In this document: piece after piece, positions 1 to 64,000 of the stretch | How the letters are laid out: each line of letters opens with the position of its first letter | Position numbering within the stretch: position 1 is the stretch's first letter | Assembly (NCBI RefSeq): GCF_050920415.1 | Contig: NZ_CP169309.1 | Strand: one strand, 5' to 3' | Length of the DNA: 64,000 nucleotides | Source: Escherichia coli | GTDB lineage: Bacteria; Pseudomonadota; Gammaproteobacteria; Enterobacterales; Enterobacteriaceae | The notes under the pieces: generated by a model | What the model was told of the DNA's origin: nothing | Databases searched by the model: none | What the model saw: only the letters and a program-made list of their open reading frames with translations | Position numbers and translations under genes: made by a program

Positions 1-469
<469 letters not shown>

Positions 470-593
470 TTATCCAGTATGTAAAATAATTGTTATGTGG
501 TCGGATGAGTTCTAATTTAGCCGTCGCCGGGGAAAAGGGAAAAGGGGAATGCGGGGTTTGTGATGGGAATCAAAAAGAATACGCTGGTGGTAA

Positions 594-782
<189 letters not shown>

Positions 783-789
783 TTGCAAA

Positions 790-5842
<5,053 letters not shown>

Positions 5843-5854
5843 ATGCCGCCGTAA

Positions 5855-10649
<4,795 letters not shown>

Positions 10650-10650
10650 G

Positions 10651-10682
<32 letters not shown>

Positions 10683-10697
10683 TACGAATGTGATCAT

Positions 10698-10736
<39 letters not shown>

Positions 10737-10769
10737 TTTTTTGCTATAGTTTAGTAAAATTTTACTTGA

Positions 10770-11114
<345 letters not shown>

Positions 11115-11155
11115 AACAATCGGATGGCGACGTCGTATCGCCATCCGATTTGATA

Positions 11156-12646
<1,491 letters not shown>

Positions 12647-12876
12647 TTACGCAATATTTAATGCTATTTGTTAACATTTGCTGTTATTTTGCACGGTCTA
12701 TATTGGGTATGGATGTGGCGATCGCTGCGCAAATGCACGCTTTTAGGGCAATAAATGCCTGATTTTTGGGCAAGATAATTAACGTTTTCGTATAGTAACA
12801 GAGTGAAAGTATTTTAAATCAAGGAATTAGATTTGTGCTTTAATCGCAAATTGCGATCTAAATCAAATTAATCGGT

Positions 12877-12903
12877 TAAAGATAACCGCAGCGGGGCCGA
12901 CAT
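12877..12903 (+). promoter_or_regulatory. candidate sigma28 (FliA) promoter for aer
   Basis: taaagata-N11-gccgacat matches the class-3 flagellar consensus TAAAGTTT-N11-GCCGATAA, ~50 bp upstream of the aer start. Confidence 0.5.
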
Positions 12904-12952
12904 AAACTCTGACAAGAAGTTAACAACCATATAACCTGCACAGGACGCGAAC

Positions 12953-14473
12953 ATGTCTTCTCATCCGTATGTCACCCAGCAAAATACCCCGCTGGCGGAC
13001 GATACCACTCTGATGTCCACTACCGATCTGCAAAGCTATATCACTCATGCTAATGACACTTTTGTGCAGGTGAGCGGCTATACCTTGCAGGAGTTACAGG
13101 GGCAGCCGCACAATATGGTTCGTCATCCCGATATGCCAAAAGCGGCGTTTGCGGATATGTGGTTCACCCTGAAAAAAGGGGAGCCCTGGAGCGGCATCGT
13201 GAAAAATCGCCGCAAAAATGGCGACCATTATTGGGTGCGGGCCAATGCGGTACCGATGGTGCGCGAAGGAAAAATCAGTGGCTATATGTCGATTCGTACC
13301 CGGGCGACGGATGAAGAGATCGCAGCGGTGGAGCCGCTGTACAAAGCGCTGAAGGCCGGACGTACCAGTAAGCGTATTCATAAAGGCCTGGTGGTGCGTA
13401 AAGGCTGGCTGGGAAAACTGCCTTCATTGCCGCTTCGCTGGCGGGCGCGTGGAGTGATGACGCTGATGTTTATCTTGTTGGCGGCTATGCTTTGGTTTGT
13501 TGCTGCCCCGGTGGTGTCGTATTTCCTCTGTGCATTAGTGGTATTGTTAGTAAGCGCCTGTTTTGAATGGCAGATTGTGCGCCCGATAGAAAATGTCGCC
13601 CGTCAGGCACTGAAGGTGGCGACCGGAGAACGTAATAGTGTTGAGCATCTGAATCGCAGCGATGAGCTAGGGCTGACATTACGCGCGGTAGGGCAGCTTG
13701 GCCTGATGTGCCGTTGGCTAATTAACGATGTCTCGAGCCAGGTATCCAGTGTCAGAAACGGCAGCGAGACGCTGGCGAAAGGCACTGATGAACTGAACGA
13801 ACATACCCAACAGACGGTTGATAATGTTCAGCAAACGGTGGCGACCATGAACCAGATGGCGGCGTCGGTGAAACAGAACTCTGCCACGGCGTCGGCTGCC
13901 GATAAACTTTCGATCACCGCCAGTAATGCGGCCGTGCAGGGCGGGGAGGCGATGTCCACGGTGATCAAAACGATGGACGATATTGCTGACAGTACCCAGC
14001 GCATTGGCACCATTACTTCGCTGATTAACGATATTGCGTTTCAGACCAATATTCTCGCCCTGAATGCGGCGGTGGAAGCGGCGCGTGCCGGAGAACAAGG
14101 CAAAGGTTTTGCAGTGGTGGCAGGGGAAGTGCGTCATTTAGCCAGCCGCAGTGCTAATGCCGCTAACGATATTCGCAAGCTGATTGATGCCAGTGCTGAT
14201 AAGGTGCAATCCGGTTCGCAGCAGGTACACGCCGCCGGACGGACGATGGAAGATATTGTGGCGCAGGTAAAAAACGTCACCCAGTTGATAGCTCAGATTA
14301 GCCATTCAACGTTGGAACAGTCCGATGGGCTTTCCAGCCTGACCCGTGCAGTGGATGAGCTTAACCTGATCACCCAGAAAAACGCCGAGTTAGTGGAAGA
14401 GAGTGCGCAGGTGTCGGCGATGGTGAAACACCGCGCTAGCCGACTGGAAGACGCGGTGACGGTGCTGCATTAA
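12953..14473 (+). CDS. aer: aerotaxis receptor Aer (PAS-FAD sensor, methyl-accepting chemotaxis signalling domain)
   Basis: 506 aa; N-terminal PAS region, central hydrophobic hairpin, C-terminal MCP signalling domain (..ALNAAVEAARAGEQGKGFAVVAGEVR..). Confidence 0.92.
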   Translation: MSSHPYVTQQNTPLADDTTLMSTTDLQSYITHANDTFVQVSGYTLQELQGQPHNMVRHPDMPKAAFADMWFTLKKGEPWSGIVKNRRKNGDHYWVRANAVPMVREGKISGYMSIRTRATDEEIAAVEPLYKALKAGRTSKRIHKGLVVRKGWLGKLPSLPLRWRARGVMTLMFILLAAMLWFVAAPVVSYFLCALVVLLVSACFEWQIVRPIENVARQALKVATGERNSVEHLNRSDELGLTLRAVGQLGLMCRWLINDVSSQVSSVRNGSETLAKGTDELNEHTQQTVDNVQQTVATMNQMAASVKQNSATASAADKLSITASNAAVQGGEAMSTVIKTMDDIADSTQRIGTITSLINDIAFQTNILALNAAVEAARAGEQGKGFAVVAGEVRHLASRSANAANDIRKLIDASADKVQSGSQQVHAAGRTMEDIVAQVKNVTQLIAQISHSTLEQSDGLSSLTRAVDELNLITQKNAELVEESAQVSAMVKHRASRLEDAVTVLH

Positions 14474-14479
14474 TCGATA

Positions 14480-14575
14480 TGCCGCATCCGGCGGTTGGCG
14501 CACAATGCCTGATGCGATGCTGGCGCATCTTATCAGGCCTACGGGGGGGTAGGGCACGCCACATCCGGCAATCGG
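14480..14575. repeat. REP element(s) downstream of aer
   Basis: gccgcatccggcg...gcctgatgcgatgctggcgcatcttatcaggcctac palindromic units. Confidence 0.8.
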
Positions 14576-14578
14576 TGA

Positions 14579-15202
14579 TTAATCCAGTTGGGTAATATCA
14601 AAAGCGGCGCGGTCGATCACCGCAATGATCTTTTTTATTTGTGCATCAGTGATATCGCTCTGGTTGACGCGTAAATCCAGCACCGCTTTAAAATTATCCA
14701 GTGCCCGCTTCATTTGCGGGTTCTGACGGAGTGCAGCACCAACGCAACGCGCTTTGATGCGTTCTTCGATCATCTCCACCTGTTCGCGGTTTTCTTCCAG
14801 CCACTGCGCGCCCTGTTCGGTCAGCGCAATCTGCTTCTTACCACCTTCCTCTTCGCGGATGGTAATTAGCGACTGCTCCTGAAGAAAATCCAGCGTCGGG
14901 TAGATGACGCCCGGGCTTGGGGTGTAATTTCCCTGGGTCAGATTTTCAATCGCTTTAATCAATTCGTAACCGTGGCTGTCATCGCGCGAGAGAATATCCA
15001 GAATCACCAGACGCAATTCGCCGTGACCAAAGAAACGTTGCCGTCGACCGCCGCCGCGACCGTGGCGACCACCACAGCATTGACCGTGTTCATGCTGGTG
15101 ACCGTGTCCACAGTGTTCGTGTTCTGATTTCTCACCTTTGCAGCAGCCTTCATGACGTGGCTGGCCTTCATGTTTACAACACCCTTCGTGATGATGGCTC
15201 AT
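14579..15202 (-). CDS. yqjI: PadR-family transcriptional regulator YqjI (NfeR) with His/Cys-rich N-terminal metal-binding tail
   Basis: 207 aa; N-terminus MSHHHEGCCKHEGQPRHEGCCKGEKSEHEHCGHGHQHEHGQCCGG is a low-complexity His/Cys stretch; C-terminal PadR-like winged helix. Confidence 0.88.
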   Translation of the reverse strand: MSHHHEGCCKHEGQPRHEGCCKGEKSEHEHCGHGHQHEHGQCCGGRHGRGGGRRQRFFGHGELRLVILDILSRDDSHGYELIKAIENLTQGNYTPSPGVIYPTLDFLQEQSLITIREEEGGKKQIALTEQGAQWLEENREQVEMIEERIKARCVGAALRQNPQMKRALDNFKAVLDLRVNQSDITDAQIKKIIAVIDRAAFDITQLD

Positions 15203-15218
15203 ATCAGCCTCCTTTTGC

Positions 15219-15238
15219 TTAATTAGATATATCTAATT
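15219..15238. promoter_or_regulatory. perfect palindrome ttaATTAGATATATCTAATt immediately upstream of yqjI (candidate PadR/YqjI operator)
   Basis: Palindrome seen directly; a second near-copy ATTTAGATATATCTGATT lies at 15451-15470 upstream of yqjH. Confidence 0.55.
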
Positions 15239-15299
15239 TATATCTGATATGAGCGCTCTTGCAAGTGTAAAAATGATTTTTAAACGTGGACTCATCTCA

Positions 15300-15340
15300 C
15301 ACGTAGGCCGGATAAGGCGTTCACGCCGCATCCGGCGTTG
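15300..15340. repeat. REP element in the yqjI-yqjH intergenic region
   Basis: gtaggccggataaggcgttcacgccgcatccggc. Confidence 0.75.
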
Positions 15341-15420
15341 AGTAATGATGCCTGAGAAGAGGCTGTTCGTCTTATCAGACTATAGACATATCAATTCTAC
15401 AAATCGCTTGCATTTATCAT

Positions 15421-15440
15421 GATTAACAATCATTATCATT
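15421..15440. promoter_or_regulatory. candidate Fur box upstream of yqjH
   Basis: gattaacaatcattatcatt resembles Fur consensus GATAATGATAATCATTATC; ~50 bp upstream of yqjH start. Confidence 0.55.
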
Positions 15441-15489
15441 TACGAAAATTATTTAGATATATCTGATTACCATCACGAAGGCGATAACA

Positions 15490-16254
15490 ATGAATAACTC
15501 CCCCCGCTACCCGCAGCGCGTTCGCAATGATCTGCGCTTCCGTGAACTGACTGTGTTACGCGTTGAGCGTATCAGTGCCGGTTTTCAGCGCATTGTCCTC
15601 GGCGGCGAGGCGCTGGACGGTTTTACATCGCGCGGCTTTGACGATCACAGCAAACTCTTCTTTCCTCAATCTGACGTTCACTTTGTGCCGCCAGCGGTAA
15701 CGGAAGAGGGGATCGTCTGGCCGGAAGGACCACGCCCACCGTCGCGTGACTATACGCCACTGTATGACGAACAACGTCATGAACTGGCGATCGATTTCTT
15801 TATTCACGACGGCGGAGTCGCCAGCAGCTGGGCGATGCAGGCGCAACCGGGCGATAAACTCACGGTGGCAGGGCCGCGCGGTTCGCTGGTGGTGCCGGAA
15901 GATTACGCGTATCAGGTGTATGTTTGCGATGAGTCCGGAATGCCGGCACTGCGCCGCCGCCTGGAAACGTTGAGTAAACTTGCCGTTAAACCGCAAGTTA
16001 CCGCGCTGGTCAGCGTACAGGATAACGCCTGTCAGGATTATCTCGTGCACCTTGATGGTTTTAATATCGAATGGTTGGCGCATGATGAGCAGGCGGTAGA
16101 CGCACGCCTGGCGCAGCTGCAAATCCCTGCCGATGATTACTTCATCTGGATAACCGGCGAAGGCAAAGTCGTTAAGAATTTAAGCAGCCGCTTTGAAGCG
16201 GAACAGTATGACCCACAGCGGGTACGCGCAGCGGCTTACTGGCACGAAAAGTAA
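15490..16254 (+). CDS. yqjH: siderophore-interacting protein / NADPH-dependent ferric-chelate reductase YqjH (NfeF)
   Basis: 254 aa; FAD-binding ferredoxin-reductase-like fold (SIP family), recognised. Confidence 0.88.
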   Translation: MNNSPRYPQRVRNDLRFRELTVLRVERISAGFQRIVLGGEALDGFTSRGFDDHSKLFFPQSDVHFVPPAVTEEGIVWPEGPRPPSRDYTPLYDEQRHELAIDFFIHDGGVASSWAMQAQPGDKLTVAGPRGSLVVPEDYAYQVYVCDESGMPALRRRLETLSKLAVKPQVTALVSVQDNACQDYLVHLDGFNIEWLAHDEQAVDARLAQLQIPADDYFIWITGEGKVVKNLSSRFEAEQYDPQRVRAAAYWHEK

Positions 16255-16269
16255 CTGATATATAAAAAG

Positions 16270-16300
16270 AAAAAGGCTGACGATTTCTCGTCAGCCTTTG
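16270..16300. terminator. bidirectional rho-independent terminator (yqjH on + strand, ileX on - strand)
   Basis: aaaaaggctgacgatttctcgtcagccttt: 9-bp GC-containing stem flanked by A-run and T-run. Confidence 0.6.
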
Positions 16301-16307
16301 CTATATC

Positions 16308-16383
16308 TGGTGGCCCCTGCTGGACTTGAACCAGCGACCAAGCGATTATGAGTCGCCTGCTCTAACCACTGAGCTAAGGGGCC
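16308..16383 (-). tRNA. ileX: tRNA with CAU anticodon (tRNA-Ile2/lysidine type, ileX position)
   Basis: Reverse complement reads GGCCCCTTAGCTCAGTGGTTAGAGCAGGCGACTCATAATCGCTTGGTCGCTGGTTCAAGTCCAGCAGGGGCCACCA: cloverleaf with CAT anticodon and encoded CCA; sits between mug and yqjH as in K-12. Confidence 0.9.
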
Positions 16384-16507
16384 ATGGTAGCGGATTATAA
16401 AGTAACTCCGTGTCGCAATCCAGCCATTACCGCTCGCCTGCTGTTTTTATAAACAATGTATTTTCAATCCGTTATACTTTTCCTGGTGATGTTAGAAAGG
16501 AGTAAAT

Positions 16508-17014
16508 ATGGTTGAGGATATTTTGGCTCCAGGGTTACGGGTTGTGTTTTGCGGTATCAACCCTGGTCTTTCATCCGCCGGAACTGGTTTTCCCTTTGCT
16601 CATCCGGCAAATCGCTTCTGGAAGGTGATATATCAGGCCGGGTTTACCGACCGTCAGTTGAAGCCGCAGGAGGCGCAGCATCTGCTGGATTATCGTTGTG
16701 GCGTCACCAAACTGGTAGACCGTCCAACGGTGCAAGCCAATGAAGTTTCAAAGCAGGAGCTGCACGCAGGCGGGCGTAAGCTGATTGAAAAAATTGAAGA
16801 TTACCAACCACAAGCGTTGGCAATTCTGGGCAAACAGGCGTTTGAGCAAGGATTCAGCCAACGCGGTGCACAGTGGGGGAAGCAAACGCTCACTATTGGT
16901 TCGACGCAGATTTGGGTACTGCCAAATCCCAGCGGTTTAAGTCGCGTTTCACTGGAGAAACTGGTTGAGGCGTATCGGGAACTGGACCAGGCGCTGGTAG
17001 TGCGTGGGCGATAA
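16508..17014 (+). CDS. mug: G/U mismatch-specific DNA glycosylase Mug
   Basis: 168 aa; N-terminal [20 protein letters not shown] motif of the UDG family 2. Confidence 0.92.
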
Positions 17015-17040
17015 AAAACGCCACCGAAAAGGTGGCGTTT
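17014..17040. terminator. bidirectional terminator between convergent mug and rpoD
   Basis: aaaacgccaccgaaaaggtggcgttt hairpin with flanking A/T runs. Confidence 0.6.
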
Positions 17041-17092
17041 GTGCAAAGGGAAAAGTGCCGGATGTGGCGTAACGCCTGATCCGACCTACCGA

Positions 17093-18934
17093 TTAATCGT
17101 CCAGGAAGCTACGCAGCACTTCAGAACGGCTCGGGTGACGCAGTTTACGCAGCGCCTTCGCTTCGATCTGACGGATACGTTCGCGGGTAACGTCGAACTG
17201 TTTACCCACTTCTTCCAGCGTGTGGTCGGTGTTCATGTCGATACCGAAACGCATACGCAGAACTTTCGCTTCACGCGCGGTCAGGCCAGCCAGCACGTCG
17301 TGCGTTGCCGCACGCAGGCTTTCAGTGGTCGCAGAATCCAGCGGCAGCTCGAGGGTGGTATCCTCGATGAAATCCCCCAGATGCGAATCTTCATCATCAC
17401 CGATCGGCGTTTCCATGGAGATTGGCTCTTTGGCGATTTTCAGCACTTTGCGGATCTTGTCTTCCGGCATCAGCATACGTTCAGCCAGTTCTTCCGGCGT
17501 CGGCTCGCGGCCCATCTCTTGCAGCATCTGGCGAGAAATACGGTTGAGCTTGTTGATAGTCTCAATCATATGCACTGGAATACGGATGGTGCGCGCCTGA
17601 TCCGCGATAGAACGAGTAATCGCCTGACGGATCCACCAGGTTGCGTAGGTGGAGAACTTGTAACCACGGCGATATTCGAACTTATCTACCGCTTTCATCA
17701 GGCCGATGTTACCTTCCTGAATCAGGTCAAGGAACTGCAAGCCACGGTTGGTGTATTTCTTAGCGATAGAAATAACCAGACGTAGGTTCGCTTCAACCAT
17801 CTCTTTCTTCGCACGGCGGGCTTTCGCTTCACCGATGGACATACGACGGTTGATATCTTTAACCTGCTCGATGGTCAGGCCGGTTTCTTCTTCAATCTGC
17901 TGCAGTTTCTGCAGGGCGCGATGCACTTCTTCAGAGACATCGTGCAGTTTTTCCGACCACGGCTTGTTCATCGCAATTGCCGCGTTGAACCAGGTATCGC
18001 TGGTTTCGTTGCCGGTAAACAGGGTAATGAAGTTTTTCTTCGGCATTTTGCACTGCTCAACGCAGAGCTTCATGATCAGACGTTCTTGCGTACGAACGCG
18101 GTCCATCATGACGCGCATGCTGTTGACCAGGTAGTCAAACTGCTTCGGCACCAGGCGGAACTGTTTGAATACTTCAGACAGTTTCAGGATCTCTTCCTGA
18201 GCGGCTGCGTGACTGCGACCTTTCGCTTTGATGGTGTCACGCGTTACAACGTACTGAGCGCGCAGTTCCGCAAATTTTTCGCGAGCCAGTTCCGGGTCGA
18301 TGCTGTTGTCATCATCGGCGCTATCGTCATCGCCATCTTCTTCGTCTTCATCTTCGTCATCGTCCAGATCTTCCTGGGAAAGCTCAGAACCGACGTGAGT
18401 GGCGGTAGGTGCCAGATCTTCTTCTGCGTTCGGGTCAACAAAGCCGGTGATCAGATCGGACAGACGCGCTTCTTCTGCTTCAACACGATCGTACTGTTCC
18501 AGCAGATAGGTGATCGCTTCCGGATATTCAGCAACGGAGCATTGAACCTGGTTGATCCCGTCTTCAATACGCTTAGCGATGTCAATTTCGCCTTCGCGGG
18601 TCAACAGTTCAACGGTGCCCATTTCACGCATGTACATGCGTACCGGGTCAGTCGTGCGCCCGATTTCAGATTCCACGCTGGAAAGCACCTGCGCGGCGGC
18701 TTCGGCAGCATCTTCGTCCGCGGTGTTTTCAGCCAGCATCAGATCATCGGCATCCGGTGCTTCTTCCATCACCTGAATGCCCATGTCGTTGATCATTTGG
18801 ATGATGTCTTCGATCTGATCTGAATCGACGATATCTTCCGGCAGATGGTCATTGACCTCGGCATAGGTCAGATAGCCTTGCTCCTTACCACGGGTGACAA
18901 GAAGTTTCAGCTGTGACTGCGGGTTTTGCTCCAT
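17093..18934 (-). CDS. rpoD: RNA polymerase sigma-70 factor RpoD
   Basis: 613 aa; [35 protein letters not shown]..., acidic region 1.1/NCR, conserved regions 2-4. Confidence 0.97.
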
Positions 18935-19128
18935 AAGACGGTATCCACACTTATTTCATGAGGTTGGTGTTGGGCGATTGACCCGCTGTCCTTCAGCCGT
19001 TAACGCTGAAATCCAACGGTTATTTACCGCCAACGATAATTACGAGGGCGTACTTATATATTTGCCGCTGCCTCTCAGTGCGGCTGTCGGGGGCTTCCCG
19101 ATCGCTCTTCGGCACTTAAGCCGTTAAA

Positions 19129-20874
19129 TTACTTTTTCGCCAGCTCCTGGTTTAATGTCCAGAGCTCCAGGCGTTCTTCGTTGCTTAAACCATGCGTGCG
19201 CTCACGAGCGATTAACTCTTCCTGGCGCAGTTCAAGCAGCGAATCAAACATATGGTTGAGTGAGTCGGTGAAGGTTTGCTCAGCAATATTCCTATCTGCT
19301 ATATCGTCCCACATCGACAGTTTTTCAAGGGTGGCAGCATTATTTGTACCACGATAGTGCTCTAAAAGTTGCCCGGTGGTCAGACCTGGCTGAGAGAGAC
19401 AAGTGTTGACCAGTTCTCTGAATAAGCCAAGTCCAGGGAGCTTATTTTCATCCAGATTCTCAAGCGGCGGGACCAATGTCGCTAATTCTGGATTTTGCAC
19501 CAGCAACCCTATAAGTATACGCATGGTCGTGCGTTTTAGCTGTGGAACAGGGCGAGAAACGCTGCTCTCTGCCGTTTTTGGCATTAATCGTTCAAGCTGG
19601 CTGTCATCAAGTATGCCTAATTTGTTGCCTAATTCCTGACGAAGATATATTCGCAGCGTTTCGCCCGGCACCTGCGATATCAATGGCAGTGCCAGCGTAC
19701 TCAAACGTGCGCGCCCGTCAGGGGTACTCAGATCAACTTGCGGCATCAGACTGTTAAACAGAAAAGCGGAGAGTGGCATCGCCTGCTCCATCCGCGCTTC
19801 AAACGCCTCTTTACCTTCTTTGCGTACCAGCGTGTCAGGGTCTTCGCCATCAGGCAAAAACATAAAACGTAGCTGCCGTCCGTCTGTCATGTAAGGCAAC
19901 GCCGTTTCCAACGCTCGCCAGGCAGCATCGCGACCTGCACGGTCGCCGTCATAACAGCAAATGACATTGTTGGTCGCGCGGAACAACAACTGAATGTGAT
20001 CGGCAGTGGTTGACGTGCCTAACGACGCAACGGCGTAATTAATGCCGTATTGCGCCAGCGCCACCACGTCCATATAGCCTTCGACCACAAGCAGACGATT
20101 GGGTTCAGCGTTATCCTGCTGCGCCTCATAAAGACCGTATAGCTGGCGGCCTTTATGGAAAATATCGGTTTCCGGCGAGTTCAGGTATTTGGGGGTATCG
20201 TTGCCCAGCACGCGCCCGCCAAAACCAATTACCCGACCGCGTTTATCGCGAATGGGGAACATCACCCGCTCGCGGAAACGATCGTAACTGCGACCCTGAT
20301 CGTTGGTGACCAACATGCCCGCATCAATCAATGACTGACGATTTTCTGGATTACCGCCAAACCGTTTCAGGACGTTGTCCCAGCCGGGGGGCGCAAAACC
20401 AATCGCAAAGCGGGCAATAACCTCGTGGCTTAATCCGCGTTTTTCCAGATACTGGCGCGCAGACGTGGCAACAGGTTGCTGTAAAGATTGTTGGTAAAAC
20501 GTATTCAGACCGTCCATCAACTGATAAAGCGTTTGCCGTTGATGGCGCTCGATCTGACTGGGGCCGCTGCCTGCTTCAAATGGCACTTCAAGATTGTGCA
20601 TTGCCGCCAGCTCTTCGACCGTTTCGACGAACTCGAGCTTGTCATAGTTCATCAGGAAGTCGATCGCATTGCCGTGCGCGCCACATCCAAAGCAGTGGTA
20701 AAACTGTTTTTCACCGTTAACGGTGAATGACGGGGTTTTCTCGTTGTGGAATGGACAACACGCGTGGAAATTCTTGCCCTGCTTTTTCAGCTTCACACGA
20801 GCATCGATCAGATCGACGATGTCAGTGCGTGCCAGCAGATCATTAATGAATACGCGTGGGATTCGTCCAGCCAT
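19129..20874 (-). CDS. dnaG: DNA primase DnaG
   Basis: 581 aa; zinc-binding CHFH motif (CCPFHNEKTPSFTV), TOPRIM domain. Confidence 0.97.
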   Translation of the reverse strand: MAGRIPRVFINDLLARTDIVDLIDARVKLKKQGKNFHACCPFHNEKTPSFTVNGEKQFYHCFGCGAHGNAIDFLMNYDKLEFVETVEELAAMHNLEVPFEAGSGPSQIERHQRQTLYQLMDGLNTFYQQSLQQPVATSARQYLEKRGLSHEVIARFAIGFAPPGWDNVLKRFGGNPENRQSLIDAGMLVTNDQGRSYDRFRERVMFPIRDKRGRVIGFGGRVLGNDTPKYLNSPETDIFHKGRQLYGLYEAQQDNAEPNRLLVVEGYMDVVALAQYGINYAVASLGTSTTADHIQLLFRATNNVICCYDGDRAGRDAAWRALETALPYMTDGRQLRFMFLPDGEDPDTLVRKEGKEAFEARMEQAMPLSAFLFNSLMPQVDLSTPDGRARLSTLALPLISQVPGETLRIYLRQELGNKLGILDDSQLERLMPKTAESSVSRPVPQLKRTTMRILIGLLVQNPELATLVPPLENLDENKLPGLGLFRELVNTCLSQPGLTTGQLLEHYRGTNNAATLEKLSMWDDIADRNIAEQTFTDSLNHMFDSLLELRQEELIARERTHGLSNEERLELWTLNQELAKK

Positions 20875-20984
20875 AGGCCCCGATTTTTAGCAATTCATAA
20901 ACGAAAATAAGCCGCGCATTCCTTTCGGAAGCACGGCCTTACAACTACAACTCGGTCTGATCGGAGAGCAACGCTCTCGGGGAA

Positions 20985-21239
<255 letters not shown>

Positions 21240-21437
21240 TCAACGCCAGCTTATTTCAAAATGGTGCGGAATTTTACTGCAATTGCTGCTGCTTTGTAAA
21301 GCACCGCGGCCTTTTTTGAAAGGGACTTTTATAAGGGTGAGGAGTATACACGAGGCTTTCTCCAGGGGCGAACAAAGTTTTACATCAACCCGCATTGGTC
21401 CTACACTGCGCGGTAATAAAGCGAGGTAAAACAAGTC

Positions 21438-22451
21438 ATGCGTGTACTGGGTATTGAAACTTCCTGCGATGAAACCGGCATCGCCATTTACGACGATGAA
21501 AAAGGTTTGTTAGCCAACCAATTGTATAGTCAGGTGAAATTGCACGCTGACTACGGCGGCGTCGTGCCTGAACTGGCCTCCCGCGATCACGTGCGTAAAA
21601 CCGTACCGTTGATCCAGGCGGCGCTGAAAGAGTCCGGTTTAACGGCAAAAGACATTGACGCCGTGGCCTATACTGCAGGCCCTGGATTAGTCGGTGCGCT
21701 GTTGGTTGGCGCAACGGTCGGGCGTTCGCTGGCGTTTGCCTGGGGCGTTCCGGCGATCCCTGTACACCATATGGAAGGGCATCTGTTAGCGCCGATGCTG
21801 GAAGATAACCCACCGGAATTTCCGTTTGTCGCGCTGCTGGTTTCCGGCGGTCATACGCAGTTAATCAGCGTGACTGGCATTGGTCAGTACGAGCTGCTCG
21901 GCGAGTCTATCGATGATGCCGCCGGTGAAGCCTTTGATAAAACCGCGAAACTGTTAGGGCTCGATTATCCTGGTGGTCCGTTACTGTCGAAAATGGCGGC
22001 GCAGGGTACAGCCGGGCGCTTTGTCTTCCCGCGCCCGATGACTGACCGCCCAGGGCTGGATTTCAGCTTTTCTGGTCTGAAAACCTTTGCGGCGAACACG
22101 ATTCGTGACAACGGCACCGACGACCAGACGCGTGCTGATATCGCCCGCGCCTTTGAAGATGCGGTGGTCGATACGTTGATGATTAAGTGTAAGCGAGCGC
22201 TGGATCAGACGGGCTTTAAGCGACTGGTAATGGCAGGCGGCGTGAGTGCTAACCGCACGTTACGGGCGAAGCTGGCTGAAATGATGAAAAAACGCCGTGG
22301 CGAAGTGTTCTACGCGCGTCCGGAATTTTGTACTGATAACGGCGCGATGATCGCCTATGCCGGAATGGTGCGGTTTAAAGCAGGCGCGACGGCGGATCTC
22401 GGCGTTAGCGTGCGTCCGCGCTGGCCGCTGGCAGAGTTACCGGCCGCGTAA
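21438..22451 (+). CDS. tsaD: tRNA N6-adenosine threonylcarbamoyltransferase TsaD (YgjD/Kae1 family)
   Basis: 337 aa [23 protein letters not shown]..., divergent from rpsU. Confidence 0.95.
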
Positions 22452-22493
22452 AACTATTAGGTGCCGGAGAGTCACTTCCGGCACCGTCCTCAC

Positions 22494-23957
22494 TTAAAGC
22501 AACACCACGGGCATCCACAGTAAGCCGGTAATCACCAGCAACACGAGGAATATCAGCCCAAAAATTGCACCCAGTCGCCAGTAATCCACCGTTGGCAGAT
22601 AACCACTACCGTAGTAAATCGGACTGGGTCCGGTGGCGTATGGTGTAAGAATGCTCCCCAGACCAATGGCCGCGCCAACCATCAGGCAGAACACGGGAAG
22701 CGGGATTTCCGGCATCGCCAGCGCGGCGGCAATCATCATCGGCGCGAGAGCGGAGGTATACGCCGTGGCGCTGGCAAAGAAGTAGCGTAGCAGATAAAAG
22801 ACCACAATCAACGCCACCATCACCATCGTTGGCGAATAACCGCTTAAGCTGCCTGCTAACAGTTTGCCAAACCAGCTAATAAAACCGGTGTTGTTGAGTC
22901 CGGTAGCGAGGGTGATAAGCGAGGCCAGCCAGAAGAAAACGTTCCACGCCGCTTTATTACTGACAATATCGTCCCAGCAGATAATGCGCAGAAGCAGCAT
23001 CAGTGCCACCACGCTGTAACCGACCATCGCGGCATCGATATAATCACCGCCGAAAATCCACAGCACCAGTGCGCCTACCATCAGCCCCAGCATCCGTTTT
23101 TCACGCGAACAGAGCGGGCCCATTGCCTGCAGTTCCGTCTCTGCCCAGCGTGGCACCTGATCACCAGACTTCAGTACCGGCGGGTACAGCACGTAAGCCA
23201 GCCAGGGAACCAGCAGAACCAGTAAAATGCTGAGCGGCAACATGCCGAGAAACCAGTCGCCCCAACTCAGTGTGGCGTGAGATGCGCTTTTCATCAGGCC
23301 AATTAACAGCAAGTTAGGTGCCATCGCCGTCAGGAAAATGGCGCTGGTCACACAGTCGGCAACAATCCCCATCCACATGATGTACGAGCCAATGCTGCGC
23401 GAACTGCTGTCGTTTGGTTGTGATTGATAGAGCGGTGGCAGGTTACGGATGATGGGATAGATAATCCCCGCACCGCGCGCCGAGTTGGACGGTGTTACAG
23501 GTGCCAGGATCAGCTCGGAGAACATCACCGCATAGCCGAGAAACAGCGTACGATGCCCCATCTTTTTCACCAGAATCAGCGCGATACGTCGCCCCAGCCC
23601 GGTTTTTTCATAGCCTGTGCCAAACATAAAGGCGGCGAAAATCAGCCAGATAACCGAATTAGAAAAACCAGAAACCGCCCAGGAGAGGGATTTGGCGGTG
23701 AACTTAAAACCTGGCTGGGCGAGCTGCTCCGGGCTAAACAGCAGCCACGGCGAGAGAATGGCGATAATGGAGATACCCACCATCGCCACCACGGCACCCG
23801 GCACGGGTTCGAGGATCAGTCCAACGATCACGCCAGTAAAAACGGCAAAGTAGAGCCAGGTATGACTCTCCAGCCCTGCGGGAACCGGAATTAGAGCAAT
23901 AATGGCGATGACCGCCAGCGGCGCAAGGTATCGCCACCATTCAGTGGAAGGTTTCAT
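22494..23957 (-). CDS. ttdT: L-tartrate/succinate antiporter TtdT (DASS family)
   Basis: 487 aa polytopic membrane protein downstream of ttdAB. Confidence 0.88.
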   Translation of the reverse strand: MKPSTEWWRYLAPLAVIAIIALIPVPAGLESHTWLYFAVFTGVIVGLILEPVPGAVVAMVGISIIAILSPWLLFSPEQLAQPGFKFTAKSLSWAVSGFSNSVIWLIFAAFMFGTGYEKTGLGRRIALILVKKMGHRTLFLGYAVMFSELILAPVTPSNSARGAGIIYPIIRNLPPLYQSQPNDSSSRSIGSYIMWMGIVADCVTSAIFLTAMAPNLLLIGLMKSASHATLSWGDWFLGMLPLSILLVLLVPWLAYVLYPPVLKSGDQVPRWAETELQAMGPLCSREKRMLGLMVGALVLWIFGGDYIDAAMVGYSVVALMLLLRIICWDDIVSNKAAWNVFFWLASLITLATGLNNTGFISWFGKLLAGSLSGYSPTMVMVALIVVFYLLRYFFASATAYTSALAPMMIAAALAMPEIPLPVFCLMVGAAIGLGSILTPYATGPSPIYYGSGYLPTVDYWRLGAIFGLIFLVLLVITGLLWMPVVLL

Positions 23958-24005
23958 CGTGTTATGCCTGCGAAAAAGGAGAGGGGGTGAGCCTCTCCGG
24001 GAGGG

Positions 24006-24611
24006 TTATTTGATGTAGTGGACGTGCTCGCAAATCTCTTCCACGATGGGATCGCGGCGTTCGGCGAACAGCTTTTTGTTTTCGGCTATCAGGTTGTTGC
24101 CGTGGGTATCAATAGAGACAATCAGCGGACCGAACTCTTTGACCCGGCAGACCCACAGCGACTCCGGCATCCCGAGTTCTGTCCAGTGCACCTCTTCAAT
24201 CTCTTCCACCTGGGTTGCCGCCAGTACTGCGCAGCCTGCCGGGAAAATCACATGCAGCGCCTTGAATTTCTGGCAGCCTTCTTCGGTCAGCGGCCCCATT
24301 CCGCCTTTGCCGACCACCAGTTTCACGCCGGTCTGTTCGATAAATTCACGTTCAAAACTTTCCATACGCATACTGGTTGTCGGGCCGACGGATACCATCT
24401 CCCATTTGTCGCCGTTTTTGCGCACGATGGGGCCAGCGTGGAAAATCGCTTTGCCGTTGAGATCGTAAGGGATCGGACGTTTGAGTTCGATCAAGCGACG
24501 GTGACAAACGTCACGGCAGGTTACCAGCGTACCGGTCAGGTAGATCACATCGCCGACGCGAATATCTTGCAGATCTTCAGCTTTGATCGGGGTTGTCAGG
24601 ATCTTTTTCAT
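24006..24611 (-). CDS. ttdB: L(+)-tartrate dehydratase beta subunit TtdB
   Basis: 201 aa, fumarate hydratase class I C-terminal-like; overlaps ttdA stop. Confidence 0.9.
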
Positions 24612-25519
24612 AACGCGCTCCGGGTGTGAGACAGATTTTCAAAGGTGAGATCGGCATGAACCAGCAGTGTGCCGCGACGATGCGCCCAGCAGCCGGTAGA
24701 AACAGCAACGCCGATGGTTGACGGATGGCGGGCGGCAGATTCGATATGTACGCCCATCACTGAACTGTTGCCAGTCAGCCCCTGTGGACCAATCCCCAGA
24801 CGGTTGAGTCCTTCTTCCAGGCGTAGTTCCAGCTCTGCCGCTTTTGGATTGGGATGGCGGCTGCCAATCGGGCGCAAAATGGCTTTACGTGAGAGCACAG
24901 CGGCGGTTTCCACCGAGGTGGCGATGCCCACGCCTACCAGTACCGGTGGACAGGCGTTTACGGCGAGGGTGGAGATATTTTCGAAGACGAATTTCACTAC
25001 GCCTTCGTAGCCTTCCGACGGCATTAACACTTTCGAACGACCAGGCAACGTGCAGCCGCCGCCTGCCATGTAAACTTCGATTTCCGCATCGTCACCGTCG
25101 GGGACGATATCCCAGGTGACCCACGGTACGCCGCTGCCGGTATTTTTGCCGGTGTTCACTTCGTCAAAAATTTCTACCGCATTGTGACGCAGTGGCGCTT
25201 TGACGGTTGCCTCTTCCACGGCTTGCTTAAGAATGCTTTGCAGCTCGCCAAGCAGTGGGAAACGGGAACCGACCTTAACAAAAAACATGATTTCGCCGGT
25301 GTCCTGACAGGCAGGACGATTCAGGTCGATTGCTTTTTGCATGTTGTCGAACATCGTGTGGTAGATGATTTTCCCCATCGACGACGTTTCGGCATCCTTT
25401 AGCTGTTTTAGTTTGTCCACCACGTCATCGGGCATTCGGGTAGAAATCATGGCGGTAAAGTTAGCGACAATCTCCGTCAACTTATTCACTGCCTGTTGCT
25501 TATTACTTTCGCTCATCAT
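24608..25519 (-). CDS. ttdA: L(+)-tartrate dehydratase alpha subunit TtdA
   Basis: 303 aa, Fe-S hydro-lyase alpha-like. Confidence 0.9.
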
Positions 25520-25725
25520 GGCAACTCCAGTTTATGTATTTGTCTGGAAAAATTCACCGCCACAAACTACCACTAAAAATGTGGTTTTATATTTTTTGCC
25601 GCCGTGAATATGTAATTCACAGTTCGTGAATCAACGCGAAAATAAGAATGAATATTGCGCCAGAGCAGGGAATGGCAATGTTTTGCGAAATACACTGCGC
25701 TTATCACAACTGCGGATAATTAACG

Positions 25726-26658
25726 ATGCTGAATAGCTGGCCTTTAGCCAAAGATTTGCAGGTACTGGTAGAAATCGTCCACAGCGGGAGTTTTAGTGCT
25801 GCAGCGGCGACGCTTGGGCAAACGCCTGCATTTGTCACCAAGCGGATCCAAATCCTTGAAAATACGCTGGCAACAACGCTGCTGAACCGCTCCGCCCGCG
25901 GCGTGGCGCTGACTGAAAGTGGCCAACGTTGTTACGAGCATGCGCTGGAAATCCTCACCCAATATCAGCGACTGGTCGATGACGTCACGCAAATCAAAAC
26001 GCGCCCGGAGGGGATGATTCGTATTGGCTGTAGTTTTGGTTTTGGGCGCAGCCATATTGCGCCAGCTATTACCGAACTGATGCGCAATTATCCTGAGTTA
26101 CAGGTGCATTTTGAATTGTTCGATCGGCAAATTGATTTAGTGCAGGATAATATTGATCTGGATATTCGTATTAATGACGAAATTCCTGATTATTATATTG
26201 CGCATCTTTTGACAAAAAATAAACGAATATTATGTGCAGCACCTGAGTATCTGCAAAAATATCCGCAGCCACTATCCTTGCAGGAATTAAGTCGTCATGA
26301 CTGTCTTGTGACCAAAGAGCGTGATATGACCCACGGAATATGGGAGTTGGGGAACGGTCAGGAGAAAAAATCGGTGAAGGTAAGCGGGCACCTTTCCTCC
26401 AATAGCGGCGAGATTGTGCTGCAATGGGCGCTGGAAGGAAAAGGAATTATGCTGCGTTCTGAGTGGGATGTTTTACCGTTTCTGGAGAGTGGCAAACTGG
26501 TGCGAGTATTGCCGGAGTATGCACAAAGCGCCAATATCTGGGCTGTTTACCGGGAGCCGCTCTATCGCAGCATGAAATTACGTGTCTGCGTGGAATTTCT
26601 GGCGGCATGGTGCCAGCAGCGGCTAGGCAAGCCCGACGAAGGCTATCAGGTTATGTAG
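25726..26658 (+). CDS. ttdR: LysR-family transcriptional activator TtdR
   Basis: 310 aa with N-terminal LysR HTH; divergent from ttdA. Confidence 0.9.
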
Positions 26659-26670
26659 ACTCGCGAAAAA

Positions 26671-27288
26671 TCACTCAGGATCCTTTTCGCGCTTTCTTTT
26701 GAATTTCGTCCAGATTTTTGTCTCCTGACGACGCCACAGACGCTGGATGTTGTCATGATGGCGCAGCAGGATCAGGCATGAGAGCATCGAAACCGGGAAG
26801 GTGAATTGTGGCTTAAACCACCAGACGTAAAATGGAGCAATCAGTGCGCTGACAATCGCTCCCAGCGACGAGTATCCGCTCAATAGCACGGTCAGTAACC
26901 AGGTTCCCGCCATTACTCCGGTGAGATCCCAGCCAATTGGTGCGATGGCACCAAAAGCGGTAGCAACGCCTTTTCCTCCTTTAAAACCGAAGAAAACGGG
27001 CCAGATGTGTCCAAGGCAGGCGGCGATGGCAATTAAGCCTAGCCAGAAGGGGCTGACACCTAATTCATACGCGCCCCAGACGGGCAACATTCCTTTCAGA
27101 ACGTCGAAAATCAGTACTGCTACGGCTGCTCCCTTGCCACCGATACGTAACACATTGGTTGCGCCAGGATTACCGGAGCCGCTGGTTCGCGGATCGGGCA
27201 GCCCACACAAGCGGCAAACCAGAATGGCACTGGAAATGGAGCCGCAGAGGTACGCGATGAGGATCATTCCAGGCGCGATTGCACTCAT
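26671..27288 (-). CDS. plsY: glycerol-3-phosphate acyltransferase PlsY
   Basis: 205 aa membrane protein [24 protein letters not shown]... Confidence 0.9.
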
Positions 27289-27392
27289 AAGCTGTTCCGT
27301 TTTGAAAATTCGTGTTCAACGATGAATCTGTGGATAATACGCACATTTCGCCGGAAGTGGTATCCGGTTAGCCAAAAAGCAGGCAGGACGTG

Positions 27393-27761
27393 ATGGATAT
27401 TGTATTTATAGAGCAACTTTCGGTAATCACCACTATTGGTGTTTACGACTGGGAACAGACCATCGAACAGAAGTTAGTGTTCGATATCGAAATGGCGTGG
27501 GATAACCGTAAAGCGGCGAAAAGTGATGATGTGGCGGATTGCCTCAGTTACGCTGACATTGCAGAAACGGTAGTCAGCCACGTCGAGGGCGCGCGTTTTG
27601 CGCTGGTGGAACGTGTGGCGGAAGAGGTGGCGGAGCTGCTGTTAGCACGCTTCAACTCGCCGTGGGTGCGTATCAAACTCAGCAAGCCAGGCGCAGTGGC
27701 GCGGGCGGCGAATGTTGGCGTCATCATTGAGCGTGGCAATAATCTGAAAGAAAATAATTAA
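27393..27761 (+). CDS. folB: dihydroneopterin aldolase FolB
   Basis: MDIVFIEQLSVITTIGVYDWEQTIEQKLVFDIEMAWD...; ORF track starts one codon earlier (27390). Confidence 0.92.
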   Translation: MDIVFIEQLSVITTIGVYDWEQTIEQKLVFDIEMAWDNRKAAKSDDVADCLSYADIAETVVSHVEGARFALVERVAEEVAELLLARFNSPWVRIKLSKPGAVARAANVGVIIERGNNLKENN

Positions 27762-27851
27762 TTTTACAGCTGTTAAACCAAACGGTTATAACCTGGTCAT
27801 ACTGCAGTAGTTTGGACAAGCGTTACATTTTTATAATTTAGGGGTTTATTG

Positions 27852-28673
27852 ATGAGCGATATGCACTCGCTGCTGATAGCGGCAATATTGGGTGTGGTCG
27901 AAGGATTGACAGAATTTCTGCCGGTATCCAGCACGGGCCATATGATTATTGTCGGTCACTTGTTGGGATTTGAGGGCGACACGGCGAAAACCTTTGAAGT
28001 CGTGATCCAGTTAGGATCAATTCTGGCGGTAGTAGTGATGTTCTGGCGGCGTCTGTTTGGCCTGATTGGCATTCACTTTGGTCGTCCGCTGCAACACGAA
28101 GGAGAAAGCAAAGGCCGTTTAACGCTGATCCACATTCTGCTTGGCATGATCCCAGCGGTAGTACTGGGGCTGTTGTTCCACGACACGATTAAGTCGTTGT
28201 TTAATCCAATAAATGTGATGTATGCGCTGGTCGTTGGCGGTCTGTTGCTGATTGCCGCCGAATGCCTGAAACCAAAAGAACCGCGTGCGCCGGGTCTCGA
28301 TGATATGACCTATCGTCAGGCGTTTATGATTGGCTGCTTCCAGTGTCTGGCGCTGTGGCCGGGTTTTTCACGCTCCGGGGCGACCATATCTGGCGGGATG
28401 CTGATGGGCGTGAGCCGTTACGCGGCTTCCGAGTTCTCGTTCCTGCTGGCGGTGCCGATGATGATGGGCGCAACGGCGCTCGATCTCTACAAAAGCTGGG
28501 GCTTCCTGACAACCGGCGATATCCCGATGTTTGCCGTTGGGTTTATCACCGCTTTTGTGGTGGCGCTGATAGCGATTAAAACCTTCCTGCAATTGATTAA
28601 GCGCATTTCGTTTATACCGTTCGCCATTTATCGCTTTATTGTGGCGGCTGCGGTGTATGTTGTGTTCTTTTGA
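27852..28673 (+). CDS. uppP: undecaprenyl-diphosphatase UppP (BacA)
   Basis: [30 protein letters not shown]..., polytopic membrane protein; ORF track starts one codon earlier. Confidence 0.92.
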
Positions 28674-28689
28674 TTGAGGAATAGTGTCG

Positions 28690-28730
28690 GATATGACGCT
28701 TGTGCGTCTTATCCGACCTGGCCGGTGTTT
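28690..28730. repeat. REP-like palindromic unit between uppP and cca
   Basis: gtcggatatgacgcttgtgcgtcttatccgacctggccgg. Confidence 0.6.
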
Positions 28731-28753
28731 GCAATAAATTGAAATTCAAGTGC

Positions 28754-29992
28754 TTAATCAGGCTTTGGACAACGTTGTTCCTTCCAGCTGGCTACCGCCG
28801 CAATCCGCCGTCGGGTCAGCTCCTCGCGAATCTCCACACCTTTAAATCCCGCTTCAACGACGTCTTTTGTCGGCACTGACTGCGCCACTTCCCAGGCTTC
28901 GCGCAACCAGCGGCCTTGCGGGTAGTCCACCGATTCAAAACCGGTTCTGCCACGCACGTCAGCCTCGCTGGTCAACGCCAGTTGCTCGACACGCTGCGGT
29001 TTACGCCAGGCGTCGATGGAATCAAATAATTTGACGATGGTTTTTGGGTTCAGCATTGGGAAGGTATGGATGAGATCGTGAAACTCAGCCACCAGTCTGG
29101 CTAAATCGCGAATTTCATTTGGCACGCGCAGACGCTGGCATAGTTGTTCCACTAATTTCACACCCGCCGGGCCGTGACCATGATGACGCGGCCAAAGTTC
29201 TGGCGGCGTCAGGCCTTTACCGAGATCGTGGCATAACGTTGCGAAACGGACATCGACCTGCGGACTCAGCATTGCCGCCATGGAGAGCGTCATTAAGGTG
29301 TGAATACCGGTGTCGATTTCCGGATGCCACTTGGCGGGGGCCGGAACGCCAAACAGGGCGTCAATTTCCGGGAATAGAACGCGCAGGGCGCCGCAATCGC
29401 GCAGCACCTGGAAGAACACTTGTGGATTGCGGGTGGTGAGGGCACTTTCCGTCTCTTTCCACACCCGTTCAGGCGTCAGGTGTTCCAGTTCACCCGCGTG
29501 AGTCATCTCGCGCATTAGCGCCAGAGTTTCATCAGCAATACGAAAACCGAGGTGGGCATAACGTGCAGCAAAACGCGCCACGCGCAGTACACGTAACGGA
29601 TCTTCGCCAAAAGCGGGGGAAACATGGCGCAACAGACGATTTTGCAGATCGCCCAGACCGTTGTACGGGTCGATAATCTCGCCGTTATCGTCCTGGGCCA
29701 GCGCATTAATGGTCAGATCGCGCCGCTTAAGATCATCTTCCAGCGTGACATCCGGTGCGGCATAGCAGGTAAAACCGGTGTAACCGGAACCGGATTTCCG
29801 TTCGGTACGTGCCAGCGCATACTCTTCATGCGTTTGCGGATGCAGAAAAACAGGAAAATCGCGGCCTACCTGCTGGTAGCCCGCGTCGAGCATCTCCTGT
29901 GGCGTACTACCGACTACCACCCAATCTCTGTCTTTGACCGGTAGCCCTAACAATGCATCCCGAACAGCACCACCGACCAGATAAATCTTCAC
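28754..29992 (-). CDS. cca: tRNA CCA-adding nucleotidyltransferase / HD-domain phosphohydrolase Cca
   Basis: 412 aa [28 protein letters not shown]... plus HD domain. Confidence 0.95.
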
Positions 29993-30055
29993 GCCATCAT
30001 CCCTTCGTCAAATACACAATTCCTAATAATAAGACAGTGCAACGAAGAAGGCGAT

Positions 30056-30676
30056 TTAGTTCATCCAGCGATCTTTACGTTTGCGCGTTGGGATCAGGTG
30101 CGGCAGTACCAGACCGAGCAGCAAGCCAAGCCCCAGCACGCCGCCACCATACATAAACCACTGCATGATGATGGTGCGCTGTTTGTCATCCAGCTGCACG
30201 CTGGCGGCATCGACCTTTTTCTGCGCGACAATCAGCTCGTTTTTCAGTTTCTGATTTTCTTCTTTTAACCCGTTGATCACGCTGTCGCTCTGCGCCACTT
30301 TTTGCTGCATTTCTGCGGTGCGCTGATTCCAGGTGTTATCGATATTGGTGAGCTTATCGGTCAGGGTTTTGACCTGATTTTCCAGATCTGGCACACGGGA
30401 GCGCAGGCTTGGCTCTGTGCTAAGTTGTTTCAACGGGATCCAGGCGGTACGGCCAGAGCTGTCTTTCACCTGGGCATAATTGGTGTTGGCGTCAGTTTGT
30501 AATAAGGTCACTTCCTCGCCGGCGTTAACCGTGCCCACGAGGCGATAATGGTCTCCCGGACCGCTACGGACCCAGGTATTCAGTTCGTCGGAAACATAGC
30601 GCGTTTCTTCAGCGTGTGAGACGGCAGTCGCGCTAAGTGCGAGTAAAGTTAATCCGATCAGGCGTAATTTTGGCAT
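30056..30676 (-). CDS. ygiM: SH3-domain membrane protein YgiM
   Basis: 206 aa; signal peptide, SH3b-like region, coiled-coil, C-terminal TM anchor. Confidence 0.85.
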   Translation of the reverse strand: MPKLRLIGLTLLALSATAVSHAEETRYVSDELNTWVRSGPGDHYRLVGTVNAGEEVTLLQTDANTNYAQVKDSSGRTAWIPLKQLSTEPSLRSRVPDLENQVKTLTDKLTNIDNTWNQRTAEMQQKVAQSDSVINGLKEENQKLKNELIVAQKKVDAASVQLDDKQRTIIMQWFMYGGGVLGLGLLLGLVLPHLIPTRKRKDRWMN

Positions 30677-31018
30677 CAGGCTGTCGTTATTGTCATGGAA
30701 AGTGGAACGATAGTAGTGGCATCAGTGTCGCTACGCAAAGCATTCGACATCAATCGGAATCCTCTGTGTCAGGTCTTGCCACTGCTTCAAACTTTTACGC
30801 CCGTCAAATTGCCCGTTGCATGGCAATTTGGCGCAAAATACTATCTACTGACAAAAAAGATCGCATTAAGTTCGCCGTTCATCGTCACTTATGTGACATA
30901 ACCGATAAGTAAAGGCCTTGACATCCTCCCCCACCTTCGCGCAAAGCGACTCAGGAGGGGGATTCCCTTGTCAGGGTAGCAATACGTTGCCGCATTGCCC
31001 GGTTCCTCGCTCGACGGC

Positions 31019-32224
31019 TTACGCCGCCTTACGGGCGCGTCCTTTACGGACTGACGGCAATATTTGTCCTGCCGCCATGACTTCAAAACCTGCTGTTAAT
31101 ATATTTCGAGCGCCGTTTACATCGGCGTTTGCCGTATAGCCGCACGCGGTACAGATAAAGCTCGCCTGCGCCCTGTGGTTATTTTTCGATGTATGCCCAC
31201 AACATGCGCATTTCTGACTGGTGTACGCCGGATTAATCGCCAGCACATCACCGCCGCGCCATGCCTGCTTATATTCGAGCTGGCGGCGCATTTCTGCCCA
31301 GCCCTGATCCAGTATCGCCCGGTTAAGACCTGATTTTGCCGCGACGTTGCGCCCCGGCTGGTCTACCGTACCCGCTGCTGATTTTGACATGTTCGAAACC
31401 TTTAAATCCTCAATGACTATCATCGCGTGGTTTTTGCTGATCGTCGTCGTGGTTTTATGAAGGTAATCGCGGCGGATGTTTGCGATATGAGAGTGGAAAC
31501 GGGAAATCTTCGCTTTCTGCTTTTTCCAGTTGGCGGAGAATTTAACCTTCCGGGCCAGATGGCGCTGTAAGCGAGCCAGCTTATCCTGATTTTTTTTAAA
31601 GCTGTTTACCGGTTTAAAGACCGTGCCGTCTGAAAGTGTTGCCAGCTTCGTTATACCTGCATCCAGGCCTATTGCGCTGGTCGATGCGTGAATCGGATCG
31701 GTAACAGCTAATTCGACCTGAAAAGACACATACCAGTGTCCGGCATGCTGGCTGATGGTGCAATTTTTAATGACGCCTTCAATCTTCCGGGACTGACGAA
31801 ATTTAACCCAGCCCAGTCCTGACGGGAGTTTCACACGGCCATAATCCAGCCCACAATATTTGCTGAAATTGACGAACCGAATAGAGTCGCAGCCTTTGGT
31901 TTTCTTTTTGAAAACGGGCTTTTCAGCCGTCAGGGATTTATCAAAACAGCGATCCCATGCGCTCCGCAGGTCTTTCAGTTTCTGCTGGAGGTTGTCAGTG
32001 TAACCCTCAGCAAGAAAGGCCAGCTCAGGGAGTTTTTTCCAGCCCGTAAGTCGTTTATTCAGGTCGAAAGCTGACGGAATTTTTCCGCCCGCGTCATGAA
32101 TGCTCAGTGTTTCATTCAGTGCATAGTTCCAGACAAAGCGAGCGCAACCGCACAACTGACGCAACCTTTGCGCCTGCTGGTCAGTGGGGTAGAGCCTGTA
32201 TTTATATGCTTTCTGGATTAACAT
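31019..32224 (-). CDS. tnpB: TnpB (OrfB_IS605) RuvC-like putative RNA-guided endonuclease
   Basis: 401 aa; MLIQKAYKYRLYPT N-terminus; RuvC-I IGLDAGITK (Asp), RuvC-II IVIEDLKV (Glu), C-terminal zinc ribbon CACCGH..CTACGY followed by ADVNGARNI (Asp). Confidence 0.9.
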   Translation of the reverse strand: MLIQKAYKYRLYPTDQQAQRLRQLCGCARFVWNYALNETLSIHDAGGKIPSAFDLNKRLTGWKKLPELAFLAEGYTDNLQQKLKDLRSAWDRCFDKSLTAEKPVFKKKTKGCDSIRFVNFSKYCGLDYGRVKLPSGLGWVKFRQSRKIEGVIKNCTISQHAGHWYVSFQVELAVTDPIHASTSAIGLDAGITKLATLSDGTVFKPVNSFKKNQDKLARLQRHLARKVKFSANWKKQKAKISRFHSHIANIRRDYLHKTTTTISKNHAMIVIEDLKVSNMSKSAAGTVDQPGRNVAAKSGLNRAILDQGWAEMRRQLEYKQAWRGGDVLAINPAYTSQKCACCGHTSKNNHRAQASFICTACGYTANADVNGARNILTAGFEVMAAGQILPSVRKGRARKAA

Positions 32225-32236
32225 TTTGCATTCAGT

Positions 32237-32689
32237 ATGTGGTTATTTAGAATGTACAATATATCCACATTTTTTTGGGAGGATCAATACGTGTGCGAAA
32301 TCAATCGTTCACGCTATTCAGCTTACCTGTTGCATGTTCACGTTGTTTTTATGACAAAATACCGCCGTCCAGTTTTTGGTGAATTGCATCATGCAAACAT
32401 GCGTCAGTATGTAGCGGAGGTATGCGCGGACTTTGGCGCCGAGTTAAAGGAATGTGACGGCGAGGCAGATCATGTTCACATGCTGATTGAATACCCACCG
32501 TTGGTGCAACTCACAAAGCTGGTAAACAGCCTTAAGTCCGTTACCAGTAGGCGGCTGCGGAATGATTTTATTGATTTGCGCGCCGCGTATTCAAAGCCCG
32601 TACTCTGGTCACGCTCTTATTTCATCGGTTCATGTGGTGGAGCACCGCTGGAAGTTGTGAAAAAGTATATTCAGAATCAGCGTGGCTGA
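32237..32689 (+). CDS. tnpA: IS200/IS605 TnpA, Y1 HUH single-strand transposase
   Basis: 150 aa; HUH motif DHVHMLIEYP and catalytic Tyr region LWSRSYFIGSCGGAPLEVVKKYIQNQ, closely resembling IS608 TnpA; exact start codon uncertain. Confidence 0.88.
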   Translation: MWLFRMYNISTFFWEDQYVCEINRSRYSAYLLHVHVVFMTKYRRPVFGELHHANMRQYVAEVCADFGAELKECDGEADHVHMLIEYPPLVQLTKLVNSLKSVTSRRLRNDFIDLRAAYSKPVLWSRSYFIGSCGGAPLEVVKKYIQNQRG

Positions 32690-32759
32690 TAAACTGCGGG
32701 CTTAACAGCCCAAATTCCCCTCCCGCCTACGTTGGGGGGGAGTACCCAGTGGAGGAAGG

Positions 32760-34061
32760 ATGGCTCAGGAAATCGAATTAAAGTTTATTGTTAATCACAG
32801 TGCCGTTGAGGCGTTGCGTGACCATCTCAATACGCTGGGCGGCGAGCACCATGACCCCGTGCAGTTGCTGAATATTTACTACGAAACGCTGGATAACTGG
32901 CTGCGTGGGCACGACATGGGCTTACGTATCCGTGGCGAAAACGGTCGCTATGAGATGACCATGAAAGTTGCAGGAAGAGTGACAGGCGGCTTACACCAGC
33001 GCCCGGAATATAACGTGGCGTTGAGCGAACCGACGCTCGACCTGGCGCAGTTACCGACGGAAGTCTGGCCGAACGGTGAGTTACCAGCCGATCTCGCGTC
33101 CCGCGTGAAGCCACTGTTCAGCACCGATTTTTATCGCGAAAAATGGTTGGTGGAGGTCGATGGCAGCAGCATTGAAATCGCTCTCGATCAGGGCGAGGTG
33201 AAAGCGGGTGAATTTGCTGAGCCTATCTGCGAGCTGGAACTGGAGTTGCTTAGCGGCGATACGCGCGCGGTACTGAAACTGGCGAACCAACTGGTATCGC
33301 AAACCGGATTACGTCAGGGCAGCCTGAGCAAAGCCGCGCGCGGCTATAATCTGGCGCAGGGCAATCCCGCGCGTGAAATCAAACCGACCACCATTTTGCA
33401 TGTTGCGGCAAAAGCTGATGTGGAACAGGGGCTGGAAGCGGCGCTCGAGCTGGCGTTAGCGCAATGGCAGTATCATGAAGAACTGTGGGTACGTGGCAAC
33501 GATACGGCGAAAGAGCAGGTGCTGGCAGCCATCGGTCTGGTCCGTCATACGCTGATGCTGTTCGGCGGTATTGTGCCGCGTAAAGCGAGCACTCACTTAC
33601 GTGATTTGCTGACTCAATGCGAAGCGACCATCGCTTCAGCGGTGTCTGCCGTAACGGCGGTCTACTCTACCGAAACGGCGATGGCGAAGCTGGCGTTGAC
33701 CGAATGGCTGGTAAGCAAAGCCTGGCAGCCGTTTTTAGATGCCAAAGCGCAGGGCAAAATCAGCGATTCTTTCAAACGCTTTGCCGATATCCATCTTTCC
33801 CGCCATGCCGCTGAACTGAAAAGCGTTTTCTGCCAGCCATTAGGCGATCGCTACCGTGACCAATTGCCGCGCCTGACGCGTGACATTGACTCAATATTGT
33901 TGCTGGCGGGTTACTACGATCCTCTCGTCGCGCAAGCCTGGCTGGAGAACTGGCAGGGACTGCGTCATGCCATTGCGACCGGGCAACGCATTGAAATTGA
34001 ACATTTCCGTAATGAGGCAAACAATCAGGAACCGTTCTGGTTGCACAGCGGAAAACGTTAA
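32760..34061 (+). CDS. ygiF: inorganic triphosphatase YgiF (CYTH + CHAD domains)
   Basis: 433 aa [24 protein letters not shown]... typical CYTH N-terminus. Confidence 0.9.
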
Positions 34062-34083
34062 TCAGGCAAGGATAAAATCGCTT

Positions 34084-36924
34084 ATGAAGCCGCTCTCTTC
34101 ACCGTTACAGCAGTACTGGCAGACCGTTGTTGAGCGGCTGCCAGCGCCTTTAGCCGAGGAATCACTTAGTGCACAGGCGAAGTCAGTACTTACTTTTAGT
34201 GATTTTCTGCAGGACAGCATAATTGCGCATCCAGAGTGGCTGACGGAACTGGAAAGCCAACCGCCGCAGGCCGACGAATGGCAGCATTACACTGCATGGT
34301 TGCAGGAGGCGCTCAGTAATGTGAGTGACGAAGCCGGGTTAATGCGCGAGCTGCGGCTATTCCGGCGGCGCATTATGGTGCGCATCGCCTGGGCGCAAAC
34401 GCTGGCACTGGTTACTGAAGAGAGCATTTTGCAGCAGCTCAGTCATCTGGCGGAGACGCTGATTGTTGCGGCGCGTGACTGGCTGTATGACGCTTGCTGC
34501 CGCGAGTGGGGAACGCCGTGCAATGCGCAGGGCGAAGCGCAACCGCTGCTGATTTTAGGCATGGGTAAGCTGGGCGGTGGGGAGCTGAATTTCTCCTCAG
34601 ATATCGATCTGATTTTTGCCTGGCCGGAACATGGTTGCACGCAGGGCGGACGCAGGGAACTGGATAACGCTCAGTTCTTTACCCGCATGGGTCAGCGGCT
34701 GATTAAAGTGCTGGATCAACCAACGCAGGATGGCTTCGTCTATCGCGTGGATATGCGACTGCGTCCGTTTGGCGAAAGTGGCCCGCTGGTGCTGAGCTTT
34801 GCGGCACTGGAAGACTATTACCAGGAGCAGGGGCGCGACTGGGAGCGATACGCCATGGTCAAGGCGCGGATTATGGGCGATAGCGACGGCGTCTATGCTA
34901 ACGAGTTGCGTGCGATGCTGCGCCCGTTTGTTTTCCGCCGTTACATCGATTTCAGCGTGATCCAGTCGCTGCGCAACATGAAAGGAATGATTGCCCGTGA
35001 AGTGCGCCGACGCGGTTTGACCGACAACATCAAACTTGGCGCGGGTGGCATTCGCGAAATTGAATTTATCGTCCAGGTATTCCAGCTCATTCGCGGCGGG
35101 CGCGAACCGTCGCTGCAATCGCGCTCTTTACTGCCAACGCTCAGCGCCATTGCCGCGCTGCATCTGCTTTCTGAAAACGATGCTGAACAATTGCGAGTGG
35201 CGTATCTGTTCCTGCGGCGCCTGGAAAACCTGCTGCAAAGCATTAACGACGAACAAACCCAGACACTTCCTTCTGATGAGCTTAACCGTGCGCGGCTGGC
35301 GTGGGCGATGGACTTTGCTGACTGGCCGCAACTGACCGGGGCGCTGACCGGACATATGACCAATGTGCGCCGGGTGTTTAACGAATTGATTGGCGATGAC
35401 GAAAGCGAAACTCAGGAAGAGTCGCTGTCGGAACAGTGGCGTGAGCTGTGGCAGGATGCGTTGCAGGAAGATGACACTACGCCAGTACTGGCGCATCTTA
35501 GCGAAGATGATCGCAAACAGGTGCTAACACTGATTGCCGATTTCCGCAAAGAGCTGGATAAGCGCACAATCGGGCCGCGAGGACGTCAGGTGCTCGACCA
35601 TCTGATGCCGCATCTGCTAAGTGATGTCTGTGCGCGTGAAGACGCTGCTGTCACGCTGTCGCGCATTACCGCCTTGCTGGTGGGGATTGTTACCCGCACT
35701 ACCTATTTAGAATTGCTTAGTGAATTCCCCGCGGCGCTTAAGCATTTGATTTCTCTGTGTGCCGCATCGCCGATGATTGCCAGCCAACTGGCGCGTTATC
35801 CATTATTGCTGGACGAACTGCTCGATCCAAACACTCTCTACCAGCCGACGGCGACGGATGCCTACCGTGATGAACTGCGCCAGTATTTGCTGCGCGTGCC
35901 GGAAGATGACGAAGAGCAACAGCTTGAGGCGCTGCGTCAGTTCAAACAGGCGCAACTTTTACGCATCGCGGCGGCGGATATCGCCGGTACGCTACCGGTC
36001 ATGAAAGTGAGCGATCACTTAACCTGGCTGGCAGAAGCCATGATAGATGCTGTCGTACAACAGGCATGGGTTCAAATGGTTGCCCGCTACGGTAAGCCAA
36101 ATCACCTGAACGAACGCGAAGGGCGTGGTTTTGCGGTGGTCGGCTACGGCAAGCTGGGCGGCTGGGAGTTAGGCTACAGTTCCGATCTTGACCTGATCTT
36201 CCTCCATGATTGCCCAATGGATGCAATGACTGACGGCGAGCGGGAAATCGACGGACGACAGTTTTATCTGCGTCTGGCGCAACGCATTATGCATCTGTTC
36301 AGTACGCGCACCTCTTCCGGCATTTTGTATGAAGTGGATGCTCGACTGCGTCCGTCCGGGGCGGCGGGAATGCTGGTCACCTCTGCAGAAGCGTTTGCCG
36401 ATTATCAGAAAAACGAGGCCTGGACGTGGGAACATCAGGCGCTGGTGCGTGCGCGTGTAGTGTACGGCGATCCGCAGCTCACCGCGCACTTTGACGCGGT
36501 GCGTCGCGAGATTATGACGCTGCCGCGTGAAGGTAAAACTCTGCAAACGGAAGTGCGGGAAATGCGCGAGAAAATGCGCGCTCATCTCGGCAATAAACAT
36601 CGCGATCGCTTTGATATCAAAGCCGATGAAGGCGGAATTACCGATATCGAATTTATTACCCAATATCTGGTGTTGCGCTACGCTCATGAAAAACCGAAGT
36701 TAACGCGCTGGTCAGACAACGTGCGTATTCTGGAGCTGCTGGCGCAAAACGACATTATGGAAGAGCAGGAAGCGATGGTGCTGACCCGTGCTTACACTAC
36801 GCTGCGCGATGAACTTCATCATCTGGCATTACAGGAATTGCCGGGCCATGTGTCGGAGGATTGCTTCACCGCAGAGCGTGATCTGGTGCGGGCAAGCTGG
36901 CAGAAGTGGCTGGTGGAAGAATGA
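34084..36924 (+). CDS. glnE: bifunctional glutamine synthetase adenylyltransferase/adenylyl-removing enzyme GlnE
   Basis: 946 aa from [20 protein letters not shown]; the 1014 aa ORF-track call from 33880 overlaps the ygiF 3' end and is an upstream extension. Confidence 0.93.
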
Positions 36925-36971
36925 AGTATGGTATTATCGCGCGCAAATTTTGAATCTCTCAGGAGACAGGA

Positions 36972-38405
36972 ATGAAAGTAACGCTGCCAGAGTTTGAACG
37001 TGCAGGAGTGATGGTGGTTGGTGATGTGATGCTGGATCGTTACTGGTACGGTCCCACCAGCCGTATCTCGCCGGAAGCGCCGGTGCCCGTGGTTAAAGTG
37101 AATACCATCGAAGAACGTCCGGGCGGCGCGGCTAACGTGGCGATGAATATCGCTTCTCTCGGTGCTAATGCACGCCTGGTCGGGTTGACGGGCATTGACG
37201 ATGCGGCGCGCGCGCTGAGTAAATCTCTGGCCGACGTCAACGTCAAATGCGACTTCGTTTCTGTACCGACGCATCCGACCATCACCAAATTACGGGTACT
37301 TTCCCGCAACCAACAGCTGATCCGTCTGGATTTTGAAGAAGGTTTCGAAGGGGTTGATCCGCAGCCGCTGCACGAGCGGATTAATCAGGCGCTGAGTTCG
37401 ATTGGCGCGCTGGTGCTCTCTGACTACGCGAAAGGTGCGCTGGCAAGCGTGCAGCAGATGATCCAACTGGCGCGTAAAGCGGGCGTTCCGGTGCTGATTG
37501 ATCCAAAAGGCACCGATTTTGAGCGCTACCGCGGCGCTACGCTGTTAACGCCGAATCTCTCGGAATTTGAAGCTGTTGTCGGTAAATGTAAGACCGAAGA
37601 AGAGATTGTTGAGCGCGGAATGAAACTGATTGCCGATTACGAATTCTCGGCTCTGTTGGTGACCCGTTCCGAACAAGGGATGTCGCTGCTGCAACCGGGT
37701 AAAGAGCCGCTGCATATGCCAACCCAGGCGCAGGAAGTGTATGACGTCACCGGTGCGGGCGATACGGTGATTGGTGTGCTGGCAGCAACGCTGGCGGCGG
37801 GTAATTCGCTGGAAGAAGCCTGCTTCTTTGCCAACGCGGCGGCCGGTGTGGTGGTTGGCAAACTGGGAACATCCACGGTTTCGCCGATCGAGCTGGAAAA
37901 TGCAGTACGTGGACGTGCAGATACCGGCTTTGGTGTGATGACCGAAGAGGAACTGAAGCTTGCTGTAGCGGCGGCGCGTAAACGCGGTGAAAAAGTGGTG
38001 ATGACCAATGGCGTCTTCGACATCCTGCACGCCGGGCACGTCTCCTATCTGGCAAATGCCCGCAAACTGGGTGACCGCCTGATTGTCGCTGTGAACAGCG
38101 ATGCCTCCACCAAACGGCTGAAAGGGGATTCCCGCCCCGTTAACCCTCTCGAACAGCGTATGATTGTGCTGGGGGCACTGGAAGCGGTCGACTGGGTGGT
38201 GTCGTTTGAAGAAGACACGCCGCAGCGCTTGATCGCCGGGATCTTGCCAGACCTGCTGGTGAAAGGCGGCGACTATAAACCAGAAGAGATTGCCGGGAGT
38301 AAAGAAGTCTGGGCCAACGGTGGCGAAGTGCTGGTGCTCAACTTCGAAGACGGTTGCTCAACCACTAACATTATCAAGAAGATCCAGCAGGATAAAAAAG
38401 GCTAA
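36972..38405 (+). CDS. hldE: bifunctional D-beta-D-heptose 7-phosphate kinase / 1-phosphate adenylyltransferase HldE (RfaE)
   Basis: 477 aa [27 protein letters not shown]... Confidence 0.95.
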
Positions 38406-38489
38406 CCGGAAAGCGGTTCACAGTTCTCGCGTTGTGCCGGATAGTCCTATTGACGCTGTTGTTTTTTCAACCTAAAGTAAAGGAACAAG

Positions 38490-38630
38490 GGTAAGGGAGG
38501 ATTTCTCCCCCCTCTGAATGGCCGTTAATAAGCGTGGAAACTTATCAGTAACAGCACAATCAGTATGATGACGAACTTCATCATAACCCTTTCCTTATAC
38601 AAGGCCCCTTCTTCGGGAGGGGCTTTCCCG
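38490..38630 (+). ncRNA. Sib-type antisense sRNA (antitoxin) covering the ibs ORF; ends approximate
   Basis: Plus-strand terminator hairpin gcccct-tcttcggg-aggggc then T-rich tract at 38604-38632; fully antisense to the ibs ORF, as in known Sib/Ibs loci between hldE and yqiK. Confidence 0.6.
38525..38584 (-). CDS. Ibs-family type I toxin, 19 aa hydrophobic peptide (MMKFVIILIVLLLISFHAY)
   Basis: Reverse complement atgatgaagttcgtcatcatactgattgtgctgttactgataagtttccacgcttattaa read directly; matches the Ibs toxin pattern; which named ibs paralog is uncertain. Confidence 0.8.
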   Translation of the reverse strand: MMKFVIILIVLLLISFHAY

Positions 38631-38866
38631 TTTCAGCCCCTTGCTGATTCCCCGATTGTTGATGAGCGCCAGACCCCGCGCAATGCTTTCCCTGATGCAC
38701 TTTTCTCTTCCCCGAGTCGGCTCGCAAAACGCTGTAACAACCTGATCATTTGTACTTTTTAGCGGAACGCAGATATAAAAAATCCCCGGCTTTTTGGGCC
38801 AGGGATATGTGTTAATGAAACCTTCTTGACGCTGATTTTTTTTCAACCTAAAGTAAAGGAACAAGG

Positions 38867-39007
38867 GTAAGGGAGGATTTCTCCCCCCTCTGAATTGGTT
38901 GTTAGTAAGTCGGGAAACTTAACAGTAACAACACAATCAGTATGATGACGAACTTCATCATAACCCTTTCCTTATACAAGGCCCCTTCCTCGGGAGGGGC
39001 TTTCCCG
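38867..39007 (+). ncRNA. Sib-type antisense sRNA (second copy); ends approximate
   Basis: Same architecture as copy 1, terminator hairpin at ~38981-39003. Confidence 0.6.
38902..38961 (-). CDS. Ibs-family type I toxin, 19 aa hydrophobic peptide (MMKFVIILIVLLLLSFPTY)
   Basis: Reverse complement atgatgaagttcgtcatcatactgattgtgttgttactgttaagtttcccgacttactaa read directly. Confidence 0.8.
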   Translation of the reverse strand: MMKFVIILIVLLLLSFPTY

Positions 39008-39199
39008 TTTCAGCCCCTTGCTGACTCCCCGATTGTTGATGAGCGCCAGACCCCGCGCAATGCTTTCTCTTATGCAGTTTTCTCTTCCCCGAGTCGGCTC
39101 GCAAAACGCTGTAACAACCTGATCATTTGTACTTTTTAGCGGAACACAGATATAAAAAATCCCCGACTTTTTGGGCCAGGGATGTTCATGGTTGAAAAT

Positions 39200-40861
39200 T
39201 TATTCTATGTTTTCTGCTACGGGAGTTGTTGAGGTTAAGGGTGAAGTCAATGCCGCTAGCGAGCCGCCTGAAACACCAATTTCATTGAGCAAGGAGTCAA
39301 TCAGCGGTGCCTGTGTGCGGTAAGAAAGCGCGGCTGATAACGCTTGTTCCGCCAGATTTCCTCCACCAACGCTACCTGATATTGCATCCCCTGCGGTACC
39401 ACCACGGTTCAGACCATCGACCTGAATAATCTTAATACCGTCGATAGACTTCATTGGTTCCACAGATTTCTCAATTACCGCAGGGAGCGCCTGCAACAAT
39501 GCCAGCTTGAATTTAAGGCTGGTTTGCTCGTCAGAAAGTACGTTGATAGCATCGTTCAGCGCACGTTGCGCTTCTGCTTCCGCCAGGCCTTTTTTACGCG
39601 TAGCTTCGGCTAACTCAACGATCGCCGCCGCCTGCATCTCTGCGGCTTCTTTCTCTGCTTTCGCCCGCACGGTCAGTTCAACCGCTTTGGTTTCTGCATC
39701 CTGCGCGGCAGCGATTAGGGCAACTTGTTTAGCACGATCGGCTTCTGCGGTCTGGCGAGTGGTTTCTACGTTTTGCTGGGCGCTTACCGCTTCTGCAAGT
39801 GCAAGGTTGGCACGCGCTTCCGTTTGTGACTGCTGTTCCGATTTGGCGGCAATAGCGATCGATTTCGTCTGGTTGGCGATTTCGGTGACCTGCTGCTGTT
39901 CGATCTCTTTAATGCGAACTTCACGTTCAGCTTCAACTTTTCTGGAACGGACGGCCTGTTCGCGGTCGATTTCCGTTTCCTGAATCTGTCGTTCAGCCAG
40001 AATTCGCGTCTGCTCTGCTTCCCGACGACGCTCGGCCTCAAAAGCCGCAATTTTCGCATTCTGCTCAGCGGTACGGGTTTTAACCTGCTGCTCCTGCTCA
40101 AGCGTCATAAACGCTTCTTGCTGTTCAATCTCCAGCTTCCGCGAAAGCGCATCACGGTTTTTCTCACGCACCGCAACTTCTACATCCTGTTCAACTTCGT
40201 TACGTTCGCGACGACGGCGCTCCGTCTCCTGCGTCAGCTTGGTTAAACCTTCGGCGTCAAAGGCGTTGTTAGGATTGAAATGTTCTTTCGACGTCTGGTT
40301 AAAGTTGGTAAGTGAAACGCTTTCCAGTTCCAGGCCGTTTTTCGACAGATCTTCAGCAACGGTATTTTGTACGCCCTGCACGAAGTTCTCGCGGGTATCC
40401 TGTAACTCATGCATGGTCATTTGTGCAGCTGTTGCACGGAGGGCATCGACAAATTTATCTTCAACCAACATACGTAAGTCTTCAGGCGACAGGGTGCGTT
40501 GCCCCAGCGTCTGGGCGGCGGTGGCAATACCTTCCACTGACGGTTTTACCCGCACAAAGAAAGCGACAACGACATCGACGCGCATACGATCTTTCGTAAT
40601 CAGGCTATCAATGGTTGAGCGGCTGACTTCCAGCTTCAGAGTATTCATATTGATGGGGATTATTTCATGAAAGATCGGCATCACGATTGCGCCACCGCTC
40701 ATTACCACTTTTTGCCCACCTAAACCAGTACGAACAAAAGCTTGCTCTGCCGAAGCGCGACGATAGAGCCTGGCGAAAATAATTCCAATAATTAACAGAA
40801 TGCATACGGCAATAATTGCGGTAAACATCCAGGAGGGCACAGAATTAACAATATCATCCAT
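39200..40861 (-). CDS. yqiK: flotillin-like SPFH/band-7 inner membrane protein YqiK
   Basis: 553 aa; N-terminal TM, SPFH domain, long Ala/Glu/Gln-rich coiled-coil. Confidence 0.88.
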   Translation of the reverse strand: MDDIVNSVPSWMFTAIIAVCILLIIGIIFARLYRRASAEQAFVRTGLGGQKVVMSGGAIVMPIFHEIIPINMNTLKLEVSRSTIDSLITKDRMRVDVVVAFFVRVKPSVEGIATAAQTLGQRTLSPEDLRMLVEDKFVDALRATAAQMTMHELQDTRENFVQGVQNTVAEDLSKNGLELESVSLTNFNQTSKEHFNPNNAFDAEGLTKLTQETERRRRERNEVEQDVEVAVREKNRDALSRKLEIEQQEAFMTLEQEQQVKTRTAEQNAKIAAFEAERRREAEQTRILAERQIQETEIDREQAVRSRKVEAEREVRIKEIEQQQVTEIANQTKSIAIAAKSEQQSQTEARANLALAEAVSAQQNVETTRQTAEADRAKQVALIAAAQDAETKAVELTVRAKAEKEAAEMQAAAIVELAEATRKKGLAEAEAQRALNDAINVLSDEQTSLKFKLALLQALPAVIEKSVEPMKSIDGIKIIQVDGLNRGGTAGDAISGSVGGGNLAEQALSAALSYRTQAPLIDSLLNEIGVSGGSLAALTSPLTSTTPVAENIE

Positions 40862-40887
40862 TATTAAATTTCCTTTTGATTAATAAA

Positions 40888-41517
40888 TTACAGTATTTGG
40901 GGCCAGGGATTTTTTTCCGCCAAATATCGCGTTGCAGAAAGTCGGCAAATAATTAATACTTTGTCTCCTTTAGTGAAAGTTTTTTCTTCTTCAGGTTCCA
41001 GTAGTAAATAATGTATTTGGCCAAATTGATCGGTGAGTTTTCCTTCACAGGGGTTACCTGAAGTGGCCTGATGTCCGGTAATTAATGCCATGCAGCCAAT
41101 ATAATCGTCTTCTGTAATAGCAGTGCTATGATCTCGTGGTAACCAGGGCGCAATTCCTTTACCGGTATAATGCACTGCAATAATCGTTAGCAGTAAACTG
41201 ACAGGAACCACAAACAGATTTGTGAGTGGTGATTGCCAGACCATGATGCAGACCTGCTGTAGCAGGATGCCAATAAGGCCAAAAAAACCAGCATGTAAGC
41301 AGAGAACGACGAGAGCTGGCAATCTTCCAAAATTGAGATAATGAAGTGCCTGGCTAATATGACCTGTGGTTATGGAATCATAATGGTCAAGATGTGCATC
41401 AAGAGCACCGGAAAGCATGTGACCGCAGATAAGTGCAAAAATTTCTAAAAGGCCGATCAAAAGTACAAAAGAAATAGCGAAAAGATAAGGGGTGTTATAG
41501 TCAGCGAATAAACTCAT
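40888..41517 (-). CDS. yqiJ: inner membrane protein YqiJ (NfeD-like partner of YqiK)
   Basis: 209 aa multi-TM protein immediately upstream of yqiK in the same orientation. Confidence 0.85.
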
Positions 41518-41786
41518 ATGTCACTCCAATGTCCATTTAGTGACGCAATATTTATTTTGCGATAATTTCCTTGCTTACATTTATCTTTGTTAATAATAAC
41601 ACATGTTAGAGATGTTCTGAAAGAGAAAGTCTTTTAATGTTGTTTTTTTATTTTTCACTAAAAAGTGTGATCGGGAACAATATATTTACGCACGTTATGT
41701 TTAAAGGCACTACACTGATTGGGGAATACTGAAATCAGAAAAAGCATATGGCCTTAAAAGGTATGCGATAACCGGAGGAGGTGCTT

Positions 41787-41987
41787 ATGGATCATAGTCT
41801 TAATTCTTTAAATAATTTCGATTTCCTGGCGCGTAGTTTTGCCAGAATGCACGCAGAAGGTCGCCCGGTCGATATTCTGGCCGTTACTGGTAACATGGAT
41901 GAAGAACATAGAACCTGGTTTTGCGCACGTTATGCCTGGTATTGCCAACAAATGATGCAAACCAGAGAACTGGAATTAGAACATTGA
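41787..41987 (+). CDS. glgS: surface-composition / glycogen-synthesis regulator GlgS
   Basis: [57 protein letters not shown]...; SD ggagga 7 nt upstream of this ATG. Confidence 0.92.
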
Positions 41988-41991
41988 TATT

Positions 41992-42015
41992 ACGGGCCGT
42001 CTGGCCCGTTTTTGT
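41992..42015 (+). terminator. rho-independent terminator after glgS
   Basis: acgggccgtctggcccgttttt. Confidence 0.7.
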
Positions 42016-42021
42016 GGTGCT

Positions 42022-42321
42022 TTATTCTGCTTTATCAACCGGCGGGATAGCCGGAGGAGATTGAAGATCTGCTACCGAATTATTGCGCGCTTCCAGTTCA
42101 CTGATGCGCTGCTCCAGTAATGCCAGTTTCTCACGAGTCCGTAACAGGACTTGCGTCTGTACGTCGAATTCTTCGCGGCTCACCAGATCGAGACGCGTCA
42201 ACTGCGCTTGTAGGGTTTGGCGGATTTTTTTCTCCACATCTTCCCCGAACTCCCTGATTCCTTTAGGCATTGATTCGTGAACCTGGCGAGCGATTTGCTC
42301 AATTTTTTTCGGGTCAATCAT
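42022..42321 (-). CDS. ubiK: ubiquinone biosynthesis accessory factor UbiK (YqiC, BMFP family)
   Basis: Start taken at [21 protein letters not shown] (ATG 42319-42321); ORF track extends 20 codons further upstream. Confidence 0.85.
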
Positions 42322-42443
42322 TGTAGTTTCCCTGTACTGATAGGTGTTGAGTGCCATTGTAGTGCGATAAGGGTAAGTCATAAACCAGAATTATGTGAAG
42401 CTATGCGTTGCTGCCGCTAATCATTAGCGTTATAGTGAATCCG

Positions 42444-42690
42444 CTTATTCTCAGGGCGGGGCGAAATTCCCCACCGGCGGTAAATCAACTCAGTTGAAAG
42501 CCCGCGAGCGCTTTGGGTGCGAACTCAAAGGACAGCAGATCCGGTGTAATTCCGGGGCCGACGGTTAGAGTCCGGATGGGAGAGAGTAACGATTCTGTCG
42601 GGCATGGACCCGCTCACGTTATTTTGGCTATATGCCGCCACTCCTAAGACTGCCCTGATTCTGGTAACCATAATTTTAGTGAGGTTTTTT
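42444..42690 (+). ncRNA. FMN riboswitch (RFN element) in the ribB leader; aptamer ~42444-42595 plus expression platform
   Basis: Conserved RFN segments agggcggggcgaaattccccaccggcggtaaa, cccgcgagcgctttgggtg, aggacagcagatccggtgtaattccggggccgacggttagagtccggatgggagagagtaacg seen directly. Confidence 0.85.
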
Positions 42691-42694
42691 TACC

Positions 42695-43348
42695 ATGAAT
42701 CAGACGCTACTTTCCTCTTTTGGTACGCCTTTCGAACGTGTTGAAAATGCACTGGCAGCGCTGCGTGAAGGACGCGGTGTAATGGTGCTTGATGATGAAG
42801 ACCGTGAAAACGAAGGCGATATGATCTTCCCGGCAGAAACCATGACCGTTGAGCAGATGGCACTGACCATTCGCCACGGTAGCGGTATTGTTTGCCTGTG
42901 CATCACTGAAGATCGCCGTAAACAGCTCGATCTGCCAATGATGGTAGAAAAAAACACCAGCGCCTATGGCACCGGTTTTACCGTGACCATTGAAGCGGCT
43001 GAAGGGGTGACTACCGGTGTTTCTGCCGCTGACCGTATTACGACCGTTCGTGCTGCGATTGCTGATGGTGCTAAACCTTCAGACTTGAATCGTCCTGGCC
43101 ACGTATTCCCACTGCGCGCGCAGGCGGGTGGTGTGCTGACGCGTGGCGGCCATACCGAAGCGACTATTGATCTGATGACGCTGGCAGGCTTTAAACCAGC
43201 TGGTGTGTTGTGTGAGCTGACTAATGACGATGGCACGATGGCGCGTGCACCAGAGTGCATTGAGTTTGCCAATAAACACAATATGGCGCTCGTGACTATT
43301 GAAGACCTGGTGGCATACCGTCAGGCACATGAGCGTAAAGCTAGTTAA
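42695..43348 (+). CDS. ribB: 3,4-dihydroxy-2-butanone 4-phosphate synthase RibB
   Basis: 217 aa [45 protein letters not shown]... Confidence 0.95.
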
Positions 43349-43370
43349 TAACTCAAAATATTGAAGATGA

Positions 43371-43401
43371 AAACGCCGGGATATTCCCGGCGTTTTTATG
43401 G
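43371..43401. terminator. bidirectional terminator shared by convergent ribB and yqiI
   Basis: aaaacgccgggatattcccggcgtttt perfect hairpin with A/T flanks. Confidence 0.75.
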
Positions 43402-44445
43402 CTAGTTGTAGTTGATTTTAACAATCAGGTCCTTTTGAAATGGGCCATAAACCAGTGTTGCACCTGGTTCTGTCGTTAGCTTCGCCTGGTAACTTCGTGT
43501 TATTACTGCTGGGGTTTCATTAGGTTTATAAGTAGTAAATAATTTATACTGATTAAATTTCATATCTGTCTTATCAACTTGATCTGTAATGTGCATTATA
43601 AGACCGTTTCCCATTTCTAAGTGTGTATTATCATATAATGTATCATCAGTGTAGAAACTGGTTGCGACATCAAATTGTTCGCTACAATTAGCAGTAGCAT
43701 CCCGAATTGTTGAAACATCAAATGTAGCTGTTGGTGGTATAGTCACGATTGTACTCGGGTCAATACGTCCGAAATTAACGATTTGACTTTCAGGGAAAAT
43801 GCGAATGTCTATGCTACAATCAAGAAAAGAAATATTGTCGAGTCCAGTAATATTAGCGTGTAAATTTTTGGCTCTATTATCGGTGTTTGCTCCTTGTGAA
43901 CCATCGAATTGCAATATATTGACCGTACTGAAGTCAATTTTCGTGTCCTTTGGGGGGTGTTGTTTAAGTTTTACATACAAGCGAAATCGAGCATTGAAGG
44001 TGACCTCTGTTTGGAGGACACCAGTATTAGTGCATGTGTCAGTCACAATCTGAAATGGGTTTGCTCTATCCAGACAATATCCTGTATCAATGCCCTGATT
44101 GTTTCCTTCGTAATCCTGTCCATTATAAGTTACACCAAATGTTAAGTATGGGTTGTTTATCACAGAGGGATCATTGAACTCTGCTATTTTTATCCAGGCA
44201 TGAACATTTTCATATGGATTGCTTTCTGACCAATTGACGGCCCTGTTGCAAAAAACTTTTGTATTAATATCATCGCTTTCCCAAATTTTCTGACCAATCT
44301 CAGCATCCTGTGGTACTTTGAACGCAGGCATAGGTTTATTTATTTCTGTATTACCAAAACGTTTATTCTGATAGCAATCGACTGCATAAGAAGAAACATT
44401 AACAAACAAGCACAATATTGCCAGGAGACGAAAAAGCATGATCAT
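43402..44445 (-). CDS. yqiI: fimbrial adhesin-like protein YqiI
   Basis: 347 aa with signal peptide; last gene of the chaperone-usher operon. Confidence 0.8.
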   Translation of the reverse strand: MIMLFRLLAILCLFVNVSSYAVDCYQNKRFGNTEINKPMPAFKVPQDAEIGQKIWESDDINTKVFCNRAVNWSESNPYENVHAWIKIAEFNDPSVINNPYLTFGVTYNGQDYEGNNQGIDTGYCLDRANPFQIVTDTCTNTGVLQTEVTFNARFRLYVKLKQHPPKDTKIDFSTVNILQFDGSQGANTDNRAKNLHANITGLDNISFLDCSIDIRIFPESQIVNFGRIDPSTIVTIPPTATFDVSTIRDATANCSEQFDVATSFYTDDTLYDNTHLEMGNGLIMHITDQVDKTDMKFNQYKLFTTYKPNETPAVITRSYQAKLTTEPGATLVYGPFQKDLIVKINYN

Positions 44446-45191
44446 AATTTTCCCTTCTTCGCAGGTGTAGCTTGGCAGAGTGACTGAACGGAATTACAGT
44501 CAATTTTGAACATTTCCAGCCCACCGTAATCACCAACAAAACCCAGTAGGAAGGTCGTCGGAAGGTTTTTAATTTGCTGAGTTGCAGTCCCAAAAGGGGT
44601 AACCATAATGCTGTCTGTTCCGGGCATTAATGTCTTGCCGTTAGTTCCGATATAACCGACGGTAATGTGATAAGGCGTCGGGTTATTCAGGGTCAACCCG
44701 GCGGCGCTGTGGGTAATCGTCAATTTTTGCAGGGGTACCATCTCTCCCTCTTTTAATTCAATCGATTTGGGTCGCCAGAACAGTTTCAGACGACTTTGCA
44801 TGGCGATTTGCATTACATTCTGTTCTTTGGCGCGCGGCGGAATTTCCCGCACGTTATAGTAAAACAGCGTTTCTCTGTCCTGTGGCAAGTTGTTTAATGC
44901 GGACAGCGCCATCAGGCGAATTTGCACTTGCTCATTGGCCTCGATACGTTCCATTGGGGGGAGCGTTGATATGTAATCGCGCGTTTTTTTACCGCTGGCG
45001 TCCTCAATCCACGATTGAGCTAAATAAGGATCGATTTTACTTTGGTTGGTCAGGCGAACAGTTGCGCTTTTATTTGAAGCATTAAAAATTATGCGCGTTC
45101 TGTCGGGGGAGACAGTCGCTTGGGCGAAGTTACAGAACCCCAGTAAACAAATCATTCCTGTTACGGTTAATAGCGATTTCATTTTTTTCAT
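44442..45191 (-). CDS. yqiH: periplasmic fimbrial chaperone YqiH (PapD-like)
   Basis: 249 aa with signal peptide, PapD-like pilus chaperone pattern; overlaps yqiI start. Confidence 0.85.
   Translation of the reverse strand: MKKMKSLLTVTGMICLLGFCNFAQATVSPDRTRIIFNASNKSATVRLTNQSKIDPYLAQSWIEDASGKKTRDYISTLPPMERIEANEQVQIRLMALSALNNLPQDRETLFYYNVREIPPRAKEQNVMQIAMQSRLKLFWRPKSIELKEGEMVPLQKLTITHSAAGLTLNNPTPYHITVGYIGTNGKTLMPGTDSIMVTPFGTATQQIKNLPTTFLLGFVGDYGGLEMFKIDCNSVQSLCQATPAKKGKL

Positions 45192-64000: not shown

Follow-up and report, generated by a model that had tools for sequence, protein, structure and literature searches.

A divergent nfeR/nfeF promoter region of Escherichia coli with two candidate NfeR operators and a Fur-like site, compared across seven genera

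Results

The locus and its genes

Positions 15203-15489 of the 64,000-nucleotide stretch of Escherichia coli DNA analyzed here (the window) correspond to the exact 287-bp spacer, with 37% G+C, between two divergent genes, nfeR (yqjI) and nfeF (yqjH). An earlier note on this DNA had named the genes yqjI and yqjH, and these identities are right: RefSeq lists the products as DNA-binding transcriptional regulator NfeR and NADPH-dependent ferric chelate reductase NfeF, and Pfam assigns a PadR winged-helix domain to the former (PF03551; residues 67-136; 56.6 bits against a gathering score of 27) and FAD_binding_9 and SIP domains to the latter (124.9 and 90.2 bits, respectively). The pair thereby has the composition of an nfeR-nfeF locus, namely a PadR-type regulator bearing a metal-binding N-terminal tail and, divergent from it, a FAD reductase of the SIP family. 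NfeR is without a solved structure, and only distant relatives are available in the Protein Data Bank (E values down to 6e-9). For this region we computed the sequence elements, their excess over chance, where they lie with respect to the conserved promoter hexamers, and how far they are conserved in seven genera. The resulting features are collected in Table 1.

The chromosomal context of the locus is backed by its neighbors aer, an ileX-type tRNA, mug and rpoD. The 1,676-bp segment comprising the locus is 100% identical to that of E. coli strain MFDS1022581, and most of it is found in 5,421 of 5,426 complete E. coli genomes. The neighboring tRNA (16308-16383, minus strand) is called Met (anticodon CAT) by ARAGORN and tRNA-Ile by RefSeq; it is of the ileX type, which reads Ile codons after lysidine modification.

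Several further elements were recorded elsewhere in the window. ISEc41, a member of the IS200/IS605 family encoding TnpB and TnpA, lies between ygiM and ygiF (31019-32689), and IS2 (44440-45668) breaks a fimbrial operon beside a truncated pilus assembly pseudogene. Among RNA elements, we detected two Sib antitoxin RNA/Ibs toxin pairs (38450-38976), an FMN riboswitch ahead of ribB (42443-42591), and a match to naRNA4 (REP325-type; 647-728) that is located between fadH and ygjK and scores just over threshold.

Table 1. Coordinates of genes, predicted promoter elements and candidate regulatory sites at the nfeR-nfeF locus
Feature	Position	Strand	Description
nfeR (yqjI)	14579-15202	-	PadR-family repressor, 207 aa; open reading frame, RefSeq name and Pfam
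His/Cys/Gly-rich NfeR tail	15038-15202	-	55 aa, 12 His, 7 Cys; begins MSHHHEGCCKHEGQPRHEGCCKGEKSEHEHCGHGHQHEHGQCCGG
nfeR ribosome-binding site (RBS) AGGAGG	15208-15213	-	Read from sequence
Site II, candidate NfeR operator at nfeR promoter	15221-15238		Perfect 18-bp palindrome AATTAGATATATCTAATT
Predicted nfeR -10, TATAAA	15237-15242	-	TATAAAT over 15236-15242; conserved as (A/G)TATA(A/G)AT
Extra half-site TATATCTGAT	15239-15248		11 bp in direct register after TATATCTAAT (15228-15237); extends site II over nfeR -10
Predicted nfeR -35, TTGCAA	15259-15264	-	CTTGCAAG conserved in 7/8 groups
REP pair, BIME-like	15306-15381		REP hairpin 15307-15336 and degenerate second REP 15352-15378
Operator-like block TAGACATATCAA	15383-15394		Upstream of nfeF -35; 2 mismatches to operator core; AGATATATCAG in K-12
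Favored nfeF -35, TTGCAT	15408-15413	+	CTTGCA conserved across genera, 17 nt from invariant CATTAT
Fur box region (candidate)	15414-15443		Overlapping 7-1-7 matches 15414-15428 and 15424-15438; best 19-mer GTAAATGATAATGATTGTT, 15425-15443, minus strand
Alternative nfeF promoter	TTAACA 15423-15428 / AATTAT 15447-15452	+	Spacer 18
Favored nfeF -10, CATTAT	15431-15436	+	
Site I, candidate NfeR operator at nfeF promoter	15451-15468		ATTTAGATATATCTGATT, near-copy of AATTAGATATATCTAATT with 2 mismatches
nfeF RBS GAAGG	15477-15481	+	CACGAAGGCG conserved
nfeF (yqjH)	15490-16254	+	NADPH-dependent ferric-siderophore reductase, 254 aa; open reading frame and Pfam

Operator-like palindromes at both ends of the spacer

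The two palindromes singled out in the earlier note, a perfect one beside yqjI and a near-copy of it beside yqjH, are both present, and they occur far above chance. When up to three mismatches are allowed, AATTAGATATATCTAATT has two matches in the entire 64 kb, sites I and II, against an expectation of 0.00 (100 shuffles). The 12-bp core TAGATATATCTA, searched with up to two mismatches, has four matches in the window against 0.96 expected, and three of these fall within the 287-bp spacer. Each of the two promoters carries one inverted repeat, and both repeats are of the same palindrome type, in which TTAGATAT and ATATCTAA meet at the center. The extension of site II by a further half-site, the REP pair in the spacer interior, and the prior description of the locus were not part of that note.

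To assess conservation, the PadR and C-terminal portion of NfeR served as the query against a single genome of each species, and 33 loci were retrieved, belonging to Escherichia, Citrobacter, Enterobacter, Lelliottia, Superficieibacter, Raoultella and Enterobacillus. In the 32 scanned loci that yielded both genes (33 counting the K-12 record), nfeR and nfeF lie side by side in divergent orientation, and an operator-like palindrome lies at both ends of the spacer in all 33 loci that have both genes. Site I is centered 26.5-30.5 bp upstream of the nfeF start codon, one Citrobacter locus excepted (39.5 bp), and the nfeR ATG follows the 12-bp core of site II by 15-22 nt (3-7 nt in three loci in which the first in-frame ATG was used). 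An anchored comparison of eight lineage groups resolves these elements further: TTTAGATATATC of site I is kept in seven to eight of the groups, the site II core GATATATC in all eight, and TATATCT of the adjacent half-site (15239-15245) in seven. Upstream of nfeF, the conserved blocks are CTTGCA(T/A), CAATCATTATCATT and CACGAAGGCG, of which CAATCATTATCATT is invariant in most genera and holds its position across related loci. This cross-genus footprint independently supports the two putative operators and the candidate Fur/-10 block. Most genera additionally have a TATATCA motif with an A-tract 8-13 nt upstream of the nfeF -35, to which the operator-like block at 15383-15394 corresponds. This block may serve as an auxiliary NfeR contact, as an UP element, or as the PepA site reported from gSELEX.

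In view of that report, one may ask if a protein other than NfeR, such as PepA or a nucleoid protein, binds the palindromes. PepA, an aminopeptidase that is also a DNA-binding protein, produced a single gSELEX peak in E. coli K-12, found only in the nfeF/nfeR spacer (PMC8249747), and the very A+T-rich character of the sites is compatible with such a binder. However, binding of PepA need not involve the palindromes of sites I and II, and these accompany nfeR in every genus, with one at each promoter reportedly under NfeR control. PadR-family dimers, moreover, bind palindromes, and deletion of nfeR in Klebsiella pneumoniae de-represses nfeF, raising its expression 85-fold (PMC7981267). We consider it extremely unlikely that another protein, and not NfeR, is the ligand of these sites.

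Promoters and translation signals

The predicted nfeR promoter is the same as that obtained by Shimada et al. (2014) using RNA polymerase gSELEX, TTGCAA-16-TATAAA (PMC3946193), and an AGGAG-type motif precedes the nfeR ATG in most genera. The promoter overlaps site II, with the extra half-site lying over the -10 and the palindrome over the expected, that is, predicted, transcription start.

For nfeF, two promoters are candidates. The -35/-10 assignment that we favor is TTGCAT-17-CATTAT, the best-conserved pair. A consensus promoter scan gave only TTAACA-18-AATTAT (9/12), and not this favored pair. The nfeF promoter of Shimada et al., TTAACA-18-TTTTAT, has the -35 hexamer and spacer of the alternative pair, but not its -10 (PMC3946193). 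The alternative -10 (AATTAT) sits in a poorly conserved stretch. As a whole, the consensus scan for promoters and terminators yielded one weak promoter-like site and zero terminators, which is not above shuffle expectation. If the favored promoter is used, the Fur box would cover the spacer, the -10 and the start, and site I would lie at about +8 to +26; if the alternative promoter is used, site I would lie over the -10. Under either assignment, both repressors would be placed to occlude polymerase.

Two other potential control elements were examined in the spacer. A perfect 11-nt inverted repeat (15197-15207 and 15244-15254) brackets site II and takes in the nfeR start codon, suggesting an mRNA hairpin that could hide the nfeR RBS. 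We rejected this candidate because the 5' arm of the hairpin falls between the predicted -35 and -10 and would hence be untranscribed, and because the changes in K-12 and E. albertii are non-compensated and the repeat is absent from other genera. The IHF consensus WATCAANNNNTTR has no match in the spacer.

A Fur-like site over the predicted nfeF promoter

A Fur-box-like sequence, gattaacaatcattatcatt, had also been proposed upstream of yqjH, and it is located at 15421-15440. A strict search with the 19-bp Fur consensus gave no hit within three mismatches, either at gattaacaatcattatcatt or elsewhere. The best register against this consensus (GATAATGATAATCATTATC) agrees at 14 of 19 positions (15425-15443, minus strand), and 7-1-7 units are present with three mismatches at 15414-15428 and with two at 15424-15438. 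The site therefore resembles the Fur-box consensus to a moderate, not a strong, degree, and it is only moderately above chance: at least 14/19 was reached by 25 of 3,000 random 50-mers of the same composition (~0.8%, p about 0.008), and nine registers across the window reach at least 14/19, with several A+T-rich places equaling the nfeF site. A model of Fur recognition based on hexamer repeats was unspecific, returning 23 hits. Judged by sequence alone, then, the Fur box is suggestive but not outstanding. Its region overlaps both candidate nfeF promoters.

Features of this kind could arise if the Fur-like sequence were only A+T-rich nfeF promoter sequence, covering the -10 and the spacer, with Fur having no direct action here. 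Such a reading accommodates the other A+T-rich places in the window with the same 14/19 identity, as well as the finding that the most conserved part of the site, CATTAT, is the predicted -10; the invariant CAATCATTATCATT could indeed be conserved in part as a -10. Set against this are the rarity of so good a match among the composition-matched 50-mers, the length of the conserved block (14-15 nt, more than a -10 needs), and the persistence of a 12-15/19 Fur match at the same position in 19 of 19 loci tested, despite divergence in the left half of the box. In addition, nfeF (yqjH) is assigned to the Fur regulon (PMC9508795, PMC9501238), and Fur is described in the literature as regulating it directly. 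An origin of the site in promoter sequence only is, in our judgment, very unlikely, and we favor direct repression of nfeF by Fur.

Other parts of the window also match the Fur consensus. The best match overall (15/19, GATTATGTTAATCATCATG) is at 61480-61498 on the minus strand, in the mdaB-ygiZ intergenic region. Overlapping matches of 13-14/19 cluster at 49993-50020, where a fimbrial-like gene is preceded by a GATGATCATCATCATTGTTATC stretch; this cluster belongs to a low-G+C segment (41-47% G+C over 40-50 kb) and may be a mere effect of low complexity.

Allelic variation and a REP pair in the spacer

Among six aligned E. coli alleles, the operators and the Fur block are invariant, and the spacer interior is polymorphic. 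The window does not differ from E. coli K-12 in site I, in the Fur block, in either set of -35/-10 candidates or in either RBS. In K-12, site II has G instead of A at 15221, which leaves an imperfect palindrome, and the spacer is 11 bp shorter through a loss within the degenerate second REP, accompanied by many other interior differences. The perfect palindrome and a spacer of 286-287 bp are common to the window, O157:H7, SMS-3-5, BCE-1 and X14-3. On this comparison, K-12 is the atypical allele, and the allele of the window is not unusual. At the protein level, NfeR is 99% identical to that of K-12, whereas NfeF is only about 95% identical. Only 16 of 5,459 matching records reach an identity of at least 99% over the locus. 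Together with the value for NfeF, this marks nfeF and the interior of the spacer as unusually polymorphic in E. coli.

The REP pair in the spacer interior has the characteristics of REP/BIME sequences: it is a G+C-rich imperfect palindrome of the ~35-nt type, dispersed in many copies. It folds as two hairpins (z=-3.8) and gives a full-length match to the REP-derived Rfam family naRNA4 with 48.5 bits (E=1.2e-7). Because this score is under the gathering score of 59.5, we have not filed the pair as naRNA4; no Rfam family is above threshold within the spacer. The REP segment is repeated across E. coli genomes, with a median of 31 places in each, and it is the presence of the pair in the spacer that causes the query sequence to hit so many places. 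In the stretches compared from other genera, no REP-like G+C-rich hairpin is visible, and the distance between the two sites is 217-230 bp in Escherichia versus 96-185 bp in other genera. Within this set of genera, only Escherichia has the REP pair inserted between the sites, and the pair appears to be a passenger insertion.

The variable distance bears on whether the two operators are independent, each NfeR dimer simply blocking the promoter at which it sits, without cooperation or looping across the 230 bp that separate the sites. Independence would readily accommodate a center-to-center spacing that ranges from 96 to 230 bp, with 13 distinct values in 35 sequences and no significant helical periodicity. 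The best helical period, 11.0 bp (R=0.62), was equaled by 967 of 5,000 random distance sets (19%), and we therefore do not claim a signature of helical phasing or looping. The alteration of the Escherichia spacing by the REP insertion, the differences of 1-13 bp among E. coli alleles, and the overlap of each site with its own promoter point in the same direction. On the other hand, a period of 11.0 bp is the in vivo helical repeat, and the K-12 and common alleles differ by 11 bp, about one helical turn. Experimental work on these promoters reportedly found an extended YqjI footprint at the yqjI promoter and a need for the two sites to communicate. Mutation of either site is said to weaken repression of both promoters, and shortening the spacer is said to disrupt nfeF control; these effects, too, speak against independence. 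The REP elements were reportedly dispensable. The conserved extra half-site fits the reported extended footprint, and the confinement of the REPs to Escherichia fits their reported dispensability. Communication between binding sites is also stated as a requirement in the title of Wang et al. (2014). We regard fully independent operators as possible but doubtful.

A lineage-specific N-terminal tail

The unusual His/Cys-rich tail of the regulator is exactly as the earlier note had quoted it (Table 1), but it is lineage-specific. In the window, the 55-aa tail precedes the RFFG motif that opens the PadR-homologous region. Among orthologs, the tail that precedes the corresponding R(F/L)FG motif is between 10 and 83 aa long, and Cys residues are limited to Escherichia and Citrobacter, in which 3-10 Cys occur in HEGCC-type repeats. 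The tail of Enterobacter and Lelliottia consists only of MRHEH(D/E)GGGRRP (10-12 aa without Cys), that of Raoultella is composed of His, Glu and Gly without Cys, and those of Superficieibacter and Enterobacillus are also Cys-free. Both operators persist in all genera, whatever the tail. Because the tail Cys are absent in Enterobacter, Raoultella and others, a nickel mechanism based on the tail is not general to the family.

We tentatively speculate that the Cys-rich nickel-sensing tail is a recent add-on of Escherichia and Citrobacter, expandable through HEGCC units (32-83 aa), and that the ancestral NfeR-operator circuit, kept without it elsewhere, answers another signal or none. As part of the same proposal, the TATATCA block and the extra half-site would provide auxiliary contacts for NfeR, and the cross-talk that has been reported between the sites would run through them. 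Given how plastic the tail is, it may be asked whether nickel sensing holds in genera other than Escherichia and Citrobacter, a point that bears on the virulence phenotype described for nfeR in Klebsiella. Tail variability is the one point here that is perhaps not obviously covered by the literature.

Discussion

The control region between nfeR and nfeF is already known and characterized; it was published in 2011-2014 and is reflected in the RefSeq gene names. Dual control of the ferric reductase gene by iron, through Fur, and by nickel or another metal, through YqjI, had been suggested in the earlier note on this DNA and coincides with the published model (Wang, Wu & Outten, 2011; Wang et al., 2014). 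To this our cross-genus footprint adds support for the operators and the Fur/-10 block. We draw on the literature for NfeR and Fur binding, the nickel response and Fur dependence: NfeR represses nfeF and excess nickel relieves this repression (PMC7981267), nickel upregulates nfeR (PMC9508795), and the effectors of YqjI are given as nickel and Fe2+ (PMC6649764).

Combining these reports with the sequence features, we conclude, with a probability of about 0.93, that 15203-15489 is the divergent nfeR/nfeF promoter region, jointly controlled by NfeR at sites I and II and by Fe2+-Fur at 15414-15443, with nickel causing de-repression. The geometry of occlusion that we infer is as follows. NfeR dimers would bind site I, just downstream of or over the nfeF start region, and site II together with its adjacent half-site, covering the -10 and start of nfeR. 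With operators on both promoters, NfeR would therefore occlude RNA polymerase and so repress nfeF as well as its own gene. Ni(II) bound to the His/Cys-rich tail would lower the affinity of NfeR for DNA, such that both genes become de-repressed. Independently of NfeR, Fe2+-Fur would repress nfeF via the A+T-rich box that extends over the nfeF spacer and -10. Because NfeR and Fur would each repress nfeF, its full expression would be expected only at low iron or high nickel.

For a region with this history, the value of the comparison is modest. It delimits the functional elements by a phylogenetic footprint, and it identifies K-12 as atypical, the REP pair as confined to Escherichia, and the NfeR tail as plastic.

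NfeR shares several properties with the PadR-family repressors PadR and LmrR, including a winged-helix PadR domain, an inverted-repeat operator of the type bound by dimers, and autoregulation. The NfeR operator core GATATATC appears to differ from operators of the ATGT-N8-ACAT type. Unlike PadR and LmrR, NfeR possesses a 55-aa metal-binding N-terminal extension, and it senses metal and not a phenolic or drug ligand. A similar mixture of likeness and difference is apparent when nfeF is placed beside classical Fur-repressed promoters. Like these, nfeF has an A+T-rich box (14/19) with overlapping 7-1-7 units across the predicted promoter core; unlike textbook Fur boxes, its match to the consensus is weaker, and it is paired with a second metal-responsive repressor that acts downstream.

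Follow-up and report, generated by a model that had tools for sequence, protein, structure and literature searches.

In IS605 of Helicobacter pylori, tnpA and tnpB are divergently transcribed within one IS200/IS605 element, as they are at the locus described here; sequence, target and host differ between the two, and the likeness, which comes from general knowledge, is one of gene arrangement. The paradigm for the movement of such elements is IS608, or ISHp608, of the same species (PMC3201880). It differs from the present element in its target (TTAC in IS608, CCAT here) and in having tnpA and tnpB co-directional and overlapping rather than divergent. For TnpB, the logic of retention by targeting of the donor joint is that of Meers et al. 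(PMC10055086); in the same work ISGst2 excises from either template, and HpyTnpB of IS608 is inactive in a comparable assay. MobileElementFinder-type analyses have reported ISEc41 from an isolate of B2-ST12, where its contig also bears kps and terC (PMC9756432).

In the window, that is, the whole stretch of 64,000 nucleotides of Escherichia coli DNA analysed here, positions 30918-32759 hold an intact IS200/IS605 element of 1842 bp, the top strand of which (the tnpB sense strand) is the minus strand of the window. The initial annotation had placed such an element between ygiM and ygiF and had assigned to it a Y1 HUH TnpA, a TnpB and subterminal hairpins; profiles, ends and the empty site all agree with this. 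The element is an ordinary IS, already known and catalogued. For the same DNA, RefSeq/PGAP gives the TnpA product as "IS200/IS605-like element ISEc41 family transposase" and also annotates TnpB; in RefSeq the ISEc41-family naming recurs in every genome listed, CFT073, Nissle 1917 and ATCC 25922 being among them. Our use of the name follows the RefSeq product name and its use in the literature, not an ISfinder reference sequence, and, as copies within E. coli vary by 0.2-0.8%, the family name by itself would suit ISEc41 and an isoform of it alike. Taken as a whole, we regard the following explanation as very probable: 30918-32759 is a complete, autonomous-type IS of the ISEc41 kind that entered 3' of a CCAT opposite ygiF, with the movement by TnpA and the retention by TnpB proposed below, a spread by recombination at a single site, and a change of the ygiF leader.

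Extent, ends and target

The boundaries follow from the sequence and from comparison with the empty site and with relatives. Alignment of the ygiM-ygiF region to MG1655 reveals an empty site, ...TAAAGGCC|ATGGCTCAGG, and comparison of the empty with the filled site gives zero duplicated bases, hence no target-site duplication. Similarity of the flanks breaks exactly at both boundaries in at least nine independent copies, and alignments to plasmid relatives begin at query positions 3-13 and reach query position 1842. Thus, the initially assigned span of 30900-32760 was right as to the location, the exact extent being corrected by the similarity breakpoints; both ends are sharp in independent copies, where the initial annotation had allowed for a lack of defined ends. 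It had also named a case contrary to its own proposal, namely that the 1.8 kb are conserved non-mobile chromosomal DNA. The probability of that is negligible: nothing was found in its favour, a clean empty site stands in place of the 1842 bp in 5279 of 5425 complete E. coli genomes, and relatives of the element sit on plasmids of many genera.

Terminal inverted repeats are absent, and both ends carry imperfect subterminal hairpins; the palindromes initially quoted are indeed present (tcctccccc at 30924-30932 with ggaggggga at 30954-30962, and cccctccc at 32717-32724 with gggggggag at 32734-32742). Subterminal hairpins are likewise found in IS608. At the left end, the tetranucleotide CCAT (32760-32763, minus strand) belongs to the flank and not to the IS. 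It stands directly 5' of the left end in nine independent insertions (the window copy, L004-L009, L018 and L019), the preceding base being variable. A linker of 17 nt, CCTTCCTCCACTGGGTA (32743-32759, minus strand), as defined from the window sequence, the relatives and the IS608 architecture, separates it from the hairpin; in IS608 the left cleavage site is similarly outside the IS, approximately 17-19 nt 5' of the hairpin. The last four linker bases, GGTA (32743-32746), lie 5' of the hairpin foot and pair base for base with CCAT, and the guide tetranucleotide of IS608 occupies the same place (PMC3201880).

The left-end hairpin, CTCCCCCC(C)..GGCGGGAG (32720-32742, minus strand), was identified by DNA folding and has a C.C mismatch at stem position 6. 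Its counterpart in relatives is CTCCCGCC/GGCGGGAG, with compensatory stem changes in L008 (CTCCCACC/GGTGGGAG) and L020 (CTCCCTCC/GGAGGGAG); in L005 and L017 the stem has a mismatch just where the window copy has its own, and the C-run varies in length among copies. Between this hairpin and the tnpA stop codon there is a further small conserved hairpin, GGGCT-TAAC-AGCCC (32698-32711), which folds, retains its stem in relatives and is not followed by a T-run.

At the right end, the predicted fold is TCCCCC-T-CCT..TCGC-TTTGC-GCGA..AGG-T-GGGGGA (30927-30962, minus strand), preceded by GGAA(T) in the place of the right-end guide of IS608. Its inner stem, an addition relative to the IS608 right-end hairpin, covaries (TCGC/GCGA versus TCAC/GTGA), and the outer stem is kept in more than 35 loci. 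The element closes with ...GGGGAGGATGTCAA, and its final four bases are the cleavage tetranucleotide TCAA (30918-30921, minus strand), 5 nt 3' of the hairpin foot; IS608 also closes in TCAA a few nucleotides 3' of the hairpin, the distance there being 10 nt (PMC3201880). In more than 35 loci, with TnpB identity down to 46%, the right end ...GGAGGATGTCAA is invariant, and the flanks diverge straight after it.

By analogy with IS608, we propose that TnpA would bind both top-strand subterminal hairpins and cleave the DNA, the left cut falling just 3' of CCAT and the right one just 3' of TCAA, with the sites chosen by the short guide bases 5' of the hairpins. The element would have inserted into single-stranded DNA, directly 3' of a CCAT in the strand that lies opposite ygiF, and would leave as a single-stranded circle, the donor site being resealed without a scar.

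Transposase, TnpB and the ωRNA-like RNA

The open reading frames are as initially described, tnpA and a 401-aa tnpB being divergent, in agreement with the ORF list and the profiles. The product of tnpA matches Y1_Tnp of Pfam (6.8e-39) and transpos_IS200 of NCBIfam (NF033573; 6.5e-41, above its cut-off). It aligns to ISHp608 TnpA (2a6m, 1.5e-20), DHVHML being paired with DHIHIL and VVKKYIQNQ with VVKQYIENQ; the two proteins are thus homologous, with the HUH motif and the tyrosine aligned. The HUH residues H79 and H81 and the catalytic tyrosine Y144 (ORF numbering) are invariant among relatives. The maximal ORF (32237-32689, plus strand), which is also the RefSeq annotation, starts at ATG 32237 and encodes 150 aa. 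Profile matches begin only at residue 23 or 29, relatives begin at alignment column 17, and the conserved part of the protein starts at ORF residue 19-23. An in-frame GTG at 32291, located 7 nt after GGGAGGA, would yield 132 aa, and judging from these features it is most likely the true start, the probable gene being 32291-32689. The distance of 12 bp initially reported between the start codons of tnpB and tnpA holds for the ORF starts; between the real starts the gap is probably 66 bp, the shorter figure probably being an artefact of annotation. This gap (32225-32290) would be the divergent control region, with promoter-like sites on each strand that are consensus matches only: TTTGCA-17-TAGAAT on the plus strand (32225-32253) and TTGATC-18-TATATT on the minus strand (32287-32258).

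The tnpB gene (31019-32224, minus strand) encodes an RNA-guided endonuclease, as indicated by profiles and structure alignment. Its product matches HTH_OrfB_IS605, OrfB_IS605 and Cas12f1-like_TNB of Pfam and guided_TnpB of NCBIfam (2.7e-106), the NF040570 score being 356 bits against a cut-off of 100. Residues 2-379 align to ISDra2 TnpB of Deinococcus radiodurans (8h1j, 8bf8, 8exa; 8.5e-49), GLDAGI, VIEDLK and NADVNG corresponding to the catalytic motifs of that protein. The RuvC residues D188, E272 and D368 and the zinc finger C339-x2-C / C358-x2-C are all intact, hence the D/E/D triad and the zinc finger of ISDra2 TnpB are conserved, although the present protein has a 15-residue insertion after the E272 motif.

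The 3' end of tnpB and the right end overlap a structured region (30918-31110, minus strand) that stops at the IS boundary, a position consistent with that of the ωRNA of ISDra2 and ISGst. Among 23 homologous loci, it has 31 consensus pairs, 13 of them with compensatory changes, and 95.8% of cells are paired; none of 500 shuffles reaches the observed values, and slid controls have 40-55% of cells paired. For the window copy, the predicted fold has -90.2 kcal/mol (z = -4.65). Covariation and fold thus predict a structured, ωRNA-like RNA; an Rfam scan of 29500-34000 at E<=1 returned zero families, so this RNA is without a library name.

The presumed guide would be the adjoining flank outside the IS on the ygiM side, GGCCTTTACTTATCGGTTAT (30898-30917, minus strand), which, taken with CCAT, corresponds to the empty ygiM-ygiF allele found in strains that lack the IS. 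The 16-mer of this presumed guide has a single occurrence in the window, and no CCAT stands before it there. We presume CCAT, as taken from the insertion sites, to be the TAM of TnpB; it is GC-rich, whereas ISDra2 has TTGAT and the Gst TAMs are AT-rich. By analogy with ISDra2 and ISGst, TnpB would load an ωRNA that combines the 3' end of tnpB with the right end, its 3' guide being transcribed from the ygiM-side flank. Any CCAT|GGCCTTTACTTATCGG allele that lacks the IS should then be cut by the complex, so that repair would have to use an IS-bearing copy. A single fixed chromosomal locus and a fixed guide beside a host gene are shared with TldR proteins, the domesticated nuclease-dead relatives of TnpB. 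As the RuvC D/E/D residues, tnpA and both IS ends are present here, and the guide region is a plain insertion flank, we do not class the protein as TldR.

The junction with ygiF

The target CCAT corresponds on the plus strand to ATGG, which is the start codon of ygiF with the G that follows, and hence the left end of the IS abuts the start codon. The initial annotation had the element ending approximately 10-60 bp from the ygiF start; in fact its last base, 32759, touches the ATG at 32760, leaving 0 bp. The ygiF gene (inorganic triphosphatase; 32760-34061, plus strand) has an intact ORF, and reading of the frame gives no alternative in-frame start between the stop at 32703 and this ATG. Among IS-bearing lineages its dN/dS is 0.02-0.13, indicating purifying selection.

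The insertion had also been suspected of replacing the native promoter of ygiF-glnE, with a possible change in the expression of these genes. The native 241-bp ygiM-ygiF intergenic DNA is, however, kept whole and identical to that of MG1655, being only displaced by 1842 bp upstream; it is the ribosome-binding stretch alone that has been swapped. The sequence directly 5' of the ygiF ATG, including the Shine-Dalgarno stretch, is now that of the IS (plus strand ...GGAGGAAGG), and the SD/anti-SD duplex is -9.3 kcal/mol for the IS-borne stretch versus -3.5 kcal/mol for the native MG1655 leader. As the native upstream region is 1.8 kb away, ygiF is probably transcribed by read-through from tnpA or by long read-through across the IS; no terminator is called on the plus strand, and none between tnpA and ygiF.

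Two further explanations of this junction were considered and rejected. If the family preferred sites before gene starts, long reading frames should lead outward from ATGG in relatives as well; in eight relatives this outward ORF is only 9-37 aa. The family thus has no such preference, and at ygiF target and start codon coincide by chance. Nor need the GGAGG at the left-end tip be a post-insertion adaptation, as L008 has GGAGG in the same place with no neighbouring gene; the tip differs from relatives by approximately 23-25%, the same as the element-wide level.

Distribution and persistence at a single site

Of 5426 complete E. coli genomes, 146 (approximately 3%) carry the IS, CFT073, Nissle 1917 and ATCC 25922 among them, with one copy each, in every case at the ygiF junction; the same ygiF context is found in 24 of 24 further contigs. 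There is no second insertion site in any of the 5426 genomes, and thus no natural evidence of movement within the species. A scan of species-representative genomes yielded nothing above approximately 80% amino acid identity to TnpB outside E. coli, and no donor was found. Literature searches on ygiF with IS605 and on TnpB with Nissle returned nothing specific.

If the common position were the outcome of several separate insertions by TnpA into one strongly preferred site, the fixed CCAT target of the family would be in line with it. CCAT, however, occurs 499 times per 64 kb, so approximately 36,000 sites are expected per genome, yet no copy is found elsewhere, and the relatives sit in unrelated contexts. 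We therefore hold repeated insertion to be highly improbable. The divergence data point to another route. The IS differs by 0.2-0.8% between lineages, with tnpB dS of approximately 0.01, whereas ygiF dS is 0.08-0.23 and the flanks differ by 3-4% for B2 versus the rest. As the IS is far less diverged than the adjoining ygiF, this comparison of sequences shows its passage between E. coli lineages by homologous recombination and not by fresh transposition.

TnpB homing may have helped this spread. More specifically, TnpB/ωRNA-assisted homing could have carried the IS to one and the same position at the ygiF ATG in B2 (ST73/ST12 type) as well as in several non-B2 lineages. Incoming DNA with the IS would meet a naive genome, its empty CCAT|GGCCTTTACTTATCGG allele would be cleaved by TnpB, and the IS would be copied in during repair; ygiF-glnE would then take its signals for translation from the left end and those for transcription from the tnpA promoter. 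In this full form we consider the proposal rather unlikely. The single site and the low IS dS (approximately 0.01, against 0.1-0.2 for the neighbour) fit homing and ordinary homologous recombination of a tolerated insertion equally well. All strains, among them the IS-free MG1655, share one sequence over the 241 bp between ygiM and ygiF, over the first 83 bp of ygiF and over the approximately 40 bp at the ygiM start that adjoin the intergenic DNA; hence the ends of the exchanged tracts cannot be placed, and flanking haplotypes do not separate homing from plain recombination.

The persistence at one site could also mean that the element is an immobilised relic or has been domesticated, being either a neutral passenger or a source of the left-end ribosome-binding site and tnpA promoter on which ygiF-glnE depends. 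We see this as possible, though it is not the reading we favour. It would agree with the confinement to one site in the 146 genomes and 24 further contigs, with the mismatch and indel polymorphism of the left-end hairpin, and with the stronger Shine-Dalgarno pairing and terminator-free stretch before ygiF. The constraint on TnpB may likewise be relaxed within E. coli, where tnpB dN/dS is approximately 0.3-0.7; this estimate, however, comes from just 2-3 synonymous and 2-7 non-synonymous changes, too few to tell it from 0.2 or 1. On the other hand, neither tnpA nor tnpB is truncated in any lineage examined or in any sampled annotation, the element retains all its catalytic residues, its two ends and the ωRNA fold, and the GGAGG tip, as the L008 copy demonstrates, need not have arisen by adaptation.

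A complete ISEc41-kind element at this position thus provides a clean natural case in which the 4-nt target of an IS200/IS605 element falls on a start codon, the host ORF is preserved and the ribosome-binding site becomes IS sequence, which is relevant to work on ygiF-glnE expression in ST73-type strains. Its one-site distribution and low divergence also make it a convenient natural case for asking if TnpB-guided cleavage aids the spread of an IS allele; if it does so here, homing would amount to a natural chromosomal gene drive between strains.

Position, ends and target of the element

The initial annotation had proposed an IS200/IS605 element between ygiM (30056-30676, minus strand, with cca at 28754-29992, also minus, beyond it) and ygiF (32760-34061, plus strand, with glnE at 34084-36924 on its 3' side). 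This reading holds, given profile matches, an empty site in MG1655 and defined ends, and the palindromic stretches that it described (near 30924-30962 and 32720-32748) are present. A 150-aa ORF, tnpA (32237-32689, plus strand), matches Y1_Tnp and transpos_IS200; a 401-aa ORF, tnpB (31019-32224, minus strand), matches HTH_OrfB_IS605, OrfB_IS605, a Cas12f1-like TNB domain and guided_TnpB (NCBIfam; 356 bits, cut-off 100).

The ygiM-ygiF region of MG1655 contains the empty site, where ...GATAAGTAAAGGCC directly adjoins ATGGCTCAGGAA..., while in the window ...TAAAGGCC is followed by an insert running from TTGACATCC to GGAGGAAGG and then by ATGGCTCAGG. Thus, the inserted DNA is 30918-32759 (1842 bp). 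It has no terminal inverted repeat, and no base was duplicated at the insertion relative to MG1655.

A distant BLASTN search with the element as query yielded 467 near-full-length relatives on plasmids (70-77% identity) in Klebsiella, Escherichia, Salmonella, Citrobacter, Arsenophonus and other genera, with alignments starting at query positions 3-13 and ending at 1842. The ends were defined by aligning six plasmid relatives and then searching 36 loci on chromosomes, identified with the TnpB protein as query. In the element orientation (window minus strand), CCAT lies directly 5' of the left end in every independent close-subfamily copy, the preceding base being variable, and the right end is ...GGAGGATGTCAA in over 35 loci, the most distant with 46% TnpB identity, and the flanks beyond it are unrelated. 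Hence the element inserts at CCAT and ends on the right with TCAA. Read on the other strand, the window CCAT is ATGG, which comprises the ygiF start codon and one further base; the element does adjoin ygiF, as first described, at a distance of 0 bp from the ATG rather than ~10-60 bp.

On the top strand, the left end reads CCAT, 17 nt (CCTTCCTCCACTGGGTA) and the hairpin CTCCCCCC(C)-loop-GGCGGGAG, and the right end GGAA(T), the hairpin TCCCCC-T-CCT...AGG-T-GGGGGA, GGATG and TCAA. In IS608, the left cleavage site is external to the element and precedes the foot of the left hairpin by 19 nt, the right one, TCAA, follows the foot of the right hairpin by 10 nt, and recognition of both depends on four "guide" bases located 5' of each hairpin (PMC3201880). 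The right tips are thus both TCAA, and the left distances are similar (17 nt here), whereas 5 nt, GGATG, separate the right hairpin foot from TCAA in place of 10 nt. GGTA, directly 5' of the left hairpin, is the base-for-base complement of CCAT, suggesting a guide/target interaction.

Between the left-end hairpin and the tnpA stop codon there is a further small hairpin, GGGCT-TAAC-AGCCC (32698-32711), with a stem that is kept in relatives (GGACGGGCTTGAAAAGCCCG); since a T-run is absent on either strand, it is not a canonical terminator.

TnpA, TnpB and the ωRNA-like structure

In the alignment of TnpA with ISHp608 TnpA (2a6m), DHVHML matches DHIHIL, and VVKKYIQNQ matches VVKQYIENQ, the segment holding the catalytic Tyr; H79, H81 and Y144 are invariant across relatives. 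The initial annotation placed the tnpA and tnpB start codons 12 bp apart, which is correct for the ORFs and as annotated in RefSeq; tnpA probably starts at GTG 32291, however, which would make the true gap 66 bp. Residues 1-18 of the ORF are not conserved (relatives begin at alignment column 17), GGGAGGA lies 7 nt upstream of this GTG, and the promoter-like TTTGCA-17-TAGAAT (32225-32253) has its predicted transcription start downstream of ATG 32237. The profile matches begin at residue 23-29.

TnpB residues 2-379 align with ISDra2 TnpB, and D188, E272, D368 and the CxxC...CxxC zinc finger are present. The best match of solved structure is an "AI-designed RNA-guided nuclease" (9yyg, 7.2e-59), natural ISDra2 TnpB ranking behind; an insertion of ~15 residues (AAGTVDQPGRNVAAK) after the E272 motif is missing in both. 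At two related loci on Klebsiella/E. coli hybrid plasmids, L003 (NZ_CP068707.1, 99334-104042) and L005 (2506, minus strand), several IS605-type TnpB elements stand side by side, with one truncated zinc-ribbon fragment and extra right-end-like motifs; these arrays look like a pile-up of related elements.

For the last 180 nt up to the right-end boundary, the consensus structure from 23 loci comprises 31 pairs, and compensatory changes occur in 13. The fraction of paired cells is 95.8%, compared to 89.9% in column shuffles (none of 500 equalled the observed value) and 40-55% in slid-partner controls. A long-range helix joins an AAUAUU-like stretch at the tnpB coding end with GGAUGU beside the boundary. 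For the window copy, the predicted folding energy is -90.2 kcal/mol (z = -4.65); an Rfam scan of 29500-34000 (E <= 1) matched no family. If it works like published TnpB systems (PMC10055086), this TnpB would use the flank GGCCTTTACTTATCGGTTAT as guide and CCAT as TAM. CCAT followed by this flank restores the empty ygiM-ygiF allele exactly. Where the element is present, the DNA matching the guide follows ...GTCAA instead of CCAT, and hence self-cleavage would not be expected. In strain 2013C-4282, a C>T change at 30917 affects the first flank base past the right end, the presumed guide base 1.

An immobile relic, or a domesticated element, would be compatible with the main identification, and we consider it possible but rather unlikely. 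It would agree with the single site in E. coli, with a mismatch and an indel in the left hairpin, and with a tnpB dN/dS of 0.3-0.7, a value that is not decisive given 2-3 synonymous and 2-7 non-synonymous changes. However, both ORFs are intact in all lineages examined, as are the catalytic residues, the ends and the ωRNA fold. Position 6 of the left-hairpin stem is G-C in most relatives, with compensatory changes in two related loci (A-T in L008, T-A in L020); as it is mismatched not only in the window (C.C), but also in three others (A.C in L005 and L009, T.T in L017), the mismatch is poor evidence of inactivation. The G run at 32734-32740 in the top-strand 5' arm has six G, not seven, in ST73 copies.

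Judging from K-12 map positions only, if synteny holds, ygiF would run with the replication fork, and the element's top strand (window minus) would be the leading-strand template. This orientation is reported to be less favoured for IS608. Excision of ISGst2 occurs from either template (PMC10055086).

Consequences for ygiF

The ygiF ORF is intact after the insertion, with no alternative in-frame start upstream. The initial annotation suggested that the insertion might have replaced the ygiF promoter. The ribosome-binding stretch was indeed replaced: the 20 nt 5' of the ATG changed from ...GAUAAGUAAAGGCC to ...CCAGUGGAGGAAGG, which is predicted to pair more strongly with the 3' end of the 16S rRNA (-9.3 compared to -3.5 kcal/mol). 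The upstream region, however, was displaced rather than replaced, as the 241 bp of intergenic DNA on the ygiM side are the same as in MG1655 and now lie 1842 bp upstream of ygiF, across the antisense tnpB. tnpA lies upstream of ygiF in the same direction, at a distance of 70 bp, and the interval holds no terminator-like site. Altered ygiF expression, as suggested in the initial annotation, is plausible. The ygiF dN/dS of 0.02-0.13 among lineages bearing the element shows that purifying selection still acts on ygiF; much of this divergence may predate the insertion.

Distribution and spread in E. coli

Of 5426 complete E. coli genomes, 146 have the element at 99% identity or more, each as a single copy; they include CFT073, Nissle 1917, ATCC 25922 and clone D, and a junction query (120 bp of the element and 120 bp of ygiF) was fully covered in exactly 146. 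The exact TnpB protein occurs on 24 further contigs, all 24 in the order glnE-ygiF-tnpA-tnpB-ygiM-cca. RefSeq names TnpA "IS200/IS605-like element ISEc41 family transposase", and the name ISEc41 is used in three papers, one of which places it in a B2-ST12 isolate (PMC9756432). Thus, this is an ordinary, already annotated IS200/IS605 element of the ISEc41 type; literature searches found no paper on the junction with ygiF.

Between the window and CFT073, the element differs at 15 of 1842 positions (0.81%), compared to 2.4% for ygiM, 4.3% for ygiF and 4.2% for glnE. Among eight strains bearing it, it differs by 0-0.8%, the left 4 kb by 0-3.5% and the right 4 kb by 0-5%; tnpB dS is ~0.007-0.011 against 0.08-0.23 for ygiF. 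The window element shares 99.2-99.7% identity with those of other lineages, while the window alleles of cca, ygiF and glnE recur at 99% identity or above in only 1-2 other genomes, the next best match being ~97.6%. B2 strains with the element have one ygiF allele in common, and ~600 genomes lacking the element carry alleles 99.1-99.4% identical to that one, which fits a single acquisition in a B2 sub-lineage.

In E. coli, ygiF shows unusual polymorphism and mosaicism, with SNP patterns shared in blocks, pairwise dS of 0.08-0.23 and low dN/dS; only 2 of 5425 genomes have the window allele at 99% identity or above, and in 1125 genomes the identity is no more than 90-95%. The cca and glnE alleles of the window are likewise rare. 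Strain N96 has the same element, ygiF and glnE alleles as the window, but not the same cca allele.

With CCAT occurring 499 times per 64 kb, a genome should contain ~36,000 such sites, of which none but that at ygiF was seen to be occupied in the genomes searched. Repeated independent transposition to the ygiF site is thus excluded in practice. By this comparison of sequences, homologous recombination at the ygiF locus must have carried the allele with the element from lineage to lineage; as the sequences directly flanking the element are invariant in all strains compared, conversion tracts cannot be delimited. That TnpB, by cutting empty alleles, might have assisted the spread of this single-site element between E. 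coli lineages is permitted by the data, not demonstrated by them, and we regard it as improbable; it is the only reading that would carry some novelty.

Follow-up and report, generated by a model that had tools for sequence, protein, structure and literature searches.

The stretch flagged at the 3' end of a tnpB gene, within a window of 64,000 nucleotides (64 kb) from an Escherichia coli chromosome, is the right end of ISEc41, an already named and annotated TnpB-family element. We consider it likely that ISEc41 is a complete insertion sequence (IS) with an omega-RNA scaffold at its right end, a guide in the adjoining flank, and an intact TnpB that would cut DNA carrying CCAT followed by a match to the guide. 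At the sequence level, each testable requirement of a TnpB/omega-RNA (OMEGA) module is supported, and the module, though probably functional, is ordinary within a well-known family of RNA-guided nucleases carried by transposons. A preliminary description had proposed a possible OMEGA system here rather than a dead relic, a suggestion supported by an intact active site, a covarying scaffold, and the presence of CCAT and a candidate target in the empty site. As TnpB/omega-RNA systems are well established and ISEc41 was already annotated, the general picture is unchanged. The practical value lies in definite predictions of a guide and of an unusual TAM (CCAT), and in an apparently complete TnpA/TnpB/omega-RNA element present in single copy in CFT073, Nissle 1917 and ATCC 25922. 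Because the element occurs in common laboratory and clinical strains of E. coli and a natural target exists in K-12, retention or homing could be tested in the native species by simple crosses.

The ISEc41 element and its two proteins

Alignment against the empty K-12 site (…GAGCCAT|GGCCTTTAC…) delimits ISEc41 to positions 30918 to 32759 (1,842 bp), which fill exactly that gap without target duplication. Identical copies are labelled 'IS200/IS605-like element ISEc41' in RefSeq annotation. The gene order is cca-ygiM-[IS]-ygiF-glnE, with the IS located between the start codon of ygiF and the promoter region of ygiM. In keeping with the IS200/IS605 family, the element is inserted precisely, 3' of a short motif, and has neither a target site duplication nor terminal inverted repeats. 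The subterminal hairpins of that family are clear at the right end and imperfect at the left. By sequence comparison, the left end (32690 to 32759, minus strand) contains an imperfect C-rich/G-rich hairpin, ACTCCCCCCC…GGCGGGAGGGGAAT. The window copy has a C·C mismatch where two related elements (L040 and L005) have G-C, and a DNA folding test found no significant fold for this hairpin.

The tnpA gene (32291 to 32689, plus strand) is divergent from tnpB and encodes a Y1 (HUH) transposase, as indicated by a match to NF033573 (139.9 bits, cutoff 55) and by visible HVH and Y motifs in the open reading frame. RefSeq places its start at an ATG at 32237, but the sequence makes the GTG at 32291 a more likely start. 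Profile positions 2 to 126 of NF033573 align from residue 5 of the 132-aa form of TnpA, and a promoter scan placed a promoter-like site overlapping 32225 to 32253.

The tnpB gene (31019 to 32224, minus strand) is full length and encodes 401 aa. The preliminary description had read three RuvC acidic residues and a CxxC..CxxC zinc ribbon from the sequence, and both are confirmed here. The RuvC triad is intact as D188 (IGLDAG), E272 (VIEDLK) and D368 (NADVNG), the zinc cysteines are C339/C342 and C358/C361, and none of these seven residues varies among 22 aligned sequences, ISDra2 TnpB among them. A phmmer comparison with ISDra2 TnpB (8h1j/8bf8; E 8.5e-49 over residues 2 to 379) sets D188/E272/D368 opposite the D of GVDVG, the E of TEHLK and the D of RDENAALNI, positions that we take to be the catalytic D191/E278/D361 of ISDra2. 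The protein matches HTH_OrfB_IS605 (PF12323), OrfB_IS605 (PF01385) and Cas12f1-like_TNB (PF07282) in Pfam, and guided_TnpB (NF040570) in NCBIfam (356 bits, cutoff 100). Together, Pfam, NCBIfam, phmmer and Foldseek recover an architecture of HTH/WED-REC, split RuvC and zinc finger.

Structure prediction, one of the checks suggested at the outset, gave a favorable result: the top PDB match by Foldseek of an AF2 model (pLDDT 80.8) was the ISDra2 ternary complex 8h1j (E 1.4e-28). Over whole chains, the model reached TM-scores of 0.41 to 0.52 (rmsd ~10 Å) against solved TnpB chains, and it was close only at the domain level, to 8ex9 (TM 0.90, rmsd 1.9 Å). The low global scores may be attributed to lobe orientation in the RNA-free model. 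A clade-wide 15-aa insertion falls in the loop matching residues 281 to 296 ("lid") of ISDra2 TnpB, which are disordered in that protein (PMC10097598). Separately, in-frame stops were seen in the tnpB genes of two relatives (L010 and L015).

Predicted omega-RNA scaffold, guide and target

To the 3' side, the predicted scaffold comprises the last 99 nt of tnpB (31019 to 31117, stop codon included) and the 101 nt non-coding right end, with a structured core from stem 1 to the right end at 30918 to 31077 (minus strand). A covariance model (R1), built from 26 relatives with the window excluded, gave a single significant match in the 64 kb, over the full model, at 30918 to 31117 on the minus strand (45 bits, E 1.6e-11, a score due in part to coding-sequence and TnpA-site homology rather than to RNA function). 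This match ends exactly at the ISEc41 boundary at 30918. The earlier placement of a minus-strand scaffold at the tnpB 3' end and right end was correct, while its end lies at 30918 and not at 30915. None of the 4,227 models of Rfam 15 matched positions 29500 to 34000 on either strand at E ≤10, so the scaffold fits no curated Rfam family, which calls for some caution.

Several properties point to a conserved RNA structure. The 163-nt scaffold folds at -78.7 kcal/mol (z = -4.8), and 96.1% of cells pair, compared with 41% to 52% for slid partners. Compensatory change is seen in thirteen pairs, and none of 500 shuffles reached the observed covariation values. In comparison with the relative L039b, the non-coding right end is 85% identical, versus 55% at third codon positions. 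From end to end, R1 could also be aligned with the right end of an element resembling ISDra2 (E 0.003). This element, a Deinococcus aquaticus plasmid copy 82% identical to ISDra2, served as the stand-in for ISDra2 in the RNA comparison, and its tail fits the published ISDra2 omega-RNA numbering. In its central part, the scaffold of the window copy and that of its nearest relative depart from the clade consensus, with several non-canonical model pairs and a 39-nt insertion.

At the 5' side of the core, homology to the ISDra2 pseudoknot region identifies a stem-1-like hairpin, UGGCGGCAG-GACAAAUA-UUGCCGUCA (31052 to 31077, minus strand), which shows synonymous-site compensation (GC to AU in seven sequences). 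Its loop GACA (31065 to 31068) is predicted, by analogy, to pair as a pseudoknot with UGUC (30920 to 30923, RNA positions -6 to -3), and this pairing is possible in 29/29 sequences. The corresponding ISDra2 pseudoknot is formed by the homologous Gly codon (PMC10097598). The non-coding middle (30965 to 31012, minus strand), delimited by motif conservation and covariation, holds three minus-strand features: the motif GAGCGAGGAACC (31001 to 31012), conserved in relatives; stem 3 (30979 to 30998), indicated by folding and covariation; and a small hairpin, CCCUGACAAGGG (30965 to 30976), in which UA is replaced by CG in eight sequences. The AGGAACC motif lies past the stop codon in ISEc41 and within the coding sequence in relatives, yet is kept, which suggests a motif acting at the RNA level, retained whether coding or non-coding. 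The right-end subterminal hairpin (30927 to 30962, minus strand) would serve both as the DNA hairpin bound by TnpA and as RNA stem 4. It is supported by folding and by three pairs with compensatory changes, has a layout that parallels stem 4 and its tetraloop in ISDra2, and is followed by the tail AGGAUGUCAA (30927 to 30918).

Other pairings were set aside. RNAalifold proposed long-range pairing of the tail GGAUGUC with GAUAU (an Asp codon) or AUAUUU. The loop GGRCA is preferred as the partner because it corresponds by homology to the pseudoknot position in the solved ISDra2 structure; covariation cannot choose among tail pairings, since the 3' strand is invariant. A first fold of the whole region, in which guide nucleotides paired with upstream RNA, was considered spurious. 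A promoter and terminator scan detected neither an internal promoter for the RNA nor a terminator past the right end; this is compatible with processing from the tnpB mRNA without demonstrating it.

The predicted guide, 5'-GGCCUUUACUUAUCGG-3' (16 nt; 30902 to 30917, minus strand), lies directly 3' of the terminus GGAGGATGTCAA, and a 20-nt version would reach 30898 (…UUAU). The preliminary description was right to place the guide in the right-end flank, running toward the promoter of ygiM, which lies downstream on the same strand. Its coordinates (30895 to 30914) were offset by 3 nt, the guide instead extending from 30917 down to 30902 or 30898. A length of 16 to 20 nt is suggested by analogy with ISDra2 (PMC10097598). 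Across ~40 loci from relatives, the terminus GGAGGATGTCAA is invariant and the DNA beyond it is unrelated, as would be expected for a guide if the flank is transcribed.

On the other side of the element, left-end junctions predict that 5'-CCAT-3' on the tnpB strand (32760 to 32763, minus strand) serves as both TAM and TnpA target. Its plus-strand reading is ATGG, the ygiF start codon plus G, and since the empty site of K-12 also contains this sequence, it lies outside ISEc41. All five independent left-end junctions of the ISEc41 clade have CCAT directly next to the element, and TnpB itself may recognise it as a TAM. The empty site of K-12, CCAT|GGCCTTTACTTATCGG, combines CCAT with a perfect match to the guide and would be the expected homing target, the predicted TnpB target sequence being CCAT+GGCCTTTACTTATCGGTTAT. 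At the occupied locus, TCAA instead of CCAT stands before the guide match, and so this locus is not a target.

Distribution in E. coli, proposed role and alternatives

In the proposed mechanism, the minus-strand omega-RNA scaffold would start within the last ~100 nt of tnpB, continue over the 101 nt non-coding right end, including the subterminal hairpin, and stop at 30918. Read-through into the flank would then supply the next ~16 to 20 nt (from 30917 downward, GGCCUUUACUUAUCGG…) as the guide. TnpB would bind this omega-RNA and cut double-stranded DNA carrying CCAT followed by the guide match, a combination expected only in the unoccupied site, as in K-12. Cutting of the site emptied by TnpA excision, or of an empty homologous site, would be followed by recombination that restores a copy of ISEc41. 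We infer from the sequence the transcription and processing of the RNA, its 5' end, the exact guide length, the pseudoknot and the nuclease activity; the mechanism itself is described for relatives (PMC8612924, PMC10055086, PMC10278001). By analogy with what has been shown for other IS605 elements, the likely role of ISEc41 is retention or homing.

Of 5,426 complete genomes of E. coli, 148 carry ISEc41, among them CFT073, Nissle 1917 and ATCC 25922, and in ~146 to 148 it sits at one site. The same right-end junction (ygiF/ygiM) occurs in 146 of 148 full-length copies, and among the matches listed (60 of 169) there is one copy per genome record. Transposition thus appears to be rare, given the single copy and the one shared junction. 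Copies of the element are 0.3% to 0.8% diverged, while the flanks of carriers differ by 1.5% to 5.5% over 3 kb on the ygiF/glnE side and by 0.3% to 3.9% over 3 kb on the ygiM/cca side. Flank haplotypes remain different as near as ~55 to 170 bp to the left end, and the ygiF-side flanks of IS-bearing Nissle are nearer to those of IS-free K-12 than to those of other IS-bearing strains. The flanking region at the insertion site is conserved in nearly all genomes; the exact-target match comes from K-12.

Homing could leave such a field signature, namely a young IS with old flanks at a single site. The one shared site, the diverged flanks around a young IS and the presence of the target in K-12 make it conceivable, if doubtful, that ISEc41 spread among diverged E. 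coli lineages into a single site by guide-RNA-directed homing, in the manner of a natural gene drive. The same distribution may alternatively reflect repeated ordinary homologous recombination with linkage later eroded, or recurrent insertion by TnpA at a site for which it has a strong preference.

It is also possible, though we regard it as unlikely, that ISEc41, although intact in structure, is decaying in function within E. coli, with TnpB and the omega-RNA unused and the open reading frame surviving only through recent insertion. In a comparison of five lineages of the species, 13 variable codons of tnpB are non-synonymous and 6 synonymous, whereas tnpA looks constrained (1 non-synonymous, 3 synonymous). 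The resulting dN/dS for tnpB is ~0.64 (rough binomial P ~0.25 against neutrality), a value that counts this small cannot separate from 0.3 or 1; constraint on tnpB within the species is thus weak, a further reason for caution. Decay would also be in keeping with the single copy per listed record at essentially one chromosomal site, the weakened left-end hairpin of the window copy, a C-to-G change in Nissle that breaks one pair of stem 3, and the reduction of ISEc41 to a 63-bp stub in ~8 genomes. Against this, no frameshifts or stops were found in tnpB in the five lineages checked, the gene is annotated as an ordinary coding sequence in the 52 full-length matches listed, the catalytic and zinc residues are all kept, and, across species, conservation of the non-coding scaffold far exceeds that of synonymous sites.

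We find it very improbable that the structure at 30918 to 31100 consists only of single-stranded DNA signals for TnpA, with no functional guide RNA. The right-end hairpin does fold as DNA (z = -2.45), covariation within it cannot separate DNA from RNA, and the hairpin and the terminus …TCAA resemble the recognition and cleavage signals of IS608 TnpA. Conservation and covariation nonetheless reach ~110 nt upstream of the hairpin and take in the small hairpin, stem 3, AGGAACC and the stem-1-like hairpin, which is much more than TnpA requires. The 3' part of the scaffold also aligns in register with the omega-RNA of ISDra2, and so does the pseudoknot partner. A last reading, in which TnpB is an exapted, nuclease-dead RNA-guided DNA binder (TldR-like) that regulates ygiM or ygiF via the flank guide, was rejected as scarcely credible on account of the intact RuvC D-E-D triad. 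In its favor, the guide has its complement in the DNA that separates ygiF from the promoter region of ygiM, and ISEc41 occupies a single fixed locus; but TnpB is of full length and retains its zinc finger, tnpA and both ends are kept, and there is no TAM-flanked target in cis, where TCAA rather than CCAT precedes the guide match.

Comparison with known systems

In the literature, ISEc41 was found named only in three resistance-genomics papers, and no paper was found that ties TnpB to ISEc41, CFT073, Nissle 1917 or ATCC 25922. Xiang et al. reportedly carried out an ISfinder-wide screen of TnpB in which 78 systems were tested.

The closest characterized counterpart is the TnpB-omega RNA (reRNA) of ISDra2 from Deinococcus radiodurans (PMC8612924; structure in PMC10097598, PDB 8h1j/8exa/8bf8). 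ISEc41 shares with it the domain order, the D-E-D and CxxC…CxxC residues, and an RNA encoded by the tnpB 3' end and the right end with the flank as guide. The 3' layout is also alike (…GAAUC-stem 4-tetraloop-stem 4-AGG..UCAA), as is, by prediction, a pseudoknot of the last pre-guide nucleotides with the Gly codon after Ala-Ala. In contrast, the two TnpB proteins are ~36% identical in amino acid sequence, and the clade-wide lid insertion is lacking in ISDra2. The TAM is TTGAT in ISDra2 and predicted to be CCAT in ISEc41, the tail of ISEc41 (AGGAUGUCAA) is 2 nt longer than that of ISDra2 (AGGUUCAA), and the structured core is ~160 nt instead of 116 nt, with a different middle part. Further, tnpA is divergent from tnpB in ISEc41 and co-directional in ISDra2 (PMC12477157). 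Activity has been demonstrated for ISDra2 and is predicted for ISEc41.

IS605 and IS608 of Helicobacter pylori are the prototype IS200/IS605 elements, and IS605 likewise has divergent tnpA and tnpB genes. We take ISEc41 to resemble them in its Y1/HUH TnpA, its subterminal hairpins and its TCAA right end, as well as in insertion 3' of a tetranucleotide without duplication. The target is TTAC in IS608, as against CCAT in ISEc41, and the sequences are not known to be related at the DNA level.

The proposed role of ISEc41 is like that of the IS605-family TnpB/IscB systems of Geobacillus stearothermophilus, in which TAM and TnpA target are one and the same sequence and excision leaves a joint that restores the target, leading to re-copying by recombination (PMC10055086; a gene-drive model for IS is given in PMC11870625). 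Homing was demonstrated experimentally for the Geobacillus systems; for ISEc41, the sequence prerequisites and a population-genetic pattern are at hand.

The sister clade of ISEc41 is formed by enterobacterial IS605-family elements (L008 to L042), including 'insQ' of the IncI2 plasmid TP114 and elements from Yersinia ruckeri and Morganella. Their TnpB proteins are 56% to 59% identical to that of ISEc41, and they have an identical right-end terminus, GGAGGATGTCAA. The GAAGCAGGAACC motif, stem 3, a stem 4 with a UUUA or UUCA loop, and the lid insertion are common to both groups. Left ends abut TTAC or TTAT in the sister clade, in contrast to CCAT in ISEc41, and the tnpB frame of the sister clade crosses AGGAACC, whereas that of the ISEc41 clade stops earlier and is accompanied by extra hairpins.

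Boundaries and gene content of ISEc41

Between ygiM and ygiF, the window segment (E. coli chromosome; bacA-cca-ygiM-[insert]-ygiF-glnE) carries an insert with a 401-aa open reading frame, tnpB (31019-32224, minus strand), and a divergent 150-aa frame, tnpA (32237-32689, plus strand). A megablast comparison with 5,426 complete E. coli genomes found the flanks everywhere, and the insert in only ~147-148 of them, where RefSeq labels read "RNA-guided endonuclease InsQ/TnpB family protein" and "IS200/IS605-like element ISEc41 family transposase". Exact ends were obtained by alignment with the unoccupied K-12 locus, in which …TAAGTAAAGGCC is joined directly to ATGGCTCAGG…; at this point the window has an additional 1,842 bp (30918-32759), without duplication. 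Read on the minus strand, GAGCCAT is followed by the left end (beginning CCTTCCTCC), tnpA in antisense, tnpB, and the right end, which terminates in GGAGGATGTCAA and adjoins GGCCTTTACTTATCGGTTAT.

At the left junction (32745-32765), the element is inserted precisely at -1 relative to the ygiF start codon, the CCAT outside the left end being the complement of ATGG, and GGAGGAAGG from the left-end terminus stands directly upstream of the ygiF ATG. The element also stands between ygiF and the intergenic promoter region seen in K-12, and leaves ygiF co-directional with tnpA. Within 32225-32295, the annotated tnpA start (ATG 32237) falls inside a promoter-like site, TTTGCA-17-TAGAAT. Translation from GTG 32291, with GGAGGA 6 nt ahead, gives a 132-aa protein that fits the IS200 TnpA profile from profile position 2, and this GTG is probably the true start.

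TnpB and a conserved, putative omega-RNA scaffold

The RuvC acidic residues and zinc cysteines named in the preliminary description are present, as D188 (IGLDAG), E272 (VIEDLK), and D368 (NADVNG), and as C339/C342 and C358/C361. TnpB residues 2-379 align with ISDra2 TnpB (8h1j/8bf8; phmmer against PDB sequences, E 8.5e-49), with D188/E272/D368 facing the catalytic acidic residues of ISDra2 in its motifs GVDVG (D), TEHLK (E), and RDENAALNI (D). All seven catalytic and zinc residues are invariant across a 22-sequence alignment of ISDra2 and 21 relatives (47-78% identity). The protein contains the Pfam domains HTH_OrfB_IS605, OrfB_IS605, and Cas12f1-like_TNB, and scores 356 bits against NCBIfam guided_TnpB (cutoff 100). 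Its AlphaFold2 model (pLDDT 80.8; low stretches only at 280-297 and 388-401) has the ISDra2 ternary complex as best match (8h1j_A, E 1.4e-28). The global TM is modest (~0.5), which we attribute to lobe orientation in the model; the domain-level match to 8ex9 reaches a TM of 0.90 (rmsd 1.9 Å). A conserved 15-aa insertion in the loop after E272 (SAAGTVDQPGRNVAAKSG), common to the whole clade, corresponds to ISDra2 TnpB residues 281-296, which are disordered in that structure (PMC10097598). In three relatives (L010, L015, and L017), tnpB contains in-frame stop codons, and the right ends are fully conserved.

Rfam 15 gave no match to the predicted scaffold (30918-31117, minus strand), so conservation was tested directly, using 36 loci that encode relatives (46-80% identity) from a genome-collection scan (Aeromonas, Xenorhabdus, Yersinia, Morganella, Serratia, Acidithiobacillus, and others) and further loci from plasmid searches. 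The terminus GGAGGATGTCAA is invariant in ~40 loci, and the sequence beyond it is unrelated between loci, as expected if the flank provides a site-specific guide. Conserved blocks upstream comprise GAAGCAGGAACC, a variable stem-loop, a small hairpin, GGRAUCC, and a subterminal hairpin. An earlier tnpB stop in the window and in L039b, its nearest relative, which is found on plasmids of Klebsiella and E. coli, puts three features outside the coding sequence: the small hairpin, stem 3, and the AGGAACC motif. All three are nevertheless retained, which argues for a function at the level of nucleic acid rather than protein. The 101-nt non-coding right ends of the window and L039b are 85% identical, compared with 55% at tnpB third codon positions.

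A covariance model derived from 26 relatives, with the window and L039b purposely left out, had a single significant match in the 64-kb window (30918-31117, minus strand; 45 bits, E 1.6e-11, full model covered; next-best match E = 2), which stops exactly at the boundary set by the empty site. In a 29-sequence MAFFT alignment, pairing across six helices reaches 96.1%, and drops to 41-52% with partners slid by 1-3 columns; compensatory changes occur in 13/30 pairs, and none of 500 shuffles reached the observed values. One such change is in the stem-1-like hairpin, where synonymous sites have gone from GC to AU in seven sequences. The 163-nt core folds into six hairpins (-78.7 kcal/mol, z = -4.8).

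A C-to-G change at 30997 in the lineages Nissle and A25 breaks one stem 3 pair. On plasmids, relatives of this right end appear in 2,065 records, most of them conjugative plasmids from Klebsiella, Escherichia, and Salmonella. The E. coli IncK2/Z plasmid pEc631_1 (L043, ~2445-2550) holds a 5'-truncated right-end remnant, ~105 nt long, that runs from CAGACCGCCCGTTGAAGCAGGAACC to GGATGTCAA, matches the L040 element exactly, and has no tnpB upstream; locus L039 has two related elements 446 bp apart.

Predicted guide and target motif, and probable function

Since the element ends at 30918, the guide would start at 30917. The preliminary description (scaffold at ~30915-31150, guide at ~30895-30914) had the strand and place right and the exact position 3 nt off; with this correction, its observation of an intact-looking TnpB with an adjoining predicted scaffold and guide is confirmed. 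The predicted guide is 30917-30902 (GGCCUUUACUUAUCGG), possibly extending to 30898. Its first nucleotide is polymorphic among carriers (A in WL297, G elsewhere). At the left end, CCAT (32760-32763 in the window) precedes a terminal C in all five independent members of the window's clade and, by comparison with K-12, is part of the target, outside the element. If, as a rule, TAM and TnpA target are the same, TnpB would recognize CCAT as well. Left ends of the sister clade (within L008-L042) adjoin TTAC or TTAT instead, so the window's clade has switched target motif while keeping the same right-end terminus, which implies that the TnpA target and the predicted TnpB TAM changed in concert. The K-12 empty site, CCAT followed by GGCCTTTACTTATCGG, is a perfect predicted TAM and target. 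No site with both CCAT and a guide match was found within the window, where the guide match at the right-end junction has TCAA before it. TnpB-mediated retention and homing depends on such an arrangement, with the target only at the empty site (PMC8612924, PMC10055086, PMC11870625).

The locus (window 26918-36759) was compared with L045-L049 and L001. ISEc41 copies from five lineages (the window, WL297, EC42405, Nissle, and A25) are 0.33-0.81% apart, whereas their 3-kb flanks diverge by 1.5-5.5% toward ygiF/glnE and by 0.3-3.9% toward ygiM/cca. Flank haplotype differences reach to ~55-170 bp from the left end, and the Nissle flank is nearer to IS-free K-12 than to the other carriers. The element is therefore younger than its surroundings and yet always at the same nucleotide, a pattern compatible with horizontal transfer into a single site, perhaps through guide-directed homing. 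Ordinary recombination, with linkage eroded afterwards, or a strong site preference of TnpA may also account for it. ISEc41 offers a testable lead on natural homing. A 63-bp stub occupies the identical position in about eight E. coli genomes (e.g., RM14723, L044 1483-1545; window 30917/32760); in it, the initial 24 nt of the left end meet the final ~40-45 nt of the right end at the C-rich hairpin arms. It lacks tnpA, tnpB, and scaffold, and resembles a PATE-like deletion derivative.

Signals on whether the element is a relic are mixed. Its variable tnpB codons across the five lineages include 13 non-synonymous and six synonymous (dN/dS ~0.64; p ~0.25 against neutrality by a rough binomial estimate), it is single-copy in each of 60 genome records among the matches listed, 146 genomes have the identical right-end junction, and the left-end hairpin of the window copy has a C·C mismatch, its DNA fold not being significant. 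Such features would suit an element that looks intact but is idle, which we consider unlikely, given that none of the five translated lineages has a stop or frameshift and that 52 full-length copies among the matches listed have tnpB as an ordinary CDS. Variable tnpA codons number one non-synonymous and three synonymous. With the signals so divided, we regard the omega-RNA/TnpB module as correctly delimited and probably functional, and hold this with good though not full confidence.

Comparison with the ISDra2 omega-RNA

In the omega-RNA of ISDra2, the scaffold is 116 nt long and comprises four stems, a pseudoknot of -5..-3 with -105..-103, and a UUUA tetraloop at -20..-17 (PMC10097598). An ISDra2-like element on a Deinococcus aquaticus plasmid (TnpB 82% identical) has a tail that fits this numbering base for base. 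Our covariance model aligns end-to-end with its right end (a weak but top match, E 0.003), bringing …GAAUC-stem 4-loop-stem 4-AGG..UCAA into register. In ISDra2, the Gly codon that follows Ala-Ala serves as the pseudoknot strand. The homologous codon of the window's clade falls within GGRCA, the loop of the stem-1-like hairpin, which is able to pair with UGUC at -6..-3 in 29/29 sequences. By analogy, GACA (31065-31068) would form the window pseudoknot with UGUC (30920-30923). The earlier interpretation as a TnpB/omega-RNA module is supported at sequence level, and, so read, the ISEc41 right end is a well-delimited IS605-family TnpB/omega-RNA, a kind of system already known.

Follow-up and report, generated by a model that had tools for sequence, protein, structure and literature searches.

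Tandem modules of the Sib/Ibs type I toxin-antitoxin family between hldE and yqiK in an Escherichia coli genome

The interval between hldE and yqiK in Escherichia coli contig NZ_CP169309.1 raises the question of whether it carries small protein-coding genes, as a mechanical list of its open reading frames would have it, or a toxin-antitoxin locus that such a list obscures. Within the window (that is, the whole stretch of 64,000 nucleotides that was analysed), this intergenic region spans positions 38406-39199, flanked by hldE (36972-38405, plus strand) and yqiK (39200-40861, minus strand), and its mechanical ORFs include two of 65 aa on the plus strand (38565-38762 and 38942-39139) and one of 89 aa on the minus strand (38595-38864). 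A sequence-only reading had instead proposed that the region harbors tandemly duplicated sib/ibs type I toxin-antitoxin modules that ORF calling had missed, and that the longer ORFs are artefacts. Genes of the ibs, ldr and zor families are often missed by ORF callers (PMC2887945), and the Sib counterparts of the ibs genes are constitutive antitoxin RNAs of approximately 140 nt, each of which spans the entire ibs initiation region and ORF (PMC2943612).

A repeat search revealed two families of direct repeats in the region, the first of which (D1, 38450-38519 against 38826-38895) displays 97% identity at a start-to-start spacing of 376 nt, and the second of which (D2, 38519-38818 against 38896-39195) displays 93% identity at a spacing of 377 nt. 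Full alignment of the two resulting units identified 28 differences across 377 columns. The units, and two hairpins that lie within them, are as follows:

38450..38825, both strands: repeat unit 1, the hldE-proximal sib/ibs module (repeats D1 and D2; aligns with the K-12 sibE/ibsE and sibD/ibsD units)
38826..39199, both strands: repeat unit 2, the yqiK-proximal sib/ibs module (repeats D1 and D2; aligns with the K-12 units)
38782..38806, minus strand: terminator-like hairpin and T run inside unit 1 (terminator scan)
39159..39183, minus strand: terminator hairpin immediately after the stop codon of yqiK, in unit 2 (terminator scan)

The hairpin within unit 1 is a duplicate of the one that lies after yqiK, which indicates that the ancestral duplication took in the yqiK terminator. 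The MG1655 hldE-yqiK intergenic region is equal in length to that of the window (794 bp), and identity to K-12 amounts to approximately 90% across the intergenic region, 96% across hldE and 93% across the compared part of yqiK.

The family to which these repeats belong was established by covariance-model and database searches. Two plus-strand matches to the Rfam family SIB_RNA (RF00113) were obtained, one of 149.4 bits at 38450-38599 (E = 3.7e-31) and one of 143.7 bits at 38826-38976 (E = 9.2e-30), in each case over model positions 1-147 of 147 and far above the curated gathering score of 56 bits. When positions 38380-39220 were compared by megablast with 5426 complete E. coli genomes, the region was found to be present in 5425 of them, with at least 80% of the query matched at one place in 5403; identity over the region exceeded 95% in only 12 genomes. 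One record, NZ_CP169399.1 from strain MFDS1022581, is 100% identical, and its PGAP annotation comprises hldE, two CDSs described as ‘type I toxin-antitoxin system Ibs family toxin’, and yqiK. Those two toxins (WP_100733770.1 and WP_071821827.1) occupy exactly the coordinates of the two 19-aa peptides described below, whereas the Sib RNAs themselves carry no annotation in that record. The proposal that the region had been missed by ORF calling thus holds for a naive, length-filtered ORF track and fails for PGAP, and the locus is the already known sibD/sibE-ibsD/ibsE locus, with both of its peptide alleles already present in RefSeq. On the strength of sequence, family, position between hldE and yqiK (as in K-12), geometry, and conserved promoters and fold, the window almost certainly contains a tandem pair of type I toxin-antitoxin modules orthologous to sibE/ibsE and sibD/ibsD of K-12.

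The toxin-coding side of each module consists of a short minus-strand reading frame, preceded by a ribosome binding site and by a putative promoter that was placed by comparison with K-12:

38525..38584, minus strand: ibs1 ORF, 19 aa, MMKFVIILIVLLLISFHAY, WP_100733770.1 (read from the first ATG)
38902..38961, minus strand: ibs2 ORF, 19 aa, MMKFVIILIVLLLLSFPTY, WP_071821827.1 (read from the first ATG)
38592..38596, minus strand: ibs1 Shine-Dalgarno core AAGGA, 7 nt upstream of the ATG (sequence verified)
38969..38973, minus strand: ibs2 Shine-Dalgarno core AAGGA, 7 nt upstream of the ATG (sequence verified)
38655..38683, minus strand: putative ibs1 promoter, with -35 TTGCGC at 38683-38678, a 17-nt spacer and -10 AACAAT at 38660-38655 (hexamers read from the sequence)
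39032..39060, minus strand: putative ibs2 promoter, with -35 TTGCGC, a 17-nt spacer and -10 AACAAT (homology; sequence verified)

Both hydrophobic peptides have exactly the sequences that had been claimed for them from the letters alone, and the SD-like element that had been noted upstream of each is the AAGGA motif listed above; the ORF list contains the same two frames as 25-aa versions that start at TTG. Ibs1 and Ibs2 differ at three residues (I14L, H17P and A18T) rather than the four that had been counted, such that the contrast of HA with PT near the C-terminus is real and a supposed N-terminal difference is not, both peptides displaying F4. Comparison with IbsA-E demonstrated that each conforms to the family pattern MM[KR]x[VL]II..LL..SFxxY (18-19 aa, hydrophobic). 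Ibs1 matches both IbsD and IbsC at 16 of 19 residues, and shares with IbsC the common core VIILIVLLLISF-AY; Ibs2 matches IbsE at 17 of 19, with L4F and V9I as the only differences. An NCBIfam HMM scan returned no match to the 19-mers at E values up to 1; the peptides fall below the 20-aa minimum of the scan and were entered with a 6-residue non-native N-terminal extension, such that this negative result is uninformative about them.

The ibs promoters were placed by homology because a generic promoter scan, which found both sib promoters, did not flag them; their hexamers are kept in the K-12 units, and they are probably weak. From these elements, the ibs1 mRNA is predicted to start near 38646-38648, to extend for approximately 160 nt, and to end near 38485 (with the ibs2 mRNA predicted to start near 39023), a placement that agrees with the 18-nt 5' overhang of the ibsC mRNA over SibC and with the length of 159-163 nt published for the ibsC and ibsD mRNAs (PMC2943612).

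The antitoxin side of each module lies on the opposite strand, and covers the whole of the ibs ORF and its Shine-Dalgarno site:

38485..38628, plus strand: Sib1 antisense antitoxin RNA, 144 nt, +1 = A (RF00113; ends transferred from MG1655; conserved fold)
38861..39005, plus strand: Sib2 antisense antitoxin RNA, 145 nt, +1 = A (RF00113; ends transferred from MG1655; conserved fold)
38450..38478, plus strand: sib1 sigma-70 promoter, TTGACG, 17-nt spacer, TAAAGT (promoter scan; sequence verified)
38826..38854, plus strand: sib2 promoter, TTGACG, 17-nt spacer, TAAAGT (promoter scan; sequence verified)
38601..38626, plus strand: Sib1 terminator hairpin, 11 bp, 4-nt loop, GC-rich (RNAfold)
38978..39003, plus strand: Sib2 terminator hairpin, 11 bp, GC-rich (sequence verified)

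The ends of both RNAs were assigned by transferring the curated coordinates of MG1655 sibE and sibD, in which the Sib +1 is placed 40 nt past the ibs stop codon and the 3' end of Sib 44-45 nt past the ibs ATG; Sib1 and Sib2 both begin with ACAAGGGU. The sib2 promoter matches that of K-12 sibD at every one of its 29 nt; for the latter, a 35-bp minimal fragment is experimentally sufficient in K-12, and the +1A permits NAD capping (PMC12956327). The Sib1 terminator hairpin is identical to that of K-12 SibE. While the opposite-strand transcript that had been proposed from the sequence does overlap the toxin frame fully and does end in a GC hairpin, the T-tract that had been ascribed to it is short and interrupted (TTT, CCCG, TTT). 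A generic terminator scan, which found the two minus-strand hairpins, did not flag the Sib terminator, and the 3' ends of the RNAs therefore rest on homology to those of MG1655 SibD and SibE.

Structural comparison further reinforced the assignment. Single-sequence folds of Sib1 and Sib2 agree with those of K-12 SibD and SibE, an RNAalifold consensus with all five K-12 Sib RNAs contains 44 pairs (with compensatory changes at 10), and both RNAs display the structural features of the Rfam family, namely a closing P1 stem, internal hairpins, a hairpin containing ATGATG, and the terminator. The two RNAs are 89-95% identical to MG1655 SibD and SibE (Sib1 is 91.0% identical to SibE and 90.3% to SibD, and Sib2 is 95% identical to SibE), and 70-74% identical to SibA, SibB and SibC. 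Sib1 and Sib2 differ from one another at just 10 positions, nine of which fall between +35 and +71 and one of which falls in the terminator loop.

Against this assignment may be set the view that the 65-aa plus-strand ORFs, the 89-aa minus-strand ORF, or both, are real genes, and that the repeats are consequently duplicated small-protein genes. Both copies in the window keep the 65-codon frame open, as do most sampled strains, PGAP has annotated an extended version of 101 aa in strain E200086 (‘hypothetical protein’, WP_077757011.1), and the portion of the ORF outside the Sib overlap displays a dN/dS of 0.64, which is not clearly neutral. These observations are offset by indels that break the frame in both K-12 copies (leaving 59 aa with a different tail in one, and 27 aa in the other) and in strain 536, and which are more informative on this point than the dN/dS value; by the lack of a Shine-Dalgarno site ahead of the start ATG; and by the passage of the ORF straight through the terminator hairpin of Sib RNAs that are approximately 140 nt in length. 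The ATGATG at which the 65-aa ORF begins exists only as the mirror image of the ibs ATGATG within the palindromic Sib hairpin, and the mild sequence constraint can be explained by overlap of the long-ORF region with the conserved ibs promoter. On the minus strand, the open frames in this region (at least 60 codons from stop to stop) vary among strains in both length and position, and an NCBIfam scan gave no match for either the 65-aa or the 89-aa ORF, a result that is consistent with non-coding sequence. The ORFs are very probably not genes, much as the sequence-only reading had maintained, and an origin of the repeats as duplicated small-protein genes is extremely improbable. The PGAP call of a 101-aa version in one strain means that an ORF artefact of this kind does reach public annotation.

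The toxin-antitoxin modules, if they behave as their K-12 counterparts do, would be expected to operate as follows, with transcription, repression and toxicity all carried over from K-12 work. In each unit, the strong sigma-70 promoter (TTGACG-17-TAAAGT) would drive synthesis of a structured plus-strand Sib RNA of approximately 144 nt, while the weaker minus-strand promoter would give rise to an ibs mRNA of approximately 160 nt whose sequence is almost wholly contained in the Sib-complementary region and which specifies the 19-aa hydrophobic peptide. The Sib RNA would first touch its cognate mRNA at two single-stranded recognition domains, namely TRD1, directed at the 3' half of the ORF, and TRD2, directed at the region of translation initiation; the pairing would then spread, blocking translation and forming a substrate for RNase III. 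Initiation at two independent domains, subsequent spreading, and cleavage of the duplex by RNase III were all established in K-12 (PMC2943612). Any Ibs peptide that escaped such control would probably form an alpha-helix in the inner membrane, causing depolarisation and growth arrest. For K-12 IbsC and others, the peptides form a transmembrane helix and the membrane was shown to become depolarised within minutes of induction; residues 5-19 were reported as being required for IbsC toxicity (PMC8309996). A 2025 preprint reports inhibition of the FoF1 ATP synthase by Salmonella IbsA (10.1101/2025.05.26.656083).

It is also conceivable that one or both modules are recognisable Sib/Ibs repeats that have become functionally inert, either because the peptide is non-toxic or because the ibs mRNA is unexpressed, with only the abundant Sib RNA persisting. 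The MG1655 ibsD product is labelled only as a ‘putative toxic peptide’, expression of ibsA in cells deleted for ibsA/sibA left survival unaffected (PMC2943612), the number of units varies such that some strains possess only one, and the ibs promoter appears to be weak. In the window, however, both ibs ORFs, their Shine-Dalgarno sites, the promoter pairs and the terminators are intact; residues 5-19 of Ibs1 and Ibs2 are hydrophobic and typical of the family (with 14-15 hydrophobic residues of 19 overall); and Ibs2 departs by only the two substitutions noted above from the protein that MG1655 labels ‘toxic peptide IbsE’. We therefore consider inert relics to be an unlikely description of these modules, and functional toxin-antitoxin pairs to be the preferred one.

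The extent to which two such pairs could be distinguished from one another depends upon the recognition domains, which were mapped in SibC at +46..+68 (TRD1, which targets the ORF) and +99..+115 (TRD2, which targets the initiation region), and either of which alone can repress (Han et al. 2010, PMC2943612). Alignment to SibC positioned their equivalents in the window:

38531..38553, plus strand: TRD1-equivalent of Sib1 (alignment to SibC +46..+68)
38584..38602, plus strand: TRD2-equivalent of Sib1 (alignment to SibC +99..+115)
38908..38930, plus strand: TRD1-equivalent of Sib2 (alignment to SibC)
38961..38979, plus strand: TRD2-equivalent of Sib2 (alignment to SibC)

TRD1 differs between Sib1 and Sib2 at 4 of 23 nt, and is identical between Sib2 and K-12 SibE, while TRD2 is identical in Sib1, Sib2 and K-12 SibE. 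Nine of the 19 within-unit differences are concentrated within 42 nt around TRD1 (hypergeometric P of approximately 7e-5). Because TRD2 is the same in both copies, and because either domain suffices for repression, the alignments predict that discrimination between Sib1 and Sib2 would rest on TRD1 alone, and that partial cross-repression via TRD2 is plausible.

The same segment proved to be the variable part of the locus across strains. For the window and nine other strains, the core (TRD1 together with the Ibs C-terminus) was classified in slot 1, on the hldE side, and in slot 2, on the yqiK side:

Window: HAY in slot 1, PTY in slot 2
R32_14_1F: PTY in slot 1, HAY in slot 2
N96: PTY in slot 1 (IbsE-like variant, WP_001387082.1), HAY in slot 2
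2013C-4282: QAY in slot 1, PTY in slot 2
Z0117EC0005 and E200086: QAY in slot 1, HAY in slot 2
RMDEC465 and 536: PTY only, in a single unit
O157:H7 F6667, and K-12 likewise: PTY in slot 1 (IbsE), AAY in slot 2 (IbsD type)
ST38: PTY in slot 1 (IbsE-like variant), ATY in slot 2 (IbsD type)

Four core types (HAY, PTY, QAY and the K-12 IbsD type) were thus found in the ten loci. The possibility that ibsD and ibsE have simply traded places with respect to K-12 was considered and ruled out, in that Sib1 is about equidistant from SibD and SibE and represents a separate allele.

The distribution of the HAY core was then followed across the complete genomes using a 66-nt core query and direct checks of slot position, a 201-nt query for HAY in slot 1 having been confounded by lineage-specific substitutions in the flanks. 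The exact 66-nt core was present in 12 of 5426 complete E. coli genomes. It occupied slot 2 in all four of the other carriers that were inspected, and near-identical locus-wide match statistics lead us to infer the same position in seven further carriers. Among the 12 carriers (four inspected and seven assigned to slot 2 from their match statistics), the window's genome is the only one with the HAY core in slot 1.

At diagnostic positions, unit 1 displays a promoter spacer of the slot-1 type (38459 and 38461) together with the slot-2 HAY core (38518-38554), and this juxtaposition limits the exchanged tract to approximately 150 nt or less. The simplest explanation is that the direct repeats underwent ectopic gene conversion, perhaps after foreign DNA had been imported; unequal crossover would fit the strains that possess a single unit. 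A broader reading, in which the locus acts as a two-slot cassette site whose cores are exchanged between slots and between strains by ectopic gene conversion, with HAY in slot 1 as a one-off event and the modules only partly orthogonal, is one that we offer tentatively and would not favor on present evidence. Partial orthogonality enters that reading because TRD2 is identical in both copies, and if it were true, each Sib could also restrain the toxin of the other copy. Within the repeat, it is the recognition core that diversifies and that moves from one array position to the other, in keeping with a published proposal that duplicated Sib/Ibs pairs come to discriminate between cognate and non-cognate partners.

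The exchange between slots amounts to a small population-genetic curiosity rather than a new system, and beyond quality control the significance of the locus, which is ordinary and already in public records, is small. The analysis does illustrate that a type I toxin-antitoxin locus can be recognised from sequence alone, despite a misleading, length-filtered ORF track.

The closest relatives of the two modules are sibE/ibsE and sibD/ibsD of MG1655 (b4611/b4666 and b4447/b4664), with which they share both flanks and orientation. In MG1655, according to curated ncRNAs and CDSs, sibE/ibsE adjoins hldE and sibD/ibsD adjoins yqiK; K-12 and the window alike possess a two-unit tandem with a period of approximately 376 nt, and the same sib promoter, +1A, fold, terminator and ibs Shine-Dalgarno site. 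They differ in that both peptides of the window carry F4 where their K-12 counterparts carry L4, and in that the IbsE-like PTY allele is yqiK-proximal in the window and hldE-proximal in K-12, the hldE-proximal slot of the window being occupied by the rare HAY allele, with a TRD1 unlike that of every K-12 Sib. TRD2 differs between K-12 SibD and SibE, whereas the copies in the window share it. The experimentally dissected sibC/ibsC pair of K-12 resembles the modules in family, fold and full-overlap antisense geometry, and only 3 of 23 nt separate the TRD1 of Sib1 from its SibC equivalent; sibC/ibsC is unlike them in its location, between fau and serA, and in its TRD2. More distantly, the ldr/rdl and zor/orz systems also combine a small hydrophobic toxin with an antisense RNA that represses it, and are likewise duplicated within one intergenic region (PMC2887945), but their sequences are unrelated to those of Sib/Ibs, and their antitoxins overlap only part of the toxin mRNA (PMC2943612).

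The hldE-yqiK locus of the window's genome is, as judged from sequence comparison, a recombination mosaic: a dense block of substitutions (38345-38445), spanning the hldE 3' end together with the spacer ahead of sib1, is unique to this genome when set against its four closest relatives at the locus. Identity to K-12 is 96% in hldE, 90% in the intergenic region and 93% in the compared part of yqiK. The two tandem sib/ibs units of this region each carry an allele core, consisting of the first target-recognition domain (TRD1) of the Sib RNA and the Ibs C-terminus, as follows:

38518-38554, allele core of unit 1 (hldE-proximal; HAY type, named for the Ibs C-terminus)
38895-38931, allele core of unit 2 (yqiK-proximal; PTY type)

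The slot combinations of HAY, PTY and a third core type, QAY, vary from strain to strain, and in strain R32_14_1F the order found in the window is reversed. The exact HAY core (38505-38570) is rare, with 12 carriers among 5426 complete E. coli genomes, and was found in the hldE-proximal slot only in the window's genome, where the slot-specific promoter-spacer bases flanking it have nonetheless been kept; together, these two observations suggest ectopic gene conversion at that core, with a tract of no more than about 150 nt.

Each repeat unit also contains a hairpin:

39159-39183, minus strand, terminator hairpin after yqiK
38782-38806, minus strand, duplicate of that hairpin inside unit 1

The presence of this copy within unit 1 indicates that the ancestral duplication took in the yqiK terminator, and the copy itself may terminate ibs2 transcripts. 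Some strains, such as RMDEC465 and 536, possess a single sib/ibs unit at the locus, an arrangement that fits unequal crossover; in strain N96, an IS66-family transposase gene directly follows unit 2, at the place taken by yqiK in other strains.

In strain E200086 (positions 487-792 of its extracted locus), PGAP calls a 101-residue 'hypothetical protein' (WP_077757011.1) that extends the plus-strand open reading frame; this entry overlaps the Sib RNA and is probably an artefact of annotation. Its equivalent in the window, and the features identified elsewhere, are:

38565 onward, plus strand, equivalent of WP_077757011.1
42443-42591, plus strand, FMN riboswitch (Rfam RF00050, 120.9 bits)
647-728, plus strand, marginal match to naRNA4 (Rfam RF02564, 60.4 bits; gathering threshold 59.5)
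16308-16383, minus strand, tRNA-Met gene (anticodon CAT)

The second target-recognition domain (TRD2) of the Sib RNA displays no difference between the window's two copies (38584-38602 and 38961-38979), an identity that makes cross-repression between the two modules plausible; in this respect the window's pair is unlike SibD and SibE of K-12, whose TRD2 sequences are not identical.

Follow-up and report, generated by a model that had tools for sequence, protein, structure and literature searches.

An FMN riboswitch in the 5′ untranslated region of Escherichia coli ribB, with conserved complementarities predicted to compete with one another

Locus organization, promoter, and transcript numbering

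The window analyzed in this study is the whole stretch of 64,000 nucleotides from Escherichia coli contig NZ_CP169309.1. It contains ribB, the regulated gene (42695 to 43348, + strand, identified as an open reading frame and in RefSeq), which encodes 3,4-dihydroxy-2-butanone-4-phosphate synthase (217 aa) with one amino acid difference from RibB of strain K-12. The divergent gene ubiK has its annotated start at 42321 (− strand). The original prediction had described a leader of ~310 bp between divergent ubiK and ribB; the divergent arrangement was correct and the length was inexact, with no bearing on the reading, the intergenic region being 373 bp (42322 to 42694) and the ribB 5′ untranslated region (5′UTR) being 252 nt (42443 to 42694) if transcription starts at 42443. 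This +1 position (a G on the + strand, equivalent to MG1655 position 3,184,718) follows the numbering of the literature and is also where the Rfam match described below begins, and it was the sole offset that fitted the published landmarks C175/G176, U181, and the anti*-P1 pairing of 141-149 with 175-183. With this numbering, C175/G176 correspond to 42617/42618, U181 to 42623, and the AUG begins at +253. The transcription start site of sroG/ribB has been mapped experimentally (PMC2760140).

Sequence and conservation pointed to a putative promoter for ribB/sroG on the + strand, composed of a −35 element TTGCTG (42408 to 42413), a 17-bp spacer, and a −10 element TATAGT (42431 to 42436) that ends 7 nt upstream of +1. 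Among the 34 Enterobacterales leaders with upstream sequence, TATAGT was near-invariant and in register, and TTGNNG kept a fixed spacing to the start of the aptamer in almost all. The leader region gave no call with a consensus promoter scanner, the −35 element matching the consensus at 3 of 6 bases only.

At the other end of the gene, folding revealed an intrinsic terminator hairpin 3′ of ribB, AAAACGCCGGGA-UAU-UCCCGGCGUUUU (43367 to 43399, + strand), with a free energy of −24.6 kcal/mol (z = −5.5; none of 200 shuffles reached this stability). The hairpin is symmetric, is flanked by an A-run and a U-run, and is located between the convergent ribB (+) and a fimbrial gene (−), and its symmetry suggests that the terminator is bidirectional. 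A pattern scanner failed to call it, the probable cause being that the A/U runs lengthen the stem.

Identity of the element

A cmscan search of 40000 to 45000 that covered every Rfam family under a permissive threshold gave one strong match, to the FMN family (RF00050) at 42443 to 42591 on the + strand, scoring 120.9 bits (gathering score, 66.2; E value, 8.6e-29); the alignment spanned model positions 1 to 138 of 138 and was untruncated. The same match was recovered when the whole 64-kb window was rescanned at the gathering threshold. The RFN-element blocks that had been read directly upstream of ribB are thus part of a full-length RF00050 match on that strand, and the covariance model scan that had been proposed as a check returned nearly twice the threshold rather than a score below it. 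The span originally assigned to the riboswitch (42444 to 42690) takes in the aptamer (42443 to 42591) and nearly all of the expression platform (42592 to 42694). A second alignment from the permissive scan, to AdoCbl-II (RF01689) at 42521 to 42589 (+), was nested within the FMN aptamer, contained many noncanonical pairs, and reached 22.3 bits (E value of 0.11) against a gathering score of 36.5, and it was discarded as spurious.

The ubiK-ribB intergenic region is identical to that of E. coli K-12 MG1655 at 373 of 373 bases. Over 42300 to 42720, 100% identity to E. coli chromosomes was found, with at least 99% identity in 5,425 of 5,426 complete E. coli genomes, and the RefSeq features under these matches are ubiK, "riboswitch," and ribB. 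In one matching RefSeq record, a riboswitch feature with the note "FMN riboswitch" covers exactly 42443 to 42591, the ends of which correspond to MG1655 positions 3,184,718 and 3,184,570. The region 42443 to 42591 therefore belongs fully to the FMN riboswitch family and is none other than the E. coli K-12 ribB element, so the reading as an FMN riboswitch is supported both by identity to the characterized K-12 element and by the RefSeq annotation. It is located in the 5′UTR of a riboflavin gene on the same strand and ends 103 nt before the ribB ATG. The element is already known, and virtually all E. coli genomes carry its annotation. The ribB FMN riboswitch was among the founding examples of riboswitches and is an antibiotic target (ribocil and roseoflavin), and FMN-riboswitch biology in E. 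coli was worked out on this very locus. Since the copy studied here is base-for-base that of K-12, the published biochemistry carries over to this window.

Structure and covariation of the FMN aptamer

The aptamer (RFN element; 42443 to 42591, + strand) is a six-helix junction composed of P1 to P6, as defined by RF00050, the RefSeq feature, and covariation. In the cmscan structure, the P1 5′ strand UUAUUCUC (+3 to +10; 42445 to 42452, +) pairs with the P1 3′ strand GAGAGUAA (+140 to +147; 42582 to 42589, +), which was also supported by folding and covariation and which partly coincides with the 5′ strand of anti*-P1 (+141 to +149). When the aptamer was folded alone, P1 (3-10/140-147) and the internal helices were obtained.

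For comparative analysis, contigs from one genome per species were scanned with a pattern consisting of the aptamer 3′ block, a gap of 192 to 222 nt, and a RibB motif. At least 120 loci with aptamer-ribB linkage were found in other species, this linkage being built into the search pattern. The matches listed included loci from Enterobacterales, Vibrio, Aeromonas, Shewanella, Pasteurellaceae, and Moritella, as well as from Sutterella, Desulfobacterota, Rhizobiaceae, Clostridium, and others, and an ATG was present 32 to 33 codons upstream of the RibB motif in almost all of them. From the matches listed, 107 distinct aptamers were aligned with MAFFT and scored on the Rfam structure. Because the selection pattern had fixed only part of the P6/J6-1 block, the aptamer stems provided an independent test. 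Results revealed that 93.7% of the aptamer cells were paired across these 107 aptamers among the matches listed, compared with 39% to 58% when the partners were slid, and that 12 of the 28 aptamer pairs had changed on both sides; none of 500 shuffles reached the observed values. Thus, the six-helix junction shows compensatory changes among ribB-linked aptamers of many species. Five pairs with both-side changes across species were in P1, and other examples, likewise among the matches listed, were C-G to U-A replacements in P3 (18 sequences) and P5 (46 sequences) and a G-C to A-U replacement in P6 (16 sequences). The junction blocks were invariant in the same 107 aptamers.

In some ribB aptamers, the P3 loop was enlarged by insertions of ~50 to 120 nt, as observed in Salmonella enterica subsp. 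arizonae (L099:8428-8628) and Kluyvera (L057:9782-9987 and L087:8154-8559). The two with shorter inserts still passed the Rfam threshold (108 and 106 bits). The aptamer of Kluyvera genomosp. 3, with an insert of ~120 nt, was absent at the gathering threshold, and its core blocks aligned perfectly.

Parts and predicted folding of the expression platform

All platform elements described here are on the + strand. Between the aptamer and the first pause, a CGGG/CCCG hairpin (+157 to +160/+167 to +170; 42599 to 42612) was present in every predicted fold and is supported by covariation. The following segment, CGUUAUUUU (+175 to +183; 42617 to 42625), which includes the pause positions C175 (42617) and U181 (42623), is the published 3′ strand of anti*-P1; it is a perfect 9-bp complement of AGAGUAACG (+141 to +149), and the helix was present in the unconstrained minimum free energy (MFE) fold. 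Further downstream, CUCCUA (+199 to +204; 42641 to 42646), marked by the MFE fold and by conservation, is the complement of the aptamer sequence UGGGAG (+135 to +140), and the UGGGAG/CUCCUA helix stacks beneath anti*-P1 in the predicted ligand-free fold. Complementarity and conservation also pointed to an anti-aptamer (anti-P1) strand, CUGCCCUGA (+208 to +216; 42650 to 42658), which can pair with UCAGGGCGG (+9 to +17), a segment that comprises the end of P1, J1/2, and the start of P2. We infer that this 9-17/208-216 helix is the published "anti-P1," its coordinates having been derived in the present analysis.

The remaining elements surround the translation start. Folding and conservation indicated a sequester 5′ arm, CUGAUUCUGGUAA (+213 to +225; 42655 to 42667), which has its first 4 nt in common with the anti-aptamer strand (+208 to +216), and a sequester 3′ arm, UUACCAUGAAUCAG (+248 to +261; 42690 to 42703), which runs from the final 5 nt of the leader through the AUG to ribB codons 2 and 3. 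The Shine-Dalgarno sequence GAGG (+239 to +242; 42681 to 42684), recognized from sequence and folds, is located 10 nt upstream of the AUG and inside an inner hairpin formed by AAUUUU and GAGGUU (+230 to +235/+239 to +244). The second pause region (+247 to +249; 42689 to 42691), mapped here from the literature, is the 3′ border of the FMN-sensing window (PMC11571811).

The unconstrained MFE fold of +1 to +282 was ON-like and consisted of anti*-P1, the 135-140/199-204 helix, and a hairpin at 213-261, formed by pairing of CUGAUUCUGGUAA with UUACCAUGAAUCAG, with the AAUUUU/GAGGUU inner stem covering GAGG. The stability of the whole leader was no greater than that of its shuffles (z = −0.63). When P1, anti-P1, or anti*-P1 was forced, the predicted energies were within ~8 kcal/mol of each other and most of the sequester was retained, so that in these models thermodynamic folding alone does not separate the ON and OFF states. 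That the switch is not seen in thermodynamics fits the published view of a cotranscriptional decision. Mutually exclusive platform structures are instead indicated by the conserved competing complementarities, as detailed below.

Conservation of the platform

Thirty-seven whole Enterobacterales leaders among the matches listed were aligned. The blocks CUCCUAAG...GCCCUGAUUCUGGUAA and UUACCAUGAAUCAG were essentially invariant in these 37 leaders, the synonymous sites of ribB codons 2 and 3 included, and CUCCUAAG itself (+199 to +206) was nearly invariant; the segment from +150 to +198 was variable and contained indels. In the Enterobacterales leaders, the OFF-state helices were 96% paired, with the sequester paired at 100% (12 of its 13 pairs being invariant) and the inner Shine-Dalgarno hairpin (+230 to +235/+239 to +244) at 83.6%. 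Regarding the alternative pairings in the same leaders, paired cells accounted for 99.1% in anti-P1 (9-17/208-216), 98.6% in the 135-140/199-204 helix, and 87.3% in anti*-P1 (141-149/175-183), the variation in these three helices being one-sided only. The ON-state helices showed five pairs with both-side changes in Enterobacterales, a number matched by 177 of 500 shuffles. Since the switching helices are almost invariant in Enterobacterales, their support comes from conservation and not from covariation. The +157-160/+167-170 hairpin was paired at 94.6% in Enterobacterales, with three of its four pairs changed on both sides. The covariation of this hairpin and the invariance of the CUCCUAAG block suggest that, in the ligand-free state, a "clamp" on both aptamer ends may extend beyond the pair of anti-stems described in the literature consulted.

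The same wiring was recognizable beyond Enterobacterales. The motif CCCTGA, which is the complement of the invariant UCAGGG of the aptamer, was located 26 to 53 nt upstream of the ATG in 86 of 103 ribB leaders among the matches listed, with a chance expectation of ~0.02 per leader. Similarly, the sequester design CCCUGAUUCUGGUA...UACC-AUGAAUCAG recurred from gammaproteobacteria to Desulfobacterota in leaders among the matches listed. Blocks anchored on CCCUG(A/G) and the ATG in 97 leaders among the matches listed yielded 65 distinct sequences from several phyla, in which the pairs 213-219/255-261 (CUGAUUC/GAAUCAG) were formed at 95% to 98%. U218-A256 was replaced by G-C in 4 of these 65 distinct leaders, including those of Sutterella with CUGAUGCA and AUGCAUCAG; since the G218/C256 change converts Asn2 to His, a coding base here follows its RNA partner. 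Moreover, the A216-to-G change, found in 10 of the 65, keeps a wobble pair with U258, and the third base of codon 2 was U, the pair-preserving base, in 63 of the 65. AUG-AAU-CAG (ribB codons 1 to 3; 42695 to 42703) was kept at the nucleotide level across phyla, synonymous sites included, in the 97 leaders among the matches listed. The N terminus of RibB therefore appears to be constrained by RNA structure. Judged from the alignments, the UCAGGG of the aptamer and the ribB start region are predicted competitors for CUGA(UUC), and this competition is conserved. A crude duplex-energy test of anti*-P1 in the broad species set gave no signal (−9.39 kcal/mol versus −9.47 kcal/mol for shuffled partners), and the support for this helix thus comes from the pairing in E. 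coli and other Enterobacterales and from published RNase H data. The comparative picture of the switch wiring extends existing models and overturns none.

In a ribB leader from a Verrucomicrobiia MAG (L110), CCCUGA served as the 5′ arm of a hairpin resembling a terminator, CCCUGAAGAAC-CG-UUCUUCAGGG, followed by CUUUUG, so that a transcription-terminator platform would be built there from the block that makes the translational sequester in E. coli.

Mechanism and alternative explanations

The present analysis shows the aptamer and its covariation, along with the conserved competing complementarities; FMN binding, pausing, Rho dependence, and in vivo repression rest on published experiments with the identical sequence. 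In the E. coli ribB riboswitch, RNA polymerase pauses at C175/G176 and U181 and again at 247-249 near the AUG, an anti*-P1 helix forms between 141-149 and 175-183, and FMN, bound with nanomolar affinities, confers protection on P1 and on the sequester stem of the nascent RNA, including the site of the 218-227 probe; the FMN-sensing window closes at the +247 pause (Eschbach et al. 2024, PMC11571811). Control of ribB by Rho was observed by chromatin immunoprecipitation (ChIP), with a Rho termination score of 3.1, and was lost in the rho R66S mutant (PMC5499598). In single-molecule experiments with purified components and ribocil-C, ligand binding opened a rut site for Rho (PMC10085680). Deletion of the element derepressed ribB and riboflavin production (PMC9885008). 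In addition, the pattern scanner detected no intrinsic terminator in the leader, consistent with Rho dependence.

We consider it highly probable (about 97%) that 42443 to 42694 is the ribB 5′UTR carrying an FMN riboswitch that works by the following mechanism, which explains the observations best. Transcription would start at ~42443 from a sigma-70-type promoter (−10 TATAGT), and the first 149 nt would adopt the six-helix structure of the FMN aptamer. With little FMN available (ON), P1 would stay open, and its 3′ strand would pair with +175 to +183 to form anti*-P1; UGGGAG would pair with CUCCUA (+199 to +204), and UCAGGGCGG of the aptamer with CUGCCCUGA (+208 to +216). By tying up part of the sequester 5′ arm, anti-P1 would allow ribosomes to load at GAGG/AUG and RNA polymerase to read through. 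When FMN is abundant (OFF), it would bind the nascent aptamer in the window between the pauses at +175/181 and +247-249, and with P1 closed the anti-stems would be unable to form. The sequester 5′ arm (+213 to +225) would then pair with the 3′ arm (+248 to +261), burying the AUG and codons 2 and 3, and the inner hairpin would cover the Shine-Dalgarno sequence, while an exposed rut sequence would lead to Rho termination within the leader. Translation and the ribB mRNA level would both drop, with less riboflavin synthesis as the result, and the short leader RNA that accumulates would be the known small RNA (sRNA) SroG.

One alternative is that control is exerted on translation only, Rho termination being an indirect consequence of the exposure of untranslated ribB message and the riboswitch itself gating no rut site. 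Such an indirect mechanism has been shown for E. coli thiM and proposed to be general for translational riboswitches (PMC5499598), and the strongest conserved platform feature in our data is the Shine-Dalgarno/AUG sequester, with no identifiable rut element. In Fig. 7A of the same work, however, ribB is assigned to the direct mechanism, with reference to FMN-dependent termination by Rho within the leader (PMC5499598), and in ribosome-free single-molecule assays with purified components, Rho termination on the ribB leader was still ligand dependent (PMC10085680). Thus, we regard purely translational control as improbable.

The leader-derived sRNA that the original prediction had suggested does exist and is known as SroG. 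The coordinates 42443 to 42591 (MG1655 3,184,718 to 3,184,570) are those given for sroG in databases. SroG is a recognized sRNA from the ribB leader (PMC7456131; PMC2760140), it has been stated that "sroG is actually a riboswitch" (PMC6242692), and in gel shifts it bound cdsA, cysJ, yfbR, yncD, mepM, potA, pgl, and fecE mRNA fragments in vitro (PMC6172242). These reports could be taken to mean that the main product of the locus is SroG, a trans-acting aptamer RNA of roughly 150 nt, and that cis control of ribB is one role among others. We consider this unlikely, given that the evidence for targets is in vitro only, that premature termination would be expected to leave a short leader RNA as a by-product, and that conservation is of the cis type: the aptamer is always linked to ribB (a linkage for which the search pattern selected), and the platform is complementary to the ribB start. 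That SroG has a second, trans-acting role in addition to cis control, by base pairing with other mRNAs or as a flavin-loaded regulator, is likewise rather doubtful; if true, this would make the locus a riboregulator with dual cis/trans action.

A leader peptide mediating attenuation, alone or alongside the riboswitch, is very improbable. Mechanically called open reading frames do overlap the ribB leader, for example, one of 46 aa at 42604 to 42744, but in Enterobacterales the indels between +150 and +200 are not multiples of three and there is no codon-like conservation; the conserved blocks are RNA-pairing segments, and no peptide is annotated in RefSeq. The leader-peptide candidates were therefore rejected for their out-of-frame indels and want of coding-type conservation. 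Finally, the idea that the match arose by chance or has decayed and plays no regulatory part, for which no supporting point was found, can practically be set aside in view of the E value of 8.6e-29 at full model coverage, the covariation over 107 aptamers among the matches listed, the near-total conservation in 5,425 E. coli genomes, and the derepression of ribB upon deletion (PMC9885008).

Comparison with known systems

The FMN riboswitch described here and the ribB riboswitch (sroG) of E. coli K-12 are the same element, with the same aptamer coordinates, downstream gene, and landmarks and a regulatory region without differences; the two loci differ in that a fimbrial operon takes the place of yqiD-zupT 3′ of ribB and in the one changed RibB residue. 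Bacillus subtilis ribD (ribDG) carries an aptamer of the same family, in which FMN likewise closes P1 and turns expression off (PMC11571811), whereas its platform is an intrinsic terminator/antiterminator and that of E. coli ribB combines a Shine-Dalgarno/AUG sequester with Rho-dependent termination. The thiamine pyrophosphate (TPP) riboswitches of E. coli thiM and thiC are similarly translational and Rho coupled, with cotranscriptional sensing windows delimited by pauses close to the start codon and with sequestering structures that extend into the first codons, as in ribB. They have another aptamer and ligand, and the Rho effect in thiM is indirect, via lost translation, whereas that in ribB is described as direct (PMC5499598). 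The Salmonella mgtA leader is the other classic example of a rut site gated for Rho by leader conformation, but it senses Mg2+, has no metabolite aptamer ligand, and is unrelated to ribB in sequence and structure.

Other features of the window

A chaperone-usher fimbrial operon is located directly 3′ of ribB (43402 to 47340 and beyond, − strand), at the position where O157:H7 and K-12 carry yqiD-zupT, and glgS abuts ubiK, the K-12 ygiL-yqiGHI cluster between them being absent. This version of the fimbrial operon is rare: at least 99% identity over the full 4 kb was found in 2 of 5,426 complete E. coli genomes (MFDS1022581 and N96), three more genomes had at least 80% coverage at 86% to 90% identity, and ~990 matched at only 80% to 90% identity. 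Two tandem SIB RNA genes (RF00113) are located just upstream of yqiK at 38450 to 38599 and 38826 to 38976 (+ strand; 149.4 and 143.7 bits); presumably these are sibD and sibE, the antitoxin genes for the ibs type I toxins, and their presence at this locus is as expected for E. coli. The window also contains a tRNA gene at 16311 to 16383 (− strand; 73.1 bits) and a naRNA4/CssrE match at 647 to 728 (+ strand) with 60.4 bits against a threshold of 59.5.
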